DNA of 64,000 bases from Myxococcota bacterium (GTDB taxonomy: Bacteria > Myxococcota_A > Bradymonadia > UBA7976 > UBA1532). Where the stretch lies: contig JAYZEG010000030.1 in assembly GCA_036337435.1 (NCBI GenBank), positions 1 to 64,000 on the forward strand, read 5' to 3'. The notes beneath the pieces are model-generated. The model had not been told where the DNA came from, searched no databases, and saw only the letters and a list, made by a program, of their open reading frames with translations. Position 1 is the first letter of the stretch. Each line of letters opens with the position of its first letter. Made by a program: the position numbers and the translations under genes. Of this stretch, positions 1 through 64,000 are shown in pieces.

Positions 1-216
1 AGCGTCCGTCTTGGCATACTTGGTCATCACCGCAGACCACGCCCTCACACGGGTCGCCGCCCATATTCACGCAGCGTCCGTCTTGGCATACTTGGTCATC
101 ACCGCAGACCACGCCCTCACACGGGTCGCCGCCCATATTCACGCAGCGTCCGTCTACGCAAACCAATCCGCCCTCGCAGAAAACGCCTTCACATGGGTCA
201 CCGCCCATATCAACAC
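1..216. repeat. 72-bp coding tandem repeat (two identical copies 1-72 and 73-144, diverged third copy 145-216)
   Basis: Direct comparison. On the minus strand each unit encodes DPCEGVVCGDDQVCQDGRCVNMGG; the array runs off the window edge. Confidence 0.95.
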
Positions 217-3200
217 AGCGGTCATTTTCGCAAACTTGATCCGGCCCGCACTGGACGCCGCCGCAAAGCGCAGCGCAATCACAAGCCGGTGCCGCACATC
301 CGTCGGGTGCGTTTAGAGCACCGCGACAGAAAAGCTCACAGACACCTGGCGCGTCGGCCGACGGACATTGATTCTGAACACAAATACCGGGACATGGGTC
401 AGCCTCAATTGGATTGCCCTCATCATCGAGCGCAGGGGGTGCATCCGGGTCACAGTCATCTGCAGGATCGTCGATACAATTTTGGTCAGCTGGGCACGCG
501 ATTCGGTCCGGACCACCACACGTTGTCTGGACACATCGGTTGGCCCGACATGTACTGTCGTCTGCGCAGTCATCTGAGTCACGACAAATGCCTTCACATT
601 GACACGGAACGGCCGGACATGTGTCTGGCACGACCACATCACCCAAGCAAATCGCTACACATTGATCCGCTTGTGGACAGAGCTCTGCACAGTCCGCTTC
701 ATCGGCACGGTTCTCACAGTCCTCGATTCCATCGCAAAGGCTTAAAGGATCGACACATTGGCCGTCACCGCACGCAAAATCCGGTGCGCAATCGATTGGA
801 GCGCAATCTGTTTCATCGCTGCCATCTAAACAATCCGCTCTCTGGTTACAGGCGAATTGGACGTCGATGCATTGACCATCGGCACAGGTAAACTGGTCAT
901 CGTCGCATGGTGGCAACCCACAGGTTTCATCGGATTCGTCAGTGCCGTCGCCACAATCTTGAAAACCGTCGCAACGACCGATGAGCGGAATGCACTGGCC
1001 ATCAGAGCAGGTAAACTGCGCGTCATTACAAACGACCGGACCACACCGGTCCTCGTCGCGACCATTGGCACAATCACGGGACCCGTCGCAGCTTGGTACA
1101 CAGCGACCATCTTCTGCACAGGGTGTTGTCCCCTCAGGGCATGGGCAACCCGGGTCGCAATGATCTGGTCGCTGACAGCCGTCAACATTGAGCTCTACTC
1201 CATCACATTCACTCAGAGCGCAGAAGGCGACATTGAAGGCGCCTTGGTCCGGACACACGACCTCAGGTTCGCAGGCCCCTTGCTCGGCAACACCCACCCG
1301 TGCACAGCGAGCCAAACACTCGCTATTGTAGGTGTTTCCATCAACGCCACAAACGGGCTCAAAAACAGCCGGGCAACTACAAACTGCACATCGGTTATTG
1401 TCGCAAATTTGACCCGGCTGACAATCTTCATCTGCCTGGCAATCAGGCTCTGGGCAATCTCGTTCATCTGATCCATCGGCGCAGTTTCTCTCGCCATCAC
1501 AGACATCATCAACGGCAATACAGGCGTCATCATCGCAGGCAAACTGACCATCCTCACATCCGGCTCCTGGACAGCCTTGTTCGTCGCTCCGGTCTGCACA
1601 ATCCGCGAATCCATCGCAGCGGGCGACAGCAGGAACACAACTTTCGTCAGCGCAGGTGAACTGATTGTCTCGACAACCAGGTTCACATTCGACTTCATCT
1701 TCACCGCCGACACAATCTGCCTGCCCATTGCAAGCTTGTGCGCATTGGCCATTATCCACGCAGGGGACTTGGCCCTCACCACATGGACAAGCACCATGAC
1801 AGGCGGGTGCGGGGCAGCCACGAGGCAGGTCAAGTTCAATCCCGTTGCACAGGAGTTGGTTACACCATGCTAACGCCGATGGACAATCTTCAGGTGGTGG
1901 ACATTCGCCAACCTGTGCGACCTCGACTCGCGCACATCGAGCAGTACATGCACTTCCGTACGTATTGCCGTCAACACCGCAGACAGGCTCGAAGACCGCC
2001 TCGCATTCACAGACCTCGCACTGATCATTCTCACAGCGTTGGCCTGCATCACAATCTACGTCTTGTTGGCAGGCTTCACCGGGGCAATCCCGCTCATCTT
2101 GGCCATCTTGGCAATCCCTTTGACCATCACAAACCCGATTTTGCTCAATACACTCGCCATCAGCACAACGGAATCGGCCATCGTCACACTCCGGTTGAGG
2201 GCAATCCATTTCGTCGCTTCGATCAGCACAATCCGCAATGCCATCGCAGCGACCAAGCAAGGGAATACAGGCACCATCCGTGCAAGTAAATTGCTCATCG
2301 GTGCATTCGACCGGACCGCAATTGGCTTCATCACGACCATCGGCACATTGAGCGACGTCGTCACACGCAGGCACACATCGACCAGCGTCTGCACAGGGTG
2401 TCGTCCCTTCCCCGCAAGGACAACCATGACAAGTCGGCTGAGCACACCCATCAGGCAGTGGCGGCATAACACGCTCGCATTCGAGCAAGGCACACCAGAC
2501 GTCTGGACTTGGACATTCTACGTCGACAACACACTCTCCTTCGGCGGCGATTTCGACGTGTTGGCATGCGGCCTGGCATTCATTCCCGTACGTGTTGCCA
2601 TCGACACCACAAACCGGCTCGCGAACCGCTGGACATTCACACGGAATACACTCGCCTTGTGTACAACGCTGACCGCGCTCACAGTCAACATCTTCAACAC
2701 AGCGATTGCAGTCGACTTCGTCAGCACCGTCGTCACAATCTCGTGCACCGTCACATTGTTGAATGGGGTCTAAGCACGGCCCATTATCCGGGCAGGCGAA
2801 CTCACCATCAGCACAGACAACCGGACAAGGGTCGCACGCGGGGTCCGCACATCCAGCCGGCAATTGGATGGGGTCTGGGGTACATCGGGACTGGCATACC
2901 GCGTCTGGGTCAGGGCAATTTCTGGGCACACAGACACCAGTACAGTTTGGATCGTCGCCCCCAATTCGACAGTCGCCATCCGGATTATCGACGCATTCTT
3001 GATCGTCTGGGCAGTCAACACCCATGGCACCACCACAGAATCGATCGATACAACGCCCGTCCATACACATTTCACCGTCATCGCAATCACCATCTAGGTC
3101 GCAGACGTTGCAAACGCAGTCTGGTTGTGGGCATCCAGCTGGGATGGGCGGCGCCGGTTGATTCGTACAGACAGCATCACAGATAACCTCCGCTGCAGGA

Positions 3201-5077
3201 CATGCAACACAGGCGTCATCAATACAGACACTGCCGTCCGCACACGGACGCTCAGCATGGCACTCACGGCAATCACAATTTGGTTCTGGACACCCGTCCG
3301 GATTATCAACATTCTCACCAGCGCACTGCTGCACACAAAGGGCGTCTTCGTCAGGGCATTGGAGCTCAATGCAGTATCCGGAACAGTCGGCATCATCGGC
3401 GTTTGGATCGCAGTCATCGGGTACATCGAGGCAAGTTTCTCCATCGGGACAGGCCAAATCGGCCAAACCGCCACACTGCTGTCGGCAAACATCGCCAATG
3501 AGTATCTCACCAGCGGGACAGGGTGGGCATTCACCTTGCTGGTCAACCTCGACGTGGGCGCATCGCGCTCGACACGCATTGTCATAGGTCACACCGTCGA
3601 CACCGCACACCGGTTCGAAATTTCGGTCGCAATTACAAGGCAGACAAAAACCACGTTCACACACGCGATTGACAGGACAGTCTTGGTCAGCGGCGCATTG
3701 TGGTTCGCCGCATTGGTCCCATGAAACGCAACGGTCTGTGTAACAGCCGGCGAGAACTTCCGGAACCGTACCTGCCTCACAATCAGGCCGAGCCTGGCCG
3801 CAGACCAATGGTTGGCCATCGGCATTGCACAAAGGATCGACGTCATCGCAACGTCCATCGTTATCTGCATCGGGACATTCACACCCCTCATCGATCAATT
3901 GGTCACAATCATCGTCTTGACGGTTTCCACAGACTTCTTCGACAGCATCGCATGCAGCCTCGCAAGGGCCTGCGTAATCAACGGCCACGCCCGCTCGATT
4001 AGCTTGGCATGCATTCTGATAGTCTTGTCCATCGCAGCCACAAACCGGTGCTCTTAATCGGGGGCAGTCGGCCGGGCGCTCTAAGCATCGGCCAATCTGG
4101 TCTAAACGGCCACATTCTGCACCTTCGCCGTAATCACAAAATTGTCCATCGCCACACTCAAGCCCTTGCAAGCCGCCGCAAGCGTTATCCTCAACCCGGC
4201 CGCAAGCTTCAGCAAGAATACAGTTCCCGGTGTAACAGCCGTCTCGCGCTTCGGCCATAAAGCCCATGATGCACTCCGGCGGAGCCAAATCACATGCGAC
4301 CTGGACACCATCGGTGTTACAAGTCATGTCCTCGTCATCGCAGATGTCATCCATGTCCCGGTCAATGCAGGGACATTCAGCGATTTGCCAAGTGCATTCT
4401 CGATTATCGGCAGGAGCACACTCAACTTGGGGAATCGAACCATCGGGACATGCTGCAATTGCGGGAGGGGGACCACAATCATCAGGTCGACAAACCAAGG
4501 GCTCGACACCCATGTCCGCAGGGATGGCTGCATCGGCTGGACCGGCCATATCGTCAGGTACACCCGCATCCTCAGGGACAGCCATATCGACTGAAGCATC
4601 TGCTCCACCGGCACCACCTTCGGCTCCAGCACCACCAGCACCACCGATTCCAGCTTCGCCGCCAGTGCCACCTGCACCGGCTACGCCACCCGTTCCCGCT
4701 GTACCTCCAGTGCCAGCCTCGCCACCAGCACCACCAGTTCCAGCCTCACCGCCAGCTCCGGCCTCACCACCAGCACCAGCAGCACCACCGATTCCAGCCT
4801 CGCCGCCAGTACCACCGACCCCGGCGGTCCCACCAGCACCACCGGCACCAGCTGTCCCGCCAGCACCACCTTCAGCACCAGCACCGGCCTCACCGCCTGA
4901 TCCGGCTTCGCCTCCAGCACCGCCAATGGCACCTTGACCGCCGCCACCCCCGGCTCCGGATGTGGTCATATCGATCTGTGGACCCGCATCTGCTGTTGGT
5001 CCTGGTGTCTCAGTATCACAGCCAAGAAAAACCAACGCAGCAATGGTAACAAGCTTCAAATAGACGTCACACTTCAT
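1..5077 (-). CDS. Giant Cys-rich surface lipoprotein (>=1692 aa, 3' end outside window): Gly-rich stalk, 5 Kazal domains, ~11 LDL-receptor class A-like repeats, follistatin-N-like tandem repeats
   Basis: Absent from the ORF track because it has no stop in the window. Translated by hand from ATG 5077: MKCDVYLKLVTIAALVFLG|CDTETPG (lipobox, Cys20). The frame at base 2 matches the start frame, and no track ORF terminates in this frame. Motifs include CPAVREPVCGVDGNTYGNEC (Kazal), CTDEQFTCTDGACIPLLGRCDGIADCADRSDEMDC (LDLa) and EEVCGNRQDDDCDQLIDEGC. Confidence 0.9.
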   Translation of the reverse strand, partial: MKCDVYLKLVTIAALVFLGCDTETPGPTADAGPQIDMTTSGAGGGGGQGAIGGAGGEAGSGGEAGAGAEGGAGGTAGAGGAGGTAGVGGTGGEAGIGGAAGAGGEAGAGGEAGTGGAGGEAGTGGTAGTGGVAGAGGTGGEAGIGGAGGAGAEGGAGGADASVDMAVPEDAGVPDDMAGPADAAIPADMGVEPLVCRPDDCGPPPAIAACPDGSIPQVECAPADNRECTWQIAECPCIDRDMDDICDDEDMTCNTDGVQVACDLAPPECIMGFMAEARDGCYTGNCILAEACGRVEDNACGGLQGLECGDGQFCDYGEGAECGRLDQIGRCLERPADCPRLRAPVCGCDGQDYQNACQANRAGVAVDYAGPCEAACDAVEEVCGNRQDDDCDQLIDEGCECPDADNDGRCDDVDPLCNADGQPLVCGQARPDCEAGTVPEVLAGCYTDRCVSWDQCGEPQCAADQDCPVNRVCERGFCLPCNCDRNFEPVCGVDGVTYDNACRARCAHVEVDQQGECPPCPAGEILIGDVCRQQCGGLADLACPDGETCLDVPDDCDPNADDADCSGYCIELQCPDEDALCVQQCAGENVDNPDGCPEPNCDCRECHAERPCADGSVCIDDACVACPAAEVICDAVCTNQPAPPIPAGCPQPDCVCNVCDLDGDCDDGEMCMDGRCIDRFCGGAMGVDCPDDQECVDNPDGDCRIGGDDPNCTGVCVPRNCPDPDAVCQSRCTPDPIQLPAGCADPACDPCPVVCADGEFACPDNGPCLDPIQQCDGARDCDDGADEVDCNRCVEDVDCERGQRCTQGECIPCECPAVREPVCGVDGNTYGNECQAACQHVEIAAEGECVVDVECPSPDVWCALLECERVMPPLPDGCAQPTCHGCPCGEGTTPCADAGRCVPACDDVAQCADGRDEANCGPVECTDEQFTCTDGACIPLLGRCDGIADCADRSDEMDCPQPECDDGRFRCADGECIEQNRVCDGQRDCQDGQDERDCPGEACQQDVDCDAGQRCENDQCEVCECEAVFEPVCGVDGNTYGSACTARCARVEVAQVGECPPPEDCPSALAWCNQLLCNGIELDLPRGCPAPACHGACPCGEGQVPCVDNGQCAQACNGQADCVGGEDEVECEPGCRDNQFTCADESCVPAVARCDGFADCADRSDEQGCPGAGCEDGQFACDDDACIAVDDVCDGERNCADGSDERDCPEPDCQADEDCQPGQICDNNRCAVCSCPAVFEPVCGVDGNTYNSECLARCARVGVAEQGACEPEVVCPDQGAFNVAFCALSECDGVELNVDGCQRPDHCDPGCPCPEGTTPCAEDGRCVPSCDGSRDCANGRDEDRCGPVVCNDAQFTCSDGQCIPLIGRCDGFQDCGDGTDESDETCGLPPCDDDQFTCADGQCIDVQFACNQRADCLDGSDETDCAPIDCAPDFACGDGQCVDPLSLCDGIEDCENRADEADCAELCPQADQCVAICLGDVVVPDTCPAVPCQCEGICRDSDDCADDSTCRANRCVQTTCGGPDRIACPADQNCIDDPADDCDPDAPPALDDEGNPIEADPCPGICVQNQCPSADAPGVCELFCRGALNAPDGCAAPACDCAALCGGVQCGPDQVCENDRCVDMGGDPCEGVFCEGGLVCVDGRCVNMGGDPCEGVVCGDDQVCQDGRCVNMGGDPCEGVVCGDDQVCQDGR
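4600..4960 (-). repeat. Low-complexity Gly/Ala-rich coding repeat (GGAGGEAGTGG-type) forming the stalk of the giant lipoprotein
   Basis: Recurring ccagcaccaccagc / cagcctcgccgcc units; the plus-strand shadow ORF reads PPAPPAP. Confidence 0.85.
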
Positions 5078-5335
5078 GTGTTGCCCCCAATAAAAACCCC
5101 AGCCGTTCGAGCACAGCCCGCTTCATTGTATCTTTGTACCCGATTCGAATCTAGTAGAGCTGAATATTTACAGCAAAATTGTTTAATTTTTCTGTAGTCA
5201 ACCCATCTGCCCAACTCAGAAGAACATCTATTTACAAATAGTACAAATTGTAACTGCGGCGCTTGCACTTGTCTGCACATCGTATGATGATCCCACAGCG
5301 AATCATCAAGATACCCAGACGTATTTTAGGGATAT

Positions 5336-7111
5336 ATGACCGACGTACAGCTCGAACCAGAATCGGTTATCAGCCAGGTAATACCGGAACGGCCAGGGCA
5401 CCGGATGACGGTTTGGGTATTTTTGAGACTGCTCGGAGTCACCTTCTTCGTTGCGTTCACCTCGCTTTGGAGCCAGAGCATGGGCCTCATCGGATCCGAG
5501 GGGATTATGCCGGCCACAGACTTTGTCTCCGAGATGGCAAGGTCGGGAACAGGCGTACGCTGGTGGCAAAACCCAACTCTTTTCTGGTTTATTGAACCCA
5601 GTGATTTAACGATTCATGCGCTCTTTCTCTGCGCAACCATTTTATCTATCGCTCTCGTGTTGGGCTTTCTACCCAGATTGGTCCTGGTGGGTCTGTGGAC
5701 GCTCTATTTGTCATTTTTTAGCGTGGGACAGCCTTTCTTGGGCTACCAGTGGGACATACTCTTGCTGGAGATCGGGTTTTTAGCGATTTTTCTCGCGCCA
5801 GGACGCGTTACACCAAACCTAAAGTTGGAACGTGAGCCTAGTCCCTACGTCGTGTGGCTGTTCAGATTGGTCTTATTTAAGCTGATCATCTCGTCCGGGT
5901 TGGTCAAACTCAACAGTGGAGATCCAACTTGGCAAGATTTGACAGCCCTGGACTTCCACTTTTGGACCCAACCGATTCCCCATCAGCTCGCGTGGTATGC
6001 CCATCAGATGGGGCCCGAGTTTCGACAAGTTGGCGTGATCTTTAATCACTACGTCGAACTCTGCATACCCTGGCTGATTATCTTCCCCATAAGCCGATTC
6101 ACGCTGCTGCCCTGGCTCGGGGTGACCGCCAGTCTTCTTTGGCTCTCCTTGGGCAGCATTACTGTATCCCTGGTGGTTTGGATTGGTGTCGGCACCGCGG
6201 CTCTCTACGGGCTTGAACATTGGCTCTGCAAGCGAAATACCTGGGTGCCCGACAGTGGTCGGAGTGCTCGAACGACTGCCTTAATTATGATTACAGCCCT
6301 CATGGCATCAGTGGGATTATCGGGCAACTATGGTTTTTTCAATCTCCTGACCATCGCCATCGCCATCTTGTGTCTAGATGACCGTCTACTATTCAGGCTG
6401 GTGCCTGATCACAAACTGCAGCTGATTCCCCATGAGGTAGGTCAACGGCCGACGGTCATATGGACGGTCATGGCGATCGCCCTGCTGTGCATCATGGTGC
6501 CCCTGAATAGTTTACGTCTCGTTCGAGCGTTTGCGCCCAGCTTGTCAACCCAGCACGCAGCGAATGCGGAGGTAAAACGGTCAAAAGGCACCCTCGCCGT
6601 AGCCAAGGCGGTAGAAAGTCTGGAGAAAACAGCCAGCCATTACTTTGGCCCGTTTGTCCTATCCAACGGATACGGATTGTTCGCCCGTATGACAACGGAG
6701 CGTTACGAATTGAAAGTTGAGGCTAGCCAAGATAGGCAAGAATGGAAAGCGTACACCTTCGAGTACAAACCCAACCACCGTAAAGACTTGAATTTTGCGT
6801 GGCTACACATGCCCAGATTAGACTGGCAAATGTGGTTTGCAGCGTTGTACCCGCAATGCAATCAACGCTGGTTCTTCAGTTTTTTAGACCAGCTTTTACG
6901 GGGCTCGAAGCCTGTTCTTGGCCTTCTTGACGACTCGCCGTTCGGAACGGAGCCACCTGCTTATATTCGTGTCTCACGGGACAAGTATGAATTTGCATTG
7001 AACCAGCCGAAGGGACAGAACGACGACTATTGGACGGCTGAACCGGTGAGTCCCTATTGCCCGGTCCTTACGGGGTCTCAGCTGAAGAGGGTGCTGCAAC
7101 GCCGTAGATGA
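5336..7111 (+). CDS. Lipase maturation factor (LMF1) family membrane protein
   Basis: Family motifs GYQWDILLLEIGFL, SGLVKL..GDPTWQDLTALDFHFWTQPIP, GNYGFFNLLT, YGLFARMT and HMPRLDWQMWFAAL; multiple TM segments. Confidence 0.92.
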   Translation: MTDVQLEPESVISQVIPERPGHRMTVWVFLRLLGVTFFVAFTSLWSQSMGLIGSEGIMPATDFVSEMARSGTGVRWWQNPTLFWFIEPSDLTIHALFLCATILSIALVLGFLPRLVLVGLWTLYLSFFSVGQPFLGYQWDILLLEIGFLAIFLAPGRVTPNLKLEREPSPYVVWLFRLVLFKLIISSGLVKLNSGDPTWQDLTALDFHFWTQPIPHQLAWYAHQMGPEFRQVGVIFNHYVELCIPWLIIFPISRFTLLPWLGVTASLLWLSLGSITVSLVVWIGVGTAALYGLEHWLCKRNTWVPDSGRSARTTALIMITALMASVGLSGNYGFFNLLTIAIAILCLDDRLLFRLVPDHKLQLIPHEVGQRPTVIWTVMAIALLCIMVPLNSLRLVRAFAPSLSTQHAANAEVKRSKGTLAVAKAVESLEKTASHYFGPFVLSNGYGLFARMTTERYELKVEASQDRQEWKAYTFEYKPNHRKDLNFAWLHMPRLDWQMWFAALYPQCNQRWFFSFLDQLLRGSKPVLGLLDDSPFGTEPPAYIRVSRDKYEFALNQPKGQNDDYWTAEPVSPYCPVLTGSQLKRVLQRRR

Positions 7112-7316
7112 TAACACCGTCACTCTGCAATTGCTCAAGGTTGCTTGCCCTGAGTGCCCTGCGCTTGTCGTTGAGACCATCTTCAAGGCAAAAACAGTCA
7201 CCGGTGCCAACACCACCGCAAGACCCTTTGAGTGGTGGCCGTTTAAAGATCACACCGACGGCCATGACCAACATGACTGTTGCCATCAACCCAACTGTAA
7301 CAAGAACCATCTCCAT
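7068..7316 (-). CDS. nqrM: Na+-NQR maturation protein NqrM
   Basis: One TM helix followed by MAVGVIFKRPPLKGSCGG; directly downstream of apbE and the nqr operon. ATG 7316 preferred over GTG 7325. Confidence 0.85.
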   Translation of the reverse strand: MEMVLVTVGLMATVMLVMAVGVIFKRPPLKGSCGGVGTGDCFCLEDGLNDKRRALRASNLEQLQSDGVIIYGVAAPSSAETP

Positions 7317-7362
7317 TTTATGCACTCCAGCGACCTGTTGTCGGTACTATAACAAAAATCGT

Positions 7363-8451
7363 CTACTCTGGCTGTTTTAAGATCGAGCGTAGGGCCGTAA
7401 ATCCCTCAGTTGCCCGTTCTTGGTACCCATCTTTACCTCGAATGAGCATGAATATTTTAAGCCCGTTTTTCTCTGCCAGAGCCATGGCCTCATCAGGCCC
7501 AAGAACATTCAGTGCTGTAGCCCAGCCATCGGCCTCCATACACGTCTCGGCAACAACCGTGACGCTACTCAAGGAGTGGGTAATCGGTCGGCCTGTTCGC
7601 GGATCGATGGTATGAGACACTCGCTTACCATCGACTTCATAAAAATTGCGGTAGTCACCCGACGTCGCCATCGCACCAGTCCCAAGGTCAATGATGGCAT
7701 TTTTATGAACTTCTCCCATGCCAGCGCCTGGGCGTTCCACAGCCAAACGCCAGGGCTTCCGACGGTGGTTCAATCCGCTTGTTCGGAGTTCTCCACCAAT
7801 TTCAACTAGGAAGTCACGCTGGCCTGCCTCCGAGAGTGTCTTCGCAACCTGGTCAACGGCATATCCTTTGGCGATGGCCGAAAGGTCCACATAAACATCG
7901 GCTTGGCTTTTGGTGATTCGGCCGGTCGTCTCATCGATCCGAATTTTTTTGTAACCCACGCGCGCTCGAGCGGCATTCAAAGCCCCCTCAGAGGGTGGCT
8001 CACTCGCCTTGTCCGGCCCGAAACCCCATGCATTGACAACCGGGCCGATGGTTGGGTCAAAAGCACCACGGGTCTCTTCACTGATGGCCAGTGCTTTTGC
8101 CAATACAGCTCGTAAGTCACTGGATGCATCAAAAGGCGAGTTGGCACCGTGACCATTTAATTGCGAGATTTCTGAATCGGCAAGATAGGTCGACATGGAC
8201 CGGTTCACTTGGCCAATGGCCGCCTGCACACCATCTGAAAGTGCCTGATATGAGGCCGGCGTTTCGGCCGGCGAGACAACCTTGATCAGATAAGATGTGC
8301 CCATGGCTTGGCCGCGGATTTCCGTTGTCAGAAAATCGGGTTCGACCCGACGCATATACAGCGTCACGAACAAGGCTGTGACAAACAGAAAGGGAATGAT
8401 GAGTCGGCGCAGCGGAGGGGGCGTACCCCGCGGCGCTGTAAGTAAGAGCAT
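7363..8451 (-). CDS. apbE: FAD:protein FMN transferase ApbE
   Basis: GQAMGT, GAFDPTIGP, DLSAIAKGYAVD, VEIGGE, MATSGDYRN, HTIDPRTG, ADGWATAL; adjacent to nqrF. Confidence 0.95.
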   Translation of the reverse strand: MLLLTAPRGTPPPLRRLIIPFLFVTALFVTLYMRRVEPDFLTTEIRGQAMGTSYLIKVVSPAETPASYQALSDGVQAAIGQVNRSMSTYLADSEISQLNGHGANSPFDASSDLRAVLAKALAISEETRGAFDPTIGPVVNAWGFGPDKASEPPSEGALNAARARVGYKKIRIDETTGRITKSQADVYVDLSAIAKGYAVDQVAKTLSEAGQRDFLVEIGGELRTSGLNHRRKPWRLAVERPGAGMGEVHKNAIIDLGTGAMATSGDYRNFYEVDGKRVSHTIDPRTGRPITHSLSSVTVVAETCMEADGWATALNVLGPDEAMALAEKNGLKIFMLIRGKDGYQERATEGFTALRSILKQPE

Positions 8452-8507
8452 GGGGCGCGCTGCCTCCTGGAAACGAACTGTGTTAAGGCACCTGCGACGC
8501 GCCCGCG

Positions 8508-9797
8508 TTAGCCACCAAAATCGTCTAGTGCGATATTTTCATCTTCAACGCCGAGGTCGATGAGCATGTTAATGACCGACTGGTTCATCATAGGTGGACC
8601 ACACATGTAGTATTCGACGTCCTCAGGCGACGGATGGTCTTTGAGGTAATTGTCGTACAGTACGTTATGAATGAATCCCGAATACCCGTGTTTTGCACCT
8701 TCGGCCTGGCGACACGGCGAATCCGGATTGTCCCAATCGTCCTCAGGCACAGCGTCCGATAACGCCAGATGCCATTGGAAGTTGTCATTCTCACGATTGA
8801 TCTCTTCAAAGTCTTCGATGTAGAAGGCCTCGCGATAGCTCCGAGCCCCGTACCAAAAGCTCACCTTCCGGTCGGTCTTAATCCGTCTGAATTGGTCGAA
8901 GATGTGCGACCGCATCGGAGCCATACCAGCACCACCACCGACAAAGACCATCTCGTTGTCGGTCTCCTTTGCGAAGAACTCGCCGAAGGGTCCAGAAATC
9001 GTGACGTCGTCGCCGGGCTTGAGACCGAAGATATACGAGGACATAATGCCCGGAGGCACATCCATCCATGCATTTGCCTTGCGGTCCCATGGTGGACTCG
9101 CAATCCGAACGTTGAGCATGATGATGTCTTGCTCTTCGGGGTAGTTCGCCATCGAGTACGCTCTGGTCACCGCTTCCGGCACCTCGGAGACAAAGCCCCA
9201 CATACCAAATTTGTCCCAGTCGCCTCGATAATCGTCTTCGATAATGAAGTCTTCGTACTTCACAACGTGTGGCGGACATTCAATCTGGATGTAGCCGCCT
9301 GCTCTAAAAGGCACCACCTCACCTGCCGGAATTTCCAGAACAAGTTCCTTGATGAAGGTCGCGACGTTTTCGTTAGAGCGCACTTTACAGACCCATTTAC
9401 GAACACCAAACACCTCGGGTTCAATATGGATCTTCATGTCTTGTTTGACCTTAACTTGGCAAGACAGTCGGCATCCCTGCCGCTCCTCACCACGGCTGAC
9501 GTGGGTTTTTTCAGTGGGGAGAATAGAACCTCCGCCATCATGGACATCAACTTTACAGACGCCGCACGTTCCACCCCCACCACACGCTGAAGGGATGAAA
9601 ATTTTCTGGGCTGCGAGCGTGTTGAGAAGCGTGCCGCCCGCGGCGACCTCAATAATCTTCTCTCCCTCGTTGATATTAATTTTTACCGCACCCGAATTAA
9701 CGAGTTTGGCGCGTGCAGCCATGAGACCCACGGTCAATGCGACAACAATGACCAGAAAAGCCCCCGTGCTGAACAGAATAACGAATGTAGGATCCAT
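8508..9797 (-). CDS. nqrF: Na+-translocating NADH:quinone reductase subunit F
   Basis: 2Fe-2S motif [12 protein letters not shown]...[37 protein letters not shown]-terminal DDFGG. Confidence 0.97.
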
Positions 9798-9812
9798 TTT
9801 GGTATTCTCCTG

Positions 9813-10430
9813 CTACAGCGAAATGCCCGCAAAGGCCATGAAACCGATGGCCATCAAGCCGGTTACGATGAAGGTGATCCCGAGGCCGCGAAGGGGTCCG
9901 GGAACATTACTGTACCGCATCTTCTCACGGATGGCGGCGAGCGCAATGACAGCCAACGCCCAACCGACACCACTTCCCAGACCAAAGACGGCACTTTCAC
10001 TAAAACTATAGTCACGCTCAACCATGAAGAGCGACGCGCCCAGAATCGCGCAATTTACTGCGATCAAGGGAAGGAAAATGCCGAGGGCCGAATAGAGAGC
10101 TGGCGCGTATTTATCTAACGTCATTTCAACGATTTGCACACTCGCCGCAATGGTCCCAATGAGAGCCAAAAAGTTTAGGAATGACAAATCCATGGCAGCC
10201 AACGAGTCAACACCCGTCCAGGAGAGCGCGCCCTCTCTGAGTAGGTAATTGTACATTAGATTATTAAGTGGGCACGTCACCCCGAGGACGAAAATGACGG
10301 CAGCACCAAGACCAATGGCCGTGTCGACTTTCTTTGATACAGCCAAAAACGAGCACATGCCGAGAAAGTACGCGAGTGCCATGTTCTCAACAAACATTGC
10401 CTTTACGGCTAGGCTTAATGTCTCTTGCAT
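9813..10430 (-). CDS. nqrE: Na+-NQR subunit E
   Basis: [35 protein letters not shown]; operon position. Confidence 0.96.
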
Positions 10431-10433
10431 GAT

Positions 10434-11042
10434 CTACTCCGCCTCGATCTGGTCTGGCTTCCAGACTCGGTTCATCCAAATAAAGATTCCGATTAAGAAG
10501 AAAGCCCCAGGTGCCAGAACCATCAACCCGTTTGGTTGATACCAGTCGCCGAGGACAGTTACTCCGTAAATCTTCCCACTGCCAAAGAGTTCTCGGAAAA
10601 AGCCGACGAAAATAAGCACAATGCTGTACCCGAGGCCGTTACCTAGACCGTCGATGATGCTCATGCCCGGTCCGTTCTGCATCGCATAGGCTTCGGCGCG
10701 ACCCATAATGATGCAATTGGTGATGATCAGACCGACAAAGACCGACAGTTGCTTGCTGATCTCGTACATGAAGGCCTTCAAGACTTGGTCGGTGATGATC
10801 ACCAGCGACGCGATCACAGTCAATTGGACGATGATGCGAATGCTGGCTGGAATCAGATTACGCATCAGGCTGATGGCCAAATTACTGAGCGTCAGCACCG
10901 CGATAACGGCCGCTGACATAACCACCGAGGTCTCGAGCTTCGTTGTGACCGCCAAGGCGGAGCAAATCCCCAGGACCTGAAGTGAAATGGGATTGTCATT
11001 AAAAAGCGGGTCAATGAGCGCTTCTTTTTGCTTAGACGCCAT
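10434..11042 (-). CDS. nqrD: Na+-NQR subunit D
   Basis: [40 protein letters not shown]. Confidence 0.96.
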
Positions 11043-11827
11043 TACTGTCCCTTTCTGACTTGAGCCAAATATGGTCCAAATCCATTGTCACCGAGCCAAA
11101 ACTGAAGCATGCCCGTCACACCTCGGCTTGTAATTGTCGCGCCCGAGAGGCCATCGATACCATATTGATCGCCATCTTTAGCTGGACCCTTGTTGACCTC
11201 GATCTTTGGTTTCCCAAGAGCCCCATTGGCAGCCATTTCAAAGGCCTTCTTTCCTGGCCAGAGACTCATCCAATTTGGATTTTCAATCTCCCCACCCAGA
11301 CCGGGTGTTTCTTGATGCTTGTAAAAGATGATTCCCTTGATGGTATTGGTGTCAGATGCAAGGGCGAAGTATCCGTACAATGGACCCCAAAGGCCTTTGC
11401 CATTCACCGGCAAAATCAGACGATCGAGTTTCCCATTTTTTTGACGCTCGTAAATCAGGGCATGCTTGGGAAGTCGTTTCGCACCCGCGGCATTCCGTGC
11501 TGGTGCCTCGATGCTCGTCGCTGGGTCCTTCGTGTATTTTTCCTGCTCGAAACCATCAGCCGAAATCTTGTCGTAAATTTGGCCCGTTTTAAGATCGATG
11601 ATCTTGGCAGTAATATTATTTTTGAAGAGCCGCTCGATTTCTTCGGGCGAGGTCTCTGAATTGGGATCGATCAAACCGCCGACAATAAGCACTTTCTTCT
11701 GCCTGTCGAGGACGGCGTTTTGGTCTTGCCGGTCTTTAAGCGAGACAGCGGCACCCGATACAAAGACGCCGCAAACCAAGCACACGACGGCTGCAAAGGT
11801 AATGATATAGCCTGAACTACGCTCCAT
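11042..11827 (-). CDS. nqrC: Na+-NQR subunit C
   Basis: [15 protein letters not shown], flavinylation motif [13 protein letters not shown]. Confidence 0.95.
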
Positions 11828-13061
11828 GACGTGCCAACCTCCGCTTTATGTTCGACTGGATGTAGAAGTGGTCGATGAATGGCGCGAACATATTCATGAA
11901 CAAAATGGCGAGCATAACGCCTTCAGGATACGCCGGGTTCACGACGCGAACCAGCACGATCATGATGCCGATAAAGAGCCCGTAGACCAGCTTGCCTTTT
12001 TCGGTAAACGCTGAGGTCACCGGGTCGGTTGCCATAAATACCGTGCCAAACGCAAAGCTCCCGACGACAAAATGCCAGTAATAAGGCATGTTGAACATGC
12101 CGTTGGTCTCAGACCCAATCCCATTGAGGATCAGGGACATGATGGTTGTCCCAACCACAACGCCAAACATCGTCCGCCAAGAGCCGATCTGAGTTGCGAT
12201 GAGAACCGCAGCACCAAACAAACACGCAAGGGCCGAGGTTTCACCCATCGATCCCGGAATAAAGCCAAGGAAAGATTGCATCCACTGCTCTCCTCCCATG
12301 CCATGACTTGCAAACACATCGCTGCCTGCCTGTCCAACCGATGCAGCTTGGGCGAGCCAAGTGGCACCTGAAGCACCGTCGGCTGCGGTGCTTAAATCCG
12401 CGGCAATCCAGGGCGCGTCGCCCGAGATATCAGCCGGGTAGGCAAAGAACAAAAAGGCTCGAGCCGTCAGCGCCACGTTCAGCACATTCATACCCGTGCC
12501 GCCAAAAACCTCTTTAGCAATGATGACGCCGAAGGTAATGCCCATTGCCACTTGCCACAGCGGAATCGTCGGTGGCAGCGTGAGTGGGAACAGAAATCCT
12601 GTGACCAAAAAGCCCTCGTTAATCTCATGCTTCCGGGCGATCGCGAAGGCAACTTCGACATGTCCACCGATCAAGAACGTCATTAAAAAGACCGGAAAGA
12701 AGTACAAGAAGCCGTGGAAAATGTTGGCACCTATACTGGTCGGGTCGTAGGCAAATAGCGAGGCATAGATGGCTTCTTGCCAGTTATGCAGCGGGGTAGC
12801 GCCCTGAGATATCCAATAGTTAGCTTGGTATCCCGTGTTGTAGACCGCCATACAAACGCAGGGCAGCAATGCGATCACAACGGTGATCATCATGCGCTTC
12901 AGGTCAAGGGCATCGCGGACATGAACGTCCCCCTTCGTGACCTCACCTGGGGTAAATAGCAGAGTATCATTGGCCTCGTAGAACGGGTAAAACGTCTCGA
13001 GGGGACCCCCTTTTTCAAAGAGTGGAGCCTGCTTGTCGAGGACCTTTCGTAGAAATTTCAT
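11817..13061 (-). CDS. nqrB: Na+-NQR subunit B
   Basis: [29 protein letters not shown] (FMN-Thr), [24 protein letters not shown] 13061 overlaps the nqrA stop (TGATG). Confidence 0.95.
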
Positions 13062-14428
13062 CAGCCTTCTTTCCACATTTCGTCAAGATTCCGTCTCAGG
13101 GCATGACCAAAGTCTTCCTTGCCCGGAGACACAAAAGTACAGAGTGCCAAGTCTTCTTCAGTCAGCTCAAGACAGCCGAGCGCTTCAGCGCGTTCAACGT
13201 CGTCTGCGCACAGAGCTCTCAGCAAGAAGGTTGGTAAGATATCGAGGGGCATGACGCGCTCGAACATGCCGATGGGCACCATCGCGCGGTGCGACCCATT
13301 TGTGTTGGTCGTCAGGGCGCGCGGTTTCTTGCTTTTGCCGAGTAAGCCAGATGCGAATGCGCGTACTGTCGAATACTTGTTGAATCCGGGTGCCAACCAA
13401 CCGAAAAACACACGTTCCCTGTCTTCGGCCAGACACGAGATTTGGTTGTGGTAGCGGCCCAGAAAACCAAATGTATCGCCTTGGGCACTGCGGCCGCCCA
13501 AAATTGAGCCGCTGATTTGTCTAATCTCGCGGTCCGCAACCAACTCATTTTCTGTGAGTTCATCGGTGCTGGCACCCATGAGGGTGCGGAGCATGCGTGG
13601 CGATTTGACAACCGGACCGCCGAGGGCAATCACCCGCGAGTTGTCCAGTTTGCCGGTTTCAAAGAGCGTCCCGATGGCAATGATGTCTTGCCACCCAAGA
13701 TGCCAGACCGCCTTGGAACGGCTTACGGGGTCGAGAGTGTGTATGTGCGTCCCGGGCAAACCCGCAGGATGCTTGCCACCGAACTGAGCGACTTCGACTG
13801 ACTCGGTGCTGGGCACTTTGCTGCCTGGGGCAACGCATAAATACGTCTTGCCGTCTGTGAGTTTGGCAACCGCGTCAAGACCCGCCTTGAAAGCACCTTC
13901 GTTCCCGCTTAAAGCAGCATCGATGGAGCCGGCCAGTGGGTGAGTGTCGATGGCGGTTACGAAGATGGCTGCCGCTTTGTCGTTCACTGAGGGGACGCGT
14001 CCGTATGGACGCGACCGCAGCGCTGTCCACAGACCGGACTCAGCCATTAAGTCAACGACATTTTCGTTGGTCAACGACTCTATAGCGGCTCCCGTATAAG
14101 ACTCAAAGTCGACTTGCTCACCAATTTCGCCGGCAGTGGCGAGTTCGATGACGATGGTTTGGAGAACGCGCCGTTCACCACGGTTAATGGCGGCGATGGT
14201 GCCTTCGACGGGTGCCGTGAAGCGCACTCCGTCTGATTTCCGATCCTCAAAGAGCAATTGCCCACATTTGACCGTATCGCCTTCGCTGACGGCCATTCTG
14301 GGTTTCATCGTCGGGTAATCAGCTGCCACGATTGCAACTCGTCTAATGGCCGGACCGTCGTCGATCCGGTCCGTTGGCTTACCTGTTATGGGCAGATCAA
14401 GACCACGCTTGATCATGTGGACGGCCAT
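13061..14428 (-). CDS. nqrA: Na+-NQR subunit A
   Basis: [54 protein letters not shown]. Confidence 0.96.
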
Positions 14429-14981
14429 TGTGTCCCCTTTCGCAGTTGCTCGCGCGTGGTGCGCGCGAGGTCTCGCTTCTCTTTCTTTGTTTTTCGGTCG
14501 TTGGAGCCGATATCAGTCACTTTCAAAAATCCCCGGTACGGCACTCTCTGATCGCGATTGTCGTCCTTATAGCGGACTTTTATCAATTAGTCATTCCCCG
14601 GCAGTATGATCATCCGATCCAAATGCTCACGCGCGGGCCATGTGCCTCGATTAAACAGTTTACAAAGCTGCTTAATGCTTAGCGTTTTCCTTCATACCAT
14701 CAGACACAAAAAGAAGAAAATTCCGTGTATTTTTTTGTTAAATATGGCGCATTTTGTCGATTTAGGCCTCGCTAGCGGAGTACCGCGCTGACGTCTGACC
14801 GACGGACGACCCGTCGACGATGGGTCCATTTGGCTGTTGTTCATTGAGACATGGAGGCCCGGAGGCCGGTGCCCATATTGACCCCAGCGGATTGGGACTT
14901 GATCGGGCGCATCGCATCAATCAAGCTATGATCAGCGAGACAGACTTCATATGAACGATTAAGACAACGCCCGGGGCAAGA

Positions 14982-15398
14982 ATGAAAGTCGAAATAAAGC
15001 AAATTGAGGGGGTTACTTGGATGGTTTCAGGTCCGAGCGGCCATGGCTACGTGATCGACGGATCACCCGATATTGGTGGCCAAAATCTTGGTCCACGACC
15101 GATGGAGCTGGTCCTTGGCGGCTTGGGCGGATGTACAGCCATGGATATCATCTCGACTCTGAAGAAGCAGCGTCAAGACGTCAACGATTGCCGGATTGTT
15201 CTCGATGCAACACGTGCTGAAACCATACCCAAAGTCTTTACTCACATACACCTACACTACCATGTTTACGGTCGGCAGTTAAAAGAGAGTGCAGTCAAAC
15301 GCGCTGTTGAACTGTCGATGGAAACCTATTGTTCGGTGTCGAAAATGCTGCGAGCCACTGCTGAGCTTACATACGAATACTCCTGCCATGACGCATAA
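14982..15398 (+). CDS. OsmC/YhfA family protein
   Basis: GPRPMELVLGGLGGCTAMD and AVELSMETYCSVSKML, carrying the two conserved Cys. Confidence 0.9.
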   Translation: MKVEIKQIEGVTWMVSGPSGHGYVIDGSPDIGGQNLGPRPMELVLGGLGGCTAMDIISTLKKQRQDVNDCRIVLDATRAETIPKVFTHIHLHYHVYGRQLKESAVKRAVELSMETYCSVSKMLRATAELTYEYSCHDA

Positions 15399-15451
15399 AC
15401 TGCCGACAGCACACCCGAGACGAATATGCAAAAATACCGTTTGGAGGCTAG

Positions 15452-17254
15452 ATGATCATGGATGACTTTAGTCAAAATCTAGCCGGTGACCGGATGCTGG
15501 AGGTTCAGATATTCCAACGTTTAGAGCAACAGGCGCACATTCGGCTTTGCGAATTGGTTAGACTCAGAAGGTTGAGCCGAAATCAACATATTCTGCTGCT
15601 CGATGCAGCCTACCTGGAAGGTCGATTAAATCGAGAATTGGCTATTGAAATCGCCCGGGATCTTGCACTGGAATGGATTCCACCGGGGCCTCTCACCAGT
15701 ACATTGGGTGCTGAATACGATCAAAGTGCCTCCATGCTCGATGAAAGCGATTCCATGTTAGATGGAGTTCCTGACCTGATCGCGGCACCGCCAGCACTTC
15801 AACTCCCACCAAAAATTACATCGCAGCCTCAGCCAATTTCCGCTGACTCGATTCCGGTCGCATCGGAAACACAGCCCGGATATGGTTCGATTCTCGCCGA
15901 TGCGGCCCCCGTAGACTCGTTGGCCAGCGGGGATTCTCCCATCGACCAACTGAGAGCAAAAGCCGTGGCCAATGCCAACGCGATGTTCGAGATGTATGCC
16001 ACAGCAAAACCAGTGGTAGACAGCCCTGCCTTTGGCCGAACTCTTGGGTCGGCGATGCACGCTTTTGCTGTTCTTTCGGCGTCTTGTAAACTGAGTCGTG
16101 AAGACAGGCGTGTCATGCGCAAGCTTCTGGAAATTGGTCGCGAGCAGGCGCATCGTCTTAATCAGGACATCTGGGTCCATTTCTTTGGTACTTTTCTCGG
16201 TGAGGACGAGACATGGCAGGCAAGCGACACCGTGAAAGCTGTAGCCAAACTGCGGATTCGGATACAGCAGACGACAGGCCCTGTAGACCTCAACTTGTTG
16301 GACGTTAAGAAAGGGCTGGTGAACTCGACTCCGTTTCGGTCGTTTGACCACTCTGCTGGATTTGAACTCCCGCTTAGGCCGGGACAATACCAACTGAAAC
16401 TGTCCGTCGATGCAGGTGTCTACTCCGTGCCCATCGCATTCGACGGCACCAAAGACAAAACCATCCATATCCGGCGGCCAAAATCCTCTGTTGACCTGGT
16501 CGGCTACGCATTGATCTACGAGGGCAATAGCACCTTTGGCGGCGATCCGCTCGCCTGGCAGAGTCGCCCCGCAGAAGACCACTACCTCTCGTCGTTTTTA
16601 ATTGGTCGAAGTCCAATAAGCTGCGCCGAATATCAGGTCTTTCTAAACCAGTTGGCGCAGTCTCACGGCATTGATCATGCCGCTCTTTCGGTGCCGCGTT
16701 CAGAGGCAGACCAGCCCTATTGGCCATGTATAAACGGTGGTTTTCAAATCCCGGAAAACGATACTGAGGGAATCAGATGGGCCCCATCGCTCCCGGTCGT
16801 CGGGATCACACAAGCTGATGCCGAAACCTACTGCAGGTGGCTTGATGCGCGTTTCAATGAACGGCACCGTCTTCCAACAGAATTGGAATGGGAGAAGGCA
16901 GCTCGTGGTCCCAACGGATATGCATTCCCATGGGGCGATCGCTGGGACTCAAAATTTTGTCATTCGCGTAAGGCGACCATCGCGGCGGCAACCAGAAATC
17001 CGGGCATTGATTTCATCTACGACCAAAGCGTATACGGTGTTGCAGAAATGGCTGGACGCGTCAGCGAATGGACGTCAACAACCGATGGGGACTCAGCCAT
17101 CATCAAAGGTGGACACTGGTTGAGTGGCGCAATTGAATGTCGTGCTGCAAGTCGATTTACAGCCCAAAGTGCGATCCCAACACCTCACATCGGTTTTCGG
17201 GTTGTTCGCGAAATCAGCGAAAATGACTTTGAGGACATGGACACGCAACCGTAA
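15452..17254 (+). CDS. Protein with C-terminal FGE-sulfatase (SUMF1/EgtB/PvdO-type) domain and unassigned N-terminal half
   Basis: PVVGITQADAETYCRW, RLPTELEWEKAARG, FPWG, SVYGVAEMAGRVSEWT, KGG.W, IGFRVVR. Confidence 0.8.
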   Translation: MIMDDFSQNLAGDRMLEVQIFQRLEQQAHIRLCELVRLRRLSRNQHILLLDAAYLEGRLNRELAIEIARDLALEWIPPGPLTSTLGAEYDQSASMLDESDSMLDGVPDLIAAPPALQLPPKITSQPQPISADSIPVASETQPGYGSILADAAPVDSLASGDSPIDQLRAKAVANANAMFEMYATAKPVVDSPAFGRTLGSAMHAFAVLSASCKLSREDRRVMRKLLEIGREQAHRLNQDIWVHFFGTFLGEDETWQASDTVKAVAKLRIRIQQTTGPVDLNLLDVKKGLVNSTPFRSFDHSAGFELPLRPGQYQLKLSVDAGVYSVPIAFDGTKDKTIHIRRPKSSVDLVGYALIYEGNSTFGGDPLAWQSRPAEDHYLSSFLIGRSPISCAEYQVFLNQLAQSHGIDHAALSVPRSEADQPYWPCINGGFQIPENDTEGIRWAPSLPVVGITQADAETYCRWLDARFNERHRLPTELEWEKAARGPNGYAFPWGDRWDSKFCHSRKATIAAATRNPGIDFIYDQSVYGVAEMAGRVSEWTSTTDGDSAIIKGGHWLSGAIECRAASRFTAQSAIPTPHIGFRVVREISENDFEDMDTQP

Positions 17255-17413
17255 GCACGTGCGGCAGTCCGCCATTTTAACGCATCGACACGCCCGTATT
17301 CAGACAGCAGAATCAAACATGTTTGAGCGTTTGCGCCGGCAAACGAATAGTACGATTGTTTCATTGTTCTGATTACAGGTATGCTGCATCGGCAGCAGGC
17401 GAAAAGGGTGAGC

Positions 17414-19093
17414 ATGCACAATCTCGGACTCAAGAGACGACTCAATGAAATCGAGACTCGTCGCACGACTGAAAATCGTGGTCTTACATTGGTCGAAGTG
17501 CTGGTCGTGGTAGCCATCGTTGGCCTGCTGATGGCCGTTCTCCTATTCTATATGTTTCCGTCTGACGACGGACGTTGCCGAAGCGAAGCCAACCGACTCT
17601 CTGCATACATGACCGCGGCATGGGCAGAAGCTGTTATGCGAGATGGGCCCGCCCGAGTCGTCTTCGATCTATCAGCTCACTCGGCTGTCCGCGAAGTCAC
17701 TCGGGTCGGCGCAGACATCACGCGGTCTCTTTGGGAAAAGGACAAAAAAGTCGGACTTCATCAGGTCGAGCGTCCGGTCGTTATCGATTCAGTGAACACG
17801 ACCTCCGTTCCGAACCTTCAAGTCGGGCTCGGGTATATGACGTTCAATGGCCAACAAAGCGAAGGTGGCGTGATCGTGTTGCGTTTAAACGAGGCCATCT
17901 ATTCCGTGGTGGTTCCAGCCCGAGGTAAAATCAAGGTTGAGCGAGGGCGGTCCACAATTCCTAATTCGACAAACCTACAACGCCAAAAACTACCGGATTT
18001 AATGGGTTACAAATCAACACCGGGAAAATCAAAACCAGGCATGATTTCGGGGGGATTACCGCCGTCACAACCCATCACTCGCAGACCCGCAACGACCAGG
18101 AAGTCAACGGCTCGGCCTGCGACCAGCGCAAAAGATGTCAAAAAGATAGAACCAACACCCAATAGTGGTCCACAACCGGACGACTATCTACCTGGCTCTC
18201 CAGATTATCCATCATCTCCCGACCTGAGCAGTCTTCAACCACCGGTCGCGACTGACAAGACCGACCCCATCACAGAACCTGACGAGCCGGATGACAAACA
18301 AGAGCCAAATGAAAACGAAAACGGCCCGTGCCAAAGCTATACAGATTGCTTAGATGATGGACCGTGGCGTCAATGCATTGCCGGTTCATGCAGAGTCAAT
18401 CCGTATGGCCGAACATTAATGCTGTCCAATGTACAAACCCAAGAACCATCTCAACTAGGTCAGGTTCTTGATGCGCTCATGAGTGACCTGATTGCGGAGG
18501 GTGAGATTAATTTAATGCTCAACTTATCTCAACCCAATCTGTGGTTGGTACAGGGTCGACGAAGTGGCAGTTTCGCAGGGTTACCTAAGTATGGACAGAG
18601 CGAAGATTTTCCGACCTACCGCAGCGAAGCAACGCTGATCTCCGGCTGCGATGCGGGCATATGCACGGCTACATTTCGGCCTGATACAGACGACCAATCC
18701 ATGACTCTCTATGTGAGAGACAGATCGGTAGACGATGACGCCCAGGCCTGCAAATACCAGCCCTTGACGCTCATTGATGTCTCAATTTTAGCCGCCATCA
18801 ACGTTCAGAAACAGCCGGGCATTGTGGGCGAGCAGCTGCCCGGGGCGACAATGACTATTCGGGGCACCTTACGCGAATCTGCAGCAAGACAATTTGATGT
18901 CACGTCGAGCGAAAATCTCTTAGAGACATTGGAACGGTTTAGCGTAACAGCCAATGCAGATACCGTTGGCGACGGAGTGAATGACGGGTGGGAGTTTATA
19001 TTCCAGGGGGCCGCTCAGACGGTTTACTTCGAAGATGACCCCACGGCGAGCGCAGAAACCGTGCCGGAGTATTGCGACCAGAGTGATGAATAA
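17414..19093 (+). CDS. Prepilin-type N-terminal cleavage/methylation protein (GspH/FimT-like head) fused via a Pro/Asp-rich linker to a Cys-containing C-terminal domain
   Basis: Class III signal RRTTENRG|LTLVEVLVVVAIVGLLMAVLL with Glu at +5. Start at ATG 17414 (or 17381). Confidence 0.8.
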   Translation: MHNLGLKRRLNEIETRRTTENRGLTLVEVLVVVAIVGLLMAVLLFYMFPSDDGRCRSEANRLSAYMTAAWAEAVMRDGPARVVFDLSAHSAVREVTRVGADITRSLWEKDKKVGLHQVERPVVIDSVNTTSVPNLQVGLGYMTFNGQQSEGGVIVLRLNEAIYSVVVPARGKIKVERGRSTIPNSTNLQRQKLPDLMGYKSTPGKSKPGMISGGLPPSQPITRRPATTRKSTARPATSAKDVKKIEPTPNSGPQPDDYLPGSPDYPSSPDLSSLQPPVATDKTDPITEPDEPDDKQEPNENENGPCQSYTDCLDDGPWRQCIAGSCRVNPYGRTLMLSNVQTQEPSQLGQVLDALMSDLIAEGEINLMLNLSQPNLWLVQGRRSGSFAGLPKYGQSEDFPTYRSEATLISGCDAGICTATFRPDTDDQSMTLYVRDRSVDDDAQACKYQPLTLIDVSILAAINVQKQPGIVGEQLPGATMTIRGTLRESAARQFDVTSSENLLETLERFSVTANADTVGDGVNDGWEFIFQGAAQTVYFEDDPTASAETVPEYCDQSDE

Positions 19094-19228
19094 GCGCATG
19101 GCCAAAAATGTCACACCGCTCGATTTAAGCGACTAAAAGGTTAAATGAAGGTGAAATGCACTGACGCTTTACAGTAAGATACCCTGTCTACTTGTCTACG
19201 CTAAACTCTAGAACTGAGGAAAACCAAG

Positions 19229-20293
19229 ATGAACATCCAATCTCAAATCATCATCGCATGCGTGATCGCCGGCGTTGCCCTGGGCTGCGGCGACGATTCG
19301 TCAGGTGCGAGCAACAATAACGTCCAAGATGCGGAAATCAACGCAGATGGGTCTATTGCAGATGGATCTATCGCAGATGGACAGACAAACCAGGATGCCG
19401 CTGGCGACGCAAGCGTCGTTGAAGCCGATGCCGACAGCACCGATGTGGGTGTGATTGCCGACATGAATATTGCCGACGCTGCTGTAGACATGGCACCCCC
19501 CGATATGGGGCCAGACCCAGTTGTCGTACCTGACGTCGATTGCATGGAAGATGATGCATGTGCAGCTTTCGAGCGCTGCATCAGCAATGTCTGCCAGCTG
19601 GATCCTCGCCCAGATGTTTTCGTGGTCAACACAGTCCGTGTCACGGAGCCCGAAAACTCCGCTGGCCTTCTTCAGGGCGCTCTACAAGGGATTATTCAGG
19701 CAAACCAACTCAACCTCATGATCGAACCGGGCGGCTATCAAGCGGACGGCAACTACCGCTGGTACGTAGGGAATGGCGGCTTGCGCGACGGCGCATATGA
19801 TTACTTAGGGCGCTACCCAATTCAAAACTTTGATGGTTTTTGGCGTCAGCCGGTCGAAGGGGTTCGATATTGGACCATGGAAAATGATACGCCATTTGTT
19901 CTCAACGTTCCGGCCGGTCAAGTTCAAACCGCTGAGGGTGTGGTATCCTGCATGACCGCATTTAATGTCACCGTCGAGATTTCCATTACACCGAGTACCG
20001 ATGAAATGGGTAATCCACGACTTGAAATGACCTTGTCAGGTTATCTACTGGAAAGTGATGCACGAACAGTCAACTTCCTATTTAACGGCGTAGAAGTCTC
20101 TCTAACGAGCCTCCTCGAAATGACCGATCTAAATCTCGATACGGATGGCGATGGCATTCCCGATGCATATCCCTTCGATTTCTCTGGAACGGCAGCGGCC
20201 GTTACTTTTGTCGGCGACCCACCCGCTATGGATGGCAGTAACCGTGACCCTCGACCAAATGTACAAAACCCGCCTGAATGCGATGAACGCTAA
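19229..20293 (+). CDS. Hypothetical lipoprotein, paralogous to the C-terminal domain of the upstream prepilin protein
   Basis: GAGG RBS; lipobox VALG|C; acidic DA/DM linker; Cys motif CMEDDACAAFERCISNVC; Ca-binding-like DTDGDGIPD. Confidence 0.85.
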   Translation: MNIQSQIIIACVIAGVALGCGDDSSGASNNNVQDAEINADGSIADGSIADGQTNQDAAGDASVVEADADSTDVGVIADMNIADAAVDMAPPDMGPDPVVVPDVDCMEDDACAAFERCISNVCQLDPRPDVFVVNTVRVTEPENSAGLLQGALQGIIQANQLNLMIEPGGYQADGNYRWYVGNGGLRDGAYDYLGRYPIQNFDGFWRQPVEGVRYWTMENDTPFVLNVPAGQVQTAEGVVSCMTAFNVTVEISITPSTDEMGNPRLEMTLSGYLLESDARTVNFLFNGVEVSLTSLLEMTDLNLDTDGDGIPDAYPFDFSGTAAAVTFVGDPPAMDGSNRDPRPNVQNPPECDER

Positions 20294-20416
20294 CAGAAGC
20301 AGTCTGTTGTCTGACCAGCAACCAGACGGGCCTGTCGAGGCTGAGTTGCCGGCTTGACCGAGCACACGGGTTGGCGAGGGTTAAGAACACTCAACCCTAG
20401 ACCAGGCATCGACCTA

Positions 20417-23400
20417 TCACTCAGGAGAGTAAATGCTGATGGGGTCTTCATCCTCGACTTGAGGCCGGAGTCCATTTAGGGTTCGACTGTTTTGCCCTTG
20501 GTTTCCAACATCAATGAACGTCATTTTGAGACGAAGCCCCGCCCGATCGCCGAAGGTGACCAAGGTCTTAGACGCCGGTTCCAAAACGACTGTTCGCTGA
20601 GGTACAAGGGGTCGGGCTGCGATCTCTTGATTATCAATTTCGTCTTCATCTAGGTATTGAACGAAGAGTCTAGTACCCAACGCATCCCCATGGTTCTCAA
20701 AAGGAAGCGGGGGATCTAAACCGGCTGGATTTCGTTTTCGATACCCTTGGATATGGGTGAATTGATGCGCTGGATTCAATTGGCTTAAGTTCGAACGAAT
20801 GATGCGAAGACCAGCACTGGTACCCACGATTAAATCGAAATCGCCATCACTATCTACGTCATGTGCAGCCAAGGCCTTTACCGCGCCAAATTGGGGGAGG
20901 ACAGTATTTGATATGTTGAAGCCTGCAGGCCCATTCTCATACAGCTGAGACCCATTTACATCCCCAACGACAAGGTCGTCTCGCCCGTCACCGTTCATAT
21001 CGGCTACAACGACGGATGGCTGACCGATACTGGCAATCTGGCCGATATTGACATCGACAAACTGAGCCTGGCCATTGTTTAAGAAAAATCGATTTTGAGC
21101 ACCGCCGAATGCGAAGATGTCGAGAGCCCCATCACGATTCGCATCGATCCAGACAAAGTCGGTATGGCCTACTGCATTCACCCACTCACCGGCATCTGAC
21201 CGAGTAAACGTATTGTCTCGCTGACCAAACCAGATCTGGCCGCCGAGCTCGCTATCGAGAGCGACAAAGTCTAAGACGCCATCCGCGTCCACATCCTGCA
21301 TGTCGATCTTGGCATAATCTGCGAGAGACCCCATACCGAGGCCGTCCGGATCCTCAGCCAGGCTGAACGTCGTATCTCCATCGCCGAAATAATATCGAAT
21401 GGTCTCCCCTGAGTAGATAAGCAAGTCTAATCGACTGTCACGGGTTCCATCACCCAAAATACCCCGGGTTCCATCACCCAGACTAGCCAGCGGAAATGGT
21501 GATGGAACAAATTGACCAAATCCGTTGCCCAGCAGGAGTTGAGAGCCGCGACTGTCGGTCACGACCAAATCGAATTGCCCATCTGAATCGACATCGCCCA
21601 CAGCAGCACCGCCGCTCGACGCTGCCGGCAGCGATGCTTGTTCATGGGTGTAGCCCGAAAACCCACCATTGACACCTTGAATGAATGTTCCACTCTGGCC
21701 ATCCTCTGATGCCGTCAGGGATACGAGATCAGGGCGACCGTCGTTATTTAGGTCAGCAACGAGAATGTGCGCCGTGTCTCCAGCCAGGTCGATACCGTCA
21801 ACAACCGGATCTTGAAATCCATAATCGCGAACTTGGACAGCGCGCTCGATAGGCGTGATTTCATTCCCCAAAACATCTCGTGCAGAGACACGCACAATCG
21901 GATTTTGAGAATCCACTGTGACACCGTACGCAACCCACTGCCCTGACTCCGAATCAAAATTTGCAACAACGCCGTTCACTGTGATTTCGTCAATGCCTGA
22001 TCCGGCGATCAACTCACCAGCCTGACTAATTTGAGCATCCGAGGCCGTGCCTGTTACGGTCAAAGGCAATGGGACAGCAACGCCGATGTTCGGCTCGGAG
22101 AGTTCAACCGCTGGTGCTGATGTGTCCCGATGAACCGTGAAACTGTGTGAGACTTGATTACCCACTTGGTCACGGATGTCGACAATGAGTGTATTTGGCC
22201 CCTCCGCCAGCTCATCGCTGAACGTCTCGAAGTTAACTCCGTCGAGACCATTCACGAAGTTGATGAGACGCCCGTTGACCGAAACTTGTTCGACACCAGA
22301 ACCGGTCTCCGTAATGGTCCCTGCAATCCGAACACGCTCTTCAGTCTGAAAAGAGCCGTCCGTCGGGCTGGTGAACTCAACCATGGGGGCGATTGAGTCG
22401 ACCCTGAATCCGTAATTTCCCTCTCGAACATTGCCAACGATATCCCGCACACTCCAAACAAGATTGTGCTGACCGTCTTCAAAAAATCCTCGCAGTTCAA
22501 AGCCACCGTTGTTGTCCAAATTGGGCACGAGCCCTTCGACTTGGAATCCGCCTTGAGCAATGCCGCATTGGCCTACGTCCAAACTTCCGGTCAAGCTCAC
22601 ACGACCAGTCCCATCGGGCTTCAGCCAAGGATTGATCCGAAAATCTACATTAAGGATATCGAAGCTGATTAAGGGTGCGACCGTATCAACCTGTACGAAG
22701 GTCGACACTTCTGAGCTTAAGCCCGCACGATTCGTGGCCACAACCGTAATTTGGTCCCGCTGACGCTCGCCGCCGTCGATGGTGACAACCTGTCTGAATT
22801 CACCGCCAATGCCATCAATGCCAAATGCATCTATCCCTTGGCCGTTAACTGAGACCGTTGCGAGACCACTCTCCATATCGACGGCTGTTCCCACAACGGT
22901 GACCTCTGCGCCAACACAGTCGTTGGCTTCAGGCGATCGAAAAGACACCGTTGGTGCGCTCGAATCAACATTAACGGTCACAGCATCTTGAGCGGAATCG
23001 CCATCGACATTACTCGCGGTGACAACGATGTTCTGCTCACCATCCGCAACCTGGTTCAGTTCCACTCGAAAACGCAGCCCATTGAGCAAAGACCCTTCTG
23101 TTGGAACCCGATCACCGACGACCGCGTTCAGACTGGACACACCCTCACAAACGCTTCCTTCAACGGTGATTCGTTCAGCCCCTACGTAGGCTCCTTCCGC
23201 TGGTGAATCAATGGTCACGCAGGGCTCATTTTTGACAATTTCTGCATCCACACAACTTTCGTTTCCAGCGTCATCAAAACCACAAACCGTGAGTAGATTC
23301 GACCCATTGAAGAGTTCAACAAATTGACTAAATTCCCCGGATATATTCCCGCGAATATCGGGATACTCCCTCATCTCAGCACCCGCCGAGATACGCATAT

Positions 23401-24373
23401 TGAGCATCGGATTCCGGACCGAATTTCCTTGGTCACGAAGGACCCCTCTCACTTGAAACCTCCGCTGGGTCACCGTTGTGATGGCCGCGACCTGAGGACT
23501 CGTCAACTCAATGGTGGGGGGCTGGTCATCCACCTCCACCTCAATTTCGACCAAATCTGACCGATTGCCGACGGCATCGACGCCTGAAATGGAGACGATT
23601 TGAAATCCAGATTGTAGTGCAATGCTAAGCTCAAAATCTTGCCCATCCCAGATGATGGGCATCATCAAATCGACCGGGATCTCATCGACCTCCACATCGA
23701 GTTGATCAACAAAGTTGTCGTCCGTCAAAGATCCTTGAATCCTCAGAACCGATACATTGGTCAAAAGGTCATTTAAGACCGGTGGATCAGTAATACTCAG
23801 AACAGGTGGCGTACTATCTCGGTATACGGTCGCCGATGCGTCCCATGCGATACCAGACGTGTCTACTGCACGCAGTGTAATTTCATTGGCCCCCTCATCG
23901 AGCGGGAATCGCCCTAGGTACGTCCCCATCCGGTTAATATTCAGGTTCGATCCGTTCAGAGTAACGTCGAGTTCAGTGCTGTCGTCCTCGCCATCAGACA
24001 CAATGATGGAAATTTCAACGGTGGGCTCCGAAGTCAAATCTGTCCCAACCATTAAACTGCACTCTGGCGGCGTGTTCACACGCATATCCGGTTCGACTCT
24101 CATATCTGGGGCCATGTCCGGAATGGGTCTCATCGAGTCTGCAACCATCGCGTCACTTGCAGACGTGGCATCCGGTTCAACCACCTCAACATCAGGGTCC
24201 AACATTTGGTCCGGCTCTTGCTCGTCACCGACACAAATCCCATCGACACACACGCCCCCGTTACAATCGGAATTACTCTCACAATTGTATGGATCAAGCA
24301 GGGCACTACACCCCATCGAAAGCAGTACACAGAGAGTGAGAATAGATAAGCAGAAGCTGCTGCTCACACGCAT
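20417..24373 (-). CDS. Large lipoprotein with tandem bacterial Ig-like repeats and a C-terminal FG-GAP/VCBS beta-propeller (adhesin-like)
   Basis: Lipobox LSMG|C; ~8 repeats of the D..PP.....SP...V.G...D...V.VNG...L..G.N.I...A.D..GN type; ~7 D.NxDGxxD motifs (ADLNNDGRPDL, GDVDSDGQFDL, ADMNGDGRDDL). Confidence 0.85.
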   Translation of the reverse strand: MRVSSSFCLSILTLCVLLSMGCSALLDPYNCESNSDCNGGVCVDGICVGDEQEPDQMLDPDVEVVEPDATSASDAMVADSMRPIPDMAPDMRVEPDMRVNTPPECSLMVGTDLTSEPTVEISIIVSDGEDDSTELDVTLNGSNLNINRMGTYLGRFPLDEGANEITLRAVDTSGIAWDASATVYRDSTPPVLSITDPPVLNDLLTNVSVLRIQGSLTDDNFVDQLDVEVDEIPVDLMMPIIWDGQDFELSIALQSGFQIVSISGVDAVGNRSDLVEIEVEVDDQPPTIELTSPQVAAITTVTQRRFQVRGVLRDQGNSVRNPMLNMRISAGAEMREYPDIRGNISGEFSQFVELFNGSNLLTVCGFDDAGNESCVDAEIVKNEPCVTIDSPAEGAYVGAERITVEGSVCEGVSSLNAVVGDRVPTEGSLLNGLRFRVELNQVADGEQNIVVTASNVDGDSAQDAVTVNVDSSAPTVSFRSPEANDCVGAEVTVVGTAVDMESGLATVSVNGQGIDAFGIDGIGGEFRQVVTIDGGERQRDQITVVATNRAGLSSEVSTFVQVDTVAPLISFDILNVDFRINPWLKPDGTGRVSLTGSLDVGQCGIAQGGFQVEGLVPNLDNNGGFELRGFFEDGQHNLVWSVRDIVGNVREGNYGFRVDSIAPMVEFTSPTDGSFQTEERVRIAGTITETGSGVEQVSVNGRLINFVNGLDGVNFETFSDELAEGPNTLIVDIRDQVGNQVSHSFTVHRDTSAPAVELSEPNIGVAVPLPLTVTGTASDAQISQAGELIAGSGIDEITVNGVVANFDSESGQWVAYGVTVDSQNPIVRVSARDVLGNEITPIERAVQVRDYGFQDPVVDGIDLAGDTAHILVADLNNDGRPDLVSLTASEDGQSGTFIQGVNGGFSGYTHEQASLPAASSGGAAVGDVDSDGQFDLVVTDSRGSQLLLGNGFGQFVPSPFPLASLGDGTRGILGDGTRDSRLDLLIYSGETIRYYFGDGDTTFSLAEDPDGLGMGSLADYAKIDMQDVDADGVLDFVALDSELGGQIWFGQRDNTFTRSDAGEWVNAVGHTDFVWIDANRDGALDIFAFGGAQNRFFLNNGQAQFVDVNIGQIASIGQPSVVVADMNGDGRDDLVVGDVNGSQLYENGPAGFNISNTVLPQFGAVKALAAHDVDSDGDFDLIVGTSAGLRIIRSNLSQLNPAHQFTHIQGYRKRNPAGLDPPLPFENHGDALGTRLFVQYLDEDEIDNQEIAARPLVPQRTVVLEPASKTLVTFGDRAGLRLKMTFIDVGNQGQNSRTLNGLRPQVEDEDPISIYSPE

Positions 24374-24392
24374 TTTTCCATTCCTTTTTGGT

Positions 24393-25520
24393 CTAGAACC
24401 TTAGAAGCCCTGTTGCTGTGACACCCCGTTCAGAAGGCACCAACATAAACGCTGAATGAGTCGGTGCATCACCGGACATAAAATACAATGTAAGACCCAC
24501 ACCCGCAGCGATTATGCCACTTGTGACGAGGATATCCGCCGCCATGGCCTGGGCGGCCACATCACCGGCAATCGCAACTTCGCGATCGGTCCGAACGCAT
24601 GCTGGATTGTCACGACAGGTATCCAAGTCAGCACTTGTGCCCATGGCGATTGCGCCCGCAGCCAATCCACCGACCAGCAAAGCACCGCCAGTCCCCATTC
24701 CAATCCAGCTCCAAGTGCGTCGACTCCATCCTCTATCCGGTCCGTCGACTCGTTGAGTCACGCCACTTTGTGTGGCCGCGGGACTGGGCGAATCTGGTTT
24801 TGCGCTTGGAGGGACGGTCGGATTCTTGACAACCTTCGGTTGCTCAACTGGCACCTTCGGGGTGACGACGACTCTCGGAGACACCACAACCTTCGGACGT
24901 GGTTTCGGACGAGCAACAGGCACCCTGGCGACAGGCGGTTGAGTCACCACTGGCACGGCAACCTGACCTGGAATTGGACTCAAGGTGACCGTTAAATTTC
25001 GAGTGCCTTTTCCTTCGAATAAAATTGACCTTTTGATGGTGTTGTATCCGTCTTTCGTAAAATAGAATTCGTGTGGTCCTGCAGGCAATCGAACAGTAAA
25101 TGGTGTTGTTCCCAATACAGGCGAACCGGACTCTCTCACTCGCACGGCAGCCCCTTGGGGATTTGTCTTCAATTTCAGTGCTGGCCAATTGGAACGCTCA
25201 GCTTGTAGTTCGGCCACCAAGACTCGGATTTGCGATGCATCTTTTGGACCTTGGCTGATATAGCGTCGATAATATGCGATCGCTTGACCATAATCGTACA
25301 TCTCTTTGTACACATTGCCGATATACTTGAGCATGACCGGATGTGGAGACTCTGCGTTCGCTTTCTTGAAGGCGTCCAACGCAGTAGCATACCGTTTTGC
25401 CTTGAATTCCAAGTTGCCCTGTTTGAACAGTGCTTTCGCCTTTTCCTTGCTACCCTGCGCCGAAACCACCGTTGGGATAGACGAAAACATCACCAACAAA
25501 CCAAGAAACAGCATTCGCAT
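24393..25520 (-). CDS. Secreted TPR + PEGA domain protein with C-terminal hydrophobic segments
   Basis: Signal peptide VSA|Q; TPR AKALFKQG..F...Y..AL..F..A; PEGA LKTNPQGAAV...LGTTP...G.H; ends GVTATGLLRF. Confidence 0.85.
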   Translation of the reverse strand: MRMLFLGLLVMFSSIPTVVSAQGSKEKAKALFKQGNLEFKAKRYATALDAFKKANAESPHPVMLKYIGNVYKEMYDYGQAIAYYRRYISQGPKDASQIRVLVAELQAERSNWPALKLKTNPQGAAVRVRESGSPVLGTTPFTVRLPAGPHEFYFTKDGYNTIKRSILFEGKGTRNLTVTLSPIPGQVAVPVVTQPPVARVPVARPKPRPKVVVSPRVVVTPKVPVEQPKVVKNPTVPPSAKPDSPSPAATQSGVTQRVDGPDRGWSRRTWSWIGMGTGGALLVGGLAAGAIAMGTSADLDTCRDNPACVRTDREVAIAGDVAAQAMAADILVTSGIIAAGVGLTLYFMSGDAPTHSAFMLVPSERGVTATGLLRF

Positions 25521-25825
25521 AGGTTTAAGCCCTCACTTTCACCGCTGATGACCTTAAGGCTGCCAAGAAGTGGCACACTGCTGCAAGCCTAACTTTAAAT
25601 CGATTCCTTGGCCACAAATCCAACGATTTTAGGGGGTAAAATCTTATGGGGCGAAAATAGGCGAAAACAAGGCCAATAACAGGACTGACCACAAGGACAT
25701 TTAAGCGGACAGTTCTTGGAGTCATGGCAGGCTGGGCATTCGGGGTTCTTTGGCGGCTCAACCCAGCCCTTCGGTGGGCTAACGGATCGACTCATCCCCG
25801 GCCGTATCCCGCCTTTTTCCCGTCA

Positions 25826-28267
25826 TCAATCGTAGGGATTATCCATGGTGTTTTTTGGCTTTTTGGCACGTCTTTTCTTGACCGCTTTTTTCACTTGTGT
25901 GCGATTCGGCCTCGGGTTGACCTGTGACGGTTTCGGCGGGGTCGCTGGCTTGGGTGCAATCGTTTTGGCCGGTGCCACTGTCGGCGCCGCCTTTGAATTT
26001 TTGACCGCATTCGATTGACGCGGCGTCGTTCGCGGTGCGCGCACCTTTCTCAGACCCGACTTGGCCTCTCTGACCACTGCGGGGACAAATTGCCCGTCCT
26101 TTTCCGGTAGAAGGGCCGCATCGGGTTCCACGGTGACCTTCTTTTGCGCGGCCTTGACGAGAACGAGACGAATTTCAATTGGTTGTCCATTGGCAGGAAT
26201 GGTTTTCGGATCGATCGAGTAATTCGTACTTTGGAAGCCCGCTTTTGTAAGGACGATTTTAATGGCCTTGTCGCCTTTAACAATTTGGTTGTAAGGCGTC
26301 ACTCCCTGAGCAACACCGCCGACAGCACCTGTTGCTCCCGGAGGATCGGTCACGACTTTCAGAACTTTATTGATGATGCGTGCACGCTTGTCACGATCAG
26401 CTTTTTGCGAACGCTGCTTCGCGATTCGCAGCTTTTCTTCCTCCTGTGCATGTTCCTGCATGACGACCTTCGCAGCGAGGGCCGTGATGACCAAGAGTAG
26501 AAAGAGAAAAGCGACCACCCAAGGCCGGCTCAACCCGCCTAGTTTAGGGAGGGCAGCAGTCTTGCGAGCAAGCCGTTTTTTCTTGTCTTTCTCGGACAAG
26601 ACCTCGACTTCATCAAAATCGGAAAGAGAGGCCACTGGCGCTTCTGCCCGGCCAGCCATTGTAAGCGGCTGATCTCCTATCCCGTCACTGAGTTCGTCGT
26701 CGAGCCCAACCAACAGATCATCGGGTAAGAGCGATCCTTTCGATTCGGATTTTAGAACGCCGTCTCCTGGCTTATCGCCAAACAGGGGCTGACTGCCAAC
26801 GTCATCGAACGGTGTCGAATCTCCGTCATCTTCACCATCGCCAAGCACGTCGATCACGGCTGCCATCGCTGCCGTCAAATCTGCTTCATCGGGATCAGAT
26901 TGATTCGGCTCGGCTTCTTCAGGCTCCGGTTGTCTTGGCGAATCTCGTCGCTCTGCAATGGCCTTTTGGAGCTCATCTTTGGAGGTCTCAGCTGTGAAGG
27001 CGAGAGGTTCTGGAATGGCACCGACACTGACATCCAGGTCAACCGGCTCTTCATCTTGGCTCACCGGATTTGGGGCTGAATTCTCGGAGTCACTATCTGA
27101 TTTTTCAGTCGAACTTACAGCTTCGTCGAATAAGGCAATTAACTCATCATCACCGGCGAGGGCAACAGTTCGTTCAGCTCGCTCATCATCCAACTGATCG
27201 AGTTTGAGCTTGCTTACATCAACAGCCTGAGTTGCATCTGGATCACCCTCGTTAGTCGTATCGGCCGAACCTGTTTCATTTGACACGGCCATGGACACGC
27301 TGGGCGACGATCTAAGAGCCTTGATGGCTGACGCGAGATCAGTGGCTAGGCCTCTCAGCCCACCATAGCGTTCGCTCGGCTTCTTTTTGAGACACTGTTC
27401 AATGATTTCGCACAATTCTGTGGGGACTGTGGGCACTCGATCTTGGATGGGTTTGGCATCGGATTCAACGATCGCTTTCAGCAGTTGGTCAGGTGTTGCG
27501 CCGAAAAAGGGTAGTGCGCCTGTCAGCAGCAAATACCCAATCACACCCAGTGTGAATTGATCAGACGCGAGGTGAACGGCTTCGCCGGCTGCTTGCTCGG
27601 GACTGAAATATTTGGGTGATCCGACGACTTGACGTTCACCGGAAAGGTGGTGCGCACCGAAGATGACGGGTGAACCGACATCAACAATGCGGACGACCCG
27701 CTTACCGTCCACTTCATGGACGAACACGTTCTCCGGTTTGAGGTTGGCATGGGGCCGACCTGCCCGGTGAATGGGCGCAAGTGCGCTGCAGAGCTGGAAA
27801 AGGATGTCTGCAGTCTTAGTGGGACTGAGTCGACCCGATTGCTTGAGGACATCCCGTAAAGTCTGCCCTTCGACAAATTCTGTAATAATAAACGTGGTTC
27901 CGTCCGGGAGTCGATTGGCACCTAAGATGGTCGCAACTTTTGCATGCCTCACCTTCGATGCTTCTTTGGCCCATCTCAGCAAGTCCGGTCCAAAGGTCGC
28001 CGCGACATCAGCGTGCAGGACTTTAACGGCAACACGTCGATTAGAGGCATCATCGACCGCCTCATAAACGACGCCAATCTCGCCGGACCCTAAGTTCCGT
28101 CTCAGAACGAAGTTTTTACCGAGACGCCGCCCTAACAGCGGATCGGTCTCGCCGGCGGATTGTCCTGGGAGCTCAACTCCGCATGATTCACAGACCGTTG
28201 CCGCGACTGGATTCTCGTGACCACATTTAGAACACGCCAACATCGACATGAACCTCTCAAATATCAT
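25826..28267 (-). CDS. Membrane Ser/Thr protein kinase-like protein (probable pseudokinase): Zn-ribbon, kinase fold, acidic linker, TM, PEGA
   Basis: CSKCG..CESCG; LGSGEIGVVY; VAVKVL; HANLKPEN; IVDVG; GSPKYFSPEQ; TM WVVAFLFLLLVITALAA; VVTDPPGA. True start may be 28249 or 28243. Confidence 0.88.
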   Translation of the reverse strand: MIFERFMSMLACSKCGHENPVAATVCESCGVELPGQSAGETDPLLGRRLGKNFVLRRNLGSGEIGVVYEAVDDASNRRVAVKVLHADVAATFGPDLLRWAKEASKVRHAKVATILGANRLPDGTTFIITEFVEGQTLRDVLKQSGRLSPTKTADILFQLCSALAPIHRAGRPHANLKPENVFVHEVDGKRVVRIVDVGSPVIFGAHHLSGERQVVGSPKYFSPEQAAGEAVHLASDQFTLGVIGYLLLTGALPFFGATPDQLLKAIVESDAKPIQDRVPTVPTELCEIIEQCLKKKPSERYGGLRGLATDLASAIKALRSSPSVSMAVSNETGSADTTNEGDPDATQAVDVSKLKLDQLDDERAERTVALAGDDELIALFDEAVSSTEKSDSDSENSAPNPVSQDEEPVDLDVSVGAIPEPLAFTAETSKDELQKAIAERRDSPRQPEPEEAEPNQSDPDEADLTAAMAAVIDVLGDGEDDGDSTPFDDVGSQPLFGDKPGDGVLKSESKGSLLPDDLLVGLDDELSDGIGDQPLTMAGRAEAPVASLSDFDEVEVLSEKDKKKRLARKTAALPKLGGLSRPWVVAFLFLLLVITALAAKVVMQEHAQEEEKLRIAKQRSQKADRDKRARIINKVLKVVTDPPGATGAVGGVAQGVTPYNQIVKGDKAIKIVLTKAGFQSTNYSIDPKTIPANGQPIEIRLVLVKAAQKKVTVEPDAALLPEKDGQFVPAVVREAKSGLRKVRAPRTTPRQSNAVKNSKAAPTVAPAKTIAPKPATPPKPSQVNPRPNRTQVKKAVKKRRAKKPKNTMDNPYD

Positions 28268-28440
28268 TTAGCCCAGTGTCCTTTATAGCATCGGACAGTG
28301 AGGTGGAAAAGAACACTTCAATCTGTCGAGCCGCGATGGACGGAGAAAGCGCGTCTTATCGGGATGCCCCAAATGTCGAAAAGTTCCGAAAAACGAAAAG
28401 AAAGCAGTGTCGAGTTGACCGTTGGATCAGGTCCGAGAAC

Positions 28441-28468
28441 AAAAAAAACCACCGTCGAAACGGTGGTT
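28441..28468 (-). terminator. Intrinsic terminator after tRNA-Leu
   Basis: Minus strand AACCACCG-TTTCGA-CGGTGGTT followed by a T run. Confidence 0.85.
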
Positions 28469-28472
28469 ATAG

Positions 28473-28557
28473 TGCGAAGAGGGGGAGTCGAACCCCCACG
28501 GCCTTATCGGCCACTAGGCCCTCAACCTAGCGTGTCTACCAGTTTCACCACCTTCGC
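28473..28557 (-). tRNA. tRNA-Leu (anticodon GAG), long variable arm, CCA not encoded
   Basis: GCGAAGG acceptor stem; D arm ending TGGTAGAC; anticodon arm CTAGG-TTGAGGG-CCTAG; variable arm GGCC-GATAA-GGCC; T arm GGGGG-TTCGACT-CCCCC; lies downstream of secG. Confidence 0.96.
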
Positions 28558-28702
28558 AGAGTCAGGCGGGTTTTGTCTCACGAAGTGAGTCTCGGGTCAA
28601 GTCTCCGCTCTACACAAAACAAGCGATGATTGACGCTGTCAAAAAAACACGGGCTGTTCAGTCATCTCAGCATGTACTGGGTCAGAGTACCCGCTTCGTG
28701 GC

Positions 28703-29185
28703 TTACTGCGGTGCCGGCGTACCCTCTGGTTTGGATGGCGTGGGTGCGGTGTCGGACGCAGCAGGTGCATTCCCCGCCGGCGCGCTCGCACCCTCGGGCT
28801 GAGGAGACGCGGCGCCTTGCTCTGACTCACCTGCCTTCTGGGCGTCTTCTGCTTTCTTGGCTTCTTCCGCCTTCTTAGCCTCTTCCGCCTTCTTAGCCTC
28901 TTCTGCGTCCAGTCGTGCATTTTCAGCGGCAGCGGCTTTTTCTTCTGCCGTTGCTGTGGGCGAGGAGAAGATGGCTAAAGCCATACTTGTGACCATAAAC
29001 GTCGCCGCGGTGAAGGCTGTGAATTTTGTGAGTGCGGTCGCGGCACTTCGCGTTCCCAGAGCAGCACCAGCACCACCACCAAATGCCGCGCTCACTCCGC
29101 CGCCTTTGCCTGCTTGAAGCAGAATAACAAGGATCAGGGCTAGACAAGCCAAAACATGAATAACGATTACGATGTTCTCAAGCAT
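28703..29185 (-). CDS. secG: Preprotein translocase subunit SecG with long Ala/Glu/Lys/Pro-rich C-terminal tail
   Basis: LILVILLQAGKGGGVSAAFGGG, LTKFT; tpiA-secG-tRNA-Leu synteny. Confidence 0.93.
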   Translation of the reverse strand: MLENIVIVIHVLACLALILVILLQAGKGGGVSAAFGGGAGAALGTRSAATALTKFTAFTAATFMVTSMALAIFSSPTATAEEKAAAAENARLDAEEAKKAEEAKKAEEAKKAEDAQKAGESEQGAASPQPEGASAPAGNAPAASDTAPTPSKPEGTPAPQ

Positions 29186-29952
29186 TAGTCGATGTCCTCT
29201 CGGTGCGCGACAATTTGCACAAAGCTGTCAGCGGTTAAACTCGCTCCGCCGACAAGGGCGCCGTCTATATCATGCTCTGCCATCAGATCGCGAACATTAT
29301 TTGGCTTAACGCTACCGCCATACTGAATGCGGACACGCTGGGCAACGGATTCACCGTGATGCCTCGAAATAATTTCTCTAATATTTCTGTGCACTTCCTG
29401 GGCCTGAGCCGGCGTTGCAGTACGACCAGTACCAATGGCCCAAACCGGCTCATATGCGATTACCGAGGCGGCAACTTCATCGTCATTTAGGTCAGAAATT
29501 GCCGTTAAAAGCTGCTGGGACACAACATTTATGGTTTGTTCAGACTCTCGTTGGTCCAAAGTCTCGCCGATACAAATGATGGGGATTACGCCGTGATCGT
29601 GAAGGCTACGGGCCTTCTGACCAACGGCTTCATCGGTTTCACCAAAAAGTTGCCTTCGTTCGCTGTGACCTACGATCGTGTAAGCACAACCCGCTTCTTT
29701 AATCTGGGCTGGTGCCAATTCTCCTGTGAAGGCTCCTTTGTCTGCCCAGTGGCAATTTTGTGCGGCAACCTGTACAGACGACCCTTCCAGCCTCTTCACA
29801 ATGGGCCAAATCATCATCGCCTGCGGCGCGAGCACGACATCGATATCTCGATAACGACCACAACGATCTCGAATTGTACTCGCCAATGCGACCCCATCAG
29901 CGATGGAGAGGTTCATTTTCCAATTTCCGGCCATAATTGGTCGACGATTCAT
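29185..29952 (-). CDS. tpiA: Triosephosphate isomerase
   Basis: [40 protein letters not shown]. Confidence 0.98.
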
Positions 29953-31160
29953 TCTTCCCTCCGAATACCCAATGCTCGCAGGCCAGGTAACTCACGGCCT
30001 TCCATAAATTCAAGACTCGCGCCACCGCCAGTCGAAATATGGTCTATTTCATCAGAAAAACCACCTTCCACGACAGCACGAACAGAGTCGCCCCCTCCGA
30101 CAACCGTCCAACCCGGACACTCAGCAACGGCGTCAGCAACAACTTGAGTTCCACGGGCAAACGGCGCAAATTCAAAAACACCCATTGGGCCATTCCAAAA
30201 GACGGTACGAGCAGACTGAAGCACAGATGCATACGCCGCCGCTGTTTTTGGTCCAATGTCCAAGCCCATGAGTTCAGGCGAAATGTCCGGTGTATCGACG
30301 ACTTTTCGACTGGCATTCGGGCTGAATTCAGTGGCAGCGATATGGTCGACGGGTAGTCCAATATGAACCCCACGCTGTGCGGCCAGTTCCATGATTCGCT
30401 TCGCCGTCGGCAGATGCTCTTCTTCAATGCGACTTGCACCGATTTTATGGCCCTGAGCAGCCAGAAAGGTATAGGCCATAGCACCGCCGATCAAAATCCG
30501 TTCGACGCGTGCCAATAAGTTTTCGATGACAGCAATTTTGTCACTGACTTTCGCGCCACCAAGAACGGCGACGAATCCTAGACGGTTAGCATCAAGGACA
30601 CGTTCGAGCGCCTTGACCTCTTTGGCGATTAAGAATCCTGCAGCCTTGTCTCGCATGTGCTGGGCAACACCTGCCGTGCTAGAATGAGCTCGATGTGCCG
30701 TCCCAAATGCGTCATTAACGTAGCAATCGGCTAGAGCAGCAAGATGCCTTGAAAGATGCTCATCATTTTTGGTCTCACCTGGATGAAACCTGATGTTTTC
30801 GAGGAGAACAACTTGGCCATCCCGGATTTCTTTTGAAAGCCGTGTGGCCGTCTCGCCGATGGGCTGGTCCGTGAGCAAAACCTCCTTATCGAGAAGTTCT
30901 GCGAGACGCTCACCAACGGGTGCCAAGGAGAGGGCTTCGTTATGCTGACCCTTTGGACGGCCCAAGTGGCTTACGAGAATCAGTGCCGCATCTCGGTCAA
31001 GGGCATGCTGAATAGTCGGTATCGCCGCGCGAATGCGGCTGTCATCGGCAACGCGGCCATCTTTTAGTGGGCAATTAAAATCGACCCGCATGAGAGTTTT
31101 CCGACCCTCGATTGGTAATTCATCGATCAATGTCATCTGATGGCCGGACCGATTGTTCAT
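29949..31160 (-). CDS. pgk: Phosphoglycerate kinase
   Basis: [48 protein letters not shown]. Confidence 0.98.
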
Positions 31161-31163
31161 AGA

Positions 31164-32171
31164 CTAAATACCTTGCAACATGAGCCTGGCTAGGTCGACC
31201 ATACGACAGCTAAAGCCCCATTCGTTGTCATACCAACTCAAAATCTTAACAGTGCGTCCACCGATCACCATGACGTTTTCCGCATCGACGATGGAGCTGT
31301 TCGGATTGCCGATGTAGTCGGTGCTTACCAGTGGTTTGTCTTCGATAGCAAGTACCCCGTTCAAACTGCCATCAACAGCTGATCGAAGTGCACCGAGAAC
31401 AGCGTCTGCCGTGACATCGGTATTCACATCGGCAACCAGGTCAACCAAAGACACGTTTGGTGTCGGAACACGCACTGCGATGCCGTCTAATTTTCCTGCC
31501 AAATGCGGCATGACGAGACCGATGGCCTTCGCGGCACCCGTACTGGTTGGTACCATCGAAACGGCTGCTGCTCGACCGCGACGGAGATCCGAATGAGGTA
31601 AATCCAGAAGTCGCTGATCATTGGTGTAACTGTGAATGGTTGTGACAAGACCATGATTGAGGCCGAACGCTTCGTCCAATACCTTCACGACGGGTGCCAG
31701 ACAATTTGTCGTACAACTCCCATTGGAGACGACTCGATGCGTGCTCATGTCTAATGTGTCATCATTGACACCCATAACGATAGTCGCATCGACCGGCCCC
31801 TTCGCAGGCGCACTCAAGATCACCGCTTTAGCGCCGGCACTCAGATGGCCTCCAGCGCTGTCTTTATTGCGAAACACACCTGTGCACTCAAGAACGAGCT
31901 CGACGCCCAGTTCACCCCATGGGATATCGGCTGGGTTGCGCTCCGCAAAAGTGGGTACGCGTCGGTCATTTACAATGATCGCCTTGTCCTCAACGCGGAC
32001 AGACTTAGAGAACCGTCCATGAACCGAGTCGAACTCGAGGAGATGGGCGAGAGTTGCTGGGTCCGTGAGGTCATTTATGCCGACAACCTCGATGTCAGCT
32101 ACATCCTCGAGAATTCGGAAGACCATTCGGCCGATTCGGCCGAATCCGTTAATGGCTATACGTCGTGTCAT
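31164..32171 (-). CDS. gap: Glyceraldehyde-3-phosphate dehydrogenase (type I)
   Basis: INGFGRIGR, SNGSCTTNCLAP, RVPTPNVS, WYDNEWG. Start 32171 (or 32177). Confidence 0.98.
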   Translation of the reverse strand: MTRRIAINGFGRIGRMVFRILEDVADIEVVGINDLTDPATLAHLLEFDSVHGRFSKSVRVEDKAIIVNDRRVPTFAERNPADIPWGELGVELVLECTGVFRNKDSAGGHLSAGAKAVILSAPAKGPVDATIVMGVNDDTLDMSTHRVVSNGSCTTNCLAPVVKVLDEAFGLNHGLVTTIHSYTNDQRLLDLPHSDLRRGRAAAVSMVPTSTGAAKAIGLVMPHLAGKLDGIAVRVPTPNVSLVDLVADVNTDVTADAVLGALRSAVDGSLNGVLAIEDKPLVSTDYIGNPNSSIVDAENVMVIGGRTVKILSWYDNEWGFSCRMVDLARLMLQGI

Positions 32172-32301
32172 TATCATTGCCTTGTCTAGATTTAGCGATG
32201 GTCACTCAGTTTTGAGTGACGCCCCTTGGTTTAGATCGGGGGCGAACCTATCGATCTTTATTGGAACAGTCAACATATACCCCTGAACTTTCGCTCATTC
32301 C

Positions 32302-34128
32302 ATGGTAGGGAGCTTTTTTAGGAGTAACACGATGCCTAACGATCAATCACACGATGAGCGTGTCATTCAATTCCGAAAGTCGTTTAGACGGAAGCGACTT
32401 GAATTTGTCCGAGAACACGGGATCTGTTCTTATGATCAGGCAGAAACGCTCTATATCTGTCGCAATACGGGTCGTGAGATCGTCATTACCGATGCTTTCT
32501 TCAGCGGCGAGCAGTCAGAGTCTGTAGAGATCTTACTCAATTCATTGAAAACCATATGGTGGCCTGGTCGACTTGGATTTAAAAGCGACGAGGACGGACT
32601 CGATTTGGCGCCGATTGCCGGCGTTTATGCGCGGTTTTTGCCGGAAGTTGGCTTTGATTACACCATCGAGTTTTCAGCAATTGAAGACACGGAACAACCG
32701 GTTCGTTGCTGGCGAGTCGACGGTCGGGGCAAAGCAGCGAAACTCAAGGCACCACTCAATGAAGGCATGTTTCATGGACAAACGGGTACGTTCTACCAAT
32801 TGCGATCTGGCTGGCGTTGGCTCTGCTCAGAACTGACTAAGGATGGGCACCTGCGGGTCGAAGAAGTTGAGAGCGGATACTACATTGGCGTCAGACGTGG
32901 CGTCCCTGGCGATCCGGATCCGGCTGCTCGCATCGATGAACAGCTAGAGGCCGCCTTTAGCCAAACCCACGACTATGGGTTTGACCTCCTCGAGTTTATT
33001 GGGTCTCAGCAAGCAGCACTGTATCCGTTTCAATCAGAGCGATATCACACTTGGCTCAATGAATTCACCGAGCCTGTTCGCTCTGGAGAAATCGATTTGT
33101 TCGCGCTCGTGCGCTCCGCATCTTTCGAGGCCACGGTACTCGAACTCTGCGACATTAAAGGCTGTGAGGTGGACCTTCAATCCAACGACGACCAATTTAT
33201 TGGGCTGATTCGTCAAGGACCTGTATCCATTGAACTCGATCTTGGCCGGCTTTTGATTCGTGGCATTCACACGGGTCGGACCCTCAGCCGAACAGCCAAT
33301 GACTTTGTTGGACCTCATATTGACGACCTCGTGGATGCCAACAGTCTCTTTGAGGCACTCCGTCAACGCCTGAGCCAATACAGACTCGAAATCGAGGGGA
33401 AAACGACCTTGGTTATCAACGATGGTGAACAAACCTTGGGCACCTGGAATCTATTGGGTTTCGTTGGTCAACAAACTGGAGTTGGACACGATTATGTCGA
33501 TGGAATTTTGAGATTGATGGGATTCGACCCAGACACGGGCAGTCGTCTCCAGCGACAACATTCCCTTGACTCGTGTCCGGTCTGTGGGCGAGAGGCTCAA
33601 ATTAGCAAGCTGATCAGACCGGCACGGCGTTTGGGTCGTATAGACGAATCGATCGCATCGATAAAACTCGGAGAGCACTTGGTTTATTATACGACCGCAT
33701 GTCAATTTCATTCGACACCGGTCGACGGGACACATTTAAACGATCTCGATGCCCTAGAAGCAGCCTATAAAGCGAGTCAAGAAAACGCAGTGACAACTGT
33801 CATTCATCAAGAAAGCATCGATAATGGGTCAGCCGAAATGGTCATCGGGTTTGATGCAGGATCCCTGCTGCTTGAACCTGGCCGGATACACGCGCTCCGC
33901 TCTTTTCTTAATCTCCCCGAAGCAGAATCATGCCACGCGTACGGTTTATATCCGGATGCGCTTCTGCTTGCGCCCAAGTCGCTGACCATTGACGAGCGCA
34001 GGCGCGCCACCAGCCTCGCGCAAGAATACTTAGAAAAACTCTATCCTGAACGGGTTGTGCCTTTGGACGTAGGCCGTGAAATCAGTCTCAACATACCTCC
34101 GCTGGGTACGGTCGAGTGGCAGCAATGA
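32302..34128 (+). CDS. Hypothetical cytoplasmic protein (~600 aa) with possible Zn-binding CPVC...CxxH motif
   Basis: Long ORF with protein-like composition; likely start ATG 32332 after AGGAG; stop overlaps the next ATG. Confidence 0.75.
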   Translation: MVGSFFRSNTMPNDQSHDERVIQFRKSFRRKRLEFVREHGICSYDQAETLYICRNTGREIVITDAFFSGEQSESVEILLNSLKTIWWPGRLGFKSDEDGLDLAPIAGVYARFLPEVGFDYTIEFSAIEDTEQPVRCWRVDGRGKAAKLKAPLNEGMFHGQTGTFYQLRSGWRWLCSELTKDGHLRVEEVESGYYIGVRRGVPGDPDPAARIDEQLEAAFSQTHDYGFDLLEFIGSQQAALYPFQSERYHTWLNEFTEPVRSGEIDLFALVRSASFEATVLELCDIKGCEVDLQSNDDQFIGLIRQGPVSIELDLGRLLIRGIHTGRTLSRTANDFVGPHIDDLVDANSLFEALRQRLSQYRLEIEGKTTLVINDGEQTLGTWNLLGFVGQQTGVGHDYVDGILRLMGFDPDTGSRLQRQHSLDSCPVCGREAQISKLIRPARRLGRIDESIASIKLGEHLVYYTTACQFHSTPVDGTHLNDLDALEAAYKASQENAVTTVIHQESIDNGSAEMVIGFDAGSLLLEPGRIHALRSFLNLPEAESCHAYGLYPDALLLAPKSLTIDERRRATSLAQEYLEKLYPERVVPLDVGREISLNIPPLGTVEWQQ

Positions 34129-34469
34129 CAGGTCTCGCAATCGTCCTGTCGATGGTGCTAGCAACACCGATAGGCCCTCAATTAATTCAGCAGAACGACG
34201 TTGCAGAGGTGAGTGTACAGCCGACCTTCGACCGACGCTTTTCCCCACCGTCGTCGAAAGCGAAGACGGGTGCGAAACTCTTGTTGGCACTCGGCTTGGG
34301 TATCATGGCGGCAGGGTTGGTGGGATTGATGAGCGCATCGGGTTGCCGAACTCGTGATGAAACCCGGCGATGCATCGATCCTGGTCAAAGCAATGATGCA
34401 TACCCAGCACTCCTGGTTATCGGCTTTGGAATGTCCATTAGCGCTGGTGCATGGCATCGGCAATATTGA
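34125..34469 (+). CDS. Small hypothetical membrane protein
   Basis: ATGA overlap with the upstream stop; N-terminal hydrophobic segment plus two TM helices flanking a C-x8-C loop. Confidence 0.6.
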   Translation: MTGLAIVLSMVLATPIGPQLIQQNDVAEVSVQPTFDRRFSPPSSKAKTGAKLLLALGLGIMAAGLVGLMSASGCRTRDETRRCIDPGQSNDAYPALLVIGFGMSISAGAWHRQY

Positions 34470-34488
34470 AGTCGTAGAGCCATTTTAG

Positions 34489-34519
34489 AAAAAAAAAGCC
34501 CCGCCGAAGCGAGGCTTTT
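34489..34519 (-). terminator. Intrinsic (probably bidirectional) terminator
   Basis: Minus strand AAAAGCCTCGC-TTCG-GCGGGGCTTTTTTTTT with a C(UUCG)G tetraloop, between convergent genes. Confidence 0.9.
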
Positions 34520-34551
34520 CTTCAAAGGGCATCTCGCCCTTCTTTCAGATA

Positions 34552-35640
34552 CTACCAGTCGTACGTGGCAGAAATCTTCGATGCCCACTGAGCTGTTGGC
34601 GTTCCCGTCAACAGGTGAGGACCATTTGTCAGGAAGTCTCGCTCGACTGCAGCATCGATACGGAAGTTACCCCAGACGCCTGACAGGCCCATAGCTCCGG
34701 TTGGTGCTGGTGCCCAGACACCTGCAAGCGCTTGTGCAACATCTGCATCAGCGTGGTTGATCTTGATCTCAGCACCACCGTCTGGCTTGAATGTTGTCAT
34801 GACGAACTTGTACCCCGCACCAGCGCGGAACTCGACCCAATCGTTGAGCGGAGTCTCGAAGGCTAGGTTCATGCCGGGGATAGTGATGAGAGATGCTTCA
34901 TCTTCACCATTCTTGATCTGAGTTAAACCAACAGTGCCGTGCAGCGCAACAATCCCTTTGCCAACCTTGTAGACAGGCCCTGCACCCAGCTCAACATTCA
35001 TGAGTGTGTTTTCAACTTCATCACCAGCGTTTGGCTCGGTCTTGTCGCTTTGGTATTGGATAGCGGCCGTGTAACCCAAGTCAACCTTGGGTTGGAGGGC
35101 TTTGTAGCCGCGAAAGTTTACGCCCACGTTTAGAGTTGTAAAAGCGTCTTCTGCGCCATTCTCCGCTTTCGCTATGCCAAGACCAAACGCCATCTCGCCC
35201 ACGTTCTTGAGCGTGTAGCCAGCAATGATACCGAAGTTCATTGCGGTGTTTCCGTCCCCATCAACGGTGAATTCACCTTTACCGAGGGATAGACCAATAC
35301 CCCAAACACCACCACTGTAAGCTGCTTCAAGCATGGTTGCTGTTGCGCGTTCCTGTGTCGGATCTTGCGGTTGGCTCAATGCGTTGATACCGATAGCCCA
35401 GCCGCCATCGCCGTTCTTGACACCGATGGTTGCCGATGATCGGTCATTTCCCTCATGGTTGAAACGAACCCGGTTGATATTGAGCGAATGACCGGCGCGT
35501 TGTGGAAAAGTGAATGCGTCATTGTAGTCTTCGATCAAGATGTTGCCGTTAAGACCGTCTCGTCGAGCAGACTGAGCAGGAACGGTAAAAACCATGACTG
35601 CGAATGCTGCGAACAGCGATAATTTGAATGACTTAGACAT
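34552..35640 (-). CDS. Outer-membrane beta-barrel (porin-like) protein
   Basis: Sec signal ending AQS|A; alternating amphipathic strands (WGIGLSLG, FRAGAGYKF); C-terminal ISATYDW; strong codon bias; own terminator. Confidence 0.8.
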   Translation of the reverse strand: MSKSFKLSLFAAFAVMVFTVPAQSARRDGLNGNILIEDYNDAFTFPQRAGHSLNINRVRFNHEGNDRSSATIGVKNGDGGWAIGINALSQPQDPTQERATATMLEAAYSGGVWGIGLSLGKGEFTVDGDGNTAMNFGIIAGYTLKNVGEMAFGLGIAKAENGAEDAFTTLNVGVNFRGYKALQPKVDLGYTAAIQYQSDKTEPNAGDEVENTLMNVELGAGPVYKVGKGIVALHGTVGLTQIKNGEDEASLITIPGMNLAFETPLNDWVEFRAGAGYKFVMTTFKPDGGAEIKINHADADVAQALAGVWAPAPTGAMGLSGVWGNFRIDAAVERDFLTNGPHLLTGTPTAQWASKISATYDW

Positions 35641-35884
35641 TTAAGAACCCCCTTAGGCTAAATGCTCCCCATGGAGCTGTAATTAAACAACCCGCACAGA
35701 CCGGCCAATGGCCGTCTGGTTACAGGTCGGAGTCCACGCCCTCACCAATGAAGCCTGCGAACTCGTATTAACCACTGGCATACATGTAGTTAATGAACGC
35801 CAATGTATTGTAATGTAGGACATAGACCCGAAAGCGACGAAGAAAAAAAAACCATTTTTATTAATCAAGTATTTTCAACAGCTT

Positions 35885-35999
35885 ACGATTTAAAAAAATC
35901 GTCAAAGGCTTGTCTTTTAAAAAAATGGTGGTGGGTGCGAAATGGCTTTCGCACTGATAGGAAGCCCATTTCGCAACCACAAAAAAACCAGTGACAAGC
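35885..35999. promoter_or_regulatory. Cluster of inverted repeats in the divergent intergenic region
   Basis: ACGATTT-AAAA-AAATCGT (35885-35902); GTGCGAAA-TGGC-TTTCGCAC (35935-35954); longer imperfect IR 35931-35980. Confidence 0.45.
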
Positions 36000-36191
36000 T
36001 GACTTAGGTGCTCATTTTATCCATGGTTCGGTTCACTCAGAGCTGTTTCTAGTAGACAGGAATTTGGATGACTCTAAGGGCCGTTGCTATGGACGGCTGT
36101 GGCAGGTAACGTAAAGGATGCCAATGGAGGTAAACGCTGGGTATTTTCGACAATTCATCGAAAAACCAAATCGAGACGGGTGGAGACAAAA

Positions 36192-36962
36192 ATGACACGA
36201 TGCGTCATCTGGGGCGCTGGTGAATTAGGCGGGCGTGTTGGTCAATTGGCCGCAAGTCAGGGCTACGAAGTGCATGGGTATACGGCGACCAAAAAACGAC
36301 ATTCGGACCTAGAATCAAAAGGGATTAAAGCATCGCTCGGTGACCCGCAGAGTTTTGAGCCAACGGACCTGGTTTTACTGAGTATTTCGGGCACGGATGC
36401 GCTGCGAGACGCCATCAAAAGAGTCAATACCGATACACGGCCAAAACGCATCATACTGACATCGTCGACGGGGTACTATCATGGTTGTACTGGCCTCATT
36501 GATTTCGAGTCAGCGGCAGGTGATTCTCCGAGAGCCCAAAACATAGCAACCATGGAAACAGACTTTAGACGCTGGGCAAGAGGCGCAGGTGTGATTTTAC
36601 GTTTGGGTGGTTTGTATCGAACGGGACGAGGTCCTTTGAGTGCCTATCAGCGTAAAAAAACAATCCCACCAGGTCCGCCGAACAAAATCTTGGCACTCAT
36701 CCATTATGATGATGCCGCCAGTGCTGCGTTCGCAGCCATGACGATAGCGGCACCAAAACCGCACTATATCGTGACCAGCCGGACTTGCCCGACTCGGCAG
36801 GAGTTCTATTTGGCCGCGTCAGTGTTACTTGGCTTACCTATTCCAACGTTTGGAAAACCGATGCTTGGACCACCGATGGACTATGATACAAGCCATATGG
36901 AACAGGACTTGGTACGGACGCCAAGTCATCCCAAATGGCAAGCCGCACTGGTCCCCGAGTGA
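36192..36962 (+). CDS. NAD(P)-dependent epimerase/atypical SDR (YeeZ-like)
   Basis: GGAG RBS then MTRCVIWGAGELGGRVG; LTSSTGYY; ILRLGGLY; IHYDDAA. Confidence 0.82.
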   Translation: MTRCVIWGAGELGGRVGQLAASQGYEVHGYTATKKRHSDLESKGIKASLGDPQSFEPTDLVLLSISGTDALRDAIKRVNTDTRPKRIILTSSTGYYHGCTGLIDFESAAGDSPRAQNIATMETDFRRWARGAGVILRLGGLYRTGRGPLSAYQRKKTIPPGPPNKILALIHYDDAASAAFAAMTIAAPKPHYIVTSRTCPTRQEFYLAASVLLGLPIPTFGKPMLGPPMDYDTSHMEQDLVRTPSHPKWQAALVPE

Positions 36963-36995
36963 CCGAATCTGTTCGTGATTAGGTGGAGGTATTGA

Positions 36996-38267
36996 ATGCA
37001 ACATGAAGTAAGTGCTCTCACGCACGTTGGACGCAAGCGAACGGAGAACCAAGACGCCTTCCACACGGACCAAAAGCTTGGATTGTATGTTGTCGCCGAT
37101 GGTATGGGCGGTCACGCCGCAGGCTCCATCGCCAGTGAGAAAGCCATTGCGGTGTTCGCACAAGAAATTGAACGACGGCAACAGGACATTGCTCGATTTA
37201 TCGACGGGGCGACGGGTCGCGAAACCGTGAGTCGCTTGTTGGAAGATGCCGTTCGTAAAGCGGGCGAACACGTTTTTCAGATGGCCCAGAAAAATAAAGA
37301 AATGAGGGGTATGGGAACAACCCTGTCAGCCCTACTTCTCACACCGGGTCGGGGCTTCATCGCCCACGTAGGTGATAGCCGAATTTATCTTGTTAGAGAA
37401 AAAGAAGTCGTTCAGATCACCGAAGATCATTCACTGGTCAATGAACTCATCAGACAGGGCCGCCTCCGTCCAAACGATCGCCAACGAGACCGATATAGCA
37501 ACGCAATTACGCGAGCTGTCGGTGTCTATTCTGACGTCAAAGTTGATACATTTGATTTTGAACTGATGACGGGTGACACCTTCCTCCTCTGCTCCGATGG
37601 CCTGTCTCAGTACTTGAGGTCAGCCGATGAACTCAGCAATTTACTCACAAGTTTTCAATTCAGTGAATTAGCCAAAGTCGCGATTAAAATGGCAAACCGG
37701 AGGGGGGGCTCAGACAATTCGACAGCCATCTTTGTCCGTTTGAACGATGAAACCAATCAAGCCATAAACCCGACTTTGCCCCACCGGGTGAAGGTTCTTA
37801 GCAAGATGCCAATGTTTCAGCACCTCACCTATAAAGAACTGGTCGAGGTTCTCAATATCTCTGAAGTCAGAACATTCGAATCCGGGCACTATATTTTTCG
37901 TGAGAACGACCTCGGTGAGGAGATGTACGTCATTTTGTCGGGTCGGATATCAGTGGAGAGCGATGACATTCGTCTGGCCACCCTTGGAATGGGCGGTCAT
38001 TTCGGCGAAATGGCGATTTTGGACAAAGGCCAGCGCTCGGCCAATGCGAAGGCAGATAAGGCGACAGAAGCACTGGTTATCGAAAGGAAATCATTATTTC
38101 GTCTCCTCCAAAAAGACGCGAGCATCGCTGTGAAAATTTTATGGTGCCTAACACAAATTCTGAATCGCAGACTTCGGTCAACAAATTCAGCATTACTCAA
38201 GGCAAGTATCAGTGAGGAAGCAGATGATTTATCTAACTGGGCCCATCTGACGACACGCGACGATTAG
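36996..38267 (+). CDS. PP2C (Stp1/PrpC-type) Ser/Thr phosphatase with C-terminal cyclic-nucleotide-binding domain
   Basis: GRKRTENQD, VADGMGGH, GMGTT, AHVGDSRIY, LLCSDGL, GGSDNST; cNMP motif FGEMAILDKGQRSANA. Confidence 0.92.
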   Translation: MQHEVSALTHVGRKRTENQDAFHTDQKLGLYVVADGMGGHAAGSIASEKAIAVFAQEIERRQQDIARFIDGATGRETVSRLLEDAVRKAGEHVFQMAQKNKEMRGMGTTLSALLLTPGRGFIAHVGDSRIYLVREKEVVQITEDHSLVNELIRQGRLRPNDRQRDRYSNAITRAVGVYSDVKVDTFDFELMTGDTFLLCSDGLSQYLRSADELSNLLTSFQFSELAKVAIKMANRRGGSDNSTAIFVRLNDETNQAINPTLPHRVKVLSKMPMFQHLTYKELVEVLNISEVRTFESGHYIFRENDLGEEMYVILSGRISVESDDIRLATLGMGGHFGEMAILDKGQRSANAKADKATEALVIERKSLFRLLQKDASIAVKILWCLTQILNRRLRSTNSALLKASISEEADDLSNWAHLTTRDD

Positions 38268-38862
38268 GTGCATTACCATCGAGTAGAGCAATTAAGATAT
38301 CAGCCTGGAATTGAGCGTCTGCGAGCGCATTATGAACACGGTCTGGAGCGGGCGGCCTGAGCTCTGGATACACCTCAGTTAATGTCTCTTTATTGCACTG
38401 TCGCCATGGCAACCGCTGCGTACCCATCATCAGTGCTTTTGTATCGAGCGCGTTATAGCCAAACGGGTTGTCTAGACCTGCCCAAGCAAAATACCAAGCC
38501 GTGAACATCCAGTCGAATGGCGCATTATGTCCAACGAAGAGGGGCCGATAGCCATCAGGTGTATTTGTTTTGACCCAATCTGTAATCTTCTCCATCACCA
38601 GTCGGGCGGGGAGCCCATGGGTTCGAAGATGGTCTTCCGTCAGACCATGAATTGACATTGCATGGGGGTCAAACCCATCGCAAATGGGCTGAAGCTCGAA
38701 GTAGAATTCACCACCCCGTCGATGGACACCATGATCGTACTGAACCGCGACACCCCCAATAGACACCATATTGAACAGGCCTGGAACCCGACCACTGGCT
38801 TCGAGATCGACGCAGAAGTAGACGGTTTTTGGGTCGATTATGGCACGCTGTTGATTCTTCAT
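38233..38862 (-). CDS. DEDDh 3'-5' exonuclease family protein
   Basis: CVDLEASG, GHNAPFD, HNALADA; ATG 38862 overlaps the upstream TGA. Confidence 0.88.
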   Translation of the reverse strand: MKNQQRAIIDPKTVYFCVDLEASGRVPGLFNMVSIGGVAVQYDHGVHRRGGEFYFELQPICDGFDPHAMSIHGLTEDHLRTHGLPARLVMEKITDWVKTNTPDGYRPLFVGHNAPFDWMFTAWYFAWAGLDNPFGYNALDTKALMMGTQRLPWRQCNKETLTEVYPELRPPAPDRVHNALADAQFQADILIALLDGNAPNRRVSSDGPS

Positions 38863-39479
38863 TTTTGACTCAGTGCTTTCTGTAAACTTGTGCGAAAGGC
38901 CGACACGGAATTGGGCGTATAGAAATACGGGTACCGGTCGATTGGACTCGTTATGTCGCTGAGCAATACACCGGCCGACGAGAAGAAAAAGATTCGAGGA
39001 ACATATCGACCGTACTGGACGTATTCGTTCAACCAATCAGGACGCTCATCCTGGTCTTGGCGTACCATCACGACGTCGTTGGCTAGACGTTCGACAACTT
39101 TGTCCTGAAAAAGTGGACCCAATTTACGACATTTTGGACACCAATCAGTGAAGACGACTAGGCACAACGGCTTTCCTGTTTTGGCGGATTCCTTGCGACC
39201 GTCCGCCCATGAGTGCCATTTAAGATTACTCTTCCATTTGGCATCTTTAACCGATGTTGCAGTGCCAGTAAATGCCGGTCGATTTGTGTTTTTCGCCGAA
39301 CTCAGTTTTGCGGATGCCTGCTCTTGGAGCTGCTTGGACCGAGTCGCCTGTTTTGCCTGGTTGTTATCCGATTGGTTTGGCTGTACCTGACATCCAAAGG
39401 CGAGGAGTAAAATCAGCAAAGCCGCTGAGACACCCGTGACTGACACGTCTTGTTCATTTGGTATTCTTGTCATCTTCAC
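38859..39479 (-). CDS. Thioredoxin-fold lipoprotein (ERp18/AGR-like), CPKC active site
   Basis: Lipobox LAFG|C; GKPLCLVVFTDWCPKCRKL; YVPRIFF; YPYFY. Confidence 0.82.
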   Translation of the reverse strand: MKMTRIPNEQDVSVTGVSAALLILLLAFGCQVQPNQSDNNQAKQATRSKQLQEQASAKLSSAKNTNRPAFTGTATSVKDAKWKSNLKWHSWADGRKESAKTGKPLCLVVFTDWCPKCRKLGPLFQDKVVERLANDVVMVRQDQDERPDWLNEYVQYGRYVPRIFFFSSAGVLLSDITSPIDRYPYFYTPNSVSAFRTSLQKALSQK

Positions 39480-40575
39480 CGTCCGTCATAAAGTCAGCTA
39501 TGGCCGATAGGCCGTCGAGGGTCGACGCATCGGGACCCAAGTGCGGCAATGTATAAACCCAGCCGTGGCCAGAAAGAGCAGCCAAGTCAGCCTTCAATTT
39601 CACGTGGCCCTCCATCAGATGGCGTTCGCGCAACGAGAACTGCCGCAATTTTGAAATCGCAACCGAGAGAACAGGATCAGGACGTTCAATCCGATCGGTG
39701 TCAGGCATTTTCCAGTTCCGACAATGGGTGAGACTCCGATTCAAAATAACACCAGCAACATGGAGCTGTAACTCTTCTGTCGCACGTCTTGAAAAGAACT
39801 GGGTTTCCTCAAGGGCTGCACTTGTGGGGGCTGTGACCAATAAAAACGACACATCCTGGCCACCGAAGAAACGACGCATCTCGGATTGGTTATGATTGAG
39901 CTGCGAAAGCAGGCCGCCGAAGAGCTGAAAAAACTGCTGTAACTCTCGACGGGTCTCAGGCCCAAAGCTTACATCCATGACCTTTTCGAGTAATTTCGTC
40001 GTCATCCGACGAATGGCACTGCCTTCACCCGGTACGAAGAGATTAAAAATACGTCTGTCGAGAAAAGCACTCGCCCGCTCGGGCGCATCGAGGAAACGCA
40101 ATGCATCTCGTGACGGAGGTGTATCGAGGATGATGAGGTCATAGCGCTCGTCATGAATGAATTCATATAACGCCTGAACGGCTGTGTATTCTTGCATGCC
40201 AGCGACCATAGCTGTCACGTTTTGGTAAATCGGATTGTTCATGAGAGTGCTGGCATCGCGATTCGATCCGGAGAATCGCTCAACAACTCGGTCGGCAATG
40301 AGCTGTGGGTCAAGCATCCACGCTGCTAGGCTACCAGTCGAACTTTGATCGATGAGCCCAGTGGTATCGACCGGGATGGGTCGCTCTGGGTTTCTATCGA
40401 CACCGAGTGCTTCAGCGAGTCTTTTGCTTGGATCGATAGTCACAACCAAAACATTTTTAACTTGTCTGGCTGCGGCCAAACCAAGGGCAGCCGAGGTTGT
40501 GGTTTTTCCCACACCGCCAGCCCCGCAGCAGACGATTACCTTGCGTGTCAGAATCAGGTCTTGAATCGGGTTCAT
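39454..40575 (-). CDS. ArsA/Get3-family ATPase (second of a tandem pair)
   Basis: CGAGGVGKTT, TIDPSKRLAEALG, GMQEY, ILDTPPSRDALRFLDAP. Confidence 0.9.
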   Translation of the reverse strand: MNPIQDLILTRKVIVCCGAGGVGKTTTSAALGLAAARQVKNVLVVTIDPSKRLAEALGVDRNPERPIPVDTTGLIDQSSTGSLAAWMLDPQLIADRVVERFSGSNRDASTLMNNPIYQNVTAMVAGMQEYTAVQALYEFIHDERYDLIILDTPPSRDALRFLDAPERASAFLDRRIFNLFVPGEGSAIRRMTTKLLEKVMDVSFGPETRRELQQFFQLFGGLLSQLNHNQSEMRRFFGGQDVSFLLVTAPTSAALEETQFFSRRATEELQLHVAGVILNRSLTHCRNWKMPDTDRIERPDPVLSVAISKLRQFSLRERHLMEGHVKLKADLAALSGHGWVYTLPHLGPDASTLDGLSAIADFMTDGEDDKNTK

Positions 40576-41486
40576 GACTCAGTGCCCATCAGCTCGCCAA
40601 TATAAGCCGTTAAGGGATTGGTAACGAGATCGGTATCAACGACTTCAGGCAGGTCTAAAACGGGCGAATCAAATCGATTTTTGAGCTCACTCAGCGCGAC
40701 TTTCGCAGCTCTGATTCGAGCCAGGGTCAGTTGACCGAAAAAATGCTCCGCGTCGCAGTATGCATCCAAGGCAGCTCGCTCATCATCGGTGAACGGATCA
40801 GGCGGCATTCGATTGAGGATCATCCCCCCCACAGTCACATCGGTTTCAGTTAATCCATCAACTAATTCGAGGGCCTCAGTGACGGGTAGTTTTTCCGGCA
40901 AGGTGACAATCCAGGCCTCGCATAGCTCTGGATTATTGAGAATACTTTGACCTTCTTTTAAAGCTCGAGCGATGGGTCCTGCCGGAATCAATCGAAGAAG
41001 AATTGCAGGCAACCCTGTGAGTGCCAATGTGTGGCCTGTGGCTGGCATGTCGATGATGATCAACTCATACTGTCGAGTTCCGTCCGAACGGGTCTTTTGA
41101 AGCAGGGTCAACAAATGATAGAAGATGCCCATTTCATGGAGTGAGGGTGCCGCTGTCAAAAATTTGTGGACAGCTTTTGAGCGCAGAGCGGCTGCGATCA
41201 ACGTCTTGCTCGGCAGAATCGTCCTCAAGAACAAAGAGTGGCCGGCCTTCGCGTTGAGACGGCCGATCGCGAGGAAGTCGTTTATGGGACAGGCTTCTTC
41301 GTTTAAATCCGGTCGACCGAACCGCGCACCTAATGCTGATTGAGACCCTTCCTCATAAGCGATTTCTAACACCAAAGTTCTCTTTTTCGCCTTGGACGAT
41401 GCAAGCCCTATGGCGGCCGAGACAGCGGTCCGACCAACGCCCCCTTTGCCGCTGATGAGCAATGTATGCCTGTTTAAAAAATACAC
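40572..41486 (-). CDS. ArsA/Get3-family ATPase (first of a tandem pair)
   Basis: SGKGGVGRT, APSLHE, IDMPATGH, TLPEKLPVTE; GTG start preceded by GAGGA. Confidence 0.88.
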   Translation of the reverse strand: MYFLNRHTLLISGKGGVGRTAVSAAIGLASSKAKKRTLVLEIAYEEGSQSALGARFGRPDLNEEACPINDFLAIGRLNAKAGHSLFLRTILPSKTLIAAALRSKAVHKFLTAAPSLHEMGIFYHLLTLLQKTRSDGTRQYELIIIDMPATGHTLALTGLPAILLRLIPAGPIARALKEGQSILNNPELCEAWIVTLPEKLPVTEALELVDGLTETDVTVGGMILNRMPPDPFTDDERAALDAYCDAEHFFGQLTLARIRAAKVALSELKNRFDSPVLDLPEVVDTDLVTNPLTAYIGELMGTES

Positions 41487-41698
41487 GAACCATCCTCACG
41501 AGTACGGGATTTACTATAGCTGGCAGCTGACCCACAAGCCAGTGTAGGACGAGACTAAAAACAACCGATTTGTAGATTATTTTCGAAAATTAGTCAGTCT
41601 GACGCGACTTTTTACCGTAAATCTGGTTACCATTACCAGTAGACCGGACCGGGTCTAAGATTCATCTGAGTCCGTTAAAACAGTCGAGAGGAGACCTT

Positions 41699-42886
41699 AT
41701 GCAGCTGCCTAGATTCCTTGAGAGTAATCCCCTGGTGGAGCGGCTACCAACCGAGGTGAAGACCAGAGTCGAAGCTTGGATGGATAATGTAAATACGCTG
41801 CTGACCATCGAGAATGTGGGCGTTTTAAAGAGCATGGGGCCATCCGCAATGCGGGGTCTCTTTTTGCAGAGGGGTCGGCAACAAACGGCTGAGATGCGGT
41901 CTAATCATTCGGCCCATTTCAATTTTTCCTATCCCTCCGACAACGGAGCGATGAAGGCGCTTTACGAGAAGGCCAAGCGTCTCCAATGGAACGGCAGCGT
42001 GGACCTGGACTGGTCAACACCTGTCGATCCTTTCAATCCGAATGTGCCGCTGATCGGAGAGGGGTTTGTAGACTGGAACATGCTCGCCGGATTCGGTATC
42101 CGCTTTAACGAACGGGAGCAGCTCGATTTCATGTGGCGGGTTACGTCCTGGATGTTGAGCCAGTTTTTGCATGGCGAACAGGGGGCATTAATGGCCTCTG
42201 CCCAAGTTACAGAGGCGACGCCCATTTTTGACGGAAAGTACTACGGAGCCACCCAGGTCATGGATGAGGCTCGGCACGTTGAGGTCTTTAGTCGCTACCT
42301 CGACTCTAAATTGGAACATCGATACGACATCAACGACAACCTATTCACGATCATCGATGGACTGATGACCGATAGCCGCTGGGATATGAAATTTCTAGGA
42401 ATGCAGATCCTCGTCGAAGGCCTCGCTCTCGGTGCCTTTGGAACCATGTATAAAATGACATCCGAGCCATTGCTCAAAGAATTGCTACGGTTAGTCATTC
42501 AAGATGAGGCACGTCATGTGCACTTCGGGTTGTTGGCATTGAAGCCACTCTACAACGGTGGACTGAGTGAGAAAGAGCGCATCGAAAGGGAAGACTGGGC
42601 ATTCGAGATCGTTCTTCTCATGCGAAATCGCTTCCTCGCGCATGAGTTATACGAAGAAGGCTTTGCCCACAGAATGAGCAGAAAAGAATGGAACTTCTTC
42701 ATGGATGAAATGCCAGGAATGTCGATGTTTCGACGTGTGATGTTCAAGCGGCTCGTGCCCAATCTGCGCGCGATCGGACTGTTGACCCCGCGGATTTTGC
42801 ATCGCTATGAGAAAGTCGGCCTAGGTGATTTCATCCACCTACCGGCGTCGAGTGAAATCAGCGACCACGATCTCAGCGCAGCCTAA
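41699..42886 (+). CDS. Ferritin-like diiron protein (AurF/oxygenase-like superfamily)
   Basis: SQFLHGEQGAL, QVMDEARH, LVEGLAL, QDEARHVHFG: two E...DExxH diiron motifs. Confidence 0.88.
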   Translation: MQLPRFLESNPLVERLPTEVKTRVEAWMDNVNTLLTIENVGVLKSMGPSAMRGLFLQRGRQQTAEMRSNHSAHFNFSYPSDNGAMKALYEKAKRLQWNGSVDLDWSTPVDPFNPNVPLIGEGFVDWNMLAGFGIRFNEREQLDFMWRVTSWMLSQFLHGEQGALMASAQVTEATPIFDGKYYGATQVMDEARHVEVFSRYLDSKLEHRYDINDNLFTIIDGLMTDSRWDMKFLGMQILVEGLALGAFGTMYKMTSEPLLKELLRLVIQDEARHVHFGLLALKPLYNGGLSEKERIEREDWAFEIVLLMRNRFLAHELYEEGFAHRMSRKEWNFFMDEMPGMSMFRRVMFKRLVPNLRAIGLLTPRILHRYEKVGLGDFIHLPASSEISDHDLSAA

Positions 42887-43404
42887 GGCGAAGTCTGGTC
42901 ACCGTCTTGGGCCGATTTCTTCTGAACCACAATGACATCATCGTCGGGAGTATGCTGTTGGTACCCTGTGGATGGCTCATTTGAATTTTGGTCGAAGCCA
43001 TCGAAGGGATACACGCCCGACTGACCAAAGAGGTCGTTGGTCGGTCCATATTGAACCCGCTTCTGGACTTTGCGATAGACAAAATAAGCGATCAATGTCC
43101 GTGTGGGGGGAAATAGGCATAAGATGCCGATCCCGTCGGTGATAAAACCTGGAATCAGCAATGCAAAGGCACCGAAGGACAAAAGGGCCGCTTCGAGGGC
43201 CGCCTGAGTGATACCAACTTTCTGTTTTTGTAGCCGCATCGGCAGCGAGGCTGTCTCAAATCGAGCATATCGTAAGCCGACGGCGGCCGTGAGAATGATT
43301 AAGCAAAAGGTTTCTAGGCCACCGATTGCTTCAGCGGTACGCAACATGAGGACCAGCTCACCTGCTGCCAATCCCAATCCCACGAGCAACACAAACCGGC
43401 ACAT
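42883..43404 (-). CDS. fxsA: FxsA family membrane protein
   Basis: E....L....IG...T..LIILTA.VG and LLIPGFITD.IG.L.L.PPTR. Start ATG 43404. Confidence 0.85.
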   Translation of the reverse strand: MCRFVLLVGLGLAAGELVLMLRTAEAIGGLETFCLIILTAAVGLRYARFETASLPMRLQKQKVGITQAALEAALLSFGAFALLIPGFITDGIGILCLFPPTRTLIAYFVYRKVQKRVQYGPTNDLFGQSGVYPFDGFDQNSNEPSTGYQQHTPDDDVIVVQKKSAQDGDQTSP

Positions 43405-43411
43405 GGCCAAC

Positions 43412-44440
43412 CTATGGGAAAATGGCTGTGGCAGATAAACCGAGGGCTTCATCGTACCCGGCCATCAGGTTAAAACACTGGAGGGCTTGGCCCGATGACC
43501 CTTTGCACAGGTTATCTATGGCGGATTGAACCACCAATAAATCATCGGACTGAAAAAGACCTATATGACAACGATTCGTACCTCGGACATGTCTTGGGTC
43601 CGGATGCTGTCCGTCTTGTAGCACCGAAATAAAGGTTTCAGCTGCATAAGCTGACTCATAGACATGCCTTACATCGGCCAGAGCGATATCTGGTTTCAGG
43701 CGCAAATACAAAGTAGAGAGTATGCCACGGATTGTCGGAACTAGATGAGGGATGAAGCGAACTGTCGGTCCTCCCAGATAGTGGCTCATTTCCGGCGCAT
43801 GGCGATGCGTTAGGGTTTTGTACGCATGGAGGCCATCGGCGGTTTCCGGAAAGTGAGTTACAGCCGATGGCGTTCGACCCGCACCACTGACACCCGATTT
43901 ACAATCCGCAATCAGCTCGGAATCGCGAACGAGCCCCATGTTAAAGGCTGGAAATGCCCCCAGAATCACACTGGTTGGATAACAGCCAGGACAGCCGATG
44001 AGCTGCGCTTGAGGAATCAGGTCGCGGTTGAGTTCTGGTAACCCATACACGGTTTTTCTCAGTGAGTCTGGGTGACTATGCGGAGTGTAAATCTCGGCGT
44101 AGAGCTCTGGGTCACTGAATCGATGGTCTGCACTGAGATCGATGACGCGCACCCCCCGTTCCAACAATTGGGCTGTGGCATCTTGGGCCATACCGTGCGG
44201 CAAGCCGAGAAACGCAAACTCACATTCGGCCGCGATTAAATCCGCGTCGAACTTGACCATTTGGGGGAGGTCTAAGCCCGAGAATGCCGGCGTAATATCT
44301 GAGACATCGCGGCCGGCCTGACGGCCGGCGCAGAGGATTCGTAGGTCGACATGAGGATGTCCGAGAAGCAGGCGAAGTGCTTCGGTGCCAGTGTATCCAC
44401 TGGCACCGACCAATGCCACAGTGCGTTTCGGCGCGTCCAA
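43412..44440 (-). CDS. argC: N-acetyl-gamma-glutamyl-phosphate reductase
   Basis: GASGYTG, LPHG, DLSADHR, YGLPE, PGCYPT, SGVSGAGR, IDNLCKGSSGQA. Confidence 0.96.
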   Translation of the reverse strand: MDAPKRTVALVGASGYTGTEALRLLLGHPHVDLRILCAGRQAGRDVSDITPAFSGLDLPQMVKFDADLIAAECEFAFLGLPHGMAQDATAQLLERGVRVIDLSADHRFSDPELYAEIYTPHSHPDSLRKTVYGLPELNRDLIPQAQLIGCPGCYPTSVILGAFPAFNMGLVRDSELIADCKSGVSGAGRTPSAVTHFPETADGLHAYKTLTHRHAPEMSHYLGGPTVRFIPHLVPTIRGILSTLYLRLKPDIALADVRHVYESAYAAETFISVLQDGQHPDPRHVRGTNRCHIGLFQSDDLLVVQSAIDNLCKGSSGQALQCFNLMAGYDEALGLSATAIFP

Positions 44441-44446
44441 ACCAGT

Positions 44447-44845
44447 TTAACGTTTCGAGAACTGGAATCGCTTACGGGCACCCGGCTGACCGTATTTCTT
44501 ACGCTCAACTTCACGAGCATCACGGGTCACGTAGCCGGCTCTCTTGAGCGCGCCCCTGAACTCGGCGTTGTACTCCATTAGCGCGCGAGTGATTCCATGT
44601 CGCATAGCACCAGCTTGGCCTGTGAGTCCGCCGCCCTTCACATTGACGAGGATGTCAAAACTGTCCATCGTTTCCGTCAATTCTAATGGCTGTGTGACAT
44701 GCTGACGACGACTACCGCCTGGAAGGTACTCTTCAAATGCTCGTCCGTTCACGGTAATGGTGCCGGTTCCCGGTCGAAGGTAAACGCGTGCGACGGCTGA
44801 TTTACGACGCCCAACGGCGTGCCATTGTTGCTGATCTTGACTCAT
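44447..44845 (-). CDS. rpsI: 30S ribosomal protein S9
   Basis: [36 protein letters not shown]. Confidence 0.99.
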
Positions 44846-44982
44846 GTCCGTTCTCCAACGGATGGTATGCGCCCAGCCTTTTGGCTGTTTTGAATCTGCC
44901 GAAGCAAACGGTTGTTCAAATAGCGCCTACACAGTGTGTTGCGAATTGAGGTCCCAAAAGCATCGAGACCAACCAAAATTAA

Positions 44983-45432
44983 TTAACTGATGACCGTGCC
45001 GAGATCGAGGATCTCAGCCTGCTGCGCAGTATGCGGATGCTCAGAGCCAACGTAGACTTTCAACTTCTTGAGTTGGGCTCGGCCGAGAGGCCCTCGCGCA
45101 AGCATCCCCTTGACGGCCTTGCGGATGATCTCTTCAGGATTTCGCTCCAGCATTTCCTTAGCGGTCGTCGACTTTAACCCTCCGACGAAACCGGTGTGGC
45201 GATAATATTTTTTATCAGCCCATTTTTGACCGGTGAATACGACCTGTTCCGCGTTGATCGCGATGATGAAATCACCGTCATCGATATGGGGCGTATAGGT
45301 TGCTTTATGCTTGCCTCGCAGAACGTGGGCAATGCGCGTTGCAGCACGGCCGACAGTTTGTCCAGCCAAGTCAACGACATACCACTTTCGGTCCGCTACG
45401 GCTTCAGCCGTGGTTGTGGATCGCGTATACAT
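44983..45432 (-). CDS. rplM: 50S ribosomal protein L13
   Basis: [41 protein letters not shown]. Confidence 0.98.
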
Positions 45433-45679
45433 CTTCGTACCTCTTGAAAATCGGTCTAGACCACCTAGACTCGATAAAGTGAGCGCCGCTAATTACCTGA
45501 CTGAGGGCCGCGGGTCAAGCAAAGCCGCCAGATCTGGACAAAAAAGTTCTTCATTTTCTAAAAAATACACTGAAAAGGGGCAAAGTTCTGCGGATCCAAT
45601 GCGACGCTCTGTTGTCGAAAGCGCCTGGCGCTGGTATGGTCCGTCGCCAAACAACCCAAAAGATTGGAAAAGCCCGATT

Positions 45680-46774
45680 ATGGCTGCATTAGATCATTTA
45701 AAAAAGTGCATTGGACAGAGGATTGTCGTTGGCTTTGAAGGAACCAAGGTGCCCAGTGAACTTCTTCGCCTAGACGAAGAATGGGGTATTGGTGGCTATT
45801 TGCTGCGCAAGGAAAACTACAGCGACTTCGAGCAGTTGATGAACCTCAATGAAGACCTATGGACCCGCGGTCAGGGTACGCCACCATTCATTGGAATCAG
45901 TCAAGAAGGTGGCCTTGTGCACGAAGTGCCGGAGCCATTTACAGTATTCCCAGAGATGGCCCATATGGGTCAGGTAAGCTCCGTATCGGTCGCGTACGAG
46001 GTGGGTGCCGTTATCGGTCGTGAGTTAACAGCGACGGGATTTAATCTCAATTTTGCCCCTATGCTGGACCTGAATGTAAACACAGACAATCCCACCATCG
46101 GTCGGCGCGCGATCTCACCGGATCCCAACAAGGTATCGAACTTGGCACGGGCCGTGATCCGAGGGCTGCATGACAACTCGATTATCGCCTGCGGCAAATA
46201 CTTTCCTGGTTTTGGGGACACCTATTACGCGTCCGACAATACCCTGCCGGAATGTGATTCATCATTAGAGCAACTCAAAGAGCTAGACGTCATGCCGTAT
46301 CGAGCTCTGATCCAAAATCCACCGCATCTCGATATGGTCATGTCTGGTCATGTCATGTATCCAAAAGTGGATCCTGAAAACCCTGCGACCTACAGCAGAA
46401 CCATCCTTCACGATCTGCTGAGATTAGAAATCGGATTTAAAGGGCTAGTCGTAACAGACGATCTCAGTGACCCACTGCTCAGGAAAACCATCGGACTGGA
46501 AACCGCGGTTGATCGATGCTTTGAATCGGGTGTTGACCTGATGATGGTCAGTGGAACATTGGACGACCAGGTTCAAGTGTTGGAACAAATTCTGCGCATC
46601 GTGGAAAAAGAAAACTACCCCCATCACATGCTCGAAAGAAGCTTTCGTCGAGTTCGCGATATCAAGGCACGGCACTTTAGAGTACTCAGAACCATCGACC
46701 GTCAGCACGCCCGGGAACTGGTCGGCAATCGAGAACATTTTCGAATCGCCCGCCGGTTGCGAGATGGCAAATAG
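45680..46774 (+). CDS. GH3 N-terminal domain (NagZ-like) protein with degenerate catalytic motifs
   Basis: QEGG.V, G.NLNFAPMLD, IG.RA, ACGKYFPGFG, LLR.EIGFKGLVVTDDL. Start ATG 45680; the upstream part of the track ORF overlaps rplM and is probably not coding. Confidence 0.82.
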   Translation: MAALDHLKKCIGQRIVVGFEGTKVPSELLRLDEEWGIGGYLLRKENYSDFEQLMNLNEDLWTRGQGTPPFIGISQEGGLVHEVPEPFTVFPEMAHMGQVSSVSVAYEVGAVIGRELTATGFNLNFAPMLDLNVNTDNPTIGRRAISPDPNKVSNLARAVIRGLHDNSIIACGKYFPGFGDTYYASDNTLPECDSSLEQLKELDVMPYRALIQNPPHLDMVMSGHVMYPKVDPENPATYSRTILHDLLRLEIGFKGLVVTDDLSDPLLRKTIGLETAVDRCFESGVDLMMVSGTLDDQVQVLEQILRIVEKENYPHHMLERSFRRVRDIKARHFRVLRTIDRQHARELVGNREHFRIARRLRDGK

Positions 46775-46775
46775 G

Positions 46776-47435
46776 TCACGTTTTAAACCGCTTAATCAAG
46801 GTGCCGACATGGCCAAGCCACTGGGTCATGCGATCGGCGGTCGCTGCTGTAGGATAACCGATGAGCAAGCGAAGAATACTTTGGGCTGTTTCCGTCATTT
46901 TGATCAGGCTGCGAGCGCGACGTAAATTGTAGGTTTGCCCGACCGACTCACCGCCGAGTCGTTCTGCATCGACGACAAAACCTTCGAGAGCCTGACGAAC
47001 GGTCTCCAGAAGCATCCACTCTCGACTCCGCAGAACGGAGGCAACCGTCGGCCAGAAATCCGTGAGGGCGACATACGGAGAATTGCGGCTGGAATCAATC
47101 GAACGCACCAAACCTCGTTCAACAAGTTCAGCGATGACACCACTGACCAAGGATCGACTGACGCCCAAATATTGAGCGATTTGGACCTGAGCTAATGGAT
47201 CCGTACTGAGAGCCAAAAGAGCCCAGACCCGGCCATGGATTCCCTTAAAGCCCCAGTATTCGATGAAGTCGCCGATACTGTCACAGACTTCCAAGACGCG
47301 CCGGTTGATGATGACGGCAGCCCCGTCTGGCGTCTGATCTGACCCTTGCTTTGTCACTGTTGCCTTCGCTTGTTCGAGGATCACGTCGCGTGACCAAAAA
47401 ACGCCAAATGTCACCCGTATTGATGTTTTTGACAA
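46776..47435 (-). CDS. GbsR/MarR family transcriptional regulator
   Basis: IGDFIEYWGFKGIHGRVWALL..S..PL....IAQYLGVSRSLVS....L...GLV (winged HTH). Start uncertain: TTG 47435 or GTG 47384. Confidence 0.85.
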   Translation of the reverse strand: MSKTSIRVTFGVFWSRDVILEQAKATVTKQGSDQTPDGAAVIINRRVLEVCDSIGDFIEYWGFKGIHGRVWALLALSTDPLAQVQIAQYLGVSRSLVSGVIAELVERGLVRSIDSSRNSPYVALTDFWPTVASVLRSREWMLLETVRQALEGFVVDAERLGGESVGQTYNLRRARSLIKMTETAQSILRLLIGYPTAATADRMTQWLGHVGTLIKRFKT

Positions 47436-47458
47436 TTCCGGGTAGTGTGAAGCATATA

Positions 47459-47480
47459 TTGTTCACAATATTGTGAACAA
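47459..47480. promoter_or_regulatory. Perfect 22-bp palindrome, candidate operator of the GbsR-type regulator
   Basis: TTGTTCACAATATTGTGAACAA equals its own reverse complement and lies between the divergent regulator and menF. Confidence 0.75.
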
Positions 47481-47536
47481 GTAAAATTGTGTAGCCCTTT
47501 TACCTGATAATCGCGCTCCAGCATCAGAGTGAGTCT

Positions 47537-48937
47537 ATGAGCAGCCAGACATCAGCTTATTCCGGTAACGGACGGCAAGCTTTTGATGAGAGCATCTGGG
47601 CGGACGTGCGCGTGACCGCTTCGAAGACCGCTAAAAAAGTCCAATTCATCGGGGGTTTTAAGCACTCCGACGCCATCTTCAGGTGGTGCGATCAAGAGGC
47701 TGGACTCAAGGTCTTGGGCTTTGGATGTTTCGCGATTTCAACATCGGCAGATGCGTTCCAGCAGCCCTTGGAGTTTGTCATCGGTGGCGTGCATGTAGAT
47801 GCCGACGATTTGTTTACATACATCAAAACAAAACTAGACGAGTCTCTATGGGCGATGCCCATCGGGTTCTTTGCACTGCGTTTTGATTCAGAGCGAGACA
47901 GTCAATCGAGCCTGTGGTGTGAGTGGCCGGCTGCAATCGTTCAAATTCCCGAACAGATCATTGTCGAAAAAGAGGGCCGAGAGACAGTCGATATCAGATT
48001 TGAATTAGTCAGCCAGTCACATCCACTTGCCAATGGAAACAACAAATCCGTGACAACACGCAGCGAGCGACAGTTCGAATGCACTCGCTGGAGTTCGAAC
48101 CAAAAGTGGGACGAAGCCGAGGACAGCACTCATTTTCAGGACAGGGTGTTCGCCGTTGAGGCGGCCTGTCGCAATGAACTCGTTGATAAAATTGTTTTGG
48201 CTCGTAGTGCCAGTGTGCGCTGCGAACCACAGCAGAGCTTTTGTCCTCAGAAAACGTACGACGCCCTCGTTGATAAACATCCGAAAACGACCGTCTTTTC
48301 CATCCGACGAGGCAGTCAGCATTTCATGGGAGCAACGCCCGAGACGCTCGTGAGGGTCACGGGGTATGAAGTTACGACCCATGCGTTGGCTGGCACCGCG
48401 ACCCATGATCCAGAGGCCATGCTGGTCGATGACAAAATACGAAGAGAACACGCCTACGTTGTCGGCGAGATTCAGTCGGGGCTCGAACCCCTGTGTGATG
48501 CATTGCAGATCGAACCGGCACCGAGCATTCGACCGGCCAATCATTTGTTTCATCTTCAAACCAAGTTGGTCGGCGTCCCCAAGGCTGGGTATTCGATTTT
48601 CGACTTTGTTCGCGCGCTCCATCCGACGCCCGCGCTCTGCGGGTTGCCGAGACAAGATTCAATGTCGTGGTTACGGAAAACCGAACCTCTGGACCGTGGT
48701 TTTTTTGGCGGGCCCGTGGGTCTTTTCGATGCATCGGGCCAAAATGGGACCTGCGCTGTTGCAATTCGCTCGGGGTTGCTCGGCCTAAACCAAGCCGTTG
48801 GGTTCGCAGGCGCAGGCATCGTGAGCGGCTCGAATCCAGTGGAAGAGTGGACAGAAACGGAAGCGAAATTAGACGCGTTCAGGTCGGCTCTTCGCACGAT
48901 GAAGCGGCCGGATTCAGAGGACGCGGTGCGACAATGA
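47537..48937 (+). CDS. menF: Isochorismate synthase
   Basis: KIVLAR, FMGATPETL, ALAGT, K.RREH..V, LHPTPALCGLP, RGFFGGPVG, AIRSG, AGAGIV.GS.P.EEW.ETEAK. Confidence 0.9.
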   Translation: MSSQTSAYSGNGRQAFDESIWADVRVTASKTAKKVQFIGGFKHSDAIFRWCDQEAGLKVLGFGCFAISTSADAFQQPLEFVIGGVHVDADDLFTYIKTKLDESLWAMPIGFFALRFDSERDSQSSLWCEWPAAIVQIPEQIIVEKEGRETVDIRFELVSQSHPLANGNNKSVTTRSERQFECTRWSSNQKWDEAEDSTHFQDRVFAVEAACRNELVDKIVLARSASVRCEPQQSFCPQKTYDALVDKHPKTTVFSIRRGSQHFMGATPETLVRVTGYEVTTHALAGTATHDPEAMLVDDKIRREHAYVVGEIQSGLEPLCDALQIEPAPSIRPANHLFHLQTKLVGVPKAGYSIFDFVRALHPTPALCGLPRQDSMSWLRKTEPLDRGFFGGPVGLFDASGQNGTCAVAIRSGLLGLNQAVGFAGAGIVSGSNPVEEWTETEAKLDAFRSALRTMKRPDSEDAVRQ

Positions 48938-50682
48938 ATACGGCAGCCCTGCGTCCGATGAACCAAGCCTGGGCCAACGCATGGATCAGTGCAGCAATCA
49001 TCGCTGAAATCGTCGAACAAGGCGTTAAACTCGCCGTTTTATCGCCAGGGTCACGCAACACACCCTTGGCCCTGGCACTGGCTGATTGCCCACAGGTTGA
49101 AGTTAAAGTGGTTCTCGATGAGAGGAGTGCCGGATTTTTTGCGCTGGGCGTCGCAAGAGCCAGCCAGCGACCCGTTGTCCTCGCCTGTACGTCGGGGAGC
49201 GCATTAGCCAATTATTATCCAGCGGTTGTCGAGGCTTTTCACAGTGAAATACCGCTTGTCTTGCTGACGGCCGATCGACCGAGTGAATTACAAGGTCGCG
49301 GTGCGCCGCAGACGATGAAACAGCCTGGTTTTTTTGGTTCATTCGCCAAAGTTTGTATGGCGATTGATGCGCCCGAGCCAGAGGCTCCGGTCAACCTGGA
49401 TAGGTTAAGTGATCTTGGGTTTGCGATTCGCACGGCCAGAACAGCGCCGCAAGGACCCGTCCATGTGAATTGTGGTTTCCGGAAGCCATTGTGGGATCCG
49501 CAGACCGAACGGCAGGTCATCAAGGTTCCAAAAAGGGACTATGAGCAAATCATTCGGGATACGACCGAGCAGATGACGGATGCTTTTGTTGACCTCGTGG
49601 CGCGTTCAACCAAGGGCGTATTTGTTTGCGGTCCAGACGCTTTTAAGTCGTCGGGTGACGCGTCCAAATTATACGAGTTGGCGGACGGATTAGGGTGGCC
49701 GGTTCTTGCTGAAGCGTCGTCCGGAGCACGATATGGCCACTCACATTCGTCATTGTTCACACACTATGACGCGGCATTCAGAACGCCTCATGCGATACCC
49801 GAACCCGACTGCATTGTCAGATTTGGTCGGGCTTGTACATCGCAGTGGCTCGCCAATTGGATCAGGGACTGTGAACATGCGGCTTGGATTGTCATTCATG
49901 ATGGGCAAACATGCGTTGATCCAGAGCGACACCACGACCATTACTTCGAGGTGTCGCCGGCCATATTGGTGGACAAAGTTGTGGCGAGACGTTTTCGTAC
50001 GGCAGCAGACCCCGATTGGTTAAGCCAATGGACCCAACTTGAGACAACGTGTCAATCGGCTTTGGACCGAGACGATTTAGACTTATTCTGGGAAGGCTCT
50101 GTCGCCTCGATCTGCGTAGAACACCAACCAAATGGGTCTGCGATTCATGTTGCCAATAGTATGCCGATTCGTGACCTGGACGCCTTTGGCGGTCGCACTG
50201 AGTCTGAGCTGACAATATTTGTGAATCGAGGCCTGAACGGAATCGATGGCACCATTGCCACCGCAGTGGGTGAACAAGTTGGGCTGGCTGATGCGCGCCT
50301 GCTTCTACTCGTCGGAGATTTAGCGTTCCGACACGATGCCAATAGTCTTGCCTTGTGCCGTGATACCAAGCTCACGATCGTGGTCAATGATAATGGCGGC
50401 GGCCAAATTTTTCGATTTCTTCCAATCAGCGAACATAAACGGGTGTTCGAAGAGCTTTTCCTGACCCCGTCGAAAATCGAAGTGGAGGCTCTTTGTCGCG
50501 GCTACGGTCTGCGCTGCACGATCGTCGAGACAAACGATGAACTCAAAACTGCATTGGCGAACGAACAAGATAAAAGCGACTCGGGCGTCATCATCGCGCG
50601 CATTGACCCCGAATTAAATTACAAGCAGCACCACGCGATGTGGCAGCGCGTCCGAGACCAATTGGCCGAGTCAAGCCCATGA
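48934..50682 (+). CDS. menD: SEPHCHC synthase
   Basis: SPGSRNTPL, DERSAGFFALG, CTSGSA.ANYYPAVVEA, NSMPIRD, NRGLNGIDG, GDLAF.HD, NDNGGGQIF; ATGA overlap with the menF stop. Confidence 0.95.
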   Translation: MNTAALRPMNQAWANAWISAAIIAEIVEQGVKLAVLSPGSRNTPLALALADCPQVEVKVVLDERSAGFFALGVARASQRPVVLACTSGSALANYYPAVVEAFHSEIPLVLLTADRPSELQGRGAPQTMKQPGFFGSFAKVCMAIDAPEPEAPVNLDRLSDLGFAIRTARTAPQGPVHVNCGFRKPLWDPQTERQVIKVPKRDYEQIIRDTTEQMTDAFVDLVARSTKGVFVCGPDAFKSSGDASKLYELADGLGWPVLAEASSGARYGHSHSSLFTHYDAAFRTPHAIPEPDCIVRFGRACTSQWLANWIRDCEHAAWIVIHDGQTCVDPERHHDHYFEVSPAILVDKVVARRFRTAADPDWLSQWTQLETTCQSALDRDDLDLFWEGSVASICVEHQPNGSAIHVANSMPIRDLDAFGGRTESELTIFVNRGLNGIDGTIATAVGEQVGLADARLLLLVGDLAFRHDANSLALCRDTKLTIVVNDNGGGQIFRFLPISEHKRVFEELFLTPSKIEVEALCRGYGLRCTIVETNDELKTALANEQDKSDSGVIIARIDPELNYKQHHAMWQRVRDQLAESSP

Positions 50683-51578
50683 CTGCAAATCAAGGACATA
50701 CCCTGACCAAGGCCCAGATCTGGGTGTCAGCGATTAGACCCGCAACATTATGGGCCGGTGCCGTGCCTGTTTTCGTTGGGGCAGCCTTAGCCGCGGCGGC
50801 TGGATACGGGCCTGGTACGAGTTCGATTTTGGCATTGGTCGGTGCGCTCTTAATCCAGGTCGGCACAAACCTGGTCAACGACTATGCGGATTTTAAAACC
50901 GGTGCAGATGGTCCAGACCGACTCGGTCCCAAGAGGGCAACCTCTGAAGGTTGGCTCAAACCAAGACAGGTTCTCGCTGCCGCACTCATCACACTGCTAT
51001 GCGCTGGGGCCGTTGGTGTCTATCTCAGTACAATCGGCGGGGCTCCAATCCTTGTTCTTGGGATCGTCAGCATCGTCTGTGCTGTCGCGTATACGGCAGG
51101 CCCTGTGCCACTGGCGTATGTGGGTTTGGGCGATGTCTTCGTGCTCGCTTTCTTTGGAGTCGCTGCCGTCGCGGGAACGTTTTACTTGGAGACAGGCTTT
51201 CTGGATGTTGGGTCGGTCATCGCAGGTCTCATCATCGGGGCTTTAGCCACGATGATTCTCGTCGTCAACAACCTTCGAGATCGTGTTGGCGACAAACGGG
51301 TCGGAAAGCGAACTCTGGCGGTCCGGTTTGGCCCTCGGTTTACTCGGATTCAGTATCTGGCTCTTTGTATCGCCGCGTACGCGCTGACCGTATATGGCGT
51401 TTATACAGAGCTGTTCAGCCAATGGACGTATTTGGTCGGTATGACCATCCCATTGGCTGTCTCAGAGTGCCGTGCTGTGTTGAAAAAAGATGGGCAGGAC
51501 TTGAACCCCCATCTGGGTGGTGCTGCCAAATTAGAATTGGCGTTCGGTTTGTTGTTCTGCGTTGGAGTCGTCATATGA
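50679..51578 (+). CDS. menA: 1,4-dihydroxy-2-naphthoate polyprenyltransferase
   Basis: AIRPATL, QVGTNLVNDYADFKTGAD, YTAGP.PLAY.GLGD, NNLRD...D...GKRTLAVR; ATGA overlap with the menD stop. Confidence 0.95.
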   Translation: MTANQGHTLTKAQIWVSAIRPATLWAGAVPVFVGAALAAAAGYGPGTSSILALVGALLIQVGTNLVNDYADFKTGADGPDRLGPKRATSEGWLKPRQVLAAALITLLCAGAVGVYLSTIGGAPILVLGIVSIVCAVAYTAGPVPLAYVGLGDVFVLAFFGVAAVAGTFYLETGFLDVGSVIAGLIIGALATMILVVNNLRDRVGDKRVGKRTLAVRFGPRFTRIQYLALCIAAYALTVYGVYTELFSQWTYLVGMTIPLAVSECRAVLKKDGQDLNPHLGGAAKLELAFGLLFCVGVVI

Positions 51579-52585
51579 CGTTATCTGTCGACAGCATTCG
51601 CTTCAAACCATACGACGTCGACTTGGACCGGGCAGTTCGGAAGACTGTTTTTGGCGATAAGCCTCGCCGGTGTTGGCACGTTTGCACTCGGACCATCGAA
51701 GGACAGACCGGTTGGGGTGATATTGCTCCTTGGCCTGGATTTAGCGAGTCTGCAACCGAAATAGACCGTCGCATCCATCAACTTGAAACGTCTATCTCTC
51801 CGGTTCAATTCGAACAGATTGCGGACATGGAAATCTGGCTGGACGGGCTGGACTTGGAGCCTGTCATTCGCTTCGGACTCGAACTGTCATTTTTGGATCT
51901 GTTTGCTCAACAACGAGGCGTTCCGATTGCAGCACTTCTCGATCCAAACTATGCCACCGAACTGTCGATTCATGCGTTGGTGGACAGTGCTGAGACAGCC
52001 GTCAGCTCTGTTGAAGCGGGAGCGGACGCCATTAAAGTTAAACTCAGTGACACTTGGCGCAAAGACGTCGAACGCATTCGAGACATCCGACAGGCGGTTC
52101 CGCTGGCGAAAATTCGGATCGATGCCAACGGGGCGTGGCCGGAGCGGCTCGCGAAAAAACGAGTCAGAGAGCTCAGCGAACTGGGTGTAGACATCATCGA
52201 ACAACCTGTGTCAGGAGAAGATATTGACGGTTTAAAAGCGGTTGCATCAACCTGCGAGATGACCCTCTCGGCTGATGAATCGGTTTGCGTCGATGCTGAG
52301 GCTGTCCTTGCCATTGACGCGCTCAATGAAATCGTTTTGAAACCCATGTATTTGGGTGGACTCGTGCCCTCGTACGAACTGGCCCAGAAAGCCTATCGGC
52401 GTGGGTTGAAGGTCTGCGTCACTCACGCTCTGGAATCCAAAATCGGTCGAACTGGCGCAGCTCACCTAGCCGCCGCATCCGACGCGCTCAAGCCGGCAAC
52501 CCATGGCATCTCCGGAGCCTGGAATCGGTCAGCAATGGAGATCATGGTGCCAAGAACCCCAGGCCTTGGAGTCTCCGTCCAATGA
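51575..52585 (+). CDS. menC: o-succinylbenzoate synthase (enolase superfamily)
   Basis: GWGDIAPWPGF, IKVK, RIDANGAW, IEQP, ADES, LKP..LGG; ATGA overlap with the menA stop. The track ORF 50951 includes a spurious upstream part. Confidence 0.88.
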   Translation: MTLSVDSIRFKPYDVDLDRAVRKTVFGDKPRRCWHVCTRTIEGQTGWGDIAPWPGFSESATEIDRRIHQLETSISPVQFEQIADMEIWLDGLDLEPVIRFGLELSFLDLFAQQRGVPIAALLDPNYATELSIHALVDSAETAVSSVEAGADAIKVKLSDTWRKDVERIRDIRQAVPLAKIRIDANGAWPERLAKKRVRELSELGVDIIEQPVSGEDIDGLKAVASTCEMTLSADESVCVDAEAVLAIDALNEIVLKPMYLGGLVPSYELAQKAYRRGLKVCVTHALESKIGRTGAAHLAAASDALKPATHGISGAWNRSAMEIMVPRTPGLGVSVQ

Positions 52586-54372
52586 CCACTTGGCTACCAC
52601 ACCCCCTCTACCAAGCCGCCCAAGCGCATCCAAATCGCATTGCGATTCGCGAAGGGATAGCCGCACTCACATATGGACAACTCCTGTCCCGAGTGGCCGC
52701 GCGCGGCGATGTCCTGCGAGCGAGTGGTGTTGACGGCGGGGCCGTGGTTGGTTTGAGAGGCCAACAAAACCTGGATTGGTTGATTAACTTTCACGCCATA
52801 GGATGGTGCAATGCCGCGGTTTTTCCGATAGGCGAGGACCTGCATTTGACCGATGGGGAGTTACGCGAACTCAATGTCACTCAGGTGATCGAGAGTCGGA
52901 AACAGGCAACAACCGACAATGTTGAGGGGACATCTGAGCCAGTCTTCGCGCCGCGGTGGCATCTAGATGAACTCAGGCTGCTGATCGCAACGACTGGAAG
53001 CACAGGGCGTCCAAAAGTTATACCGCTCACGACTGGACAGCTCTTTTTCAGTGCGATGGGATCAGCCATTCGCCTTGGGCATCAACTCGACGATAACTGG
53101 CTGATGTGTCTACCGGCCCACCATATCGGTGGAGCGTCGATTCTGCTGAGAGCAGCCTGGTACGGGATCAGCGCGGAGATTTGTCTCCCATTCGAAGTAC
53201 ACCGGGTCGCCGAGCGTCTCCGCTCGGGCGAGGTAACAATGGTGTCATTGGTGCCCACCATGCTGAGTCGCTTGGTACGACTTCATGACGGGACAAGCCT
53301 CCCGTCCAGACTTCGTTGCGTGCTCGTCGGCGGGGCCCATTGTTCGACCTCATTGCAGGACGCAGCGCTCAAAGCCGGTCTCCCTGTGCTTTTGACTTGG
53401 GGTATGACTGAATGCGCCTCGCAGGCAGCAACACAGTCACCCGGCCAAAATCCAGTCACTCACGATTGTGGGTCTCCGATGCCATTCACAGTTGTCTCGA
53501 CCGAAGATAAGCGACTTAGGATTGACGGACCGACCTGTCCCGGCGGCCTACTAACCCGCGACCTTGGAGACATCGAGAACGGCCGAGTTCGTGTGGATGG
53601 CAGATGCGATACAGTTTTGATTAGTGGAGGAAAAAAAATCCAACCACAATCAGTTGAGTGCATCTTCCAACAGCACGAAAGCATCAATTCCTGTGTGATT
53701 ATCGGACTGAACGATGAGCAGTGGGGCCAAACCGTCTGCCTGTGCGTAGAACTCAACGCAGACTACGATTTCTCGACCGAGCTGGAACACCTGGTGCGAC
53801 TGGGACGCTCGAAACTGAAAAAGCATGAGATTCCGAAAGTGTGGGTTCAGGTACCCAAAATGCCGACCAATTCGGTTGGCAAAGTGGATCGAACTCAGCT
53901 TCGAGCCAACTTAGGGCTTGACCATGCCGATCCCGACGAGCTGGTCGATGAACTGAGGTGGACATTCAGTCGGCTTGAAAGCTGGGAAGGCAACGAAAGC
54001 GTGTTTCTGGCGGACGACACAACGCACTTTTCCGTCAAGAAGTCCGGAAATGGAACACTTGAATGTAATGGATCTTTGAGTCAGGCGCTCAATCTCCATG
54101 GTGGCAACCAAACGCTCGCCTCTGCGCATGGGTTGGTTAAACGCCGAATCGGCAAAGACGAGGGGCAAACCAACTCCAGCGGAGTCGAAAACATGGTCGA
54201 AGTCGCCAAAGGCAGCAGTGAGCATTTCTTCGAAACACACGTGGGCATACTCGAAGGCGCGACCATAGAAAACGATCCCGGCGCGGTCGACCTCGTGGAA
54301 TCGGGGCGTGAATTCGTGTTTGAAGGACATAAGCAAATACCCAACGGTCATGAGGCTGATCAGAATGACTAA
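52582..54372 (+). CDS. menE: o-succinylbenzoate-CoA ligase with ~150-aa C-terminal extension running across the antisense thioesterase gene
   Basis: TTGSTGRPK, WLMCLPAHHIGG, SLVPTML, TWGMTECASQ, TRDLG, GR.D.VLISGGKKI.P, GKVDR; AMP-binding core ends near 53910. Confidence 0.9.
   Translation: MTTWLPHPLYQAAQAHPNRIAIREGIAALTYGQLLSRVAARGDVLRASGVDGGAVVGLRGQQNLDWLINFHAIGWCNAAVFPIGEDLHLTDGELRELNVTQVIESRKQATTDNVEGTSEPVFAPRWHLDELRLLIATTGSTGRPKVIPLTTGQLFFSAMGSAIRLGHQLDDNWLMCLPAHHIGGASILLRAAWYGISAEICLPFEVHRVAERLRSGEVTMVSLVPTMLSRLVRLHDGTSLPSRLRCVLVGGAHCSTSLQDAALKAGLPVLLTWGMTECASQAATQSPGQNPVTHDCGSPMPFTVVSTEDKRLRIDGPTCPGGLLTRDLGDIENGRVRVDGRCDTVLISGGKKIQPQSVECIFQQHESINSCVIIGLNDEQWGQTVCLCVELNADYDFSTELEHLVRLGRSKLKKHEIPKVWVQVPKMPTNSVGKVDRTQLRANLGLDHADPDELVDELRWTFSRLESWEGNESVFLADDTTHFSVKKSGNGTLECNGSLSQALNLHGGNQTLASAHGLVKRRIGKDEGQTNSSGVENMVEVAKGSSEHFFETHVGILEGATIENDPGAVDLVESGREFVFEGHKQIPNGHEADQND
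53911..54330 (-). CDS. 4HBT-type hotdog acyl-CoA thioesterase, probable DHNA-CoA hydrolase
   Basis: MSFKHEFTPRFHEVDRAGIVFYGRAFEYAHVCFEEML, GLPLVFADSAFNQPMRRGE, C-terminal P.ECP; located in the menaquinone operon. Confidence 0.85.
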   Translation of the reverse strand: MSFKHEFTPRFHEVDRAGIVFYGRAFEYAHVCFEEMLTAAFGDFDHVFDSAGVGLPLVFADSAFNQPMRRGERLVATMEIERLTQRSITFKCSISGLLDGKVRCVVRQKHAFVAFPAFKPTECPPQFIDQLVGIGMVKP

Positions 54373-55456
54373 GCAAAGTACATTTCGGGTGAAGTTGGCT
54401 GAACAACCAGCCAAAACAGATCCGGTGCTTACGACACTGGCATCAACAACACAACGAAATCAAGCCGATGAGGTGTCCAAGCGACTCATCGAACTGAGGG
54501 ATTGGCTGGCCGATGACCTCTACGAACTTGAGAAAGATATGGGGACCGTGGTGGCAGACCCCGGCAAAGATCTTGCTTGGAAGGCGGTGCAGTATCTACT
54601 GCACAAGGCAGGAAAGCGAGTTCGCCCTATCTGCACCCTGTTGGCAGCACGGATGGGTGATAGACCGTTCGATGAGGATGTCAAACAGGTGGCCATCGCC
54701 GCCGAGTTAGTACACTCTGCAACGCTCCTGCATGACGATGTTATTGACCAAGGCGAAGAGCGTCGCGGCCATCCGACGGCCCGGATGGTTTATGGCAATT
54801 CAGCGAGCGTCTTGGGTGGTGACCATTTACTGGTAGACGCATTGAGACGTGTAAATACAGCCGACTCAAGGTTGGTCTCGTCGCTGCTCGATGTGATCTC
54901 GCAGATGGTCCATGCAGAAGCACTTCAATTGGATATGAGAAACTGTTTCAAGCCGGATCGGGAGTTGTATCAAGAAGTCGTTCATGGCAAGACTGCGGCT
55001 CTGTTCCAATGGGCTTTGGAAGCCGGTGCTCTTTTGGGTCATTTAAACGAGCAACAAATCAGCTTGTTGAGCGACGTTGGAGTCAATCTTGGGATGACAT
55101 TTCAGTTGGTAGACGACAAGCTCGACTTGTGCGGAGATCCAACAGAGACCGGCAAAGATACCTGTCTCGATTTGAGAGAAGGAAAGTTGACCTGGCCAAT
55201 GATTCTCGCAGCGGAACGATCGCCACAATTACTGCTTCAATTGAGGCAATATGCCAGCGCGACGACAGACCCTTCGCGAGCGGATGCAAAACGTCTCGTG
55301 GAGGCGATTGCCGCGACCGGTGCCATCGAGGCGACCCATGCGCGTGCCGCAGCCTTTGCCGACAAAGCACTAGACTCACTGAGGAAACTGCCTGACGGTC
55401 CATCTCGCTCTGCGCTAAAGGCTGTGATTCATACAGCCCTTGAACGGTCGAGGTAA
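54365..55456 (+). CDS. Long-chain polyprenyl diphosphate synthase (IspB/HepT-like)
   Basis: GKRVRP, ELVHSATLLHDDVID...RRG, KTAALF, FQLVDD.LD, GK....DLREGK.T.P. Start 54365 (alternatives 54350, 54308). Confidence 0.92.
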   Translation: MTKQSTFRVKLAEQPAKTDPVLTTLASTTQRNQADEVSKRLIELRDWLADDLYELEKDMGTVVADPGKDLAWKAVQYLLHKAGKRVRPICTLLAARMGDRPFDEDVKQVAIAAELVHSATLLHDDVIDQGEERRGHPTARMVYGNSASVLGGDHLLVDALRRVNTADSRLVSSLLDVISQMVHAEALQLDMRNCFKPDRELYQEVVHGKTAALFQWALEAGALLGHLNEQQISLLSDVGVNLGMTFQLVDDKLDLCGDPTETGKDTCLDLREGKLTWPMILAAERSPQLLLQLRQYASATTDPSRADAKRLVEAIAATGAIEATHARAAAFADKALDSLRKLPDGPSRSALKAVIHTALERSR

Positions 55457-55461
55457 AGCCC

Positions 55462-56448
55462 ATGCTGATCAACTTAAAACCGACAGCCGATACGAATTCG
55501 GTAAAGCAAACGCTGACGGGCTTTGGTCTTTGGCTCGAGACACTTCTCGACCAAGACGGTGCCGCCACTGGCTTCATCGTGAAGGGCTATTCAACCCCTG
55601 TCGACCCACAAAAAATCGCATCTTTGGATGGGGTCAGCGGGGTCTTCAAAACCGAAAGTAGTCACCCAAAGGTCGATGCGAGGTGCCACCAGGTGATCGA
55701 CTTGGGTGAGCTTCAATTTAGAACGACGACACCGACACTGATCGCAGGGCCATGCAGCGTAGACTCAGAAGAACGAATTGAAAGCATCGCAAGCCAGGTT
55801 GCACAAGCAGGCGGAAAAGTGTTGAGGGGTGGGGCTTACAAACCACGAACATCTCCTTATTCCTTTGCTGGATTTGGCAAACCCGCGTTGCAATGGATGA
55901 GGCGCGCCGCCGATCGACACGGACTGCGTATCGTGACCGAAGTCATGTCGGAACACGATGTGAATACCGTTGCCGACATGACTGATATTGTTCAGGTTGG
56001 ATCGCGCAACATGCAAAACTTTGCGCTGTTGAGACAGGTAGGCGAAGCGAGAAAATGCGTCCTCTTGAAACGGGGTCGTTCGGCAACGGTCTCAGAATGG
56101 TTGATGGCTGCCGAGTACCTGTATGCCAGTGGTGCCGACAGTGTCCTTTTTTGTGAACGGGGCATTCGTGGATTCGATGGCGAAACGAGAAACCTCATCG
56201 ACTTAGGTGCTGTCGCTCTCCTGAGCCATCACTATGGGCTTCCAGTTATCGTCGATCCATCTCATGCGGCAGGGCGACGGGATCTGATTGTTCCATTGTC
56301 GAAGGCGTCGATCGCGGCTGGTGCTGTTGGCGTCATGGTCGAGGTTCATCCAGCACCCAGCACCGCCCTATCCGATGGGCCTCAAGCGTTGAGCTACGAA
56401 ACCTTGAGACAACTCTCAAAATCTCTGGAACTGGAGTGCATTCAATGA
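55462..56448 (+). CDS. aroF: DAHP synthase, type I-beta with N-terminal regulatory domain
   Basis: IAGPCSV, RGGAYKPRTSPYSF, GSRNMQNF, LKRG, CERGIR, DPSH, EVHP.P..ALSDG.Q. Confidence 0.93.
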   Translation: MLINLKPTADTNSVKQTLTGFGLWLETLLDQDGAATGFIVKGYSTPVDPQKIASLDGVSGVFKTESSHPKVDARCHQVIDLGELQFRTTTPTLIAGPCSVDSEERIESIASQVAQAGGKVLRGGAYKPRTSPYSFAGFGKPALQWMRRAADRHGLRIVTEVMSEHDVNTVADMTDIVQVGSRNMQNFALLRQVGEARKCVLLKRGRSATVSEWLMAAEYLYASGADSVLFCERGIRGFDGETRNLIDLGAVALLSHHYGLPVIVDPSHAAGRRDLIVPLSKASIAAGAVGVMVEVHPAPSTALSDGPQALSYETLRQLSKSLELECIQ

Positions 56449-57149
56449 CAACACAAATGGCGCGAGCTGATGGAAGCGGAGCGATGTTTGATCAGATCGC
56501 GAAGCGGTATGACTTGCTCAATCGGCTGATGAGTTTCGGGATGGACCGTGGCTGGAGAAAGCAGCTGATTGAATCGATGCCAAACGATGGCGAGTTGCTC
56601 GATGTCGCCACAGGAACCGCCGATGTTGGCCTCGCGCTGGCGAGGGTGCATCCACAAACTCAGGTGATCGGACTCGACCCAAGCCAAGGTATGCTCGACG
56701 TCGGGCATTCCAAGATCAAAGCACGTAAGTTGGATGATAGAGTGACATTGGTGCTCGGCGATGCCCAAAGTATGGACTTTGAGTCGAATCGATTCAACGG
56801 GTGCACCATCGCCTTTGGAATTCGCAACGTACCCGACCGTTTAAAGGGGCTACAGGAGATGGCTCGGGTCGTCAAACCCGGTGGCGTCGTCTCCATCCTT
56901 GAGCTCTCTGAGCCGAAAGGTGGCCTAATGGCGTTCTTAGCGCGCCTTCATGTACATCATATCGTTCCGATAATGGGCTGGATTCTGTCGGGCAAGAAAG
57001 AATACCGCTACTTACAAAAATCGATTGCGGCGTTTCCGCCTGCAGATGAGTTTGCGAAGATGATGACCGCGTCAGGCCTGACCGATGTAAAAGTGATTCG
57101 GCTGACCTTTGGGGTGGCACATTTATACATCGGTCGAGTGGCGGGCTGA
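56445..57149 (+). CDS. menG: Demethylmenaquinone methyltransferase (UbiE/MenG)
   Basis: MFDQIAKRYDLLN.LMSFG.D..WR, LDVATGTAD, AFGIRNV, YRYL..SI..FP; ATGA overlap with the aroF stop. Confidence 0.93.
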   Translation: MTTQMARADGSGAMFDQIAKRYDLLNRLMSFGMDRGWRKQLIESMPNDGELLDVATGTADVGLALARVHPQTQVIGLDPSQGMLDVGHSKIKARKLDDRVTLVLGDAQSMDFESNRFNGCTIAFGIRNVPDRLKGLQEMARVVKPGGVVSILELSEPKGGLMAFLARLHVHHIVPIMGWILSGKKEYRYLQKSIAAFPPADEFAKMMTASGLTDVKVIRLTFGVAHLYIGRVAG

Positions 57150-57169
57150 CCCCACACTGCACCCAATGC

Positions 57170-59191
57170 GTGCGCTTTAATCGGACCAGCACAGTGACGC
57201 TACATCGAAACTATACGATTGCGGCTTTTGTCGTTGGCCTCGGTTCACTTCTTTCATGGTCTATACAGCCCCTGGCGGCCAGAGCTCTCCTTCCAATTTT
57301 TGGCGGTTCAAATGCGGTTTGGACCAGCAGCCTTATCTTTTTTCAATTGGCCTTACTCATAGGGTATCTCTTGAGCCACTGGGTTGCGAGCCGTTCAAAA
57401 TCAGCCTTCATCTGTTATCTGGTGCTTATGGCAACAGCCACTGTGCAGCTGCCTGTTGATTTTTTTGACGTATCAGTCGGCAACCACCCTGTTGGAGATG
57501 TGTGGCTTTCCCTCTGTGTCTGCATCGGTCTGCCAAGCTTAATTCTTTACGCGTGCTCACCCTTGGTTCAATGGGTTCTCGGCGACTCAAAGGGTCAGAC
57601 AACATTTACTCTATTTGCTTGGTCAAACGGTGGGTCACTTCTTGGTCTGCTGAGCTACCCATTTTTGATAGAACCGAATCTGACCGTTTCGACTCAGTTC
57701 GTCTTGTGGAGCGTCCTTTTCGGGATATTCTGTCTCGCATTGGCAACGATTGTCATTTCACATCGTCTCTCGGGTAATGAATCAAAAACTGAACGGCATC
57801 AACTCAAAATTCGCTGGCTGTGGTTCTGTCCGTCCGCGCTGGGAGTCGCACTTTTAGTCAGTATCAGTGAAGCCATCAGCGTTGATCTTACGGTCACACC
57901 AATCCTCTGGATCCTACCCCTGGCTGTGTATTTGGTAACCTTTATAGTCACCTTCGGCTTTCCTCGCTTGTGGATGGGTCAGAGAGTCTGGTTTCTCGGC
58001 GTATTGGTCCTTACCCTATTTATTTATCTCCGACTTGAATCCTGGTCTGTGCACTGGTCGATGCAACTGGCAGGTTGGTGCACTATATTGGGCGTGGGTT
58101 GTTTGTGCTTACACGCGGAACTGGTGAAACGCCAGCCTGCAACCCAGCAACTGACCAATTACTATGTATCCATTGCAGCGGGGGGGGTCATCGGCGGCCT
58201 CATAGTCGGCTCTATCTTACCGGCGTTCATCAATCTCCGTCTTGAAGTCGACTTCACGATTATGGCAACGGTGGGCTATCTTTGGCATGCGTCCAGAAAA
58301 CGATCAGAAGGCCAAATGTCTTTCGCCAGCCTATATCCAAGCACGGTCATCGGGCTGACGTCGCTGGTCTGTTTGGGGTCAGTTCTCACCTATCGAGTCT
58401 TAAAAGAACTCAGTGGAGAGACACACGTCTATAGAAACGCGTATGGCACGCTCAAAATAAAAAGGTATCCAGTGCCCCGCAAGAAGGGTGGATTGATTCA
58501 TCTTCTCGATGGAAGAATCAGTCATGGCTTTCAATATTTAGGGGATACACATCGTCGAGAACCGACAGCTTACTTTACCGAGGAGTCAGGGATCGGTCGA
58601 ATCCTTAATCAGCGGACAAAAGCTCGAAAAGTTGGGGTTTTAGGCCTGGGTGTTGGCACCTTATCAGCCTATTCTCGTCCTGGCGACAGCTATACTTTCT
58701 TTGAACTCAATCCGCTCGTTGTCGACATTGCGAAAACCCATTTCAGCTATTTGAAGGAGGCGAGGGGTATCGTGAAAATCGTCGTCGGCGACGGACGAAA
58801 AAGTCTCGAAAGAATGTCCAAAGGGGCGTTTGATCTCCTGATTATTGATGCGTTTACCGGCGATGCAATTCCCGCTCATCTGCTGACCGAGGAAGCATTT
58901 TCAATTTATGCGCACCGACTGCGTAGCGACGGCCTGCTTGCCATCAACGTGTCAAACCGTCATGCAAACTTGAGACGAGTTGTAGAAAGCCACTGCCATA
59001 AGCACAACTTGCCCTTCTCTTGGATTCGACATCGAGCACGTTCACCCTTAGGGGTTTATGTCAGCGAATGGGCTTTTGTGGCCAAAGACCTCAATGGCCT
59101 CCAACAACACAAATTGCCCGCTCTCGAAACGACTGAATCGAACGTGACCTGGCGAGATGATTTCGCCCCCGTACTTCCAATTTTGAAGTGA
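57170..59191 (+). CDS. Fused multi-pass membrane / spermidine-synthase-like SAM-dependent domain protein
   Basis: LLP.FGGSNAVW....FFQ..LL.GY, ~12 TM segments, then HG.Q, PTAY, LGLGVGTL, FELNP.V, GDGR, IDAFTGDAIP.HLLT.EA, W.DD. Confidence 0.85.
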   Translation: MRFNRTSTVTLHRNYTIAAFVVGLGSLLSWSIQPLAARALLPIFGGSNAVWTSSLIFFQLALLIGYLLSHWVASRSKSAFICYLVLMATATVQLPVDFFDVSVGNHPVGDVWLSLCVCIGLPSLILYACSPLVQWVLGDSKGQTTFTLFAWSNGGSLLGLLSYPFLIEPNLTVSTQFVLWSVLFGIFCLALATIVISHRLSGNESKTERHQLKIRWLWFCPSALGVALLVSISEAISVDLTVTPILWILPLAVYLVTFIVTFGFPRLWMGQRVWFLGVLVLTLFIYLRLESWSVHWSMQLAGWCTILGVGCLCLHAELVKRQPATQQLTNYYVSIAAGGVIGGLIVGSILPAFINLRLEVDFTIMATVGYLWHASRKRSEGQMSFASLYPSTVIGLTSLVCLGSVLTYRVLKELSGETHVYRNAYGTLKIKRYPVPRKKGGLIHLLDGRISHGFQYLGDTHRREPTAYFTEESGIGRILNQRTKARKVGVLGLGVGTLSAYSRPGDSYTFFELNPLVVDIAKTHFSYLKEARGIVKIVVGDGRKSLERMSKGAFDLLIIDAFTGDAIPAHLLTEEAFSIYAHRLRSDGLLAINVSNRHANLRRVVESHCHKHNLPFSWIRHRARSPLGVYVSEWAFVAKDLNGLQQHKLPALETTESNVTWRDDFAPVLPILK

Positions 59192-59212
59192 GACTTGAAG
59201 GATGGAGCCCAC

Positions 59213-59255
59213 AAAAAAGTAAACCGCCAAGGTGGACCGGCCACCTTGGCGGTTT
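59213..59255 (-). terminator. Intrinsic terminator between convergent genes (15-bp perfect stem)
   Basis: AAACCGCCAAGGTGG-ACCGG-CCACCTTGGCGGTTT; followed by ACTTTTTT on the minus strand. Confidence 0.85.
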
Positions 59256-59366
59256 GTAAGGGCTGACACCGATTTCTTTGGCCTTTGAAATCGATGTCAA
59301 ATTTGGCAACACTGACGACCCAAGGGCCGGATTTCAGATCATCATGCTGCCTTTTAAGGAAGCTGT

Positions 59367-60812
59367 TTAACCTCCGATAAGTGACAGTGCAATGTTCGGT
59401 TGCTGGTTGGCCTGCGACAAGACGGAAACGCCTGCCTGCTGGACAATCTTCAACTTCGAGAACTCTGCTGACTCTTTAGCAAAATCCGCATCTTGGATTC
59501 TGCTTCGAGATGCCGTCAGGTTCTCCGTGCTCACCTCAAGGTTACGCACAGTCGAAGCCAACCTATTTTGTACCGCACCCAATGAAGCGCGACTTGCAGA
59601 GACTTGACCAATTGCTTTGTCAAGAATGGAGAGGGCCCGGTTGGCACCTTCTCTATCCGTGACATCCAGCGTCTGCACCGTATTGGCATCGTTCACACCG
59701 AAGAGAGTCGCTCCTGCACCACCGACGTCACCAAGCTTTGTTATAGCGGCGCCGCCGAGGTCGAATTGTTGCTCAGACTCCAATGTGAGCCGACCACCAG
59801 TCACTGTGGTTCCAGCCCCAGCAGTAATGCCCAATCGAGTGGCATTACCCAAGACCGTGATTTCGACATTTCTGCCGTCATCAGCAGTCAGGACAAGACG
59901 GTGATTGTCATCCAGAGACGCAACAACGCCCGTTTCGTCAGTGATCGAGTTAATCTGGTTGACCAGTTTGTCATTGGCATCATTGTCTTCAACCCGAAAC
60001 CCGGTGAGCGTTACACCGTTAATGGTCACGTTATTGGTCGAATCCAAGGTTACCGCCTGGATATCACCAGTTGACTCAACAATCGTCGAATCGACCAAGG
60101 CTGTAACACCGGTAAATTCGCTAGAATCATTGATTGCTGCTGCTTTAGCAATCGCCGACGAGTCGTTCAATGTTGTCGAAAGCGAATCATCTGCGGCAAC
60201 AGTAGACCGGATCGTGACACCACGAATGGTGACGTCTCCATCACTGAGATTCTGTCCAGCAGCCACCGCAATGTCAGCCGAACTAGAATATCGAGCCTGT
60301 CGCCCAAGACTATTTGCTCTCGCATCCTTTACACTGATGGTTAGATTTTCATGGGCGTTCGCTCCGATGTGGAACTTCGCACCCGTGAATGAACCATCAA
60401 GGATGTTCTGGTTGTTAAATGTCGTCCTCTCTGCGATTCGGTTCAGTTCGGAGATCAACGCATCAACCTCTTCCTGAATCGAACCTCTGTCAGCTTCTGT
60501 ATTTGTATCATTCGCCGATTGAACGGACAGCTCTCTCATCCGCTGCAAGATCGAAGTTGTCTCTTGCAAAGCCCCTTCAGCGGTCTGAGCCAACGACATA
60601 CCGTCATTGGTATTGCGAATCGCTTGAGTAAGACCACGTACTTGCGTAGTCATTCTCTCACTAATCGCCAGACCAGCTGCATCGTCCTTGGCACTGTTAA
60701 TACGCATGCCGCTAGACAGGCGTTGAAACGATGTACCAAGAGACCGAGTGGACCGGTTTAAGTTACGCATAGCGTTCTGTGACGAAGAATTCGAATTAAC
60801 GAAAAGACCCAT
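59367..60812 (-). CDS. fliC: Flagellin
   Basis: RLSSGMRINSAKDDAAGLAIS, AQTAEGAL, LQRMRELSVQ, RASLGAVQNRL, SRIQDADFAKE, LSQANQ.P..ALSL. Confidence 0.97.
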   Translation of the reverse strand: MGLFVNSNSSSQNAMRNLNRSTRSLGTSFQRLSSGMRINSAKDDAAGLAISERMTTQVRGLTQAIRNTNDGMSLAQTAEGALQETTSILQRMRELSVQSANDTNTEADRGSIQEEVDALISELNRIAERTTFNNQNILDGSFTGAKFHIGANAHENLTISVKDARANSLGRQARYSSSADIAVAAGQNLSDGDVTIRGVTIRSTVAADDSLSTTLNDSSAIAKAAAINDSSEFTGVTALVDSTIVESTGDIQAVTLDSTNNVTINGVTLTGFRVEDNDANDKLVNQINSITDETGVVASLDDNHRLVLTADDGRNVEITVLGNATRLGITAGAGTTVTGGRLTLESEQQFDLGGAAITKLGDVGGAGATLFGVNDANTVQTLDVTDREGANRALSILDKAIGQVSASRASLGAVQNRLASTVRNLEVSTENLTASRSRIQDADFAKESAEFSKLKIVQQAGVSVLSQANQQPNIALSLIGG

Positions 60813-60970
60813 AATATTCGCTCCATGAATCTAAAGGCGAGTTAGCGACCTTGCCGACTCCAAACAGGGACCCTCTTCCCTGCTCAATCTCTGTGCGCAG
60901 ACCCATCTGTGCGCTCATTTAGAGATGCCATGTTGTTTGGGTTGTGAAGGATGGCCAAACCGTCCTCCAC
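60813..60970 (-). promoter_or_regulatory. Structured flagellin 5' leader with a CsrA-type ANGGA hairpin over the RBS
   Basis: ATTC-ATGGAGC-GAAT just upstream of the ATG, preceded by four more short hairpins. Confidence 0.5.
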
Positions 60971-61501
60971 GAGTTTTAAATTTCGTTTGTTTTTTTGAGC
61001 AGCGCAGACGGATCTCAAAAGACCAGTACCCCTACCGTCTAATGAATGTCTGCTAGGCAACCTCCTTTCATTTGGCGAGAACGTGCCCCTGCTCGCGTGT
61101 CCGTCGATAAAACCCAGTCAACAACCCACGATTGCGGGCTCCGGCCCGAATTGTGGCGCATGGTCGTGGAGTTAGGCTTGTCTAATAGTTTCATCGAGCC
61201 ACGTTCGTTATTAAGTTTATCCACTTACGACATCGTAATTTTCCATAAAACCTTAAGATATTTATTTTGATACAAGCATCACGATTAACAAAAATAACCC
61301 ATTAAAATCATATATTTACAGTATTCGTAAACGGATTATCATTGCGTATTTTTCAAAAATTAGCCGGATATCATGTTCCATAAGGTCGAATGAGAAGCAG
61401 GTCTCATGGAGTTATTTTTCCAAAGACCTCAGCAGAATTTTTTGGAGGGTTGCCATAGGCCTACTCAACAGACAACGGGGGTCGGATCGGCTCAAGCCTG
61501 C

Positions 61502-62995
61502 TCACTGCTGTCGCCCCTTGAGCATCTCATCGAGCAATTGGCTCAAATTAGACTGATTCAAAGTCTTCAGTCTATCGGACCACAACCTGAGGGTTTCAGG
61601 TGTCACGCCCGGTTCGAGGACAGACGTGCGAAAAGCACGACCCAGGTCCCCAGGTAAGCTCTGAGATTCGATGCGGACCAAATTCCGAAACAAAATCTGG
61701 CCCCCGGGTTTCAGCTTCCAAGCGAGTCGATAGGCTTTATGGGCATCACCTATCCTTTGTTTATCTGCCAAAGCTGTACCCAACTCCACAAGGGCATGAG
61801 CTTGAATGGGCGGCATGTCAACCTCCGCTGACCAGAGCGTAATCTCATCTTGCCACTCTTGACTCCGCACCTTCGATAGGGCTCCAAGAGCCAATAGGAC
61901 AAGGAAGACCGCGACGACAACCCATGACGTATATGGACTGTCTGCCCGATAGAGCGCGTCAACGACGGCGGCGATCGAAGCCGCAATTCCGAGTATGGGC
62001 AAGTACAGATATCTGTCTGCCGCCAAAGTGCCAAAGGGAATAAAATGCAACACGGGCCCGATGAAGACGAAAAACCACAGAAAACCAATCACCACAATAG
62101 AACGAGGCCTTCGTAGACAAGTCCAAAAGCCGAGTGCAACGACCAAGCTGCAAGTGACCCATGTCTCCAAACCCCAGGTGTGCACGTCCAAATACGTGTA
62201 AAGGCACCGAGGCCCCTCGACCAAAAACAGCTGCTTCACATAAAAGGCAATCAAGTTAAATGCCAGTGCGAGATTGAGCGGCGTTCCCGATTCAGGACCG
62301 CCCTGAATCGGGCTCCAACTAAATCTAAACACGAGCAAAACGACGGTCAATGCGGTCAAAAACCAGAGGATTGTTTTTGAACGGCCGGTTCCCATCAGCC
62401 ATAGAAACGGCAGGACGACCACAGCTGTTTCTTTCGAGAAGAAACCGAAGGTGAGGCTCAGGCCAGCGTATAAACACCAGCTTATCGACGGGTCCGAGCG
62501 ACATTTTTGGACGCACAAACATGTGGACAGCACAAAAATTGACGCCAATAGTTCGGGACGACAGGATACGAAAGACAATGCCTCCACCTGCATTGGATGG
62601 CAGGTATAAATAGCCAGGGCGATGAAAATCGATAGGTTCGACAAGTTCCACTGTCGGAGAAGCATGGCCGCGAGGGCCAAAACCAAGAGATGTAAACCCA
62701 ATTGGATGGCGTGAAAGGCTGCGGGGGCATAACCAAAAGCTGCGACTGTAAGGTAATTGAGCAGCGTAGGGACAGGTCGGAGGTACCCGCTCTGAGTGGA
62801 ATGACCTTGTCCAAAGAAGTCGCCCCAAGCGAGCGTCCAAGCACGAGAAAAGTTCGATAGATTCTGGTTTCGCTCGATTAGGAAGACATCATCCCAAACG
62901 AATTGAGCCTGAATTGTATGGCCATAAATGACAGCGACAATGACGGCTAACATCGCGATGATGTATCCCGTCTTGAGTTTTTCCATCGCTCTCAA
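61502..62995 (-). CDS. TMTC-like GT-C fold membrane glycosyltransferase with C-terminal TPR
   Basis: FVWDD, YLRPV, HPMQVEAL, SKET, ADRYLYLP, WQDEITLW, followed by a TPR helix pair. Confidence 0.82.
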   Translation of the reverse strand: MRAMEKLKTGYIIAMLAVIVAVIYGHTIQAQFVWDDVFLIERNQNLSNFSRAWTLAWGDFFGQGHSTQSGYLRPVPTLLNYLTVAAFGYAPAAFHAIQLGLHLLVLALAAMLLRQWNLSNLSIFIALAIYTCHPMQVEALSFVSCRPELLASIFVLSTCLCVQKCRSDPSISWCLYAGLSLTFGFFSKETAVVVLPFLWLMGTGRSKTILWFLTALTVVLLVFRFSWSPIQGGPESGTPLNLALAFNLIAFYVKQLFLVEGPRCLYTYLDVHTWGLETWVTCSLVVALGFWTCLRRPRSIVVIGFLWFFVFIGPVLHFIPFGTLAADRYLYLPILGIAASIAAVVDALYRADSPYTSWVVVAVFLVLLALGALSKVRSQEWQDEITLWSAEVDMPPIQAHALVELGTALADKQRIGDAHKAYRLAWKLKPGGQILFRNLVRIESQSLPGDLGRAFRTSVLEPGVTPETLRLWSDRLKTLNQSNLSQLLDEMLKGRQQ

Positions 62996-63067
62996 TTAAG
63001 TCTCCCTCAGTATGGCATCCGACCAAGAGTCAAAGAATTCAGTCAACACGAGGCAGGTCCATCAAAA

Positions 63068-63943
63068 TCAGGTCATTCTGGCCATCAATGGATCATGTCG
63101 AATCAGTGATTCACTTAATTGCCAGAGCTGCTCGGCCTGTTTCGAGTCCAGAGCTTTGCCTGATGGTTTGACGACTTTTCGGTTCCGAAAGTACTGACCA
63201 GAAATCTGAGCTACATCGGGATTTGTTGCAAGATGTATCGACGTGCGGGCACCTCGTTGTGGTGAAACAAGGAACGCCCCAGCCATTCGTGTCAGAAGGG
63301 CAAAAGCATCTTTTTGACTGACAGCAAACCCAGACCGAACCATACCGGGATGCAAACAATTGACAGTCACTTGATCGTCAACCAGCCGACTGGCTAGGTG
63401 GCGCGTGAATTGAATATTCATGAGTTTGCTCGCGCAATATGCCCCCATAGGAGAATAACGCCGACGCTCGTAGTTAACATCGTCTAAATCAATGGAACCA
63501 AGTCTGTGGCCAAACGAGGATACGTTCACAATTCGACCACTGCGAGCCGCTTTTAAGCAGCTCAACAACCCCCGACACATGAGAAAATAAGCCATATGAT
63601 TGACGGCGAAGGTCTGCTCAAGACCGTCTCTCGTTTCGCGTTTTTCGGCCAGGTACACACCGGCGTTATTGACCAAGACGTCGATCTGTTCATAGGCATT
63701 TCGCAATTGCCCGCACAGAGTCTGAATCTCTTCTTGGCTACTGAGATCGCAGCGGAAAAGCGAAATCGCGGCGTCTGGCTTGACGGTCTTGATTCGGTCG
63801 ATCGCCTCGAGCCCTTTCGGTTTGCTCCTGCAAACTAAGACCAATTCAGCACCCATTTCCGCCAGAGCGCATGCCGTGGACCAACCAATGCCCGAATTGG
63901 CACCGGTAACCACCACTCTTTTTCCGGACATCGACCCGCTCAC
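63068..63943 (-). CDS. Short-chain dehydrogenase/reductase (retinol-dehydrogenase-like)
   Basis: VVTGANSGIG, LVNNAG, FAVNH, RIVNVSS, YCASK, LHPG.V. Start 63943 or 63931. Confidence 0.92.
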   Translation of the reverse strand: MSGSMSGKRVVVTGANSGIGWSTACALAEMGAELVLVCRSKPKGLEAIDRIKTVKPDAAISLFRCDLSSQEEIQTLCGQLRNAYEQIDVLVNNAGVYLAEKRETRDGLEQTFAVNHMAYFLMCRGLLSCLKAARSGRIVNVSSFGHRLGSIDLDDVNYERRRYSPMGAYCASKLMNIQFTRHLASRLVDDQVTVNCLHPGMVRSGFAVSQKDAFALLTRMAGAFLVSPQRGARTSIHLATNPDVAQISGQYFRNRKVVKPSGKALDSKQAEQLWQLSESLIRHDPLMARMT

Positions 63944-64000
63944 GCCTGCCTTTCCCCCTGACTCATATTCAGCCCATACAATTTAACAGACCAGCACGAC

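Follow-up and report, generated by a model that had tools for sequence, protein, structure and literature searches.

An antisense thioesterase gene nested in a menE reading frame that stays open up to the start of the next gene

Results

The menE frame crosses a whole gene of the opposite strand

We analyzed a window of 64,000 nucleotides from a Myxococcota genome, hereafter G000; all the genomes compared are metagenome-assembled and, according to the record titles, none comes from a cultured member. In this window, menE is preceded by menD, menA and menC and followed by the genes of a polyprenyl synthase, a DAHP synthase and menG/ubiE, and menB is located elsewhere in the G000 genome. As presented in Table 1, the menE open reading frame (52582..54372 on the + strand in the ORF list, 596 aa) is composed of an ordinary MenE core, up to approximately position 53910, and a tail of 153 codons, which is codon-aligned antisense to a thioesterase gene and then runs through 13 codons via the spacer. 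The two frames overlap by 420 nt on opposite strands in register 0 (codon-aligned). The thioesterase starts at ATG 54330, a conserved start within a minus-strand ORF of 53911..54414, and stops at the complement of 53911-53913. This opposite-strand gene is flanked by same-strand operon genes, in an order that is conserved in relatives. At its 5' end, the menE ATG overlaps the menC stop (ATGA, 52582-52585). At its 3' end, in the junction sequence AATGACTAA, the polyprenyl synthase ATG (54365-54367) begins 5 nt ahead of the menE stop TAA (54370-54372). A sequence-only reading of this DNA had described a menE frame open for about 150 codons past the core, over the whole thioesterase and up to the synthase ATG, and the ORFs and the sequence confirm this anatomy.

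Table 1. Coordinates of the features at the menE locus of G000 (positions within the window).
Feature	Position	Strand	Basis
menE core (o-succinylbenzoate-CoA ligase, putative)	52582..53910	+	Pfam, NCBIfam, ORF ends
menE tail, 153 codons + TAA 54370-54372	53911..54372	+	no in-frame stop
Slr0204-type hotdog thioesterase of 139 aa, probably acting on DHNA-CoA	53911..54330	-	Pfam, profile vs PDB
divergent spacer, 34 nt, thioesterase start to synthase start	54331..54364	.	menE frame reads across
long-chain polyprenyl diphosphate synthase	54365..55456	+	Pfam polyprenyl_synt, E 2e-57

In the menE product, Pfam detected AMP-binding (PF00501) at residues 104-326 (E 6e-38) and AMP-binding_C (PF13193) at 358-434 (E 2e-7), and the MenE domains delimited by Pfam and NCBIfam together correspond to residues 1-444. 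The best of 86 NCBIfam models was TIGR01923 (menE), with 234.6 bits, under its cut-off of 330; the MenE identity is a putative one based on this best model match, which does not reach the equivalog cut-off, and on the operon context. The last 152 residues of the product matched no family in a Pfam search. AlphaFold2 pLDDT values were mostly 70-95 over residues 1-445 and 24-34 over tail residues 448-596, with no predicted fold, and a protein atlas search with the tail gave a best score of 0.78 and a recognition value of 1318, in the range of shuffled sequences.

The thioesterase matched PF13279 (4HBT_2; 29.3 bits, cut-off 25.5) and PF03061 (4HBT; 24.2 bits, cut-off 20.6), both scores being modest. 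When its profile was compared to the PDB, the top match was 4K00, a 1,4-dihydroxy-2-naphthoyl-CoA hydrolase (E 8e-18, 121 residues), with which the Asp of the N-terminal 'DxxGxV' aligns. This residue, D15, belongs to the 23 invariant columns in an alignment of 10 thioesterase orthologues; the catalytic Asp of the hotdog class is Asp16 in the S. aureus enzyme (PMC8918352). Like the Slr0204-type DHNA-CoA thioesterase (4K00), the nested gene encodes a 4HBT-class hotdog protein with the aligned N-terminal Asp and stands in a men operon. It is probably a thioesterase of this type, with DHNA-CoA hydrolysis as its predicted activity, and the 4K00 match supports the same assignment in the sequence-only reading. 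Comparison with the G002 orthologue (pN 0.075, pS 0.467) clearly points to purifying selection on the thioesterase frame.

The nested layout is kept in relatives

We observed an open menE frame in 17/17 distinct related loci holding both the menE end and the thioesterase, over a GC range from 53% to about 79%. Tails measured 144-166 aa, in register 0, in all 10 genome loci with the thioesterase, and 147-186 aa in the seven further distinct metagenome loci with the menE end (7/7; L067, identical to L002, was counted once). Three distinct partial loci (L040, L073 and L077) were also open across the part present (3/3). Thioesterase identity among nested loci drops as low as 37%, and the low-GC nested loci form one derived clade of related members. 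In relatives that lack the thioesterase, menE stops at the start of the synthase or a few nt from it (9/9), and in such family members the MenE tails are only 7-34 aa. The earlier reading had proposed to compare related menE loci for the tail, the thioesterase nested in it and the coupled stop and start; all three are kept without exception. Distant convergent menE-hotdog pairs (L094, L095 and L098) had no useful family among their neighbours and do not settle the origin of the nesting. The lineage bearing the nested layout is a family of uncultured marine Myxococcota.

We then compared the junction sequences, in 10 loci and afterwards in 12 more. In all the nested loci, the tail stop lies between -8 and +4 nt relative to the synthase start, as ATGACTAA, ATGA/GTGA, TAATG or TGA followed by 1-4 nt and ATG. 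The spacers vary in length and sequence, yet the menE stop stays at the synthase start. This start is consistent with tblastn matches from synthase residue 1 in G002, G001 and G021, which begin at the junction, and an alternative upstream ATG (54350) is absent in G002. The spacer carries purine-rich Shine-Dalgarno-like runs for both the thioesterase and the synthase, and GC-rich relatives have GGAGG-like runs ahead of the synthase start. Since the synthase has such a run of its own, it could initiate independently, which counts against a coupling of the two genes. RNA folds of 106 nt around the menE stop and the synthase start in 6 loci gave z values from -1.55 to +1.34, none significant, and RNA folding lends no support to a structure hiding the synthase ribosome-binding site or making coupling obligatory.

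A scan of 53500-54900 for promoters and terminators returned 0 of each, which does not exceed the number in shuffled sequences; the result is of little weight, as the models may not fit the host's promoter types. In five public RNA libraries, 5-8% of the sampled words were recovered. Three of these libraries, together with one DNA run, were compared with the locus as short unstranded contigs, in which gaps are uninformative. One unstranded 224-nt contig from an RNA library spans 53800-54023 and crosses 53910. Because menE has no stop there, a transcript spanning the thioesterase is likely.

Antisense stops are absent from the thioesterase gene

Each TTA, CTA or TCA codon of the thioesterase would be a stop in the aligned menE frame. 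As suggested by the sequence-only reading, we counted these codons and found them absent when judged against local codon usage: 0 were observed in 20 non-identical loci, compared to about 20.8 expected from the codon usage of menE and the synthase at each locus (15.9 expected without three closer relatives). In the low-GC set alone, the counts were 0/1034 in the thioesterase and 120/4888 in the neighbours (Fisher p 1.6e-10). Even when non-nested hotdog homologues served as a lenient null, the joint chance of openness was 5e-6 to 2e-4.

These figures bear on a neutral explanation, in which the layout goes back to the loss of a stop, or to an insertion of the thioesterase, in a GC-rich ancestor with an antisense frame open by default, chance and inheritance did the rest and the tail is tolerated junk. 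Several observations agree with it. In GC-rich relatives, an antisense frame has a chance of 0.33-0.79 per locus of being open, near default, so that most of the statistical weight lies on one low-GC clade. Hotdog genes are intrinsically poor in the three codons, which 13/31 non-nested homologues (50-64% GC) do not use at all, and in long genes of G000 they are lacking from 228/6654 windows of 139 codons (3.4%). The earlier caveat that the aligned register opens easily is therefore fair for G000 alone, in which such openness is nothing unusual; it is the relatives (17/17 and 3/3 open) that provide the excess over chance. Against chance and inheritance stands the lack of any exception in the 20 loci. 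Moreover, the same codon is used at only 31-53% of identical residues among most low-GC loci (66% in the closer pair L001-L002), which places their synonymous sites near saturation and makes their codon choices largely independent. The simple loss of a stop that had also been considered may describe the origin of the layout, but gives no account of its openness as GC fell from about 70% to 53%. We regard the neutral explanation as rather improbable.

Five natural variants were found in the overlap: all of them are synonymous in the thioesterase, all alter a residue of the tail and none creates a stop.

Codon choice in the thioesterase and composition of the tail

The depletion extends beyond stops. 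A-ending codons of the thioesterase are depleted only where the antisense codon is TAN or TGN. In the low-GC set, we counted NTA at 1/358, ACA at 4/52 and GCA at 6/91, with NAA and NGA normal; in the high-GC set, N[TC]A reached 2/593 in the thioesterase compared to 138/4169 in the neighbours. G-ending codons giving antisense His or Arg are also reduced. Depletion of TA is confined to codon phase 2-3. Only 10/6654 windows of G000 were equally depleted and no gene of at least 250 aa fell under 0.056, compared to 0.02 for the thioesterase, a genome-wide outlier, which counts against the neutral explanation.

As GTA, ATA, ACA and GCA are depleted along with the stop-making codons, the thioesterase might shun N-pyrimidine-A codons for a translation or mRNA reason of its own, the open polar antisense frame being a side effect. 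We find this very hard to believe, given that no other G000 gene of that length shows the depletion, that it was not seen in the non-nested homologues, that it is phase-specific with no dinucleotide effect, and that an A-ending rule leaves the reduced G-ending codons unpredicted.

To put numbers on the tail, we compared its composition with simulations built on the protein of the thioesterase gene and on the codon usage of the locus, separately for the low-GC and high-GC sets. The tails were higher in D+E (z 5.1 and 2.9, respectively) and in small polar residues (z 4.7 and 4.4), and lower in K+R (z -5.0 and -4.8) and in Y+C+W (z -5.5 and -3.8). Tyr is absent in 14/14 tails, in which D+E amount to 24-35 and K+R to 10-18. 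Chance openness predicts neither the depletion of Tyr/Cys codons nor the charge bias.

Such a shift, present in both GC groups and in a tail that persists throughout the family, would also be expected if the tail served MenE as an acidic disordered region, for instance in solubility, tethering or regulation, and was kept for itself, with an inherited stop position. A permutation test for position-specific synonymous conservation in the thioesterase, however, gave z values of 1.3 (12 loci) and 0.4 (5 low-GC loci), compared to 6.8 for the synthase. This lack of conservation across distant lineages suggests a tail with no conserved residues of its own, beyond the demands of the thioesterase. It agrees with a non-specific tail, yet it is no positive sign of function. 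The tail frame combines strong stop avoidance and compositional bias with no position-specific constraint, beside a thioesterase frame under purifying selection. The missing fold and family, the short MenE tails of thioesterase-less family members and the stop that stays at the synthase start despite differing spacers also speak against a tail kept for itself, and we consider this explanation unlikely, although less so than the neutral one.

In close pairs, thioesterase pS is below that of the neighbours (for example 0.467 vs 0.706 and 0.589). We dropped this as separate evidence, since the permutation null shows that a stronger codon bias can account for it.

Discussion

The 3' part of the menE frame contains a thioesterase gene in inverted orientation. 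A whole enzyme gene would be antisense within a translated frame of an enzyme of the same pathway, with 420 bp decoded on both strands. On balance we lean towards the reading that this frame has been kept open, acidic, polar and without Tyr/Cys since before the sampled genera diverged, that the tail acts as a 'ribosome bridge' and that the protein of the other strand shapes the synonymous codons of the thioesterase. Comparative data of this kind make it probable, to our judgment, that the tail is translated, kept open and chemically harmless, and that it carries ribosomes over the antisense gene, which preserves the coupling between menE and the synthase. Ribosomes on menE would cross the antisense thioesterase and the 34-nt spacer before any stop and would terminate on top of the synthase start codon. 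If selection holds the menE frame open, the tail of about 150 residues is presumably made as a protein, and an acidic, polar tail without Tyr, Cys or Trp would be at least harmless. After a premature stop, about 100-450 nt of mRNA would be left untranslated ahead of the synthase, the expression of which would be what such a stop harms. The stranded mRNA could cost the termination-reinitiation coupling, be exposed to Rho, or pair with the complementary thioesterase mRNA and be processed by RNase III; G000 has genes for both Rho and RNase III. That the extension carries ribosomes over the antisense gene had been proposed from G000, and this part of the proposal fits the 9/9 thioesterase-less relatives that end menE at the synthase start. 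Antisense transcription may in addition set the level of the ligase against that of the thioesterase, as the same proposal conjectured.

ATGA-type stop/start overlaps in operons are a known route to translational coupling. In the thioesterase-less relatives as in all the nested loci, the stop of menE overlaps the start of the synthase or adjoins it, and menC/menE share an ATGA too. Unlike ordinary coupled pairs, the menE frame first crosses about 460 nt in which the opposite strand codes for a different protein. We found no account, in the open-access literature, of a frame running through an antisense gene to a coupled start, a result that does not prove absence.

Long coding overlaps between opposite strands are disputed in bacteria: the majority of candidates are of recent origin, short and limited to a single species, and chance open frames arise easily. 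The menE overlap stands out in that it involves two recognisable enzymes of one pathway, is old enough for comparison over genera and a large GC shift, and leaves a measurable footprint in the synonymous codons of the embedded gene, which keep stops and Tyr/Cys/Trp out of the antisense frame and shift it towards acidic residues. At this locus, the question of whether an antisense frame can be kept open by selection can be put to a clean natural test. The locus also suggests a reason for such selection, namely that ribosomes would stay on the operon mRNA across the inverted gene. The long antisense overlapping genes olg1 and olg2 of Pseudomonas aeruginosa (PMC8850804; the functionality of prokaryotic antisense proteins is reviewed in PMC7457138) are likewise long ORFs that lie antisense over a recognised gene and in which comparison points to selection against stops. 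The menE case differs in several respects. Its antisense ORF extends a known enzyme gene at the 3' end and is no separate novel gene, the gene embedded in it encodes another enzyme of that pathway, the layout is conserved over a family, down to 37% thioesterase identity, and the apparent constraint concerns openness and composition only. Furthermore, examples of that type are backed by ribosome profiling, whereas the menE tail is known from its sequence.

An opposite-strand gene inside an operon that includes menE is also described for S. aureus, in the noncontiguous operon menE-menC-MW1733-ytkD-MW1731 (Saenz-Lahoya et al., 2019, as cited in the review PMC7154746; PMC11034616). There, the overlapped stretch is described as an internal untranslated region between genes (PMC7154746), in agreement with the sequence-only reading, which had placed the S. 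aureus case apart as one without coding overlap. Here, this stretch lies within the menE ORF, which runs as far as the following gene's start, and co-transcription is likely rather than described as in S. aureus. As in that operon, the mRNA of the opposite-strand gene, here the thioesterase, would be complementary to the operon mRNA over its full length, so that transcriptional interference and processing by RNase III may occur. If our reading holds, a translated variant would join the noncontiguous-operon idea described for the S. aureus men operon. For annotation, gene callers are forced at such loci either to drop the thioesterase or to truncate menE.

Organization of the menE locus

As presented in the table, the menE frame comprises a ligase core and a C-terminal tail that covers a complete thioesterase gene on the opposite strand. 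The top NCBIfam model for the 596-codon ORF was menE (TIGR01923, 234.6 bits, under its 330-bit cut-off), and a Pfam search matched no family in the last 152 residues. For the thioesterase, a profile built from ten orthologues gave as top solved relative 4K00, a DHNA-CoA hydrolase (E 8e-18). The two frames are codon-aligned: the complement of the thioesterase stop is the codon immediately 3' of ...LRAN in the menE frame, which terminates at TAA 54370-54372, within ATGACTAA, 5 nt past the ATG (54365) of the polyprenyl diphosphate synthase gene. The ORF listing and the sequence bear out in every detail the layout of menE frame, antisense thioesterase and stop/start junction described by the sequence-only reading.

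Features of the menaquinone locus in the window
Feature	Position	Strand	Description
menD ORF as listed	48667-50682	+
menE ORF	52582..54372	+	596 codons
MenE core, adenylate-forming ligase	first 444 residues of the menE ORF	+	Pfam AMP-binding and AMP-binding_C
Hotdog thioesterase	53911..54330	-	139 aa; Pfam 4HBT_2 and 4HBT
DAHP synthase	55462-56448	+	NF006421, 376 bits

Upstream of menE lie menD, menA and menC, and downstream the polyprenyl synthase, a DAHP synthase gene and menG/ubiE, all of them plus-strand genes with tight junctions; menB is located elsewhere in this genome (G000). Within the menaquinone operon the DAHP synthase gene is placed after the polyprenyl synthase and before menG/ubiE, which suggests a shikimate-pathway entry step dedicated to quinone synthesis. 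The listed menD ORF begins 89 codons before the first residue matching the menD model, and this long N-terminal stretch is probably untranslated. An in-frame ATG (54350-54352), 15 nt before the synthase start, is GAG in two related genomes (G002 and G001), so that 54365 is the conserved start.

Conservation of the nested thioesterase

We searched for the MenE core in 41 related genomes (uncultured Myxococcales, Bradymonadia or Nannocystaceae MAGs) and located the first in-frame stop past the MenE homology for 30 loci. The thioesterase lay between menE and the synthase in 10 of them (L001, L002, L003, L004, L007, L008, L009, L011, L013 and L018), and in all 10 menE was extended by 144-166 codons in the codon-aligned register, covering the whole thioesterase. 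At nine loci the synthase directly followed menE, without thioesterase, and menE tails measured 7-34 codons. Eleven loci without a synthase match were set aside: eight are menE-like but more distant and end normally, two run off their contigs (L016, L029), and one is a ligase of 24% identity with an unrelated long frame (L030). A metagenome scan yielded 68 loci, the thioesterase adjoining the synthase in 12; the menE frame read through in 8/8 loci holding the menE end (tails of 147-186 codons) and was open over the stretch present in the other 4/4. Three pairs were identical over the thioesterase (L067 and L002, L071 and L070, L074 and L075). Overall, the extension, the nested thioesterase and the stop/start junction, whose conservation the sequence-only reading had proposed to check, were kept in 17/17 distinct loci with both menE end and thioesterase, and 3/3 distinct partial loci were open, with zero exceptions.

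The thioesterase was present in 11 of 28 family genomes, in each case at the menE-synthase locus, one of which (G003) is interrupted by a contig end. Across the class, 18 of 113 genomes had a match; the seven additional matches were 31-37% identical, and neither menE nor the synthase was found at these loci (0/7), tblastn having recovered six of the matches (not L066). In a synthase tree, nested loci were spread across the family with non-nested ones interspersed, and low-GC loci formed one derived clade; the best tree needs 4 changes, of which well-supported branches force only 1.

In three distant lineages (L094, L095, L098), menE and a hotdog gene are convergent, in the other two registers, and menE ends at an ordinary stop. 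L095 (hotdog 2453-2926(+), menE end at 2913(-)) and L098 (hotdog 2489-2887(+), menE end at 2884(-)) are two unrelated GC-rich lineages; their hotdog thioesterases are 33-34% identical, the paired genes overlap by a few nt at their 3' ends, and their stops are ordinary. These two pairs possibly represent a precursor state of the nested layout. No useful family was found among the neighbour genes of the convergent pairs. The closest thioesterase homologues outside the Myxococcota set (L078-L080, L145, L147; 32-35% identical) are on low-GC contigs, two labelled Neomarinimicrobiota; in the regions retrieved, neither menE nor the synthase was next to them, and they carry 3-5 TTA/CTA/TCA codons each.

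Junction with the synthase gene

In all nested loci, the stop of the extended menE frame overlaps or adjoins the synthase start, in the form ATGACTAA, ATGA or GTGA, TAATG, or TGA separated from a downstream ATG by 1-4 nt. The menE stop was also at the synthase start in 9/9 loci without thioesterase, mostly as ATGA, which indicates that the coupling junction is the older feature. The thioesterase is located upstream of this junction, within the menE frame. No RNA structure supporting obligatory menE-synthase coupling was found at the junction, and the synthase is preceded by its own Shine-Dalgarno-like run.

Avoidance of antisense stop codons

In G000 (coding GC 53%), TTA, CTA and TCA together make up 2.7% of codons; when long genes are cut into non-overlapping windows of 139 codons, 228 of 6654 (3.4%) contain none of them. 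The open antisense frame in this genome, taken alone, is not beyond chance, and the earlier caveat that a codon-aligned antisense frame opens easily was justified. Three of 2144 long genes had a codon-aligned antisense frame open along their whole length (trimmed lengths of 223, 269 and 302 codons).

Depletion of these codons in the thioesterase, also proposed as a check, was observed across loci. Applying the menE and synthase codon usage of each locus to the actual Leu and Ser content of its thioesterase, 20.8 such codons were expected and 0 observed in 20 non-identical loci (15.9 expected without three closer relatives). In the low-GC set, eight loci at or below 63% GC, we counted 0/1034 in the thioesterase versus 120/4888 in the neighbouring genes (Fisher p 1.6e-10); same-codon identity at identical residues was near saturation for most of these loci (31-53%), the exception being the closer pair L001-L002 (66%). 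Weighing against this, between one third and four fifths of GC-rich relatives would have an open frame by default, and TTA/CTA/TCA were absent from 13/31 non-nested hotdog homologues of 50-64% GC. Even under these lenient rates, the joint chance of all frames being open was 5e-6 (all 20 loci) or 2e-4 (14 loci).

Codon footprint and composition of the tail

In the thioesterase, A-ending codons were missing only where the antisense codon would start with TA or TG (NTA 1/358; TCA 0/37; ACA 4/52; GCA 6/91), and NAA and NGA were used as in neighbouring genes. In GC-rich loci, N[TC]A codons numbered 2/593 in the thioesterase versus 138/4169 in neighbouring genes (p 3e-6), with NGA undepleted. The TA deficit was limited to codon phase 2-3. 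The G000 thioesterase has 1 N[TC]A-type codon among 51 candidates, equally low in only 10/6654 genomic windows, and no G000 gene of at least 250 aa was under 0.056 for this class. In non-nested homologues both codon classes were equally and mildly depleted, with ratios of 0.80/0.70 (low-GC set) and 0.52/0.46 (high-GC set). Within the depleted class, the codons that do not create antisense stops (GTA, ATA, ACA and GCA; antisense Tyr and Cys) were 4- to 7-fold less frequent (p 1e-9 and 3e-4). When position 2 is a pyrimidine, the A-ending codon is the only one of its box giving an antisense aromatic, Cys or stop; when it is a purine, all four codons give antisense residues of one class. The one reading that fits is avoidance of antisense aromatic, Cys and stop codons.

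We compared the real tails with simulated ones, in which thioesterase synonymous codons were redrawn from local usage with stops forbidden (z for the low-GC and high-GC nested sets, respectively). Asp+Glu (5.1, 2.9) and small polar residues (4.7, 4.4) were commoner, and Lys+Arg (-5.0, -4.8), His (-3.7, -2.7) and Tyr+Cys+Trp (-5.5, -3.8) were rarer; Tyr was absent in 14/14 tails. Because a frame is read only in translation, we take this bias as an indirect sign that the tail protein is produced.

The acidic composition also bears on the main rival explanation, in which the extension is a functional acidic tail of MenE. AlphaFold2 (14-row alignment) modelled the core well and gave pLDDT of 24-34 for residues 448-596, and a protein atlas search did not recognise the tail. 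Position by position, thioesterase synonymous codons were conserved no more than under permutation in distant lineages (z 1.3; synthase 6.8). The sole invariant tail residue, His583 (54328-54330), corresponds to the thioesterase start codon on the opposite strand (ATG read as CAT, or GTG as CAC in L018). Taken together, these results argue for a constraint on openness and composition, not on particular residues.

Proposed read-through

On comparative evidence, the best-supported reading is that menE ribosomes would keep translating across the antisense thioesterase gene until they terminate at the synthase start, preserving the menE-synthase coupling present in relatives without thioesterase; we infer that the frame is kept open for the sake of synthase expression. 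A premature tail stop can be created by a change synonymous in the thioesterase, and would be followed by a long stretch of untranslated mRNA. Rho could then act on this stretch, or it could pair with the complementary thioesterase mRNA and become a target of RNase III; G000 carries genes for both Rho and RNase III. The tail composition would then reflect selection for a harmless product.

The closest described system is the S. aureus noncontiguous operon menE-menC-MW1733, in which the overlapped stretch is described as untranslated (PMC7154746). In P. aeruginosa, long overlapping genes in antisense orientation are described that have support from ribosome profiling (PMC8850804). The Myxococcota locus appears to join features of both, an antisense pathway gene within an operon and its crossing by a probably translated frame. 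This combination was not found in searches of open-access literature.

An unstranded RNA-library contig of 224 nt covers 53800-54023, crossing the end of the core. Five natural variants were observed in the overlap, all at tail codon position 1: each is thioesterase-synonymous and changes the tail residue, and none makes a stop.
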